Below, piece by piece: positions 1 through 32,602 of a stretch of 32,602 nt of DNA. A model generated the notes under the pieces. That model made no database searches and was not told the origin of the DNA. It saw only the letters and a list, made by a program, of their open reading frames with translations. Source of the DNA: a virus. Taxonomy: Duplodnaviria > Caudoviricetes. The stretch spans positions 1 through 32,602 of the IMG/VR virus record IMGVR_UViG_3300048572_000010; one strand, given 5' to 3'. Position numbers and translations under genes: made by a program. Position 1 is the first letter of the stretch. Each line of letters opens with the position of its first letter.

Positions 1-1
1 T

Positions 2-2077
2 ATTGGAGATATATCTGGAACAAGTATTCGAATTGCCGGATATGAACATTACTCTGGAAAAACAAATACTGCCACATCAACAACAATTGTATTAGCACTA
101 GATGCAACTGGTGCAAACAATGAAGTTTACTATGGCAATACTTCTAATAGTAACATAATTTCTATTGTGTCTGGAACTGGTGCTGGCCAACAAAGAACAA
201 TCAGCTCATATGTCGCCGCAACAAGAACGGCAACCATTTCTTCTGCTTGGACTACAACACCAGATACAACGTCATTCTATTCAATTGGTAGATTAACAAC
301 GACTAGGTCTGGCGATGTTGCAGGTATTTTTAATATTCCGACTTCAACATTTAGAACTGGTGAAAAATCTTTTAGACTAATTGATACTTCAACAGGTGAT
401 ATTCCTTCATCAACGACAAATGGTGATGCATCATTCTTTGCACAAGGCTTATTGCAAACAACAGAAAACACTATTGTCTCTACTGTTCAACCAGTAATCC
501 AAAGAACTTCTGTCAACGATAGTAGAATTACAACAACTACAAGTGTAAATGATGTTCCTGTTGCCGGATGGTGGGATCCACTTGCACAAACTTTCTTAAT
601 TGCACCTGCACAATATAATCAGGGTATTTTTGTTGAGAAAATTAGAGTTTGTTTTAAAACTAAACACGATACTTCTCCTGTTACACTACAACTAAGACCG
701 ACTGTAAATGGCTATCCATCTTCAACGATTGTTTATCCTTATGGGTCTGTAACGCTTACACCAGATAAAGTTAACATTACAGATTCACCAGATTTAGATG
801 ACGCAACAAAATGCACGGACTTTGTGTTTGATACACCAATCTATATGTTGCCTGGTGAACATTCTTTTGTTCTATTATCGAACTCAAATGGATATGAAGC
901 CTATGTTGGTGAAGTTGGTAAATTAGATATAGTTTCTGGTCTACAAATATCTGAACAACCATATGGCGGTTCATTGTTCCAATCACAGAATGGTTCTACT
1001 TGGACAGCTGACCAAAATCTAGATATGTTGTTTAGAATTTCTAGAAAAGTGTTTAGCACTTCTCCTGCAACGGCTCAATTCTTAATTGACAAACCAACTT
1101 CAAATCTTGCTTATGATTTAATTAATACTGTTACATCTGAAGTAACAATGGCAAATACATCATTAGGATATTCATTCTTATCTGAAAAATCAACTGGTGG
1201 ACTAACAAGTTTTATAACTTTTAATCCAAAAGAAGATTATGCAATGGATGATGGAAACGGAAGAAGAATATTAAATCCAACAACAGGCAATACATCCTTC
1301 ATATTGAAGGCAACAATGTCAACATCTAATCCTGATGTTTCTCCTATATTGGATGTTACTAGATTTGGAACAATTTTAGTTGATAACTATATCAACGCCT
1401 TACCTTTGTTGAACTCAGGTTTCTTAATTGCGAACTCAGGTTCTGCATATGCAAACTCTGCCGATGTAACTGTAACGATTAGTGGCGGTGGCGGATCAGG
1501 TGCTGTTGCAACAGCCACAGTCGCATCAAATGTTATTACGGCTATTACTGTAACAAGTGGTGGTACGGGTTATACAACTTCACCAACAATTACAATAACT
1601 CCAGGTTCTGGTGGTGGTTCAGGTGCATCAGTCACATACAATGGTGAAGATAAGAAAACTGGCGGTAATGCTGCAACTAGATATATGACAAGGCGTGTTA
1701 CTCTTGCCGATGGATTTGATTCTGGTGACCTAAGAGTTTATTTGACTGCATACAAACCATCTGGTTCTGAAATCAATGTTTATTATAAACTATTGTCTGG
1801 ATCTGATTCAGAAGTGTTTGATAATAAATCATATCAATTGATGACACAATTAGGTAATCCTAATTTTGTTTCTACTAACAAGAGAGACTATAGAGAGTTG
1901 AGTTTTGCACCAGGATCTTCTTCTGCGGCCAATAATTCAATTTCATATACATCTGGTTCAACTGCATTTAACACATTCAAAACTTTTGCTATTAAGATTG
2001 TTATGTCTGGTACAGATACAACTGATGTTCCAAAAGTAAGAGATTTAAGAGCAATTGCTTTACCTTCTGGAACATAA
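2..2077 (+). CDS. Large virion structural/baseplate protein (DUF4815/VrlC-like), 5' truncated by the window edge
   Basis: The frame is open from position 2 ([10 protein letters not shown]...), so the GTG at 167 is probably not the true start. The WWDPLAQTF motif and the C-terminal [22 protein letters not shown] resemble the large structural protein of T4-like cyano/pelagiphages. Contains a Gly/Thr-rich [14 protein letters not shown] segment. Confidence 0.65.
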
Positions 2078-2078
2078 T

Positions 2079-2318
2079 ATGGGTCAACATGTACGAATAG
2101 GTGATACTGCTCTTATTAGAGATATTCATTCCAAGGCGATTCTAAATACAGATAAATCAGGACTAAATGATTACCTAATGAAAAGAGAAATTGCAAAGAA
2201 ACAACAAGCTGAACAAGTGCAAACTAAAGACCGCTTAGATAAAATAGAAAATGATATGTCGGAAATCAAAAATTTGTTAGTTCAATTAGTCAATACAGGA
2301 AAGTTAAATGGCAATTAA
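2079..2318 (+). CDS. Small hypothetical protein with C-terminal coiled coil
   Basis: ATG at 2079, one base after the upstream TAA, is preferred over the track's TTG at 2055. Motifs LIRDIHSKAILNTD and RLDKIENDMSEIKNLL. The stop overlaps the next gene. Confidence 0.7.
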   Translation: MGQHVRIGDTALIRDIHSKAILNTDKSGLNDYLMKREIAKKQQAEQVQTKDRLDKIENDMSEIKNLLVQLVNTGKLNGN

Positions 2319-2958
2319 TTATTTAACAACAGCCAATACTTTTCAACAATGGCTGATTGGAACACAAGACTTAATCACAGTCGCTAATAATCTTACTGAT
2401 AATATTAGCGGAACTTTCTATGCCAACACCAATCTTGTTGTAGGTAATACTCTTAATGTCGTTGGTGATACTACAATCTCTGGCAATCTTACTGTATCAG
2501 GTAACATTGTACTTGACACAATCGGCTTCGATGATATCAACGCAAATGGTTCTATCAATGTCGGCAATACTTTATTTGTAACTGGTAATTCAACCTTTAG
2601 TAATGCCAATGTAACGAATACACTTACTGCAAATGTTGCACAGATTACAACCGCAACAATTACTACTGGTAATATCACTACTGGTAATATCATTACACTA
2701 GCAGTAACTACTGGTAATATCACAACAGGTAACATTACATCTTTATCTGCTACAACCGGTAATATAACAACTGGTAATATCTCTGGAACATTGACTGTTA
2801 CTGGAAATTCAACCTTCAGTAATGCCAATGTAACAAACACTTTAACTGCTAATATTGCGAATGTTACATCTCTAGTGGGAACGGCAAATACTGCAATTTA
2901 TAATAGAATCGCTGAAGCCGAAGGCACTTCTCTTGCTTTCTCAATTGCACTAGGATAA
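2308..2958 (+). CDS. Fibre-like structural protein with ITTGN repeats, ending in SIALG
   Basis: N-terminal ANTFQQW motif, pentapeptide TTGNI repeats and a duplicated VTGNSTFSNANVTNTLTAN segment (about 2578-2640 and 2797-2859). Confidence 0.7.
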   Translation: MAINYLTTANTFQQWLIGTQDLITVANNLTDNISGTFYANTNLVVGNTLNVVGDTTISGNLTVSGNIVLDTIGFDDINANGSINVGNTLFVTGNSTFSNANVTNTLTANVAQITTATITTGNITTGNIITLAVTTGNITTGNITSLSATTGNITTGNISGTLTVTGNSTFSNANVTNTLTANIANVTSLVGTANTAIYNRIAEAEGTSLAFSIALG

Positions 2959-2969
2959 ATACATAAATA
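2954..2969 (+). promoter_or_regulatory. Tandem T4-type late promoter-like motifs (GATAAATA, CATAAATA)
   Basis: Two adjacent NATAAATA octamers about 20 nt upstream of ATG 2991. The T4 gp55 late consensus is TATAAATA. Confidence 0.6.
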
Positions 2970-2990
2970 GGATATCAAGGAAAAATATAA

Positions 2991-3317
2991 ATGGCTAACA
3001 CCTTCAAATCAAACGTAGCAGCAAATATTGTAACAAGTGGTAATACAATTTACACTTGTCCTTCTGCTACACAAACAACTCTTATTGGGTTGACACTTTC
3101 AAACAAATCGGCCGGTACAGTCACCGCAAATGTGTATTTGACTCGTTCTGCCGTTGATTATTCTATTATTTCCAACGCACCAATATTAACAGGGTCTACT
3201 CTTGTCCCAATCGGCGGAGACCAAAAAGTTGTTTTACAGGCTGCAGATGTTCTAAAAGTAACAACAAGCGCCAACGGTTCGATGGACGTGATAGCGTCAC
3301 TTTTAGAAATAGCATAA
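2991..3317 (+). CDS. Small all-beta virion protein (MANTFK... type), putative fibre adaptor
   Basis: SD AAGGA upstream; 108 aa, beta-rich. This sequence type is familiar from fibre clusters of aquatic phages. Function is inferred from position. Confidence 0.65.
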   Translation: MANTFKSNVAANIVTSGNTIYTCPSATQTTLIGLTLSNKSAGTVTANVYLTRSAVDYSIISNAPILTGSTLVPIGGDQKVVLQAADVLKVTTSANGSMDVIASLLEIA

Positions 3318-3326
3318 GGTACATAA

Positions 3327-4604
3327 ATGGCATACATTGGCGCAGTCGCACCTGGTTACGACCCAACAAGAGCTAGTGTCCCTCAGTTAGATGCTGAGCG
3401 ATTTAGTGGTGATGCTTCGACTACAGCATTTACTCTTGCAAGACAGGTTGTATCTCCAACAGATATTGATGTTGTTGTTGAGAATGTTACACAAGAACCA
3501 ACCGTTTCTTATTCAGTCAATGGTTATACTTTAACTTTTACAGAAGCACCAGGATCAGGTACTAATAACATCTATGTTATTTACCGTGGTTCTGGCATAT
3601 CGAACTATGCATTTGTTCCAGATGGCTCAATCACATATGCAAAACTCGCAAACAATATCAAACAATTTACTGTTGATGCCGTTACTGCAAATGGTACAGG
3701 AACAACAGTAGAACTTACAGAAGCACCTGCATCTGCAAACTCTATTATAGTTTCAGTTGATGGTGTTATTCAAACTGCACCAACAAACTACACTTTGTCT
3801 GGTAGCACAATTACATTTACAGGCACACCAGATAACGGTGCGAATGTTGTAGTAAGACATATTGGATTTAGAACAACTTCAACTGTTACTGCATTACAGG
3901 CAAGTTCAGTTACCGCAACAGAAATCGCAGATGGTTCTATTACTAATGCGAAAATTGTTTCAGTTGCAAATACAAAGATTAGTGGTAATATTGTTAGCTC
4001 ACAGATTACATCGGTGGCTAATACTCAGATTACTGGTACAATCTCAGTAGCGAATACTGCAATCACTGGTAACATTATTAGCTCACAAATCACACCTAAT
4101 CCTACACTATATGGTAATGTTTCTGTTACTGGTGTTATTGGAGTAGGTGGTGCTACACCATCTACAAGTGGTTCTGGTATTACATTTCCTGCATCTCAAT
4201 CAGCATCATCCAATGCAAACACGCTTGATGATTATGAAGAAGGAACTTGGACACCAACTATTTCTGGTGGATATACAGGAGTAACTTATGCCGCTCAACA
4301 TGGATGGTATACAAAAGCTGGTAGATTTGTAAATATTTCTGCCCGAATTCAATTTAGTGGTACTGCAAATGCTAGTGCATTTTCAATTATAGGATTGCCA
4401 TTTTCACAGGGCAATATTGGTGGCGGTGCTTATGGCGGTGGTGGTATTCCATATTCAAGTCTTGCTGTAATTACAAACACTAGCCCATATTGCTCAGGAA
4501 ATACTGTTGAATACTACACAATGGGTACTGGTACACAAATAACTTCATCAGGAAATGCGTCTTCCAGCTGGATTAGTTTTGTAATCACTATTGCAACGGA
4601 CTAA
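3327..4604 (+). CDS. Tail fibre / receptor-binding protein (MAYIG N-terminus, two repeated beta modules, DDYEEGTWTP-type tip)
   Basis: Two ~65 aa repeats (FSGDASTTAFTL..V.VENVTQEP..Y..G.TLTFTEAP and ANGTGTTVEL..VSVDGVIQTAP..Y..G.TITFTGTP), a SVANT linker and a C-terminal NTLDDYEEGTWTP...GWYTKAGRFV domain. Confidence 0.75.
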   Translation: MAYIGAVAPGYDPTRASVPQLDAERFSGDASTTAFTLARQVVSPTDIDVVVENVTQEPTVSYSVNGYTLTFTEAPGSGTNNIYVIYRGSGISNYAFVPDGSITYAKLANNIKQFTVDAVTANGTGTTVELTEAPASANSIIVSVDGVIQTAPTNYTLSGSTITFTGTPDNGANVVVRHIGFRTTSTVTALQASSVTATEIADGSITNAKIVSVANTKISGNIVSSQITSVANTQITGTISVANTAITGNIISSQITPNPTLYGNVSVTGVIGVGGATPSTSGSGITFPASQSASSNANTLDDYEEGTWTPTISGGYTGVTYAAQHGWYTKAGRFVNISARIQFSGTANASAFSIIGLPFSQGNIGGGAYGGGGIPYSSLAVITNTSPYCSGNTVEYYTMGTGTQITSSGNASSSWISFVITIATD

Positions 4605-4618
4605 AAGGAAAAAATATA

Positions 4619-4870
4619 ATGTCAACATTAACAGAAACAAAAACAGTAGACCAAATCACGGTCACAGAAAACGGTATTGTATTATATCGGGAAGCAACAC
4701 GCATCCTAAAAGATGGTGATGAAATTGCTAAAACATACCACCGCACCAGCCTAACACCTGGTCAAGACCTAACTGGTCAACCCGCCAATGTAGTTGCAAT
4801 TTGTAACGCAGCGTGGACAGAAGCAGTCATTGCCGCATATCAAGCACAAGTAGCCGCACAACAAGTATAA
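4619..4870 (+). CDS. Small fibre partner / putative tail fibre assembly chaperone
   Basis: SD AAGGA; lies directly after the DDYEEGTWTP fibre; motif YHRTSLTPG..VVAICNAAWT. Confidence 0.6.
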   Translation: MSTLTETKTVDQITVTENGIVLYREATRILKDGDEIAKTYHRTSLTPGQDLTGQPANVVAICNAAWTEAVIAAYQAQVAAQQV

Positions 4871-4873
4871 ATA
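4866..4873 (+). promoter_or_regulatory. T4 late promoter TATAAATA
   Basis: Exact consensus, overlapping the TAA of the upstream gene and 20 nt before ATG 4894. Confidence 0.7.
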
Positions 4874-4893
4874 ATACAAAGAGTAAAGACTAA

Positions 4894-5172
4894 ATGCCAA
4901 TTCAAAAAATTACAAGTGGTATTCTACAAGACGGTGCAATTGCTACCGCTGATATTGCTGACGGTTCGATTACCGCTATCAAATTAGCTTCAGGTGCAGG
5001 AGGTCAATATAGTGATTCTCAAAATACTCATGTAATAGCATATAATGGTTTAACAATCAGTTCAAATGTAACTATTGCCGCAAATAATGGTGGACTTTCT
5101 GTTGGCCCAATTTCAATTAATAGTGGAAATACTGTGACTATTAGTGCAAACTCAAGATGGGTTGTATTGTGA
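4894..5172 (+). CDS. Small adaptor-like virion protein (C-terminal GPISINSGNTVTISANSRWVVL)
   Basis: 92 aa with IADGSIT repeats. The C-terminal ~45 aa are paralogous to the end of 10171..10593. Confidence 0.65.
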   Translation: MPIQKITSGILQDGAIATADIADGSITAIKLASGAGGQYSDSQNTHVIAYNGLTISSNVTIAANNGGLSVGPISINSGNTVTISANSRWVVL

Positions 5173-5197
5173 AAAAAACATTGGATAGGAAATAAGA

Positions 5198-5809
5198 ATG
5201 GCTTCAGTAGTAATTTCAGGCGACACATCCGGAGCAGTAACGATAACTGCACCAGCAGTAGCAGGTACGCCTACACTAACTTTACCAACCGCAACCGATA
5301 CACTAATCGGCCGTGCAACCACAGATACTCTGACTAATAAAAGTATTGTTGCTTCTCAGTTAACAGGAACAATCGCTGGTGCTAGAATGCCTGCTGGTAG
5401 TGTGTTACAAGTGGTAAATGCTACTTATTCAACAGAATCAGATTTTAACTCTACATCATTTGCAGATACAAATTTAACGGCAACAATAACACCAACAAGT
5501 GCAACAAGTAAAATATTAATTCTTGTAACGCAAGCAGATTGTGCAAAATTCGATAGCAATAACTTTGTTAAATTAAAATTAGTTAGAAACAGCACAGACA
5601 TACTTACATTTGGGGCAACTGGTGCAGCTACAAATAGCACGGCATTAAATGCTATAGGCTCAATAAGTGCTAGTTATTTAGATAGTCCAGCAACTACATC
5701 TGCCACTACATATAAAACACAAGTAGCATCTCAATCAGCTTCCGTTGGTATTAGGCTTCAATACAATAATAGTTCTTCAACAATTACACTTATGGAGATA
5801 GCGGCATGA
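5198..5809 (+). CDS. Short fibre / receptor-binding protein (GSVLQVV...ITLMEIAA tip)
   Basis: SD AGGA. The C-terminal domain is paralogous to that of 8430..9221. ATGA overlap with the partner gene. Confidence 0.7.
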   Translation: MASVVISGDTSGAVTITAPAVAGTPTLTLPTATDTLIGRATTDTLTNKSIVASQLTGTIAGARMPAGSVLQVVNATYSTESDFNSTSFADTNLTATITPTSATSKILILVTQADCAKFDSNNFVKLKLVRNSTDILTFGATGAATNSTALNAIGSISASYLDSPATTSATTYKTQVASQSASVGIRLQYNNSSSTITLMEIAA

Positions 5810-6078
5810 TTGATATGAAAAGAGCAATTTTAAAACTATATCCACAAGTAACTGTCATCCGTGGCGATGATGCTTTTGACGCACAAGGCAATCCTGTTAC
5901 CTATAACGAAGCCACAGTCCAAGCCTACATTGATACTCATGCATACATAGCCAAACGTCAAGCTGAGTATCCCCCAATGACTGACTACCTAGACGGCATA
6001 GCCAAAGGTGACCAAGCACAGATTGACAAATACATAGCCGACTGCCAAGCAGTTAAAGCAAAGTATCCAAAAGGATAA
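5806..6078 (+). CDS. Small fibre partner / putative chaperone (R..EYP...VK.KYPK)
   Basis: Translationally coupled by ATGA; paralog of 9218..9499. Confidence 0.65.
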   Translation: MIDMKRAILKLYPQVTVIRGDDAFDAQGNPVTYNEATVQAYIDTHAYIAKRQAEYPPMTDYLDGIAKGDQAQIDKYIADCQAVKAKYPKG

Positions 6079-6115
6079 AAATGACTACAACAAATATCAC
6101 AACAGGTAATATAAA

Positions 6116-7036
6116 ATGGTAGCAACGGTAAACGCATCAACATCAGCAGGCGTAGTTATTACTCCTGATAATTCTGGTGTATTAGCATTTCAGTCCTCTA
6201 GTGCTACGGCTTTAACAATAGATGCTTCACAGAATGTGGGGATTGGAACAACCTCTATTGCTGATACTTCATCAACGGGGAAAGTGTTTGAAATATACGG
6301 TGGCGCAAATGCCGCACATATACACTTTACAAACTCTGCAACTGGGCAGACGGCTGGCGATGGGTTTATTATTGGTACATCAGTTGGTGGAAGCGATGCG
6401 CTATTAATTCAGCGTGAGTCTGCAAACATGATTTTTAGAACAGCAGATACAGAGCGTATGCGTATCGACTCCAGCGGTAACTCATGGTTTCGTACTACTG
6501 GTTCAACAGAAACATGGGTTGCTACTACTGGTACATACGCAAAAATTGGTGATGCGACTTATCCAATAGGGACAACAGCACCAGGTCTTAACATGATTCT
6601 TAATAGAAATACCTCAACAGGTCAAATTCTAGAATTTAAATACAACGGAACGGCTGTTGGTACTGTATCTGTAACTGGTTCTGCTACTGCTTATAACACT
6701 TCATCCGACTATCGACTAAAAGAAAACATCGCACCAATAATTGGAGCGTTAACTAAAGTTGCTCAATTAAAACCTGTTACATATAAATGGAAAGTTGATG
6801 GCTCTGATGGTGAAGGATTTATAGCGCATGAATTGGCAGAAGTATTTCCACAAGCAGTTGACGGAACTAAAGATGCTGTTGATGAAAATGGAAAACCAAT
6901 CCATCAAGGCATTGATGTTTCATTCCTAGTAGCCACACTAACTGCTGCTATACAAGAACTAAAAGCAATAAACGACACACAAGCCGAAACAATCAACGCA
7001 CTAACCGCCCGAATCGTGGCGCTGGAGACAATATAA
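6116..7036 (+). CDS. Tail fibre/spike protein with C-terminal peptidase S74 intramolecular chaperone
   Basis: TSSDYRLKENI auto-cleavage motif, GFIAHE motif and C-terminal coiled coil AIQELKA...; the shaft has VGIGTT and ERMRIDSSGN motifs. Confidence 0.8.
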   Translation: MVATVNASTSAGVVITPDNSGVLAFQSSSATALTIDASQNVGIGTTSIADTSSTGKVFEIYGGANAAHIHFTNSATGQTAGDGFIIGTSVGGSDALLIQRESANMIFRTADTERMRIDSSGNSWFRTTGSTETWVATTGTYAKIGDATYPIGTTAPGLNMILNRNTSTGQILEFKYNGTAVGTVSVTGSATAYNTSSDYRLKENIAPIIGALTKVAQLKPVTYKWKVDGSDGEGFIAHELAEVFPQAVDGTKDAVDENGKPIHQGIDVSFLVATLTAAIQELKAINDTQAETINALTARIVALETI

Positions 7037-7040
7037 TATG
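6953..7040 (+). repeat. 88-bp direct repeat, copy 1 (copy 2 at 13904..13991)
   Basis: Manual alignment gives 84/88 identity. Covers the end of the S74 gene, its stop and the next ATG. Confidence 0.9.
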
Positions 7041-8378
7041 CCATTAGTATTAGACGGAACCACAGGATTTTCTGGTGGTGGCGGAGTAGCAACTTCTACC
7101 GCATTGGGTAGTAGTGCTTTATTCACAAACAGTACAGGTACAAACCTTGTAGCAATTGGATATCAAGCAGGATATTTCACAACAGCAGGACCAAATGTCT
7201 TTGTTGGCTCTCAAGCAGGATACACAAATAGCACTGGTACAAATAATATTGGAATTGGATATCAAGCAGGATATTCCAATACCACAGCTACTAACAATGT
7301 AGCAGTAGGATATCAGGCTAATTATAGCAATCAAACAATGTCAAACACGACAGCAATTGGTTATCAAGCAGGATACACAAATACTGGAGATAATGAACTT
7401 GTTGCTGTTGGTTATCGTGCTTTATATTTGGCAACCACAGGCACAAACAATACTGCTCTTGGACACAATACTCTTGCGGCAAACACAACTGGCTCACACA
7501 ATTTAGCAGTAGGTTCTGCGGCATTAAATGTAAATACTACTGGTTCTTACAATACCGCAATAGGTAGAGTAGCACTTGTAGCCAACACCACAGGCTCTAA
7601 CAATACCGCAGTAGGATATCAAGCACTTAATGCCAACACCACAGCAGCAAACAGCGTAGCAGTAGGTTATCAGGCTCTTTACAACAATACTGGCACACAA
7701 AATGTTGCAATAGGCTCACAAGCACTTTATTCAAATACAAGTGCTGTTAATAACGTAGCAATAGGTTATCAAGCGGGGCAATACAACACCGCATCAGGAA
7801 ATATTTTTATCGGTCAAGGTGCTGGAACAACTAGAGCAACTACTGGTGAATTTAATATTCTTATTGGCGCAACTGCACAAAATAGTGCATTAGCAGGTAA
7901 TTACGAAATTGTTATTGGTACAAACAATCCTACAGGAAAAGGTTCGTCAACGGGTTTTATAAATCCTAATGGTGGAGGTATGTATCAAGGTAATAACTCT
8001 GCTAATTGGTCAACAACATCTGACCGCAGACTCAAAAAGAATATTGTAGACAATACAGATGGTCTAAACAAAATTACGGCTGTGCGTGTTCGTAACTTTG
8101 AGTATCGTTTACCAGAAGAAGTTACAGAATTAGAACCAGAAAGTGCTGTGCCAAATACAGGCGTTCAATTAGGCGTTATTGCTCAAGAATTACAAGCCGT
8201 TTTACCTGATTGTGTAAAAGAAGAAACAACGGGTGTTTTGTCGGTAGACCCTGACAACCTAACTTGGTACATGATTAATGCTATAAAAGAACTCAAAGCA
8301 CTTGTTGACGCACAAGCCGCTTTGATTACTGGACAAGCCGCAGAGATTGTGGCACTCAAAGCAAAAGTTGGCCTATAA
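7038..8378 (+). CDS. Tail fibre protein with YadA-head-like 14-17 aa repeats and S74 chaperone
   Basis: Many N(T/V)A(V/I)GYQA(G/L) repeats; TTSDRRLKKNI cleavage motif; GVIAQEL; C-terminal coiled coil. Confidence 0.8.
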   Translation: MPLVLDGTTGFSGGGGVATSTALGSSALFTNSTGTNLVAIGYQAGYFTTAGPNVFVGSQAGYTNSTGTNNIGIGYQAGYSNTTATNNVAVGYQANYSNQTMSNTTAIGYQAGYTNTGDNELVAVGYRALYLATTGTNNTALGHNTLAANTTGSHNLAVGSAALNVNTTGSYNTAIGRVALVANTTGSNNTAVGYQALNANTTAANSVAVGYQALYNNTGTQNVAIGSQALYSNTSAVNNVAIGYQAGQYNTASGNIFIGQGAGTTRATTGEFNILIGATAQNSALAGNYEIVIGTNNPTGKGSSTGFINPNGGGMYQGNNSANWSTTSDRRLKKNIVDNTDGLNKITAVRVRNFEYRLPEEVTELEPESAVPNTGVQLGVIAQELQAVLPDCVKEETTGVLSVDPDNLTWYMINAIKELKALVDAQAALITGQAAEIVALKAKVGL

Positions 8379-8397
8379 AGACTATTGAATTAACTGT

Positions 8398-8405
8398 TAT
8401 AAATA
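8398..8405 (+). promoter_or_regulatory. T4 late promoter TATAAATA
   Basis: Exact consensus in the intergenic gap, 24 nt before GTG 8430. Confidence 0.7.
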
Positions 8406-8429
8406 AAAGACTAATAGAGAGAACATAAA

Positions 8430-9221
8430 GTGTCCCTTACGAAAGTTTCGCCTTCTTTATTCGCAACAACGAATAATATAACTTCAGTCACCGTTGGTGG
8501 CTCCGCTAATACCATTTCGTTAACATTTGATGGTAGTGGTGTTATCACATCTGCAACAAACAATGCGGTAAGTGTTGCGAATACTGCAATCACTGGTAAC
8601 ATAATTAGCTCACAGATTACTTCTGTTGCCAATACTCAGATTACTGGTAATATTACTGCGGCTCAGATTACATCGGTTGCTAATACTCAGTTGACTGGTC
8701 TGATTCAAGCTGCACAAATTGGGTCAGCTAATGCTACTTTGATTACTTCTGGTACATTACCAGGAACTAGATTACCTGCTGGTAGTGTGTTGCAGGTAGT
8801 ACAGAATACAACATCAACTACCGCAAGCACTAGTTCATCTGCTTCATATGTAGATAGTAATTTAACTGCATCAATAACTCCAACAAGTGCAACAAGTAAA
8901 ATTCTTGTTATAGTAATGCAAGGAATGCAAGTCACCAACCAAAGCAATCCTTATGCAACTGGTATGTGGCAGTTATTAAGAGGCGCAACTGCCATATATG
9001 CGCCCAATTCAACTGATAACGGAAACATATTTGCCTATGATTACGGTGGTTCTGGAATAAATGTATTCAGACCAACTCCACTCACATGGCTTGATTCTCC
9101 AAATACAACAAGTTCCACTACATACAAAACACAATTTAAATTAGGAACAAATGGAGGCGCTTCAATAACAGCAAATCCTGGCGCACCTTCATCTATTACT
9201 CTTATGGAGATAGCCGCATGA
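8430..9221 (+). CDS. Fibre / receptor-binding protein (GTG start, SVANT linker, GSVLQVV...ITLMEIAA tip)
   Basis: GAGAG upstream of the GTG; three SVANT repeats; tip paralogous to 5198..5809. Confidence 0.7.
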   Translation: MSLTKVSPSLFATTNNITSVTVGGSANTISLTFDGSGVITSATNNAVSVANTAITGNIISSQITSVANTQITGNITAAQITSVANTQLTGLIQAAQIGSANATLITSGTLPGTRLPAGSVLQVVQNTTSTTASTSSSASYVDSNLTASITPTSATSKILVIVMQGMQVTNQSNPYATGMWQLLRGATAIYAPNSTDNGNIFAYDYGGSGINVFRPTPLTWLDSPNTTSSTTYKTQFKLGTNGGASITANPGAPSSITLMEIAA

Positions 9222-9499
9222 ACAAATATGATGCAATTTATAAAACTTACACTAATGTTGTTACTATAAATGGCAATGATGCTTTTGATGCTCAAGGCAA
9301 TCCCGTTATCTACAATGAAGCCACAGTTCAAGCCTACATTGATTCTCAAGCATACATAGAAAATCGTCAGCGTGAATATCCTTTACTCGCAGATTTGGCG
9401 GATGCACTATATCATCAATCTAAAGGTGACGAAACTAAGTTGACTGCATATCTCGCAAAATGTGAAGCAGTTAAGACTAAGTATCCTAAATCATCATAA
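9218..9499 (+). CDS. Small fibre partner / putative chaperone
   Basis: ATGA-coupled; paralog of 5806..6078 (shared DAFDAQGNPV.YNEATVQAYID). Confidence 0.65.
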   Translation: MNKYDAIYKTYTNVVTINGNDAFDAQGNPVIYNEATVQAYIDSQAYIENRQREYPLLADLADALYHQSKGDETKLTAYLAKCEAVKTKYPKSS

Positions 9500-9502
9500 A
9501 TA
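9495..9502 (+). promoter_or_regulatory. Late promoter-like CATAAATA
   Basis: One mismatch to the consensus; overlaps the upstream stop and precedes the endonuclease gene. Confidence 0.55.
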
Positions 9503-9524
9503 CAGTATAACATAGGAACACATT

Positions 9525-10169
9525 TTGTCTGTAGCACACCTTTATAAAATAACCAATAAACTAACTGATGAGTATTATATTGGTAAACATAATGGTTTGG
9601 ATCAAAAAAAGTCAAACGGATATTTATATTGGGGTTCTGGTGACAGAATCCGCAATCAAGTAAAGAAACATGGTGCTGATAATTTTAGATATGAAGTTTT
9701 AGTTATAAGCACACCAGAATACATCTATGAATTAGAAGGAAAAATGGTAACATTGAATTTGATTGAATCTGATAATAAGTGTTTAAATTTAAAGGGTGGT
9801 GGCTATGGCGCAAAATATACATCAGAACAAACTAAGAAAAAAATTATTTTAAAAAATTCTGGTAAAATAAGGTCCGAAGAAACCAAAGAAAAGATTAGAG
9901 TTGCAAGAGCAAAACAAGTTTTTACAAAAGAACAAAGAGATAGAGCTAATAAAACAATATCAACTTTAGTTTGGATGAATGATGGTGAAAAAAGTTACAG
10001 AATTAGACCAGAAAATATTCAAGTGTCTAAAGAAAAAGGTATGGTTGAAGGTCGAATAAAAGACTACATAAATACCGAATACAGAAACAAATTTAAAACA
10101 TATGCCAAAGAACAATGGCAAAAAGTTAAAGAAACCGGTCATATAGGCCATTTAATTAAGGTGAACTAA
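9525..10169 (+). CDS. Free-standing GIY-YIG homing endonuclease (Seg-like)
   Basis: HLYKITNKLTDEYYIGKH (GIY-YIG), YWGSG, catalytic-region ELE and CLNLKGGG, NUMOD3-like RSEETKEKIR repeats and a WMNDG motif. TTG start with AGGA SD. Confidence 0.85.
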   Translation: MSVAHLYKITNKLTDEYYIGKHNGLDQKKSNGYLYWGSGDRIRNQVKKHGADNFRYEVLVISTPEYIYELEGKMVTLNLIESDNKCLNLKGGGYGAKYTSEQTKKKIILKNSGKIRSEETKEKIRVARAKQVFTKEQRDRANKTISTLVWMNDGEKSYRIRPENIQVSKEKGMVEGRIKDYINTEYRNKFKTYAKEQWQKVKETGHIGHLIKVN

Positions 10170-10170
10170 A

Positions 10171-10593
10171 ATTTCTTATCTTGGCAACTCTCCGGTAAGT
10201 GGTGCAATACGAAGTCAGTTCTTTTCAGGAACAGGCTCAACCACAACTTTCAATTTAGCACATGAATATGGCAATGAAGCATCTGTATTAGTCTTTATCA
10301 CTGGTGTTAAACAGAAGACTGATTCATATGCGGTAATCAATGGTCAAATAGTTTTTACAACTGCACCGCCAAGTGCAACAGATAACATTGAAGTTATTTA
10401 CCTTGGTGGTTCTGTCGTAACCACACCTTATTTGGCAGCAGATACATATGGTATAGTCAGAATAAATGCTTCTACATTAACAACCAATGTCAGCATCACA
10501 ACAGGTTATAATGCGTCCTCTGCCGGCCCTTTAACAATCGCAAACAATGTTACTGTAACGGTGGCAAATAATTCCACTTGGACAATATTTTAA
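10171..10593 (+). CDS. Adaptor-like virion protein with apparent ATT start (missed by the ORF track), 140 aa
   Basis: Translates (I)SYLGNSPVSGAIRSQFFSGTGSTTTFNL...VFITGVKQ..Y....QIVFTTAP...SAGPLTIANNVTVTVANNSTWTIF*. The N-part is paralogous to 3327 (MAYIG.., FSGDASTTAFTL) and the C-part to 4894. In-frame TGA at 10162; SD TAAGGTGA 6 nt before the ATT. Confidence 0.85.
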   Translation: MSYLGNSPVSGAIRSQFFSGTGSTTTFNLAHEYGNEASVLVFITGVKQKTDSYAVINGQIVFTTAPPSATDNIEVIYLGGSVVTTPYLAADTYGIVRINASTLTTNVSITTGYNASSAGPLTIANNVTVTVANNSTWTIF

Positions 10594-10601
10594 GGTAAAA
10601 A

Positions 10602-11963
10602 ATGGCTGGTAAATTAATAGTTGATACGATTGATACAGATAATGCGTTTATAACATTAAACGTACAGCAATCTCAAATTGCTACCATGAATGTTTCTGGT
10701 ATCTTTAGCAATACTGGTGTTAAGATGATTGGTGCCAATGGTACTGTAAGTAATACTGCAATCACTGGTTTAGTTACAGCATCTCAAATTGCTAATGTTG
10801 CTAATACACAACTGACTGGTACAATTACCGGTTCACAAATCTCCAGTAACACTTTAAGTAATACAGTTTTCCAGACCGGTTCTGTTGAAAACTATATGAA
10901 TTCACAAAATTTGGGATTTGGTATGAGGAACCGCATCATCAATGGTGCGATGGTGATTGACCAGAGAAACGCAGGGGCTAGTGTTACTATACCTACCATT
11001 AACCCACAGTACACATTAGACCGATGGGCTATACAGTCTTCTCAAACGTCAAAAATATCAATACAACAAAACGCAGGCGCAGTAACACCTCCAACTGGTT
11101 TTACTAAATATCTTGGGGCAACTTCTTTATCTGCGTATTCTGTTTTAAGTGGTGATTATTTTTCTATTAGGCAATGTATTGAGGGGTTTAATATTGCAGA
11201 TTTAGGTTGGGGTGCGGCTGGCGCATCATCAGTTACTTTATCGTTTTGGGTGTATTCAAGTTTGACAGGGACTTTTGGCGGTTCTCTTACAAACAACACA
11301 TTTGTTTATTCTTATCCATTTACATACACAATATCATCAGCAAATACTTGGGAACAAAAAACATTAACTGTCGCTGGTCCAACAGCAGGAACTTGGGAAA
11401 CAGGTAGTAGTGCTGGTATATATATTACTTTAGGTCTTGGTGTTGGTTCTACATACAGCGGAACAGCAGGGGCATGGGCGGCATCAGGTTATCTCTCAGC
11501 CACAGGCGCTACATCAGTAGTAGCAACAAATGGCGCAACTTTCTACATCACAGGCGTACAACTAGAAAAAGGCAGTACAGCAACGAGTTTTGATTACAGA
11601 CCTTATGGTACGGAAGAGAGTTTGTGCCAGCGGTATTATTACAAAACAAAAGCGGCAACTAGTAGTGATTTGTTTGCTGTTGGTTGGTGCGTTTCTACAA
11701 CTGTTGCCGCAGTAAGCGTACCATTTCCTGTATCAATGAGAACTAACCCGACTGCACTAGAACAATCGGGTACTGCGGCTAATTATCAAACTGTTTTTGC
11801 GGCATCTGCGGCTGCTTTATCTGCCGTTCCTGTATTTACAACAGCTTCTACAAATAGTGCAAGGGTTGAATGTACAGTAGCAAGTGGCTTAACTGCTGGT
11901 CAAGGAGTGGGATTAAGGGCTGGTTCAACATCTGCATACTTAGCATGGAGTGCCGAATTATGA
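10602..11963 (+). CDS. Receptor-binding protein with carbohydrate-binding-like domain (RNRIINGAM...CQRYY)
   Basis: MAGKLIVDTI N-terminus, a VANT linker, a central domain paralogous to 13989..15293 and a divergent tip after CQRYY, ending SAEL. Confidence 0.75.
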   Translation: MAGKLIVDTIDTDNAFITLNVQQSQIATMNVSGIFSNTGVKMIGANGTVSNTAITGLVTASQIANVANTQLTGTITGSQISSNTLSNTVFQTGSVENYMNSQNLGFGMRNRIINGAMVIDQRNAGASVTIPTINPQYTLDRWAIQSSQTSKISIQQNAGAVTPPTGFTKYLGATSLSAYSVLSGDYFSIRQCIEGFNIADLGWGAAGASSVTLSFWVYSSLTGTFGGSLTNNTFVYSYPFTYTISSANTWEQKTLTVAGPTAGTWETGSSAGIYITLGLGVGSTYSGTAGAWAASGYLSATGATSVVATNGATFYITGVQLEKGSTATSFDYRPYGTEESLCQRYYYKTKAATSSDLFAVGWCVSTTVAAVSVPFPVSMRTNPTALEQSGTAANYQTVFAASAAALSAVPVFTTASTNSARVECTVASGLTAGQGVGLRAGSTSAYLAWSAEL

Positions 11964-12121
11964 TTTACAAGTTACTACATAAAACAATGGATGGTGTGCA
12001 AATACTTGCTCGCATTGATGATGACAATGTTTGCCGTCTAACTTGCACAGAACAACATCCAGAATATTTAGCGTGGCTTGAGTTGGGCAACACGCCTACT
12101 CCCGCAGACGAACCAAACTAA
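11960..12121 (+). CDS. Small fibre partner / putative chaperone (EYLAWL..GNTP.PAD)
   Basis: The ATG at 11960 overlaps the TGA of the upstream fibre gene and is preferred over the track start 11870. 53 aa; paralog of 15296..15448. Confidence 0.7.
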   Translation: MIYKLLHKTMDGVQILARIDDDNVCRLTCTEQHPEYLAWLELGNTPTPADEPN

Positions 12122-12124
12122 ATA
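12117..12124 (+). promoter_or_regulatory. Late promoter-like ACTAAATA
   Basis: TAAATA core overlapping a stop. The same octamer precedes gp18 and the gp67-like gene. Only 7 nt from the ATG, so the transcript would be almost leaderless. Confidence 0.35.
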
Positions 12125-12131
12125 AAATACC

Positions 12132-12773
12132 ATGAACCACTATGTTTATTTAATTGAAAAGAAAAACACTTTATCCAATCAACAGAAATATTACATAGGT
12201 GTTCGTAGTTGTGAAGGATTGATAGGTAATGATTCTTATATGGGGTCATCTAAATACCTAACAGAAGAAGTTGAAACATTGGGTGTAGACCAGTTCAATA
12301 AGATTATATTGAAAAGGTTTAGTAATAGAATGGATGCTAATCTATATGAAATTGAGATGCATGATTTTTTTGATGTTGCCAATAATACCCTTTTTTTCAA
12401 TAGAGTAAAACAAAAAGACAGAGGTTTAGGTGTAGGACCAGGTGAATTAAATCCTTTTTATGGTAAAAAACATACATTAGAATCTCGCCGAAAAATGAGT
12501 GAGATTCTAAAGACGAAAGATTGTAGAGCTAAAACTACAAACAAAGGTAAGAAATTTCCTGAAGTTGGTAAAAAAATATCAGCAGCAAGAAAAGAATGGT
12601 TTAAAACAAATCCACATCCAATGTTGGGTGTGAAAAGAACAAAAGAAATGCAAATAAATAACTCGTTAGGTGCTTTAAATCAACAGAAACATGAATGTGT
12701 TTACTGTGGTGTTGTTACTATTGCTGGTAACATTAAAAGATGGCACAATGATAATTGCAAGGATAAAGGTTAA
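12132..12773 (+). CDS. Free-standing GIY-YIG homing endonuclease with NUMOD3 and C-terminal zinc-ribbon-like motif
   Basis: HYVYLIE...KYYIGVRSC, YMGSS, FFN, NPFYGKKHTLESRRKMS (NUMOD3) and CVYCG...RWHNDNCK. Confidence 0.85.
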   Translation: MNHYVYLIEKKNTLSNQQKYYIGVRSCEGLIGNDSYMGSSKYLTEEVETLGVDQFNKIILKRFSNRMDANLYEIEMHDFFDVANNTLFFNRVKQKDRGLGVGPGELNPFYGKKHTLESRRKMSEILKTKDCRAKTTNKGKKFPEVGKKISAARKEWFKTNPHPMLGVKRTKEMQINNSLGALNQQKHECVYCGVVTIAGNIKRWHNDNCKDKG

Positions 12774-12775
12774 CC

Positions 12776-13987
12776 ATGGCAGGACAAATTAAAGTTGATA
12801 GTATAAATGCTGATTCCAATCTTGCGTTAAAGATTGCGAATACTGCCGTTGCTTTCATTGATGCAACTGGTTTAAGACCAACTAGTGGTAATGTTAACCT
12901 AGATGCTACTGCAACATCAAAACTTTATTTACCATCAGCAAACACAGTAGCAATTCAAACTGCTGGTGTTACCGGATTGAGCATAAGTTCATCGCAAGTG
13001 GTGACATTGGCTAACGCTCTACCTGTTACCTCTGGTGGTACGGGAGTAACGACTTCTACGGGTACGGGTGCGGTTGTATTAGGAACTAGCCCTACGATTA
13101 CAACTCCGACTATCAGTTCGCTTTCATCTGCATCTGCTACTGCGCTAACTTTGCAGTCTGCTGGCACTACTGCGATTACTGTTGATACTTCACAGAATGT
13201 GGGGGTTGGTACTACTAGTCCCTCTACTTATGGAAAATTAGTTTCTTTTGCAGGTGATATTGCCGCAGTTAAAGCGCATGGCTCAGGGTCATATCCAACT
13301 TTAGTTTTGCAAAATGCAACGGCAGGAACTACATTCAGCGGTCGTGTTTTATGGAAAGATGGTAATGGTAATGCTGGTTGGAATGTTGGTCAAAATGTAG
13401 CCGTAGGTAGCGGATATTTAGAATTTAATGATGGTGCTACTAACAGAATGTGTATTGACTCTAGCGGTCATGTGATGATAGGGTCTACAAGCGTTCCAGC
13501 TTTTGGAGCTGGACCACCATTGTTTGTGAAAGCCGATGGTAATGGTATCTCAGTAGGTTATGGAACCTCCTCTACTCAATACAGAATATTCTATTTTAAT
13601 GCTGGTGATGCCACTATGTATGTTCATAATGGTAGTAACTATGCTTCGTTGTCTGCCGCTGGCGCATGGACAAATGCTTCTGATGTAAGACTGAAAAAGA
13701 ACATTGTTGATATTAAATATGGTCTTGCTGATGTAGTAAAGATGCAACCTAGAAGTTATCAGATGAATGATGTTGCTGGTGACTTTGTGGGTTTTGTTGC
13801 ACAAGAACTTCAAACAGTAATTCCAGAAGTTGTATCTGGTGATCCAGAAAAACAACTTGGTGTTGACTATGGTTCTCTTGTTGCTGTTGCATTTAAAGCA
13901 ATCCAAGAACTAAAAGCAATAAACGACACACAAGCCGAAACAATCACCGCACTAACCGCCCGCATCGTGGCTTTGGAGACAATATAA
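12776..13987 (+). CDS. Tail fibre/spike protein with C-terminal peptidase S74 chaperone
   Basis: MAGQIKVDSI N-terminus; VGVGTTSP shaft motif; NASDVRLKKNI; GFVAQEL. The C-terminus is nearly identical to that of 6116..7036. Confidence 0.8.
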   Translation: MAGQIKVDSINADSNLALKIANTAVAFIDATGLRPTSGNVNLDATATSKLYLPSANTVAIQTAGVTGLSISSSQVVTLANALPVTSGGTGVTTSTGTGAVVLGTSPTITTPTISSLSSASATALTLQSAGTTAITVDTSQNVGVGTTSPSTYGKLVSFAGDIAAVKAHGSGSYPTLVLQNATAGTTFSGRVLWKDGNGNAGWNVGQNVAVGSGYLEFNDGATNRMCIDSSGHVMIGSTSVPAFGAGPPLFVKADGNGISVGYGTSSTQYRIFYFNAGDATMYVHNGSNYASLSAAGAWTNASDVRLKKNIVDIKYGLADVVKMQPRSYQMNDVAGDFVGFVAQELQTVIPEVVSGDPEKQLGVDYGSLVAVAFKAIQELKAINDTQAETITALTARIVALETI

Positions 13988-13991
13988 TATG
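13904..13991 (+). repeat. 88-bp direct repeat, copy 2 (copy 1 at 6953..7040)
   Basis: 84/88 identity by manual alignment. Confidence 0.9.
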
Positions 13992-15293
13992 GCCGGTTCA
14001 ATAACAGTAAGTTCGATTACACTAGATTCGGATAATAACTTCAGTATTAAGAGTAATACTGGTGCTACACTATTCTTTGCTAATACAAGTGGTGTTGATA
14101 TTGCCAACTCTATTGGTGCTACTGCAATTACAAGTGACAAAATTCTTTCTATTGCAAACACAAAGATTAGTGGCAACATCATTAGCTCACAGATTGCCTC
14201 TGTCAATGGTTCTGTAATCACAGCAAACACAATTGCTAACTCAGCAATTCAAACTGGTGCTGTTGAGAACTATATGAATGCTGCGGGTCTTGGTTTTGGT
14301 ATGAGGAACAGAATCATCAATGGTGCGATGGTAATTGACCAGCGTAATGCGGGGGCTAGTGTTACTAATACAACATCTAATTTGTATGTAACAGATAGAT
14401 GGAATATTTATGGACAACAAGCAAGTAAATTTACAGCACAGCAAAATGCTGGTTCTGTAACACCACCAACAGGATTTAAAAATTATTTAGGAATAACCTC
14501 ATCTTCTGCATATACAGTTCTTAGTGGTGATAACTTTAAAGTTTTGCAACCGATAGAAGGATATAACTTTGCGGATATGGGTTGGGGTGCGGCTGGTGCA
14601 TCATCAGTAACTTTATCCTTTTGGGTGCGCTCTAGTCTTACTGGAACATTTGGTGGTTCATTTACTAATTCATCATATAACCGCTCTTATCCATTCACTT
14701 ACACAATTAGTTCTGCAAATACTTGGGAACAAAAAACTGTAACTATTGCTGGCGATACTAGCGGAACATGGCTTACAACAAATGGCATTGGTGTTAATGT
14801 TATTTTTAGTATGGGAATGGGTACAGACCAAAGTGGGACTGCTGGTGCATGGGCTGGCGCAAACTATCAATCCGCAACTGGTGCAGTCTCTGTTGTAGGT
14901 ACTAATGGTGCTACTTGGTACATCACAGGCGTACAACTAGAAAAAGGCAGTACCGCAACATCTTTTGATTACAGACCTTATGGTACTGAGTTGGCTTTGT
15001 GTCAGAGGTATTATGAAATTATTGCGCCAGTTCAAGCTAGTTTTCTGATTTCAGTAAATGCAACTGCGTCAACGCAAGAATTTGAGTTTCTTATAAAGTA
15101 TTTGGTACTGAAAAGGGCTACGGCAACAGTAACACGGGTTGGAACTTGGACTGACTCTAACTCCACTGGTGTTGTGCCTTTAACATTTGGCACAGATTTA
15201 TTTTGTTTGGCATTGTTTTCTAGTGGTTCAGGAAGATGTTACACCTACAACACTGGTAGTGGTTCTTGTTTTACTGCTTCTGCGGAGTTATAA
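13989..15293 (+). CDS. Receptor-binding protein with carbohydrate-binding-like domain, paralog of 10602..11963
   Basis: [11 protein letters not shown]-terminus; shared [27 protein letters not shown] ... [30 protein letters not shown]; different tip; ends SAEL. Confidence 0.75.
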
Positions 15294-15295
15294 AA

Positions 15296-15448
15296 ATGTA
15301 TAAACTATTTAAAAATTCAGTAGGTTTAGAGTTTGTTCAGCGTTTGTCTGATGGTGCTTTCATACCTTTCGATAACGCTAACACAGACTACGCTGAATAT
15401 TTGAAGTGGGTGGCTGAAGGCAATACACCAGAACCTGCTGACGAATAA
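15296..15448 (+). CDS. Small fibre partner / putative chaperone (IPFD.ANTDY.EYL.W...GNTP.PAD)
   Basis: ATG at 15296, two bases after the upstream stop, with GGAG SD; preferred over the track start 15266. 50 aa. Confidence 0.7.
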
Positions 15449-15467
15449 ACAATCGTCACTCAAATAT

Positions 15468-15494
15468 AGCCCCACTTCGGTGGGGTTTTTTATT
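15468..15494 (+). terminator. Rho-independent terminator with C(UUCG)G tetraloop
   Basis: AGCCCCAC-TTCG-GTGGGGTT followed by a T tract; closes the RBP array. Confidence 0.9.
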
Positions 15495-15512
15495 GCCTTA
15501 GTTTCGGTAAGA

Positions 15513-15520
15513 CATAAATA
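15513..15520 (+). promoter_or_regulatory. Late promoter-like CATAAATA
   Basis: Just downstream of the terminator and upstream of the GAGGAG SD at 15543..15548. Confidence 0.65.
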
Positions 15521-15555
15521 GAACATAATATTAATATTACCCGAGGAGAACTAAA

Positions 15556-15888
15556 ATCGCAGGTTTTGCCGAAATCAATATTGAGCAGGGTGCGTCCTTC
15601 TCAACTGTAATCACCGTTAATGATTCTACCGGTGCTTTCACAAATCTTACAAGTTATACCGCTGCGGCTCAACTTCGTAAGTCATACTACTCATCGACCG
15701 CAAATAATTTTACTGTAACAGTCAGTAATGCGGCCAATGGAGAAATTACTATGGCTATGACAGCAGCCAATACTGCAAATCTAACTCCTGGTAGAATGTT
15801 ATATGACCTCCTTATTACCAGTCCAACAAGTGTTAAAACTAGGGTAGTTGAAGGCATTGCAACTATTCTTCCTTCTGTTACACGATAA
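15556..15888 (+). CDS. Small Ig-like/BppU-N-like virion protein with apparent ATC start (missed by the ORF track), 110 aa
   Basis: Translates (I)AGFAEINIEQGASFSTVITV...NLTSYTAAAQLRKSYYSS...GEITMAMTAANTANLTPGRMLYDLLI..KTRVVEGIATILPSVTR*, a sequence type familiar from T4-like phages. In-frame TAA at 15532; SD GAGGAG 7 nt before the ATC; TAATG overlap with the next gene. Confidence 0.85.
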   Translation: MAGFAEINIEQGASFSTVITVNDSTGAFTNLTSYTAAAQLRKSYYSSTANNFTVTVSNAANGEITMAMTAANTANLTPGRMLYDLLITSPTSVKTRVVEGIATILPSVTR

Positions 15889-16136
15889 TGGCAACAACTG
15901 TAACTATTGTTAACAATGCAGCCACAACTGTATCGTTAAAGCCTGCAAACAAAACTTCTACTTCTGTTAGTGTTGCACCATCTTCTAATATTTCATTAGG
16001 TACATTAACGAATGTTGATGTTGCCAATGTTGCTGATGGTCAAGGATTAGTTTATAGTTCTGCGAATGGCAAATTTGAAGGTAAAACAATAACAGCTACA
16101 GTTACAGTAACTTCAATAGTAGGCGGTAGTTTCTAA
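15888..16136 (+). CDS. Small fibre-associated protein ending GGSF
   Basis: TAATG-coupled; LGTLTNVDV..ADGQGLVYSSANGKF motif; C-terminal IVGGSF. Confidence 0.65.
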   Translation: MATTVTIVNNAATTVSLKPANKTSTSVSVAPSSNISLGTLTNVDVANVADGQGLVYSSANGKFEGKTITATVTVTSIVGGSF

Positions 16137-16147
16137 ATCACTATTCG

Positions 16148-16155
16148 CATAAATA
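16148..16155 (+). promoter_or_regulatory. Late promoter-like CATAAATA
   Basis: Intergenic; followed by GACAATA, as is the motif upstream of gp18. Confidence 0.6.
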
Positions 16156-16193
16156 GACAATAAAATAATAAGAAACCTAACAAAGGGCAAAAA

Positions 16194-17966
16194 ATGGCTA
16201 ACACGGTGATACAACTAAAATATTCTGAAAGTACAGCAACACCAGCATCGCTGAATGTTAGCGAACCCGCATATTCTAATAGTTCTAACAAACTTTTTAT
16301 TGGCCTTGCCGGTAATCAAGTTATCGCAATTGGTGGTAAATACTACACAGACCTAGTAGATGCCGCTACTGATGCAAATACAAATTCTACGATTGTTAAA
16401 AGAGATGCATCAGGTATGTTCTCTGCAACAGCAGTTAAAGCATCTCTATTTGGTAATGCGAATACTGCGGCCGCATGGCAGACTGCACGAACAATTGGTG
16501 TCTCTGGTGATGCAAATGGTACTGTCTCAATTGACGGTTCTGCAAATGCAAACATTCCGTTAACACTTGGTTCAACAGGTGTTTCTGCCGGCACATACGG
16601 CGGTGCAACACAAATCCCTACATTCGTTGTTGATTCAAAAGGTCGATTGACTTCTGCTGCCAATGTGGCAATCTCAACAAGTTTTGGTATTGCAGGTGAT
16701 ACAGGAACAGGTACAGTTGCTGGTGGCGAAACATTAACAATTGTTGGTCGTGATGGTATCACAACTGTTGCAGTTGATGCTAACAATTCAATCTTAGTTG
16801 ATGTTGATAACACAGTTTTCAGAACAACTGGTGGTACAATCACTGGTGATTTGGCCGTTACAGGTAACTTAGTTATCTCTGGTAACACAATCACACAAGA
16901 TGTTGAAACAATGAAAGTTGAAGATTCATTAATTCAACTTGCCGCAAACAACGCAGCTGATGCAGTCGATATCGGTTTCTTTGGTCAATACAATGATGGT
17001 ACAACAAAATATACCACTTTGTTCCGTGATGCATCCGATTCTGGTAAATATAAACTCTTAACTGGTGGTACAACTGTTCCATCAGCTGCAAACTCAGTAG
17101 ACCCATCAACATATTCTACTGCTACATTAGTTGCAAATATTACTGGTGGTACAGTTTCGGGTCTTTCTGCTGATATTGCAGTTGCAGATGGTGGTACTGG
17201 TGCAGGTTCATTCACTACTGGTGGTATCATCATGGGCAATGGCACTGGTGCCTTGTCCGTTCTTGCAAACAGCACTTACACTTTAACTGGCGGTCTTGCT
17301 GCTGCGAATACTCTTTCATCACTCACAGTTGATGCATATGGTCGTGTAACTGCTGCAACTGGTGTTGCTATTGCAATTGATACGGCTGCAATTACTTCAG
17401 GTACATTAGCTTACGCAAGAGGCGGTACTGGTTCAACATCATATACAACAGGTGCATTACTTGTTGCTGGTGCTACTGGACTGACTTCATTAGCAAATTC
17501 AACTTACACACTAACTGGTGGTCTTGCTGCTGCCAATACAATTTCATCACTTACTGTTGATGCATACGGGCGAGTAACTGCGGCAACTGGTGCAGCCATT
17601 GCGATTGATACTGCTCAAATTACTTCTGGTACAATTGCTGATGCAAGACTACCAACTAAAGGTACTGCCGGCACTTACGCAAATGCTTCTCATGTTCCAA
17701 TTATTACAACTGATGCATATGGTCGTGTAACTAATGTAACCAACACCGCTATTTCAATTGCTGCTTCACAAATTTCAGGTGGTTCATTTACAGTATCTCA
17801 AGGTGGTACAGGTGTAACATCATTTACTGCTAATAGTGTTCTTCTCTCTGGTGCAACATCTACCTCTGCTGTTGTGTCTCTTAATTCATCAACTGAAGGT
17901 CATGTACTACAAGTTAGCTCTGCTGGTGTCCCAGTATTTGGTTTCCTTAACGGTGGAAGTTTCTAA
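16194..17966 (+). CDS. Long fibre protein with Mtd_N-like N-terminus, ending GGSF
   Basis: MANTVIQLK...EPAYS..SNKLFIG N-terminus; repeated VD..GR(L/V)T.A modules; 76-aa-period internal duplication. Confidence 0.7.
   Translation: MANTVIQLKYSESTATPASLNVSEPAYSNSSNKLFIGLAGNQVIAIGGKYYTDLVDAATDANTNSTIVKRDASGMFSATAVKASLFGNANTAAAWQTARTIGVSGDANGTVSIDGSANANIPLTLGSTGVSAGTYGGATQIPTFVVDSKGRLTSAANVAISTSFGIAGDTGTGTVAGGETLTIVGRDGITTVAVDANNSILVDVDNTVFRTTGGTITGDLAVTGNLVISGNTITQDVETMKVEDSLIQLAANNAADAVDIGFFGQYNDGTTKYTTLFRDASDSGKYKLLTGGTTVPSAANSVDPSTYSTATLVANITGGTVSGLSADIAVADGGTGAGSFTTGGIIMGNGTGALSVLANSTYTLTGGLAAANTLSSLTVDAYGRVTAATGVAIAIDTAAITSGTLAYARGGTGSTSYTTGALLVAGATGLTSLANSTYTLTGGLAAANTISSLTVDAYGRVTAATGAAIAIDTAQITSGTIADARLPTKGTAGTYANASHVPIITTDAYGRVTNVTNTAISIAASQISGGSFTVSQGGTGVTSFTANSVLLSGATSTSAVVSLNSSTEGHVLQVSSAGVPVFGFLNGGSF
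17262..17634 (+). repeat. Internal coding duplication with 228-bp period
   Basis: LANSTYTLTGGLAAANT(L/I)SSLTVDAYGRVTAATG.AIAIDTA.ITSGT is encoded from 17262 and again from 17490. Confidence 0.85.
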
Positions 17967-17988
17967 ATTATTATGAAAGGGTTATATT

Positions 17989-18552
17989 ATGTCCGATGCA
18001 AATTTTATCAATGCCTATAATGAGGTAATATTAGAAAATTTAAATGCAATAATGAAACAGAATTTCATGTTTCAAACGCAAATAAAATTTCTTGAACAGC
18101 GAGTAAATGAAATTCCAGAAATGGAACAAAAACTCGCTAATGTTGAGACCGATAAGTCCGCCAAACAAAGCGACTATAACAGTTTGGCAGACGAAAGAAA
18201 TCGTCTATCTAATGAAGTTGGTTCTTTAAAGAATGAATTGGAAGATAAAAATCGAATCATTCAAAACAATGTTACCAGCGATAATGATAAACACAGATTA
18301 CAGACTGCTGTAAATCAACAAGCAGGCGAAATTGATACACTAAAAAATAAAATTGAATCAATGGAAAAAGAAATTGATTCACACAAGAAATACAATTTAC
18401 AGTTAGAAGAAATGTTGCCAAATTCAAAAAAGAAAAAACTAGGTATTGAAATTATAGAAGAAGATACGCCAAAAGTAGAAGTTAAAAAAGAACAAACTGT
18501 TTTTAATAATGTAACACCATTGACATTCGAATCGGTCGGCGGAACTTTCTAA
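17989..18552 (+). CDS. Coiled-coil hypothetical protein ending GGTF
   Basis: Charged, heptad-like E/K/Q/N-rich sequence unlike its neighbours; C-terminal SVGGTF. Confidence 0.7.
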   Translation: MSDANFINAYNEVILENLNAIMKQNFMFQTQIKFLEQRVNEIPEMEQKLANVETDKSAKQSDYNSLADERNRLSNEVGSLKNELEDKNRIIQNNVTSDNDKHRLQTAVNQQAGEIDTLKNKIESMEKEIDSHKKYNLQLEEMLPNSKKKKLGIEIIEEDTPKVEVKKEQTVFNNVTPLTFESVGGTF

Positions 18553-18553
18553 A

Positions 18554-19252
18554 ATGGCTAACACAGTAATTGCATTACGCAGTTCTGGTGTTGCTAGTAA
18601 TACTCCATCACTAGGCGTCTTAGCAAACGGCGAGTTATCACTTAACTTCGCTGATGGAATACTATACTATAAAACTTCTTCAAATACTCTTGGTTCAATT
18701 AGAACCACAGCAGTTTCAGGTTTAACCACAGAAGTCCAGTTCAATGATGCTGGTTCTTTTGGTGCAAACGCAAACTTCACCTTCAATAAAACTCTTGCGA
18801 CACTTAATGTAAGAAACATTAATGTTTCAACGAATCTAATTGCCACAACTGCAAACTTAACAGTCAATAGTATCACAACTGGTACTGGTGTTGGTGGTAC
18901 AATTGCAGGTGCGAATGTAATCTATTCAAATGTATTTGTTGCGAATAGTGGTGGTTATGTTCAATTCTCAGACGGCTCAAAACAATATACTGCCAACGCA
19001 GGTTCTGGCGGTGGCGGTACAGTTGATTTTGGTTTTGGTCAAATCTTTACACCAAACAATTCTGTTTATGCAAATGCCACTAGTGCAAATGATAAAGTTA
19101 GTTTTACTGGTGAGTCTGGTGTATATGTTTTTGCGAACTCAACAACAAAAACAATTACGGTTGCTGGAACTCCAGGCGCTCAAGGCATGACTGTTGACTA
19201 TGGTTTTGTCACAGAAGCAGTTTATTATGCCATCGATTACGGGACACTATAA
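18554..19252 (+). CDS. Fibre protein with Mtd_N-like N-terminus, ending IDYGTL
   Basis: MANTVIALRSSG...LANGELSLNFADGILYYK; EVQFNDAGSFG and QFSDGSKQYTA motifs. Confidence 0.7.
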   Translation: MANTVIALRSSGVASNTPSLGVLANGELSLNFADGILYYKTSSNTLGSIRTTAVSGLTTEVQFNDAGSFGANANFTFNKTLATLNVRNINVSTNLIATTANLTVNSITTGTGVGGTIAGANVIYSNVFVANSGGYVQFSDGSKQYTANAGSGGGGTVDFGFGQIFTPNNSVYANATSANDKVSFTGESGVYVFANSTTKTITVAGTPGAQGMTVDYGFVTEAVYYAIDYGTL

Positions 19253-19255
19253 ATA
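19248..19255 (+). promoter_or_regulatory. T4 late promoter TATAAATA
   Basis: Exact consensus overlapping the upstream TAA, only 5 nt before ATG 19261. Confidence 0.55.
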
Positions 19256-19260
19256 CAACT

Positions 19261-21486
19261 ATGTCAACACAAGTCCAAATACGAAGAGGTAATACAGCAC
19301 AAACAGCAGCCTTCACTGGTGTTGTTGCTGAACTTACCGTAGATACAGATAAAAAAGTCGTAGTCGTACACGATGGTACAACTGCGGGTGGTATACCTCT
19401 ATCTAAAGAATCTACTGCCTCAACAATTTTTAATCATGCTAATGCAGCTTTTGATAAGGCCAATTCGGCCAATGTTTTAGCACAATCTGGATATAACCAA
19501 GCCAATACTGCAACAACATCAGCACAAGCTGCATTTGATAAAGCCAATCAAACTGCACAATTAGCATTCACTACTGTTTCTGCGAATGGAACAAATTTAG
19601 TTGCTGATGCAAATAATGATACACTTACAATTACATCGGCTGTTGCCAATGGTATATTTGTATCTGGTAATTCTAGCACAGATGCATTAGATATTGGTTT
19701 AATAAATTCTGGAGTAACTGCAAGTGGTTATGGTGACAGCATTTCTGTTCCAACTTTTGTGGTTGATTCTAAAGGTCGTTTAACATCGGCATCAAATACA
19801 ACTATTCGTTCAGGCACAACATCACAAACTGGTGTCATTCAATTAGAAGATTCGGTTACATCTACTTCTACAAGTAATGCAGCTACACCAGCTTCAGTTA
19901 AAACTGCATATGATTTAGCAACTACTGCTAACAATAACGCTGTCAATGCAGGTACATATGCTAATGCAGCTTTTGATAAAGCTAATTCTGCAAATGTTTT
20001 AGCACAATCTGGATATAATCAAGCCAATACTGCCACAACTACCGCAGGTCTGTCATACAATCATGCAAATGGTGCATTTGATAAAGCCAACACCGCCACT
20101 ACAACGGCAGGCTTGGCATACAATCACGCTAACGGTGCCTTTGACAAGGCCAATTCTGCCAATGTTTTAGCACAATCTGGATATAATCAAGCCAATACTG
20201 CCACAACTACCGCTGATGCAGCTTTTGCTAAGGCTAATTCTGCTAATGTAATAGCACAGTCTGCGTTTGATAATTCAAATACTAAATTTAATTCATCTGG
20301 TGGTACAATATCAGGTGACACAACTGTTACTGGTAATCTAACTATTATTGGTCAAACAGTATACGCAAATACAACAACTGCATTAATTGCTGATAACATA
20401 ATTACACTTAATGCGGCTATTGGTCAAGCATCTGCACCAACAGTAAATGCTGGCATTGAAGTTGACCGTGGTTCTTCTGCGAATGTATTATTGCAATGGA
20501 ATGAAACAACAGATAAGTGGCAATTTACAAATGATGGTTCAACTTTTTATGATATTGCAGATGCTGGAAGATTAGATTCTGTATTCTCATTAGCAAACGG
20601 AACTGCTGGTGTTGCAAATACAGATTTCACCACAATCTCTACTACTGCCGGTGTTTATGGCAATGCATCCTATCTGCCTGTTGTAACACTTACAGCAAAT
20701 GGTCGTGTCAGTTCAATTACTAATACTGCTATTGCAATTGATACCGCTGCAATTACCTCTGGCACAATTGATGATGCAAGACTTGCGGCTGTAGGCACAG
20801 CAGGTACTTACGCAAACGCAACACATGTTCCTGTTATTACTACAGATTCAAAAGGTCGTGTAAGTGCCGTAACAAATACTGCCATTTCATTCCCTGTAAC
20901 TTCAGTTGCAGGTGTTACTGGTGCAGTATCAAATACACAATTATTGAATGGTATTCTTGCAGTTGATGGTGTTGGTTCAGGCCTCGATGCAGATTTACTA
21001 GATGGTTTTCCACATACAGCATTTGCTAACGCAGTCTTTGCTAATACTGATTATACAACCATATCAGCTACTGCTGGTGTTTATGGTAATGCTTCACATG
21101 TTCCAGTAACAACACTAACTGCCAATGGTCGTGTTTCAGTCATAACAAACACCGCAATTGCAATTGATACCGCTGCAATTACTTCTGGTACATTAGCAGT
21201 CGCAAGAGGCGGTACTGGAGTAACAACTTCTACTGGTACTGGTGCAGTTACTCTCAATACTTCTCCAACATTAGTTAATGTTTCAGTATCATCTGTTGAT
21301 GTAACAAACACAACTGTATCAACATCAAACACAACTGGTGCAATAACTGTTGCTGGTGGTGTTGGTGTCAAGGGTAATGTTTCTGCTAATGGTATTATTT
21401 TCGATGACGGCACAAGACAAACAACTGCTGCTTCTGGTGGCGCAACACTTGGTGATGTTTTGGCACTTTCAATTGCATTAGGATAA
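19261..21486 (+). CDS. Long fibre protein: Mtd_N-type N-terminal domain, helical repeats, tail fibre repeat, ending SIALG
   Basis: QVQIRRGNTA....FTG...ELTVDTDK..VVVHDG.TAGG (Mtd_N-like); GVIQLEDSVTSTS...AATPASVKTAYD (phage tail fibre repeat); GSGLDADLLDG; AFDKAN repeats. Lies directly upstream of gp13, where T4 has fibritin (wac). Confidence 0.75.
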   Translation: MSTQVQIRRGNTAQTAAFTGVVAELTVDTDKKVVVVHDGTTAGGIPLSKESTASTIFNHANAAFDKANSANVLAQSGYNQANTATTSAQAAFDKANQTAQLAFTTVSANGTNLVADANNDTLTITSAVANGIFVSGNSSTDALDIGLINSGVTASGYGDSISVPTFVVDSKGRLTSASNTTIRSGTTSQTGVIQLEDSVTSTSTSNAATPASVKTAYDLATTANNNAVNAGTYANAAFDKANSANVLAQSGYNQANTATTTAGLSYNHANGAFDKANTATTTAGLAYNHANGAFDKANSANVLAQSGYNQANTATTTADAAFAKANSANVIAQSAFDNSNTKFNSSGGTISGDTTVTGNLTIIGQTVYANTTTALIADNIITLNAAIGQASAPTVNAGIEVDRGSSANVLLQWNETTDKWQFTNDGSTFYDIADAGRLDSVFSLANGTAGVANTDFTTISTTAGVYGNASYLPVVTLTANGRVSSITNTAIAIDTAAITSGTIDDARLAAVGTAGTYANATHVPVITTDSKGRVSAVTNTAISFPVTSVAGVTGAVSNTQLLNGILAVDGVGSGLDADLLDGFPHTAFANAVFANTDYTTISATAGVYGNASHVPVTTLTANGRVSVITNTAIAIDTAAITSGTLAVARGGTGVTTSTGTGAVTLNTSPTLVNVSVSSVDVTNTTVSTSNTTGAITVAGGVGVKGNVSANGIIFDDGTRQTTAASGGATLGDVLALSIALG
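19993..20213 (+). repeat. 53-bp exact direct repeat inside the fibre gene (19993..20045 and 20161..20213); a third, diverged copy near 19471
   Basis: AATGTTTTAGCACAATCTGGATATAATCAAGCCAATACTGCCACAACTACCGC occurs twice and encodes NVLAQSGYNQANTATTT. Confidence 0.9.
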
Positions 21487-21489
21487 AAT

Positions 21490-22443
21490 ATGGCAAAACC
21501 TACAACACGAGCATTATTCAAAGATTACTGTTTAAGAAGACTTGGCCATCCTGTTATTCAAATCAACGTGGATGATGACCAAGTTGAAGACCGTATTGAT
21601 GACGCACTTCAATTTTTTGAAGATTACCATTTTGATGGTTGCGAAAAGATTTATATGAAACATCAATTCACACAAGCTGATATTGATAGACGATTTATTT
21701 TTTGTCCAGACCCTGTAATCTTTGTTATGTCTGTTCAATCATTTGATGATTCAACTTCATCAATTAATATGTTTGATTTGCGTTATCAGTTACGTTTGCA
21801 TGACCTCTATGATTTCACATCGGTATCGTATGTATCATATGAAATTACCATGCAACATCTTCGTACACTAGAATTGTTATTCTCTGGTACTCCACAATTT
21901 AGATTTAATCGTAAACAAAATAAAATATTCCTTGATATTGATTGGGAACGTGATGCAGAAGTGGGTAAGTATGTTGTTATTCAATGTATGCGAGCAATGC
22001 GGCCTGATACAATTACCTTAACAGGTACTTTAACTGGTAACACAAGTTCTAATACAATGACAGGAACATCAACAATATTTGACCAAGAAATACTTGAAAA
22101 TGATATCATCACATTATCTGATAATCAAGAAGTTCAAGTTCGTAAAATTAATTCACCAACAGAAATTGTTCTTGCAAATGCTTTGACTGCAAATGTTGCT
22201 AATGTAACTATGACTAAAGCCGGTGTTTCAGATGTTTGGAATGATAAGTTTCTAAAAAATTATGGTACTGCTAAAATTAAATATCAATGGGGTAGTAACC
22301 TTTCTAAGTTTGCAGGTATTCAAATGCCTGGTGGTGTAACATTGGATGGTCCAAGAATTATGCAAGAAGCACAAGCTGAGATAGATAAACTTGAAGAAGA
22401 AATGTATAATATGATTTTGCCAAGTGAAATCTTTACTGGATAA
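21490..22443 (+). CDS. gp13: Neck protein gp13
   Basis: KDYCLRRLGHPVIQINVDDDQVEDRIDDALQFF..YHFDG and QWGSNLSKFAGIQMPGGVTLDG; gene order. Confidence 0.93.
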   Translation: MAKPTTRALFKDYCLRRLGHPVIQINVDDDQVEDRIDDALQFFEDYHFDGCEKIYMKHQFTQADIDRRFIFCPDPVIFVMSVQSFDDSTSSINMFDLRYQLRLHDLYDFTSVSYVSYEITMQHLRTLELLFSGTPQFRFNRKQNKIFLDIDWERDAEVGKYVVIQCMRAMRPDTITLTGTLTGNTSSNTMTGTSTIFDQEILENDIITLSDNQEVQVRKINSPTEIVLANALTANVANVTMTKAGVSDVWNDKFLKNYGTAKIKYQWGSNLSKFAGIQMPGGVTLDGPRIMQEAQAEIDKLEEEMYNMILPSEIFTG

Positions 22444-22445
22444 AG

Positions 22446-23351
22446 ATGCCTACTAACGTATATTTTAATAACTTTCCTTTAGAACAAATCACCAGTGAAC
22501 AATTACTGGTGGAGGATCTCGTTATTGAAGCAATGCAAATTCATGGTATGGATGTTTATTATCTACCAAGAACAAGCCGTGATTCTGTAGATATGTTATA
22601 TGGAGAAGATACTCTCAAGCAATATGTAACTGCATACCCGATTGAAATGTACCTTGAGAATGTTTCAGGTATGGATGGTGAAGGTGATTTCATTTCTAAA
22701 TTTGGCTTAGAGATTAGAGATGAACTTACCTTATTAGTATCTCGCCGCAGATTCAAGTACGCAACTGGTGCATCAAATCTTATCCGACCAAGAGAAGGTG
22801 ATTTGATTTATGTTCCATTGATTCAAAACTTTTTTGAAATTTCATTTGTAGAACATGAGAATGACCAAGCAATGTTTTATACATTAGGCCGTGGTCGTGG
22901 TGGAAATGTATATGTTTATTCGTTAAAATGTAAACAGTTTGTGTTCTCAGAAGAAGTTATTAATACAGGTAATGAAGAAATTGATGAACAGATTCGTGAT
23001 TCATATGCAAGAACACAACTTACATTAGCCGCAGGCGGTTCAGGTACATTTGTAGCAGATGAAATTGCTTATCAGGGAGCAACTTTGGCAAATGCAACAT
23101 TCCAATCAGTTGTTTATGATTTCACAACTGCAACAAGAAAATTGAATGTTATTCGCACAATAGGAACTTTTGCAAATAATACATTAACAAAAGGTGCAAC
23201 AAGTGGTGCATCTTGGACTTCATTTGGTACTGCAAATACATCATACAACGACAATACTGCGTTTGAAGATATTATGGATAATTCTTTAATTGAAGGTGAA
23301 TCAGATTCTATAATTGATTTTAGTGAAACTAATCCTTTTGGTGAGGCTTAA
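22446..23351 (+). CDS. gp14: Neck protein gp14
   Basis: EQLLVEDLVIEAMQIHGMDVYYLPR, SKFGLEIRDE, RPREGDLIY.P and C-terminal DFSETNPFG. Confidence 0.93.
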   Translation: MPTNVYFNNFPLEQITSEQLLVEDLVIEAMQIHGMDVYYLPRTSRDSVDMLYGEDTLKQYVTAYPIEMYLENVSGMDGEGDFISKFGLEIRDELTLLVSRRRFKYATGASNLIRPREGDLIYVPLIQNFFEISFVEHENDQAMFYTLGRGRGGNVYVYSLKCKQFVFSEEVINTGNEEIDEQIRDSYARTQLTLAAGGSGTFVADEIAYQGATLANATFQSVVYDFTTATRKLNVIRTIGTFANNTLTKGATSGASWTSFGTANTSYNDNTAFEDIMDNSLIEGESDSIIDFSETNPFGEA

Positions 23352-23353
23352 AA

Positions 23354-24346
23354 ATGCTTGGTAATGCTAACTTTTATAATAGAACAATACGCAAAATTGT
23401 TGTCGCATTTGGCACAGTTTTCAATGACATTTATGTGGTTCGATATACCAAAGATGGGTTAACTGCAAAAGAAACAATTAAAGTTCCTTTGAATTGGGGT
23501 GCAAAAGAAAAATATATAACTCGTATTACATCTGACCCATCATTAACAAAATCAATTGCAACAACTGTTCCTAGAATTTCATTTGAGATGACAGGAATGA
23601 GTTATGATTCAAGTAGAAAATTACCCACTACTGTTCGTAATTTTTCTGCAAATAATGCAACGACTGTACATGCACAATATGTTCCTGTGCCTTACAACTT
23701 TGATTTTTCATTATCAATCTATGTAAGAAACACAGAAGATGGCACACAGATACTAGAACAAATTTTACCATTCTTTACGCCAGATTTTAGTGTGACTGTT
23801 GATTTTATTCCTTTGATGGATCCAAAATATGATATGCCTATCATTCTGAATTCAGTTTCAAATGAAGTAGATTATGAAGGTGACATGATGGCCACCAGAT
23901 TGATTATTTGGAATTTAGAATTTACCGCAAAAAGTCATATTTGGCCTCCAGTTAAAACTGGTAAAATTATTAATGTGGCCAATACAAACCTATACATTCA
24001 ACCAAATAGTTTACTTGAACAACAAGTCTTTGTAGACTTTGCAAATGGTGTTGGGCGATTCTCTGATTCAGAAACAATTAGAGTTACTGATAGAGATGTG
24101 CATGGTACAGTTTCATATTTTAGTAATGTAAATAATGGTATATTAATAGTTGAATCATTAAATGATTATTTGGCTGTTGGTGATGTTGTTCGTGGTGATT
24201 TTACTGGTGCAACATTTACTATTAAAACTGCTGACAAAACACCATTAAAATCAACAACAATAACAACAAGACCAAAGCCATTGACTGCCGAACCAGATGA
24301 TGAATTTGGATTTTCAGAGACAGTAACTACTGGGCGCACATTTTAA
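23354..24346 (+). CDS. gp15: Tail sheath stabiliser / tail terminator gp15
   Basis: FYNRTIRKIVVAFGTVFNDI, PRISFEM, PVPYN, QILEQILPFFTP. Confidence 0.93.
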   Translation: MLGNANFYNRTIRKIVVAFGTVFNDIYVVRYTKDGLTAKETIKVPLNWGAKEKYITRITSDPSLTKSIATTVPRISFEMTGMSYDSSRKLPTTVRNFSANNATTVHAQYVPVPYNFDFSLSIYVRNTEDGTQILEQILPFFTPDFSVTVDFIPLMDPKYDMPIILNSVSNEVDYEGDMMATRLIIWNLEFTAKSHIWPPVKTGKIINVANTNLYIQPNSLLEQQVFVDFANGVGRFSDSETIRVTDRDVHGTVSYFSNVNNGILIVESLNDYLAVGDVVRGDFTGATFTIKTADKTPLKSTTITTRPKPLTAEPDDEFGFSETVTTGRTF

Positions 24347-24732
24347 TGCATAAATTGAATCAAAAATTATCTGAAGTATTGGATGTTGAACCTATTCAAT
24401 TTGAAACTTCAATAGTTGAAGTTAAATCACCTATTGAAGATGATGCTGAATTTGCACGAACAAATATTCGTGATTTGATTTCAAAAGGTAATAGTGCAAT
24501 TGATACTCTACTTCAAGTGGCTAATGCATCAGAACATCCAAGAGCATATGAAGTTGCCGCAGGACTTATTAAAAATCTTGGTGACTTAAACAAAGATTTA
24601 TTAGAAATTCAAAAACGCAAAAGAGATTTGGATCCAACTCAATCAAAGAACAATTCAACTACGAATATAGATAAGGCTGTGTTTGTTGGGTCAACAACTG
24701 AATTAGTTAAATTTCTAAAGAACAATAAATAG
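24346..24732 (+). CDS. gp16: Terminase small subunit gp16
   Basis: D.EFAR.NI, SEHPRAYEV and VFVGSTTEL motifs; TAATG-coupled to gp15. Confidence 0.92.
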   Translation: MHKLNQKLSEVLDVEPIQFETSIVEVKSPIEDDAEFARTNIRDLISKGNSAIDTLLQVANASEHPRAYEVAAGLIKNLGDLNKDLLEIQKRKRDLDPTQSKNNSTTNIDKAVFVGSTTELVKFLKNNK

Positions 24733-24738
24733 ATTACT

Positions 24739-25176
24739 ATGGAACAATTAATTCAACAACTTAAAGTAATTTTAGGTACAAACTTTGCGTTGTATCTGAA
24801 GTCACACAACTATCATTGGAATATTGAGGGTTCTAATTTTCCTCAATACCATGATTTCTTAAACACATTTTATACTGAAGTGTTTGCACAAACTGATTTG
24901 ATTGCAGAACATGTGAGATATTTGGATTCGTATGTGCCGGGTTCAATGGAAAGATTTTTAGAATTGGCAGATATTGAAGAATCAGTAGATATTATTCCAA
25001 CCGCAATGGAAATGATGACACAATTAAAATCAGATAATGACCGTTATATCATACACCTTCGTGCAGGTATAGTAGCCGCTGAACAAGCAAATGAGCCTGC
25101 TGTATCAAACTTTTTACAAGAACTTCTTGGTGCTCATCAAAAGAAATCATGGATGTTGAGAAGTATTATTAAATAA
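24739..25176 (+). CDS. dps: Dps-family ferritin-like protein
   Basis: KSHNYHWNIEG.NF..YH...Y......D.IAE. H26, W27, H38, D53 and E57 have the Dps ferroxidase-site spacing. C-terminal H.K..WML. Confidence 0.88.
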   Translation: MEQLIQQLKVILGTNFALYLKSHNYHWNIEGSNFPQYHDFLNTFYTEVFAQTDLIAEHVRYLDSYVPGSMERFLELADIEESVDIIPTAMEMMTQLKSDNDRYIIHLRAGIVAAEQANEPAVSNFLQELLGAHQKKSWMLRSIIK

Positions 25177-25177
25177 T

Positions 25178-26815
25178 ATGATAGATGCTGGTGGATATCT
25201 TGGAAATTCGAACTTAAAAAAACTTGGTGTAGAAATATCCTACACCGAGGAACAAGTTGCGGAAATTATAAAGTGTACTGAAGACCCGGTGTATTTTATT
25301 AAAACCTATGTTAAAATTGTTAACGTAGACCGAGGACTTATTAATTTTGAAATGTGGCCGTTCCAAGAAGACATGGTCAGAACATTTCACAACAATCGTT
25401 TCTGTATTGCAAAGATGCCTCGTCAAGTTGGTAAAACAACTACGACTGTGGGTTATATGCTTTGGTCAGTTTTATTTCAAGATGACTACAGTATTGCCAT
25501 TCTTGCAAACAAAGGTGCTCTTGCTCGTGACATTCTAGGTCGTATTCAATATGCCTATGAGTATTTACCAATATGGTTGCAACAAGGTATCATTACTTGG
25601 AACAAAGGTAATATTGAGTTAGAGAACAAATCAAAGATAGCCGCATATGCAACATCAGCATCTGGTGTTCGTGGTGGTACATACAACTTAATTTTTCTAG
25701 ATGAATTTGCTTTCGTTCCTAAGAACATGGCAGATGATTTCTTTACTTCAACATACCCTGTTATCTCATCTGGTAAAACTACAAAAGTTATTATTGTATC
25801 AACACCTTGTGGATTAAATCATTTCTATAAGATGTGGGTTGATGCGATAGAGGGACGATCCACATACAAATCACTTGAGGTTCATTGGTCTCAAGTACCA
25901 GGTCGTGATGCGGATTGGAAAAGCGAAACAATACGAAACACTTCTGAAGAACAATTCAGACAAGAATTTGAAACCGAGTTTATCGGCTCATCGGCAACAT
26001 TGATATCTGGCACTAAACTTAGAAGTCTTGCATTTCATAACCCACTATCCTCAATTGAAGGTTTTGATATATATGAGGAACCTGTTAAAGACCGACTTTA
26101 TATTACGACAGTAGACTGTTCAGAAGGTGTGAACTTAGACTATTCAACTATTAATGTGCTTGATGTATCTCAAACACCTTATAAACAAGTCGCTAAATAC
26201 CGTAATAATAAATTACCTTTATTGTTTTTCCCAACTGTAATCTATTCGATTGCAAAGAAATACAATGAAGCATATGTTTTGATTGAAACAAACAATATTG
26301 GCCAACAAGTGGTTGATATTTTACATTATGATTTAGAATACGAAAACATTTACAAACTAGAACACCATCACATAAAAGGTCAGAGTATTTCTGGAGGATT
26401 CAAAAGGTCTGCATCTTTTGGCTTAAAAACAACAAAATCAGTTAAGAAAATTGGTTGTGCCAACTTAAAAACATTAGTTGAAAACGACAAGTTAATAGTC
26501 AACGATTTTGATACCATTGCCGAGATGAATACTTTTGTCCGAGTCCGTGACAGTTATGCTGCGGAAGAAGGAAACAATGATGATTTGGTGATGGGTCTAG
26601 TTATTTTTGCATGGTTGACGGCACAGACATTCTTCAAAGACAGTACTAATATTGATATAAGAAAATTAATGTTGGCAGAACAAAATATGTTAGTTGACGA
26701 AGATTTAGCTCCAGTAGGCATATTTGATAATGGCCTCAAAGAGGAAATTATCATTGATAGTACTAATGGAGATGTTTGGACTGAAAGAGGTTATTCCTCC
26801 TCTGCAACTTTCTAA
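25178..26815 (+). CDS. gp17: Terminase large subunit gp17
   Basis: Walker A MPRQVGKTT, Walker B LIFLDEFAF, coupling motif VSTP.G.NHFY, nuclease VDCSEG..DYS and DDLVM; uninterrupted. Confidence 0.97.
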   Translation: MIDAGGYLGNSNLKKLGVEISYTEEQVAEIIKCTEDPVYFIKTYVKIVNVDRGLINFEMWPFQEDMVRTFHNNRFCIAKMPRQVGKTTTTVGYMLWSVLFQDDYSIAILANKGALARDILGRIQYAYEYLPIWLQQGIITWNKGNIELENKSKIAAYATSASGVRGGTYNLIFLDEFAFVPKNMADDFFTSTYPVISSGKTTKVIIVSTPCGLNHFYKMWVDAIEGRSTYKSLEVHWSQVPGRDADWKSETIRNTSEEQFRQEFETEFIGSSATLISGTKLRSLAFHNPLSSIEGFDIYEEPVKDRLYITTVDCSEGVNLDYSTINVLDVSQTPYKQVAKYRNNKLPLLFFPTVIYSIAKKYNEAYVLIETNNIGQQVVDILHYDLEYENIYKLEHHHIKGQSISGGFKRSASFGLKTTKSVKKIGCANLKTLVENDKLIVNDFDTIAEMNTFVRVRDSYAAEEGNNDDLVMGLVIFAWLTAQTFFKDSTNIDIRKLMLAEQNMLVDEDLAPVGIFDNGLKEEIIIDSTNGDVWTERGYSSSATF

Positions 26816-26818
26816 AAA

Positions 26819-26826
26819 ACTAAATA
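26819..26826 (+). promoter_or_regulatory. Late promoter-like ACTAAATA upstream of gp18
   Basis: Intergenic TAAATA core; strong SD AAGGAG downstream, before ATG 26870. Confidence 0.6.
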
Positions 26827-26869
26827 GACAATACAAGAAAAATTGACTCACAACTAAAGGAGAAATCCA

Positions 26870-28558
26870 ATGGCATTTCAGCTATCACCTGGGGTAAATG
26901 TATCAGAAATTGACCTGACTACAATCGTCCCCTCAGTCGCCACTTCAATTGGCGCATTTGCCGGTCCGTTCGCATGGGGTCCAATCGGTGAAGTTACTAC
27001 GATTTCCGATGAGGTTCGCCTTGCCGCTACTTTCGGTAATCCAGACTCAACAAATTATGAATATTGGTTCTCGGCCGCAAACTTCCTTGCATACACAAGC
27101 AATCTAAAAATTGTTCGTGCTGCAAACATTACAACAACAAGAAACGCATCCGCCAACGGTGGTAACAATGTGGTACTTATTAAAAACGAAGATGATTGGT
27201 TAGATAACTATTCTACTGGCAATACTGCATTTGGTATTGCCTTTGCTCGTTATGCAGGAGCTATTGGTAACACATTAAAAGTTTCTGCTTCTGATGCAAA
27301 CACTCATTCATCTTGGATATATTCATCATTATTTACCTCTTCACCAGGAACATCCACATATGTTTCAAACAAAGGTGGTACATTTGATGAATTACATGTG
27401 GTCGTTATTGATGAAGACGGTCTATTTTCTGGCACAAGAGGTACAGTTCTTGAAAAATTCCCGTTTGTGTCTAAGGCATCTGATGCAAAAGATGATTCAG
27501 GTAACAACAATTTCTATAAAGAAGTTATTGCTAATAAATCAAAATACATTCAATGGGCATCACATCCAACTACAATTTCAACAGGCACAGCTTGGGGTTC
27601 TACTGCAAACGCATCAGCATTTGCTAATCTAACTGCTAATGTGTTATCGTCACTCTCTGGTGGTGTTGATGGTACAATCTCAACTGCAAACGTAGTAACT
27701 GCATATGACTTTTTCAACAATGCAGAATCCGTTGACATTTCATTAATTGTTTCTGGTCCATCAGATGCTAGTACAATTCCAAATGCTCTCATTACAACTG
27801 CCGAAGCAAGAAAAGATTGTGTGGTATTCTTATCACCACCAAAATCAAATTGTGTTGATAATGCTGGTAGTGAAACAACAAATATTAAAACCTATCGTGA
27901 TACATTGACAAGCACTTCATATGCCGTTTTAGATTCTAACTGGAAATATCAATACGACAAGTATAATGATGTATACCGTTGGGTTCCATTAAACGGTGAC
28001 GTTGCAGGTTTGTGTGCAAGAACAGACCTTGAAAGAGACCCATGGTTCTCTCCTGGTGGTTTGAATCGTGGTATCATTAAGAATGTTATCAAACTTGCAT
28101 GGAATCCAACTAAGACAAATCGTGATGATTTGTATGTTAAAGGTATCAACCCTATTGTTTCCTTCCAAGGCGAAGGCACAGTATTGTTTGGTGACAAAAC
28201 AATGTTATCTAAACCATCTGCGTTTGACCGCATCAATGTTCGTAGACTATTCATTGTACTTGAGAAAGCAATTGCAAGAGCAGCTCGTTTCTCAATGTTT
28301 GAATTTAATGACCAATTCACAAGAGCACAATTTGTTGCACTCGTAGAACCATTCTTGCGTGATGTACAAGGTCGCCGTGGTATCACCGACTTCCGTGTTG
28401 TTTGTGATGACACCAATAATACTGGTGAAGTTATTGACCGCAATGAATTCATTGGTGATATCTATATCAAACCTGCTCGTTCAATCAACTTTATTCAACT
28501 TAACTTTGTTGCAGTACGCACAGGCGTATCATTCGATGAAGTCGTTGGTAAGTTCTAA
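26870..28558 (+). CDS. gp18: Tail sheath protein gp18
   Basis: LSPGVNVSEIDLT, F.WGP, PWFSPGG.NRG, FDRINVRRLF, IKPARSINFI.LNFVA. Confidence 0.97.
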   Translation: MAFQLSPGVNVSEIDLTTIVPSVATSIGAFAGPFAWGPIGEVTTISDEVRLAATFGNPDSTNYEYWFSAANFLAYTSNLKIVRAANITTTRNASANGGNNVVLIKNEDDWLDNYSTGNTAFGIAFARYAGAIGNTLKVSASDANTHSSWIYSSLFTSSPGTSTYVSNKGGTFDELHVVVIDEDGLFSGTRGTVLEKFPFVSKASDAKDDSGNNNFYKEVIANKSKYIQWASHPTTISTGTAWGSTANASAFANLTANVLSSLSGGVDGTISTANVVTAYDFFNNAESVDISLIVSGPSDASTIPNALITTAEARKDCVVFLSPPKSNCVDNAGSETTNIKTYRDTLTSTSYAVLDSNWKYQYDKYNDVYRWVPLNGDVAGLCARTDLERDPWFSPGGLNRGIIKNVIKLAWNPTKTNRDDLYVKGINPIVSFQGEGTVLFGDKTMLSKPSAFDRINVRRLFIVLEKAIARAARFSMFEFNDQFTRAQFVALVEPFLRDVQGRRGITDFRVVCDDTNNTGEVIDRNEFIGDIYIKPARSINFIQLNFVAVRTGVSFDEVVGKF

Positions 28559-28564
28559 TAAATA
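28557..28564 (+). promoter_or_regulatory. Late promoter-like AATAAATA upstream of gp19
   Basis: Overlaps the gp18 stop; AGGAG SD follows. Confidence 0.55.
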
Positions 28565-28584
28565 GAGAAACAGGAGAATAAAAA

Positions 28585-29130
28585 ATGGCATTTAATGTAA
28601 ATGATTTTAGAGCTCAGATGGTAGGAGACGGTGCTCGTCCCAATCTATTTGAAGTCTCTATGCCTTTCCCTGCGTTTTCTGCGCCAGGAAATGCTCAAAC
28701 TAAACTCACATTTATGTGTAAAACTGCACAATTACCTGGCTCTACGCTAGGTGTTGTGCCAGTGCAATATTTTGGTCGTGAACTAAAATTTGTTGGTAAC
28801 AGAACATTTGCTGATTGGACAATTACAATCATTAACGATGAAGACTTTGTTGTTCGTAACGCTTTCGAAAGATGGATGAACGGCATTAATAGTCACAATC
28901 TTAATGTGCGTAATCCATTAGCTAATGCACCACTAGGTTACTCTGTTGATGGTGATGTTACTCAATTTGGTAAACAAGGCAATGTATTGAAGAGATGTAA
29001 ATTTGTTGGATTATTTCCAACAGACGTATCTGCAATTGATGTTGATTGGGGTTCAAACGACACAATCGAAGAATTTAGTGTTTCGCTGGCCTATCAATGG
29101 TGGGAAGCTGTAGCAGACGGTGTTGTGTAA
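28585..29130 (+). CDS. gp19: Tail tube protein gp19
   Basis: GARPNLFEV, GNRTFADWTITIINDEDF, IEEFSV.L.YQWW. Confidence 0.96.
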   Translation: MAFNVNDFRAQMVGDGARPNLFEVSMPFPAFSAPGNAQTKLTFMCKTAQLPGSTLGVVPVQYFGRELKFVGNRTFADWTITIINDEDFVVRNAFERWMNGINSHNLNVRNPLANAPLGYSVDGDVTQFGKQGNVLKRCKFVGLFPTDVSAIDVDWGSNDTIEEFSVSLAYQWWEAVADGVV

Positions 29131-29131
29131 C

Positions 29132-29159
29132 AGAAAGGCTTCGGCCTTTCTTAATTTTT
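29132..29159 (+). terminator. Hairpin terminator / stabilising hairpin with C(UUCG)G loop after gp19
   Basis: AGAAAGGC-TTCG-GCCTTTCT then TAATTTTT. Confidence 0.85.
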
Positions 29160-29175
29160 ATAGAATGGATATTTG

Positions 29176-30837
29176 ATGGCAATCAAGCTCTTCGGTTTTA
29201 CTCTTGGTAAAAAAGACGTTGTTCAGGTTCAATCACCTGAGCAACCTTCATTCGCACTTCCAACGGAGACAATGGATGATGGTGCGGTAACAATAACTCA
29301 AAACGCACACTATGGTACATATGTTGACTTAGAAGGTTCTGTTCGCAATGAAATAGAATTGGTCACACGATACCGTGAAATGGCAAATCACCCTGAATTG
29401 GAAATGGCAATTGATGATATTGTCAATGAGGCTATTACACATGATGTTTCAGGTAAGACAGTAGACATTGTTTTAGATAATTTAAAACAACCAGAAACAA
29501 TTAAAAAGAAAATCACAGAAGAATTCCATAATGTCTTAAAGATGTTAAACTTCGGTAATCTTTCTGATGATTTGTTTAAGAGATGGTATATCGATGGTCG
29601 AATTTATTACCATGTTGTGGTAGATGAATCGAAACCAAAAGAAGGTATACAAGAATTACGATACATTGACCCACGAAAGATTCGTAAGGTCCGTGAAATC
29701 AAAAAAGATAGAGACCCAAAAACTGGTGCTCAAATTGTTGCATCTATTGCCGAATACTATGTGTATAACGACAAAGGTACAACAACTCAATCATATACAA
29801 GTAGTGTCAATGCAGGTTTAAGAATCGCACCAGAGTCCATTATCAATGTGAACTCTGGTTTGATGGATGCAAAAAATACATTCGTTATTTCATATATTCA
29901 TAAGGCTATCAAGCCACTTAATCAGTTGCGAATGATTGAAGATGCGGTAGTTATCTATCGTCTTTCAAGAGCACCTGAACGCCGTATTTTCTATATTGAC
30001 GTTGGTAACTTACCAAAAGGTAAGGCTGAACAATATCTAAAAGATATTATGGCCAAGTATCGTAACAAAATGGTTTACGATGCAAGTACAGGTGAGTTGC
30101 GTGATGACCGCAAACACATGTCTATGTTAGAAGACTTCTGGTTGCCACGCCGTGAAGGTGGTAAAGGTACAGAGATTACTACATTACCTGCAGGCCAAAA
30201 TCTTGGTGAGTTGGAAGATGTTAAGTACTTCAGACAGAAACTATTAAACGCATTAAATGTACCAATCTCTCGTTTAGAACCACAACAAGGTGGCATGATT
30301 GGTGTTGGTCGTACAACTGAAGTCACAAGAGATGAAGTTAAATTTACAAAGTTTATTATTAGACTGCGTAACAAGTTCTCTCAGATATTTGACCATGCAT
30401 TAAGAGTACAACTCGTTCTAAAAGGCATTTGCACTTTAGAAGAATGGGATGATTTTAAAGAAGACATATATTATAATTACATGAAGGACAACAACTTCAC
30501 CGAAATGCGTGATGCTGAAATCCTTCGTGAAAGACTGAGTGTATTGCAAACTGTTGACCCATACATTGGTAGATACTATTCTATGGAATGGGTTCAGAAA
30601 AATGTTCTTCAAATGGACAAAGAAACTATTGCCGAAATGAAGAAACAAATTGCAAAAGAAGATACAGCTGGTACTGGTGGTCCAACAACACCACCAGAAC
30701 AACAACAGCAACAACAAGCTGATGCAGAGGCTAATCCTCCTGTAGATAATACACAAGATGATGCAGCGAATGAATCATTGACTCCACAACTAGATTTTGA
30801 GGTGGAAAAATATTCATCTTTACTAAATAAGCGATAA
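29176..30837 (+). CDS. gp20: Portal vertex protein gp20
   Basis: WYIDGRIYYH, LRYIDPRKIRKVR, RAPERRIFYIDVGNLPK.KAEQYL, EDFWLPRREGGKGTEITTLP. ATG 29176 chosen over TTG 29173. Confidence 0.97.
   Translation: MAIKLFGFTLGKKDVVQVQSPEQPSFALPTETMDDGAVTITQNAHYGTYVDLEGSVRNEIELVTRYREMANHPELEMAIDDIVNEAITHDVSGKTVDIVLDNLKQPETIKKKITEEFHNVLKMLNFGNLSDDLFKRWYIDGRIYYHVVVDESKPKEGIQELRYIDPRKIRKVREIKKDRDPKTGAQIVASIAEYYVYNDKGTTTQSYTSSVNAGLRIAPESIINVNSGLMDAKNTFVISYIHKAIKPLNQLRMIEDAVVIYRLSRAPERRIFYIDVGNLPKGKAEQYLKDIMAKYRNKMVYDASTGELRDDRKHMSMLEDFWLPRREGGKGTEITTLPAGQNLGELEDVKYFRQKLLNALNVPISRLEPQQGGMIGVGRTTEVTRDEVKFTKFIIRLRNKFSQIFDHALRVQLVLKGICTLEEWDDFKEDIYYNYMKDNNFTEMRDAEILRERLSVLQTVDPYIGRYYSMEWVQKNVLQMDKETIAEMKKQIAKEDTAGTGGPTTPPEQQQQQQADAEANPPVDNTQDDAANESLTPQLDFEVEKYSSLLNKR
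30822..30829 (+). promoter_or_regulatory. Late promoter-like ACTAAATA upstream of the prohead core genes
   Basis: TAAATA core in the last codons of gp20, 25 nt before ATG 30855. Confidence 0.5.
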
Positions 30838-30854
30838 TATAAAAAGGAATAATT

Positions 30855-31034
30855 ATGTCAACATCAGAATTTATAGACGAATTGGCCGCAGGCAATGCAT
30901 CTGGTGCCAAAGATATTTTGAACGATATGCTTTCTGCTCGTGCTTTTGAAGCACTTGAAGGCCGCAAAATTGAACTTGCTAGAGGCATTTTCAATGGTAG
31001 TGAACAATCACAAGAAGTTGCCACAGAAGAATAA
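30855..31034 (+). CDS. gp67-like prohead core protein (59 aa, absent from the ORF track)
   Basis: SD AAGGA. Translates MSTSEFIDELAAGNASGAKDILNDMLSARAFEALEGRKIELARGIFNGSEQSQEVATEE*. Its position after the portal and acidic tail match T4 gene 67. TAATG overlap. Confidence 0.75.
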   Translation: MSTSEFIDELAAGNASGAKDILNDMLSARAFEALEGRKIELARGIFNGSEQSQEVATEE

Positions 31035-31735
31035 TGAAATCTCTATTAGAATTCAAATCTATCGTTGAAGAAGAGAAGTCAGACTATTCAAAGTTTGACA
31101 CTCTGGTTCGTGCTGGTCTGGCCAATAAGGCACAGATGCAACGTATTCACAAAATCTTAGATAAGATGAGTGAAGAGAAACCAACATTCAACAATGCCGA
31201 TAGAATGATTATTCAGAACCTCTTTAACAAGATGGTAGATTTAATTTCTAATAACAAACAAATTAATATGCAGGCACGCCGTGCAGTTAAAGAAGATGAA
31301 GATGTTATTGAGGCAGAACAGTTAGATGAAGCAAATCCAGGTCCAACACCACCTTATATTTTGTTGTTAAAGAGAACAGCGATTCGTTTGTATCCTGATG
31401 GAACAAAAATTGCATTGTATCGTAACAAACAATTAAACAAATACTTCTCTGTACCATATGATACTCCAGTAAGTTCAGCAATTCAAGCCGAAGAAGTTGA
31501 ATTGGAAGAGTCGGTAATGGATCAACTACATAAGATAGTAAAAGATAAATCTGCACAGTCGGTTAAGTTTGCATCTGGTCATAGTCGTAAGATTGACCAT
31601 TTCACCGCATCGGCATTGACGCAAGTTCATAACGCATTAAATGATGATAACAAAAAGAAGTTTGCAGATTTGGTACACAAGTCTCCAGAACATTTTATGA
31701 AAGCATCTGACTTTGCTTTCAAACATGCAAAATGA
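31034..31735 (+). CDS. Hypothetical protein in the prohead core cluster
   Basis: 233 aa, coupled on both sides; acidic linkers containing (L/I)xE motifs (QLDE, ELEE). Confidence 0.7.
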   Translation: MKSLLEFKSIVEEEKSDYSKFDTLVRAGLANKAQMQRIHKILDKMSEEKPTFNNADRMIIQNLFNKMVDLISNNKQINMQARRAVKEDEDVIEAEQLDEANPGPTPPYILLLKRTAIRLYPDGTKIALYRNKQLNKYFSVPYDTPVSSAIQAEEVELEESVMDQLHKIVKDKSAQSVKFASGHSRKIDHFTASALTQVHNALNDDNKKKFADLVHKSPEHFMKASDFAFKHAK

Positions 31736-32169
31736 GTTTTGTATCATCGTTAATAGAAAATAAATTAGATGAAGCAAAAGAAAAGTTATTTGCTCATCTA
31801 AATGAGATAGTTGCAAAACGTCTTGCAGAAGCAAAGCGTTATGTTGCAGAAGATATGTTTAATGAAGTTTTGGATGAGGCAACTCAAAATCGTAACATCA
31901 TTAAGATGGGTAGAGTCCAAAAGATTCGCCGTAGAATTAGAAGAAATGCTAAGGGTAAGATTGTTATACAAAAAAATGTAAGACGATCCGCCATTAAAGG
32001 TTATAGAATATCGGGTAATACAGTTAAACGTATACCCGCAACAGTAAGATTAAGAAAAGCAAGACTATTAAAAAGGTCATGGAAGACAACTAGAAAAGCA
32101 AAATTACGCCGCACATTAATGAAAAGAAAAATGAGTATGCGTAGACGCTCATCAATAGGACTAAGATAA
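31732..32169 (+). CDS. gp68-like prohead core protein with highly basic C-terminal half
   Basis: Arg/Lys-rich C-terminus ending RRRSSIGLR, as recalled for T4 gp68; positioned before gp21. Confidence 0.7.
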   Translation: MSFVSSLIENKLDEAKEKLFAHLNEIVAKRLAEAKRYVAEDMFNEVLDEATQNRNIIKMGRVQKIRRRIRRNAKGKIVIQKNVRRSAIKGYRISGNTVKRIPATVRLRKARLLKRSWKTTRKAKLRRTLMKRKMSMRRRSSIGLR

Positions 32170-32170
32170 A

Positions 32171-32518
32171 ATGGCATTTGAATACATAAACACACTTCGT
32201 TCAGCATCAATAGCTAGAATTATTGATACTGGAACTACTATCGCATTGGCTAACCTTTCAACTGGTGCCAATGAAACTGTTACTGCCGCAAATATTCGTA
32301 AAATTGCATGGTCAACAAACGGCAATATTCAAATTGTTCGTAATTCTGTGCCAATTGTTACGTTGCATAATACAGGTACTCTTGAGTTTGATTCACTCAA
32401 CACTACATTAGCTAATAATAACACTCAACCAATTGTTGTTACAATTAATACAGGTGGTTTTGTGGTACTAGAACTAACCAAAGAAGCAACATATACAACT
32501 GCACCAGGCGGATACTAA
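32171..32518 (+). CDS. Hypothetical beta-rich protein preceding the prohead protease
   Basis: 115 aa, one base from its neighbours on both sides. Confidence 0.65.
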   Translation: MAFEYINTLRSASIARIIDTGTTIALANLSTGANETVTAANIRKIAWSTNGNIQIVRNSVPIVTLHNTGTLEFDSLNTTLANNNTQPIVVTINTGGFVVLELTKEATYTTAPGGY

Positions 32519-32519
32519 T

Positions 32520-32602
32520 ATGAAACTTATCAGAGAACATATTGAATCGGTTAAATATTTAACTGAAGCAACAGAAAACGGTAAAAAGAACCTATACATT
32601 GA
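32520..32602 (+). CDS. gp21: Prohead protease gp21, N-terminal fragment (runs off the window)
   Basis: MKLIREHIESVKYLTEATENGKKNLYI matches the typical gp21 N-terminus of T4-like phages; gene order. Confidence 0.8.
   Translation, partial: MKLIREHIESVKYLTEATENGKKNLYI

What the first reader, a model, noticed from the sequence alone, without database searches (positions are those of the whole stretch)
10157..10593. Intact virion gene that can only start at ATT, behind a GGTGAACTAAA context
Seen: a 140-codon frame fills the gap between the endonuclease and the next fibre gene. It is bounded upstream by an in-frame TGA (10162), and its first ATG/GTG/TTG is at 10432, deep inside the frame. Its in-window paralog (3327) starts MAYIG, and ATT-TCT-TAT-CTT-GGC puts ATT exactly where the Met belongs, 6 nt after a TAAGGTGA SD. 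Known: AUU initiation is rare (E. coli infC, pcnB) and is restrained by IF3. Inference: a real non-AUG start.
Basis: partly seen in the sequence, partly recalled or inferred. Interest (0 to 1): 0.7.

Follow-up and report, generated by a model that had tools for sequence, protein, structure and literature searches.

The report
Selfish nuclease supplies rare ATT start
In an uncultured freshwater T4-like phage, a nuclease gene sits directly after the start codon that nuclease-free relatives use for a small tail-protein-like gene, and its tail end carries a strong ribosome-binding site and an ATT codon where that gene most likely now begins, so mobile nucleases are likely a recurring source of rare start codons in these phages.

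Summary
Confirmed. ATT (10171) is the only usable start of an intact 140-codon gene. It is not an assembly error or decay: of 90 distinct alleles, 18 have ATT, 9 ATC, 32 TTG, 9 GTG and 22 ATG at that position, none has a stop, and the N-terminal half is under purifying selection.

The upstream GIY-YIG endonuclease gene sits right after the TTG start used by empty alleles, taking their promoter, SD and start codon. Its 3' end supplies a promoter-like TAAATA, a strong SD and the ATT. Relatives show empty, occupied and scar alleles. ATG alleles are nearly all SD-less and probably leaderless. In the next gene, 48 of 48 insert-free alleles start ATG, against 8 of 15 with an insert.

The GGTGAACTAAA context is an ordinary strong ribosome-binding site, not an AUU signal. 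A second window gene (15556) starts at ATC with no endonuclease seen beside it. Initiation, endonuclease activity and IF3 control are untested. This scan noted the same kind of arrangement earlier on other phage DNA; my literature searches did not find it in print.

The parts
9497..9527 (+). Former leader of the tail gene: TAAATA late-promoter-like hexamer (9497-9502), AGGA SD (9514-9517) and TTG (9525-9527), now heading the endonuclease
   Evidence: Nearly identical up to and including TTG in four endonuclease-free alleles, which continue directly into the tail gene. Promoter function is inferred from likeness to the T4 late promoter TATAAAT (PMC9004378 passage).
9525..10169 (+). Free-standing GIY-YIG (seg-like) homing endonuclease gene, 214 aa, inserted right after the start codon
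   Evidence: PHROG 314 E 1.8e-26; Pfam SegE_GIY-YIG and NUMOD3 weak, below cut-off; LYKI..YYIG motif aligned across relatives; present at this site in 11 of 90 alleles.
10069..10074 (+). TAAATA inside the endonuclease coding region, 96 nt before the ATT: candidate replacement late promoter
   Evidence: Found 51-96 nt before the start in 10 of 11 endonuclease-bearing alleles; about 0.27 expected per 100 nt by composition; it may also be held by the protein (YIN).
10158..10170 (+). 13-nt cassette AAGGTGAACTAAA: strong SD, endonuclease stop TAA (10167-10169) and A-rich spacer
   Evidence: In 25 of 27 ATT/ATC alleles and 0 of 62 others on the tree; SD -8.5 kcal/mol; generic strong RBS before ATG in other phages.
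10171..10173 (+). ATT start codon (inferred)
   Evidence: Met position of the family: ATG 22, TTG 32, GTG 9, ATT 18, ATC 9 of 90 alleles.
10171..10593 (+). Intact 140-codon tail-fibre-associated gene (virion location inferred)
   Evidence: PHROG 5342 tail fibre E 1.4e-12 over residues 58-139; Pfam Phage_T7_tail N-terminal domain weak over 19-75; Atlas feature hit 0.95 to a putative tail fibre cluster; dN/dS 0.06-0.20 over codons 2-66.
15515..15888 (+). Second near-cognate-start gene: TAAATA (15515-15520), GAGGAG SD (15543-15548), ATC start 15556, 110 codons, LtfC-like tail-fibre assembly protein
   Evidence: Family starts: ATG 31, ATC 10, TTG 10, GTG 7, ATA 2 of 60 distinct alleles.
3327..4604 (+). 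Paralog starting ATG here; three related alleles elsewhere start ATT behind the same or a one-letter-different cassette
   Evidence: L303, L325; G013. The direct search gave ATG 15, GTG 2 of 17.

Best explanation
The gene most likely starts at ATT because a likely mobile GIY-YIG endonuclease gene sits directly after the TTG that empty alleles carry at the start position, and its last 13 nucleotides form a strong Shine-Dalgarno-type site in front of an in-frame ATT. SHOWN: the 5' junction falls right after TTG; the gene body is intact and under purifying selection; empty, occupied and scar-like alleles all exist; near-cognate starts go with inserts in a second gene. INFERRED: the endonuclease uses the gene's old late promoter, SD and start. 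The host initiator tRNA reads AUU as Met at low efficiency, helped by the strong SD, on transcripts from the old promoter (where ribosomes ending the endonuclease 1 nt before the ATT can re-initiate) or from the TAAATA inside the endonuclease. An insertion that steals the start survives only if its tail offers some in-frame start; near-cognate codons outnumber ATG and need a strong SD. Deletion of the endonuclease leaves the cassette behind as 7-10-codon mini-ORFs or hybrid leaders. ATT/ATC then persists probably because this minor virion protein is needed in small amounts and strong SD plus ATG would overshoot.
For: Family table (127 loci, 122 with the N-terminus, 90 distinct): 20 of 22 ATG alleles have TAAATA within 8 nt and 1 of 22 has SD <= -4; 0 of 68 non-ATG alleles have TAAATA within 8 nt and 64 of 68 have SD <= -4; mean SD ATT -8.3, ATC -8.5, TTG -4.4. 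Junctions. Endonuclease-bearing alleles start ATT 8, TTG 2, GTG 1 and never ATG (0 of 11); all 13 mini-ORF alleles stop 4 nt before or overlap the start, several with endonuclease-like tails such as HLIKVN and KVQS. Four ATT alleles share the first 18 nt of a TTG-type leader and then switch to a strong-SD ATT leader. The cassette needs at least 18 changes on an 89-allele tree, as expected for lateral spread or repeated gain and loss. Independent test on the next gene family (10602): 48 of 48 insert-free alleles start ATG, 7 of 15 with a >400-nt insert do not (Fisher p 1.2e-5; 7 of 13 after dropping two doubtful rows). Among 783 voted start calls in 22 contigs, the 7 ATT/ATC calls fall in three late-gene families. 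AUU/AUC initiate at 1-2% of AUG in E. coli (10.1101/063800, passages) and non-canonical starts at about 10% behind extended SDs in S. aureus (PMC13009471 section 10).
Against: No direct proof of initiation, transcription start or endonuclease activity. The second gene (15556) uses ATC/ATA/TTG/GTG in 29 of 60 alleles, none of 60 has a long ORF ending at its start, and its SD is equally strong for ATG (-7.6) and ATC (-7.9); so endonucleases are not shown to be the only source and SD compensation is not general. 13 of 27 ATT/ATC alleles have no upstream ORF, so coupling is not required; in 3 of 13 mini-ORFs the ATG lies 1 nt after TAAATA, probably outside the transcript. 8 of 15 insert alleles in the 10602 family, and the gene behind the window's second endonuclease (12776), keep ATG. 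The tree is unrooted, short (417 columns), 23 of 86 inner branches are weak, and recombination could inflate the count of changes; no shuffle or AU test was run. Alleles are related, so the Fisher test overstates independence. SD energies use an E. coli-type anti-SD (recalled) because the host is unknown.
Confidence: 0.72

Rival explanations
1. Dosage tuning without the endonuclease: these minor late virion genes drift between weak-start layouts (leaderless ATG, SD+TTG/GTG, strong SD+ATT/ATC) by point change and recombination, and the endonuclease merely picked up an existing ATT leader as its tail.
For: The 15556 family has 29 of 60 non-ATG alleles and no abutting long ORF. ATT/ATC calls are confined to three late families. 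SD plus ATG is nearly absent in the 10171 family. Leaderless-like and ATG go together in about 9 of 9 independent pairs.
Against: The occupied allele begins with the TTG-type leader, not the ATT-type one; hybrid leaders and mini-ORFs look like deletion products; the 10602 family loses ATG only with an insert.
Confidence: 0.15
2. Self-immunity: the endonuclease cuts the empty allele at a site that includes the NTG start codon, and the ATT/ATC it carries is kept because it lacks the G needed for cleavage.
For: 0 of 11 occupied alleles have ATG; the cassette is followed only by ATT or ATC in 22 of 22 distinct occurrences in the fetched relatives and none of the 66 cassette+ATG hits belongs to this family. 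GIY-YIG enzymes such as I-TevI need a G at the cut site (recalled).
Against: The insertion itself splits any site spanning the junction. 3 of 11 occupied alleles keep the G (TTG, GTG). ATT/ATC persists in 19 alleles without the endonuclease. T4 free-standing endonucleases cut hundreds to thousands of bases from their own gene (PMC2988022 passages). This can hold together with the best explanation.
Confidence: 0.2
3. Pseudogene or assembly error, with at most a 53-aa product from TTG 10432.
For: No canonical start for 87 codons; a database record holds the sequence only from residue 29.
Against: 27 ATT/ATC alleles across the tree, no stop in any of 90, dN/dS 0.06-0.20 over codons 2-66 in all 8 of 19 comparisons where dS is not saturated; TTG 10432 has no SD and is TTG in only 12 of 26 ATT/ATC alleles; contigs of other runs agree.
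Confidence: 0.02
4. The gene is made as a fusion by a +1 frameshift at the endonuclease stop (AAC TAA A), with the SD acting as in prfB.
For: An SD-like sequence lies just before the stop and the frames differ by +1.
Against: 19 of 27 ATT/ATC alleles have no endonuclease and 13 have no upstream ORF; the position holds only ATG or near-cognate codons in 90 alleles, which a fusion would not require.
Confidence: 0.03
5. The AUU start is an IF3 sensor, as in infC, tying this virion protein to the host's IF3 level.
For: Leaderless initiation, non-canonical starts and SD-less re-initiation are all inhibited by raised IF3 (PMC2268962 section 16), and 47 of 90 alleles are leaderless-like ATG or ATT/ATC.
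Against: 41 of 90 alleles use TTG/GTG, which count as canonical starts; no IF3 homologue in 5 related genomes; no tRNA-Ile with initiator marks in the 4 found; no reason is known for feedback.
Confidence: 0.08

Closest known systems
AUU starts of E. coli infC and pcnB
   Same: ATT at the start position behind a strong SD; pcnB has GAGGTG then 4 nt then ATT, computed SD -9.8. 10.1101/063800 (passages) names these two as the only confirmed non-canonical starts in E. coli.
   Different: Here a phage structural-type gene; the codon varies among ATG, GTG, TTG, ATT, ATC within one family; it is tied to a mobile element; no feedback loop is known.
Free-standing seg (GIY-YIG) homing endonucleases of T4 (segA-G)
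   Same: GIY-YIG gene without an intron, optional among relatives, using an upstream host promoter and carrying promoter-like sequence for the downstream gene inside its coding region, as described for segG/gene 32, segA, segE, mobB, mobC (PMC2988022 passages).
   Different: The passages I saw describe borrowed or embedded promoters and overlaps with the upstream gene, not insertion right after a host start codon with a replacement SD and near-cognate start for the downstream gene.
S. aureus cvfC1 (AUU), ccpN, infC, citZ (AUA) starts with extended SD
   Same: Weak codon paired with a strong SD; about 10% of AUG output (PMC13009471 section 10).
   Different: Chromosomal, conserved and partly medium-responsive; no endonuclease.
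M13 gene V-gene VII translational coupling / re-initiation
   Same: A stop lies next to the downstream start in all occupied and mini-ORF alleles; re-initiation needs initiator tRNA and IF2 (PMC2268962 abstract).
   Different: Here a strong SD is present and 13 ATT/ATC alleles lack any upstream ORF, so coupling is optional.
T4 gene 26 internal AUU start (recalled; not found by search)
   Same: AUU initiation in a T4-type late gene.
   Different: As recalled, an internal start giving a shorter second product, not the sole start.

Membership tests
AUU-initiated genes (infC/pcnB type) | ATT at the conserved Met position with no alternative canonical start | tested here: met
AUU-initiated genes (infC/pcnB type) | Strong SD at working distance | tested here: met
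   -8.5 kcal/mol, third of 36 window genes; E. coli-type anti-SD assumed
AUU-initiated genes (infC/pcnB type) | Coding region downstream of ATT is under selection as protein | tested here: met
   dN/dS 0.06-0.20 in 8 of 19 computable pairs; no stops in 90 alleles
AUU-initiated genes (infC/pcnB type) | fMet initiation at the AUU shown by N-terminal sequence or ribosome footprint | not testable with these tools
   Only contigs available
AUU-initiated genes (infC/pcnB type) | Output set by IF3 level | not testable with these tools
   Literature only; no phage IF3 in 5 genomes
Free-standing seg-type GIY-YIG homing endonuclease | N-terminal GIY-YIG domain with DNA-binding repeats | tested here: met
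   PHROG 314 E 1.8e-26; motif aligned; the Pfam hits are below their cut-offs
Free-standing seg-type GIY-YIG homing endonuclease | Not inside an intron or intein | tested here: met
   The insert (about 9528-10173) is the ORF plus 4 nt, leaving no room for an intron core; no Rfam search was run
Free-standing seg-type GIY-YIG homing endonuclease | Optional presence at a fixed site among relatives | tested here: met
   11 of 90 alleles occupied, scattered on the tree
Free-standing seg-type GIY-YIG homing endonuclease | Site-specific cleavage of the empty allele and biased inheritance | not testable with these tools
   Needs in vitro cleavage or mixed infection
Leaderless mRNA (ATG alleles) | Transcript begins at or next to the AUG, no SD | tested here: inconclusive
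   No SD and TAAATA 4-7 nt upstream in 20 of 22; spacing across genes is bimodal, 4-7 and about 19-27 nt; start site not mapped
Tail fibre / virion structural protein | Homology to tail-fibre families and location in the tail-fibre cluster | tested here: inconclusive
   PHROG 5342 partial match, Pfam below cut-off, Atlas 0.95; no model obtained; virion location untested

The most novel reading that the evidence does not exclude
A group of phage homing endonucleases targets the start codons of late virion genes: each cuts the empty allele at the start, takes over its promoter and start codon, and installs a portable promoter-SD-AUU cassette whose weak codon both rescues the host gene and makes the occupied allele uncuttable. 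Repeated invasion and deletion rewrites leaderless ATG genes into SD-led near-cognate genes, making these endonucleases a main generator of non-AUG starts in T4-like phages.
Probability: 0.3. Interest if true: 0.8.

Novelty: new variant of a known kind. Interest (0 to 1): 0.6.

Why it matters
Confirmed AUU starts are counted in single digits per bacterial genome, and gene callers miss them: this gene is held truncated in a protein database and the 15556 gene is absent from an ATG/GTG/TTG ORF list. The family gives a natural allele series for one protein (leaderless ATG, SD+TTG/GTG, strong SD+ATT/ATC, with or without an upstream stop) that makes the trade-off between SD strength, start codon, coupling and IF3 directly testable. 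It also suggests a way for a free-standing endonuclease to make itself hard to delete: the host gene depends on its last 13 nucleotides.

Tried and rejected
AUU-specific motif: rejected; the same 13-mer precedes ATG at 66 places, 59 with frames of 50+ codons. Of 98 cassette+ATT/ATC hits, 78 have short frames (chance) and 20 long: 10 this family, 2 the paralog, 1 gp46-like, 1 terminase-like, 5 copies of one unannotated family, 1 probable chance. Phage-encoded special initiator tRNA: related genomes carry near-full tRNA sets, but the 4 tRNA-Ile(GAT) lack a 1-72 mismatch and a GGG anticodon stem (marks recalled, positions approximate). Phage IF3: 0 of 5 genomes. RNA structure at the start: none beyond shuffles (z 0.73, 1.95, 0.22). 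Stop readthrough: three in-frame stops upstream. Named phages: no match to the 140-aa protein; the 110-aa protein and the sheath match Methylophilales phage Melnitz, Pelagibacter phages and Stenotrophomonas phage DLP_6 at under 60%, so the host stays unknown. The RNA-library contigs (X19) cannot show a start or strand and were not used as evidence of expression; low-share runs were not used. The structure prediction never returned, so the fold is open. The genome-wide vote did not list the window's own 15556 gene, so it under-counts. Literature: searches found no paper on endonucleases supplying non-AUG starts; the library lacks most subscription papers, and no supplements were read. PMC2701633 and PMC3014915 (no AUU passage) gave nothing relevant.

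Full report
Setting. The window is the whole 32.6-kb record: the tail-fibre, neck, terminase, sheath, tube and portal region of a T4-like phage held in freshwater metagenomes. The nearest named phages by tail sheath are Pelagibacter phage Mosig, Stenotrophomonas phage DLP_6 and Methylophilales phage Melnitz at 52-57%. The host is unknown.

The frame 10171-10593 encodes 140 residues, has TAG, TAA and TGA in frame just upstream, and its first canonical codon is TTG at codon 88, which has no SD (-1.4 kcal/mol against -8.5 for the ATT). Contigs of two DNA runs cover the ATT without a difference; one may be the source of this DNA. The paralog at 3327 is homologous.

The family settles the start. 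Searches of IMG/VR and JGI metagenomes (57 viral loci, of which 10 partial ones were left out, and the best 80 of 225 metagenome hits) gave 127 loci, 122 with the N-terminus, 90 distinct. At the Met position they have TTG 32, ATG 22, ATT 18, ATC 9, GTG 9 and nothing else. None has a stop, and over codons 2-66 dN/dS between the window and other ATT/ATC alleles is 0.06-0.20 in the 8 of 19 pairs where dS is not saturated. A pseudogene, an assembly error or a frameshift fusion does not fit this.

Two layouts. 20 of 22 ATG alleles have TAAATA 4-7 nt before the ATG and only 1 has an SD of -4 or stronger; 0 of 68 non-ATG alleles have TAAATA that close and 64 have such an SD, strongest for ATT/ATC (mean -8.3 and -8.5; TTG -4.4). 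TAAATA resembles the T4 late promoter TATAAAT (PMC9004378, passage); across 22 contigs its distance to starts is bimodal, 4-7 and about 19-27 nt. I infer leaderless ATG messages versus SD-led weak codons; transcript starts were not mapped. On the tree the pairings hold in about 9 of 9 and 11 of 13 independent pairs with none opposite, but SD and codon travel in one cassette, so this does not show separate co-evolution.

The endonuclease. ORF 9525-10169 is a GIY-YIG homing endonuclease. Its leader and TTG match, up to and including the TTG, the leader of four empty alleles that run straight on into the tail gene. So the insert lies right after the start codon (within one codon). Its last codons contain the SD, its stop ends 1 nt before the ATT, and a TAAATA lies 96 nt upstream inside it, as in 10 of 11 occupied alleles (it could also be held by the protein sequence). 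Occupied alleles start ATT 8, TTG 2, GTG 1 and never ATG. Thirteen alleles have a 7-10-codon mini-ORF from an ATG just behind TAAATA, all stopping at -4 or overlapping the start, several ending like endonucleases (HLIKVN, KVQS). Four ATT alleles keep the first 18 nt of a TTG-type leader and then switch. I read these as deletion scars (inference). The 13-nt cassette is in 25 of 27 ATT/ATC alleles and 0 of 62 others and needs at least 18 changes on the 89-allele tree (unrooted, 23 of 86 branches weak, no shuffle test).

Independent test. For the next gene (10602 family), 48 of 48 distinct alleles directly behind the tail gene start ATG, whereas 7 of 15 with a >400-nt insert start GTG or TTG (p 1.2e-5; 8 loci lacked the gene within reach; two of the 15, both ATG, are doubtful, one being another family). 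Most of these inserts are endonucleases by profile search. The same ATT cassette heads the 3327 paralog in L303, behind a 208-codon frame with an endonuclease-like tail, and in L325, and a one-letter variant in G013.

Results against a single-cause reading. A second window gene, 15556-15888 (LtfC-like tail-fibre assembly protein), starts at ATC behind GAGGAGAACTAAA. Its family has ATG 31, ATC 10, TTG 10, GTG 7, ATA 2 of 60 distinct alleles, SD strength does not differ by codon, and no allele has a long ORF ending at the start, although two ATC alleles have short frames stopping at -4. The window's second endonuclease (12132) leaves an ATG on gene 12776. Thirteen ATT/ATC alleles have no upstream ORF, so coupling is optional. 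Among 783 voted start calls (ATG 640, shifted 98, GTG 19, TTG 19, ATT 5, ATC 2) the ATT/ATC calls fall in only three late families, which points to gene-specific tolerance of low output as well as to endonuclease traffic.

The context is not special. AAGGTGAACTAAA precedes ATG at 66 places in IMG/VR, 59 with frames of 50 codons or more, in unrelated phages; several look like capsid or sheath starts (recalled likeness, not tested) and none belongs to this family. It is a strong general ribosome-binding site. It also precedes ATC at the N-terminus of a gp46-like gene and of a terminase-like gene. No special structure, initiator-like tRNA-Ile or phage IF3 was found.

Mechanism. Most likely (0.72): insertion after the start codon, rescue by a tail-borne strong SD plus near-cognate codon, low-level initiation by the host initiator tRNA, scars after deletion, and retention of the weak codon because a minor virion protein needs little output. 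Known efficiencies are 1-2% of AUG in E. coli (10.1101/063800, passages) and about 10% behind extended SDs in S. aureus (PMC13009471, abstract and section 10). That initiation is at ATT at all I put near 0.95. Rivals: dosage tuning alone (0.15), self-immunity of the cut site (0.2, compatible with the main reading), IF3 sensing (0.08; PMC2268962 abstract and section 16), fusion (0.03), pseudogene (0.02).

Comparison and novelty. It works like infC/pcnB at the ribosome and like T4 seg genes as a mobile element; borrowed and embedded promoters are described for T4 (PMC2988022, passages). Insertion after the start codon with a replacement SD and AUU was not found in seven searches. Earlier notes of this scan describe the same kind of arrangement in other phages; I had reached the reading before seeing them, they are unchecked AI notes, and one is marked as partly fallen. 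What this case adds is the allele series and the 48-of-48 control. Verdict: new variant of a known kind, interest 0.6.

Noticed in passing
window 15556-15888: Second gene with a near-cognate start (ATC) behind a strong SD; missed by ATG/GTG/TTG ORF lists; 29 of 60 family alleles are non-ATG.
   Followed up: yes
window 12132-12773: Second GIY-YIG/NUMOD3 endonuclease, starting at an SD-less ATG 7 nt after TAAATA; its tail supplies an SD and ATG for gene 12776, whose empty relatives have a TAAATA-led 23-nt leader.
   Followed up: partly
window 12132, 19261, 24739 and 71 of 640 ATG calls in 22 contigs: Many late genes have ATG within 8 nt of TAAATA and little SD, suggesting widespread leaderless late transcripts in this phage group.
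   Followed up: partly
L311:714 (IMG/VR 3300028045_001047): gp46/SbcC-like gene whose profile match begins at residue 2 behind AAGGTGAACTAAA-ATC: likely ATC start in a non-virion gene.
   Followed up: partly
L324:473; L254 and four copies: Terminase-like gene and an unannotated long ORF (the latter behind a 202-codon frame stopping at -4) that may start at ATC/ATT behind the same 13-mer in unrelated phages.
   Followed up: partly
L005, L009, L019, L020, L025, L052, L055, L190, L193, L240 and others, just after the 140-codon gene: Several different endonucleases occupy the junction after this gene, many starting at an ATG overlapping its stop: both ends of the gene are insertion hot spots.
   Followed up: partly
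G010, G021, G009, G020: Related genomes carry 14-28 tRNA types, several CAT-anticodon tRNAs each, one with a C1-A72-like mismatch; G010 has a doubtful tRNA-Ile(TAT) call.
   Followed up: partly
G002, G010, G011, G019, G020, G021: One conserved gene (N-terminus like VSDLILHKKNEAYI, uvsW-like by recall) starts GTG in 6 of 6 genomes.
   Followed up: no
window 15470-15495: Short GC-rich hairpin followed by a T run between gene 15266-15448 and the 15515 promoter-like site: likely intrinsic terminator.
   Followed up: no

Follow-up and report, generated by a model that had tools for sequence, protein, structure and literature searches.

Isoleucine codons as probable weak start sites of two fibre-attachment genes in a freshwater T4-like phage

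The accepted view is that selection on bacterial start codons favours AUG and that isoleucine (Ile) codon starts are limited to a few regulators; in E. coli, infC starts with AUU or AUC and pcnB with AUU. T4 gene 26 reportedly carries an AUU start as well, and a T4 translation review makes no mention of such a start. In S. aureus, infC, cvfC1, ccpN and citZ have AUA or AUU starts with an extended Shine-Dalgarno (SD) sequence, and AUU and AUA starts of this kind yield about 10% of the output of AUG (PMC13009471). An annotation-based study of 61,358 prokaryotic starts demonstrated selection towards AUG with a single AUG-to-AUU switch, weak starts being offset by a stronger SD and by positions -1 to -3 (Belinky, Rogozin, Koonin 2017; PMC5622118).

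The stretch of phage DNA analysed here (32,602 nucleotides, referred to as the window) contains two genes, ORF A and ORF B, which judging from the sequence very likely begin at ATT and ATC, respectively, behind an ordinary strong ribosome-binding site (Table 1). They resemble infC and pcnB in that an Ile codon follows a strong SD, output is likely reduced and the normal initiation machinery would be used. In contrast to infC and pcnB, the phage genes are structural, and their first codon flips repeatedly among ATG, GTG, TTG, ATC, ATT and ATA; whereas the infC codon is fixed across orthologs, Ile codons occur in only 42/157 ORF B and 10/32 ORF A loci, and the feedback logic of IF3 autoregulation has no counterpart in the phage genes. 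The pairing of a weaker codon with a stronger SD and with favourable bases at -1 to -3 agrees with Belinky, Rogozin and Koonin (2017), but here two phage gene families shun leadered AUG and have reached Ile codons many times.

Table 1. Positions and properties of the features discussed (window coordinates).
Feature	Position	Strand	Remarks
Fibre gene, GTG start	8430..9221	+	Distinct starts in the family: GTG 8/23, ATG 15/23
Putative late-promoter core TAAATA	9497..9502	+	T4-type; promoter function inferred from T4 consensus
GIY-YIG-type homing endonuclease, free-standing	9525..10169	+	214 aa, TTG start; PHROG 314, E 1.8e-26
Site A	10159..10170	+	SD AGGTGA, spacer ACTAAA; anti-SD duplex -8.5 kcal/mol
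ORF A, putative tail-fibre adaptor	10171..10593	+	140 aa, ATT start
Second GIY-YIG homing endonuclease	12132..12773	+	ATG 7 nt behind TAAATA
Intrinsic-terminator-like hairpin	15468..15487	+	Closes fibre module upstream of ORF B
Putative late-promoter core TAAATA	15515..15520	+	35 nt upstream of ORF B
Site B	15544..15555	+	SD AGGAG, spacer AACTAAA; anti-SD duplex -8.9 kcal/mol
ORF B, predicted Ig-like LtfC/p132-type fibre-attachment protein	15556..15888	+	110 aa, ATC start

The initial annotation had noted that both Ile starts share the context GGnGAACTAAA-AT(T/C), which was confirmed: GGTGAACTAAAATT is located at positions 10160-10173 (site A) and GGAGAACTAAAATC at positions 15545-15558 (site B), and both codons align exactly with the start codons of relatives. 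Exact matches to GGNGAACTAAAATY were found in the window at these two sites alone, compared to a shuffle mean of 0.01, a post hoc figure because the pattern was derived from the sites themselves; allowing two mismatches yielded three matches versus 2.17 expected. No canonical codon occurs in frame before codon 88 of the 140 in ORF A or before codon 66 of the 110 in ORF B. Both ATT and ATC are also present in a separately assembled contig that is identical at 11743/11745 and 6374/6375 overlapping bases. RNA structure at both start regions was unremarkable (z 0.13 and 0.40). The endonuclease stop codon TAA (10167-10169) sits inside site A, 1 base ahead of ATT, and translation of ORF A may possibly be coupled to it; coupling of ORF B to an upstream ATG mini-frame was rejected, no such frame being present in the window's leader.

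Across 71 aa, the N-terminal domain of ORF A shares 39% identity with the N-terminus encoded by the fibre gene at 3327, and its C-terminus matches the end of a fibre protein (PHROG 5342). Its start codon, determined for 32 of 33 loci examined, was ATG in 10, TTG in 10, ATT in 7, ATC in 3 and GTG in 2. All ten ATG alleles sit 4-7 nt behind TAAATA, which we take to be a late-promoter core from the T4 consensus. Alleles with an SD-containing leader use TTG, ATT, ATC or GTG exclusively (ATG 0/22). For ORF B, the first codon at 157 of 160 loci (redundant copies included; three loci cut off) was TTG in 53, ATG in 42, ATC in 39, GTG in 20 and ATA in 3, and no other codon was observed. A tree of 47 distinct ORF B alleles contained 17 start-class changes; the Ile starts require nine changes, at least five of them forced by well-supported branches. 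The N-terminal codons are under purifying selection in both ORF A (pN/pS 0.13-0.36, seven pairs) and ORF B (0.03-0.45, 11 pairs). These comparisons support the view that both Ile starts are real and selectively maintained.

The third base of the Ile codon points in the same direction. ATC or ATA is used before G and ATT before T or A: ATT was found at 0/14 Ile starts preceding G but at 8/8 preceding T or A, while among internal Ile codons followed by G, ATT makes up 3313/4467 (74%). ATT is presumably avoided before G because it would place a canonical UUG in a frame shifted by one base, and its avoidance is good evidence for real initiation at Ile codons. It also offers a simple sequence criterion, applicable to any genome, for distinguishing genuine Ile starts from noise.

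The predicted fold of the full 110-aa ORF B protein (pLDDT 91.7) is a single Ig-like beta-sandwich matching DT57C LtfC and T5 p132 (Foldseek E 1.4e-8, TM 0.71), whereas the score against Pfam PF23926 (21.8 bits) was below the cut-off of 27. LtfC/p132 forms a dodecameric fibre collar (PDB 7QG9, 8HQZ; PMC10038345, PMC10713586); ORF B would share the fold and likewise lies among fibre genes, but differs in sequence (~20% identity), length (110 versus 140 aa) and host virus (a T4-like myovirus versus the T5 siphovirus).

Start codons of 97 gene families were surveyed by ortholog projection, retaining families of at least three members with at least two votes, since projections resting on a single vote often assigned spurious non-canonical starts to antisense frames; 19/809 rows were removed for an upstream canonical codon. 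Non-ATG starts fell mostly within five families, whereas sheath, tube, portal and replication genes had ATG nearly throughout. This supports a concentration of non-AUG starts in a few promoter-proximal fibre-accessory families, with the qualification that the survey misses never-ATG families because projection needs ATG-starting homologs. The initial annotation had stated that module-leading genes avoid ATG. The GTG at 8430 and TTG at 9525 are present as first described, but as a rule the statement is true only in part: among window genes that have TAAATA no more than 60 nt away, 10/13 begin with ATG, compared to 24/25 of the other genes. A sigma-70 scan yielded fewer sites than in shuffles.

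A dedicated motif or system for Ile starts, as had been proposed, found no support. Of 120 sampled phage hits to AGGAGAACTAAAAT, 94 have G as the next base (73 of these heading an ORF), as do 39/120 hits to AGGTGAACTAAAAT; the spacer of sites A and B also occurs ahead of TTG within the clade, and the two copies appear to have arisen separately, one from the endonuclease 3' end and the other from ORF B's own leader. The motif is not specific to Ile starts. In other phages it is mostly an ordinary ribosome-binding site before ATG, but within the clade Ile starts converge on a loose GGWGAANNAAA, a strong SD followed by AANNAAA. In mixed families every one of the 22 Ile starts has an SD whose energy is at or below -4 kcal/mol (median -8.5), and AAA occupies -3 to -1 at 18/22 Ile starts compared to 26/231 ATG starts with strong SD. 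The exact spacer AACTAAA precedes 11/20 ATT or ATC starts and 0/708 ATG starts in the clade sample, the 11 deriving from about two origins; this enrichment favours some context specificity. Overall, the shared motif is an ordinary SD with an A-rich spacer.

We consider it probable that the Ile codons are weak near-cognate starts, read by ordinary fMet-tRNA, which limit two few-copy fibre-attachment proteins. Strong late promoters would drive ORF A and ORF B, and the weak codons would keep the amount of protein low. Both codons would lie behind the best ordinary ribosome-binding site, a strong SD with a 6-7-nt spacer ending in AAA, because a weak codon would otherwise not be found at all, and the third base would be selected for protection of the frame. 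Initiation by host fMet-tRNA with dampened output is likely at both sites; in vitro, non-AUG mRNAs can nearly match AUG translation depending on temperature and medium, which counts against dampening (PMC5499595). Low amounts of both proteins compared to sheath and tube are plausible, whereas the earlier suggestion of adaptors in low copy relative to the fibres they carry is at odds with the most similar structure available, in which there are 12 LtfC per 9 fibre chains. Low output of ORF B is not strictly required, because ATG with a good SD is tolerated in 42/157 loci. A uniform rule by which weaker codons have a stronger SD was rejected: it holds in the ORF A family (-2.8 for ATG, -4.2 for GTG/TTG, -8.5 for Ile) but fails within ORF B (medians -8.25, -8.7 and -7.95).

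The two sites would have converged. At site B the leader is ORF B's own, whereas at site A the homing endonuclease gene is inserted at the start of ORF A, whose ribosome-binding site lies within the last endonuclease codons (HLIKVN*). The 22-nt leader and TTG following TAAATA, which here precede the endonuclease, are identical to the ORF A leader and start in the endonuclease-free relative L085. A GIY-YIG/NUMOD3-type gene is optional at this shared locus, being present in the window, L083, L003 and L029 and absent at the same start in L085 and L084. We suggest that start codons of fibre genes serve as insertion points for the endonuclease, which captures the leader and, with its 3' end, provides a new ribosome-binding site plus ATT. 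T4 seg/mob endonucleases (PMC2988022) are similar in that a GIY-YIG gene within an operon borrows upstream signals and carries a signal for the next gene; in the present phage, however, what is carried is a ribosome-binding site with a non-AUG start, and insertion is at the start codon of fibre genes. The known embedded-promoter trick would thus be extended to translation.

An alternative is relaxed selection, in which late promoters over-supply these genes and drift admits whichever codon still supports initiation, without tuning. The frequent switching among four start classes would be expected, and ORF B has ATG with a good SD in relatives 90-97% identical, flat SD strength across its start classes, and ATG in all eight cultured T4-like phage records checked. 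However, leadered ORF A alleles never carry ATG, ORF B is non-ATG at 115/157 loci while adjacent promoter-led genes remain ATG, ACG and CTG are absent, ATA is confined to three loci and ATT never precedes G. Because mutation alone is not expected to produce such a codon pattern, we regard this explanation as unlikely.

Fibre assembly might instead be tied to the state of the host, i.e. to low IF3 activity or infection-altered initiation, possibly aided by a phage fMet-tRNA. IF3 antagonises AUU/AUC starts and leaderless AUG alike (PMC4611024), and 20/32 ORF A loci have one or the other; in addition, tRNA-fMet-like genes are present in three relatives, and on inspection by eye their anticodon stems fall short of the full three G-C pairs. 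On the other hand, 12/32 ORF A and 115/157 ORF B loci have leadered TTG, GTG or ATG, which IF3 accepts (PMC5499595). Matches to IF3-C and S21 were absent from ten records, only two of them at least 90% complete, and matches to IF3-N and IF1 from five, a search that an antagonist of unknown family would escape. Such a gate is quite improbable. Equally doubtful is a broader version in which fibre attachment in these phages depends on how faithfully starts are selected, proofreading being loosened late by infection or by the atypical fMet-tRNA, and the endonuclease spreads a cassette of ribosome-binding site plus AUU among ORF A alleles that are mostly IF3-antagonised (leaderless AUG, AUU, AUC).

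The start at site A could also be an effect of the endonuclease itself, if ATT alters the cleavage target or the overlap of ribosome-binding site and endonuclease gene resists loss. Among starts that immediately follow a GIY-YIG gene, 8/11 are non-ATG (about five lineages) versus 74/779 elsewhere. A second, different fibre gene (L541) likewise begins with ATT behind the endonuclease tail, and in T4 the endonuclease genes contain promoters for the genes that follow (PMC2988022). ORF B, with its own promoter, remains unexplained in this way; other endonuclease tails precede TTG, GTG or ATG, always keeping the third G, and the gene behind the second GIY-YIG endonuclease of the window retains ATG as a counter-example. 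Moreover, the ribosome-binding site and Ile start are kept in the endonuclease-free alleles L089, L091, L107 and L546. We consider this explanation very unlikely.

A phage initiator tRNA with anticodon GAU reading AUU/AUC at a special motif, which the initial annotation had raised, is highly improbable, the loose common context of Ile starts notwithstanding. tRNA-Ile(GAU) is encoded in 4/5 relatives' records, which have near-complete tRNA sets; by eye, however, all four are of the elongator type (paired 1:72, a pyrimidine11:purine24 pair, no GGG/CCC anticodon stem), an indirect test since the four records are without Ile starts at ORF B. RegA is present in 4/5 relatives. Six ATC-bearing records (17-57% complete) yielded tRNA-Pro only. 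A GAU anticodon can read neither the ATA starts at three loci nor the TTG and GTG with which Ile starts are swapped, and the motif mostly precedes ATG elsewhere.

Sequencing errors or pseudogenes, conceivable as gene finders fail to call the frames in full, are refuted by the same codons in many separately assembled contigs, intact frames and pN/pS well below 1.

Public gene calls of ORF B consist only of C-terminal pieces of 45 or 30 aa; with ORF B shortened to 30-45 aa and Ile-start genes overlooked by gene finders, phage annotations lose structural genes. In an abundant group of freshwater phages, ordinary virion genes shun leadered AUG and repeatedly reach ATC, ATT or ATA, and their start-codon variants represent a natural allelic series on whether weak starts set virion stoichiometry. 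Genome-bin hits of these phages numbered four, in four unrelated taxa. The sequencing runs in which the phages occur are freshwater DNA; small shares are also present in six runs of RNA, solely in the form of contigs.

Both 14-mers of Shine-Dalgarno sequence (SD), spacer and Ile codon that the initial annotation pointed out (sites A and B) were confirmed, and they are the sole exact matches within the window of the 14-mer pattern, which was drawn post hoc. The first in-frame canonical codon is codon 88 in ORF A, a tail-fibre adaptor frame, and codon 66 in ORF B, an LtfC/p132-like frame. ORF B is represented by pieces of 45 and 30 aa only in the public protein collection, in which those full-length forms that were looked up were absent. 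A separate contig that differs from the window at 3 of ~18,000 compared positions carries both Ile codons unchanged. Purifying selection acts on the N-terminal codons of both frames, with uncorrected pN/pS values of 0.03-0.45 for ORF B (11 pairs) and 0.13-0.36 for ORF A (7 pairs). The predicted fold of full-length ORF B (pLDDT 91.7) has DT57C LtfC / T5 p132 as best structural match (E 1.4e-8), a collar for which two reports give 12 copies holding 9 fibre chains (PMC10713586, PMC10038345). ORF A and the fibre gene at 3327 have similar N-terminal domains.

Positions of the two frames and the sites heading them
Feature	Position	Length	Description
Site A	10160-10173	14 nt	SD, spacer and Ile codon
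ORF A	10171-10593	140 aa	open frame behind site A
Site B	15545-15558	14 nt	SD, spacer and Ile codon
ORF B	15556-15888	110 aa	open frame behind site B

The first codon of ORF B at 157 of 160 loci from two collections, redundant copies included and three loci cut off, was TTG (53), ATG (42), ATC (39), GTG (20) or ATA (3), with no others. On the tree of 47 distinct alleles, start class changed 17 times; the Ile starts (ATT, ATC or ATA) need nine changes, and well-supported branches force at least five. For ORF A, 39 loci were found and 33 examined, six weak partial matches being excluded; 32 gave ATG (10), TTG (10), ATT (7), ATC (3) or GTG (2). In all ten ATG alleles the late-promoter core TAAATA sits 4-7 nt upstream, which on the T4 consensus would leave them with little or no leader; ATG is absent from the 22 alleles that have a leader. 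In the clade sample, 51 of 708 ATG and none of 82 non-ATG starts were in leaderless position, and this confinement to ATG provides a check on the start assignments. AUG is required on leaderless mRNAs according to PMC8459731 and PMC4611024. Elsewhere in the window, TAAATA lies 5-7 nt ahead of the ATG at 12132, 19261 and 24739, likely giving leaderless late transcripts.

Judged by these comparisons, the ATT and ATC codons of ORF A and ORF B appear to behave as start codons. They are probably genuine weak starts, specific to certain genes and kept by selection, and ordinary initiation most likely reads them. Drift, as a reading of the turnover on the tree, seems unlikely, and choice among the Ile codons follows the next base. 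Internal Ile codons before G are ATT in 3313 of 4467 cases; Ile starts before G are ATT in 0 of 14 (ATC 12, ATA 2), and before T or A in 8 of 8. With five forced lineages, the chance of ATT being absent before G is ~0.26^5, about 0.001. Behind one and the same ribosome binding site (RBS), some ORF A alleles carry ATT-TCT and others ATC-GGA. On the simplest reading, ATT-G would be avoided since a canonical UUG would lie one base out of frame.

A dedicated Ile-start motif, proposed from the likeness of the two sites, was not borne out. Among the 120 phage matches listed for AGGAGAACTAAAAT, the next base was G in 94 (73 heading an ORF), T in 10 (5), C in 7 (0) and A in 9 (0); among the 120 listed for AGGTGAACTAAAAT, it was G in 39 (30), T in 28 (5), C in 23 (2) and A in 30 (5). 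Since G follows mostly in the former and most often in the latter among the matches listed, the motif is a common RBS. What stands is a narrow context of strong SD and AAA end; the exact motif is also found in other phages. The SD was strong at all 22 Ile starts (median -8.5 kcal/mol), and the spacer ended in AAA at 18 of 22, the figure being 26 of 231 for strong-SD ATG starts and 3 of 32 for GTG/TTG starts. In the clade sample, the exact spacer AACTAAA was seen ahead of 11 of 20 ATT/ATC starts and of no ATG start among 708; spacers at other Ile alleles were AATTAAA, AATCAAA, AAAGAAA or AAGTAAA, and TTG stands behind AACTAAA in three records (L453, L455, L460). This context agrees with the compensation of weak starts through the SD and positions -1 to -3 described in PMC5622118, and with the extended SD of S. 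aureus AUU/AUA starts, for which PMC13009471 gives an output of about 10%. Two findings speak against compensation being strict: within ORF B, the strength of the SD is flat across start classes, and close relatives of ORF B have ATG despite a good SD. Unrelated large-phage genes in L196, L215, L216 and L239 apparently start at ATT behind AGGAGAACTAAA; three belong to one family, and one is presumably neck-like.

Start projection across 97 families gave 790 usable starts out of 809, comprising ATG 708, TTG 34, GTG 25 and Ile 23 (one Ile being noise). Non-ATG starts are gene-specific, not genome-wide: they make up 37 of 47 in ORF B, 20 of 48 in the wider ORF A family, 8 of 23 in the 8430 family and 4 of 22 in the 10602/13989 family. 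The neck gene gp14 is non-ATG in 4 of 18, with ATT in two, each behind an SD (L004 ~5570, L022 ~2980); in the window (22446) and most other relatives it has ATG shortly after the gp13 stop. Ten of 13 promoter-proximal window genes use ATG, including sheath and tube, whose SD is strong as at ORF B, and ORF B itself has ATG in every one of eight records from cultured T4-like phages (one Methylophilales, two Pelagibacter, five cyanophage).

A gate set by IF3 or infection is improbable. PMC5499595 and PMC4611024 describe IF3 as accepting AUG, GUG and UUG and rejecting other codons; the Ile starts swap freely with TTG and GTG, which favours level over gating. IF3-C and S21 were absent in 10 records searched and IF3-N and IF1 in 5, with controls working; two records in the trans-factor search were at least 90% complete, both without an Ile start at ORF B.

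Site A is the 3' end of a GIY-YIG homing endonuclease gene (9525-10169), the stop of which lies inside the motif. Leader and TTG of this gene match those of ORF A in the endonuclease-free L085, so the endonuclease was most likely inserted at the ORF A start, taking over its leader and TTG. L083, L003 and L029 likewise have this endonuclease tail with ATT at the head of ORF A, and L541 has it at the head of a different fibre gene; the endonuclease is reduced to a 9-codon remnant in L107 and absent, with the RBS retained, in L089, L091 and L546. The site A RBS may have been either captured by the endonuclease or born in it. Site B lies behind a predicted terminator and its own promoter, and the two sites appear to have two origins. 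Directly behind such endonuclease genes, 8 of 11 starts are non-ATG (about five lineages) vs 74 of 779 others, the window's second endonuclease being a counter-example; endonuclease immunity as the reason for the weak start at site A is very improbable. Promoters of downstream genes are embedded in T4 endonucleases, according to PMC2988022. Related GIY-YIG genes lie directly 3' of the ORF A stop, at the next fibre-gene start, in L005, L084, L107, L113 and L099, so such endonucleases repeatedly target gene starts of the fibre cluster.

A dedicated GAU initiator is hardly credible. Of five long relatives, four have 14-29 tRNA genes each, and every tRNA-Ile(GAU) among these, read by eye, has 1:72 paired and a pair of elongator type at 11:24 and lacks a GGG/CCC stem. 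The tRNA search yielded no tRNA other than tRNA-Pro in six ATC-bearing records (17-57% complete), and no tRNA gene in the window. Three tRNA-fMet-like genes (CAU; L392 4350-4425 in G003, L403 5294-5370 in G005, L412 2632-2707 in G002) have an initiator-type D stem and, by eye, part of the three anticodon-stem G-C pairs, with the middle pair always kept; G004 has no CAU tRNA within its assembled part. Ile starts of phage structural genes were the subject of none of the papers whose titles and abstract openings were searched.

The 32.6-kb window, the entire virus record, contains a T4-like phage's late structural region, with genes for fibres, neck proteins, sheath and tube. Freshwater metagenomes predominate among the sequencing runs in which it occurs. 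Fibre genes 6116-7036 and 12776-13987 are almost identical at their 3' ends (6939-7037 vs 13890-13988), both followed by GGAGACAATATAAT-ATG, and the fibre genes at 10602 and 13989 are paralogues; the paired ends and paralogues suggest module shuffling.
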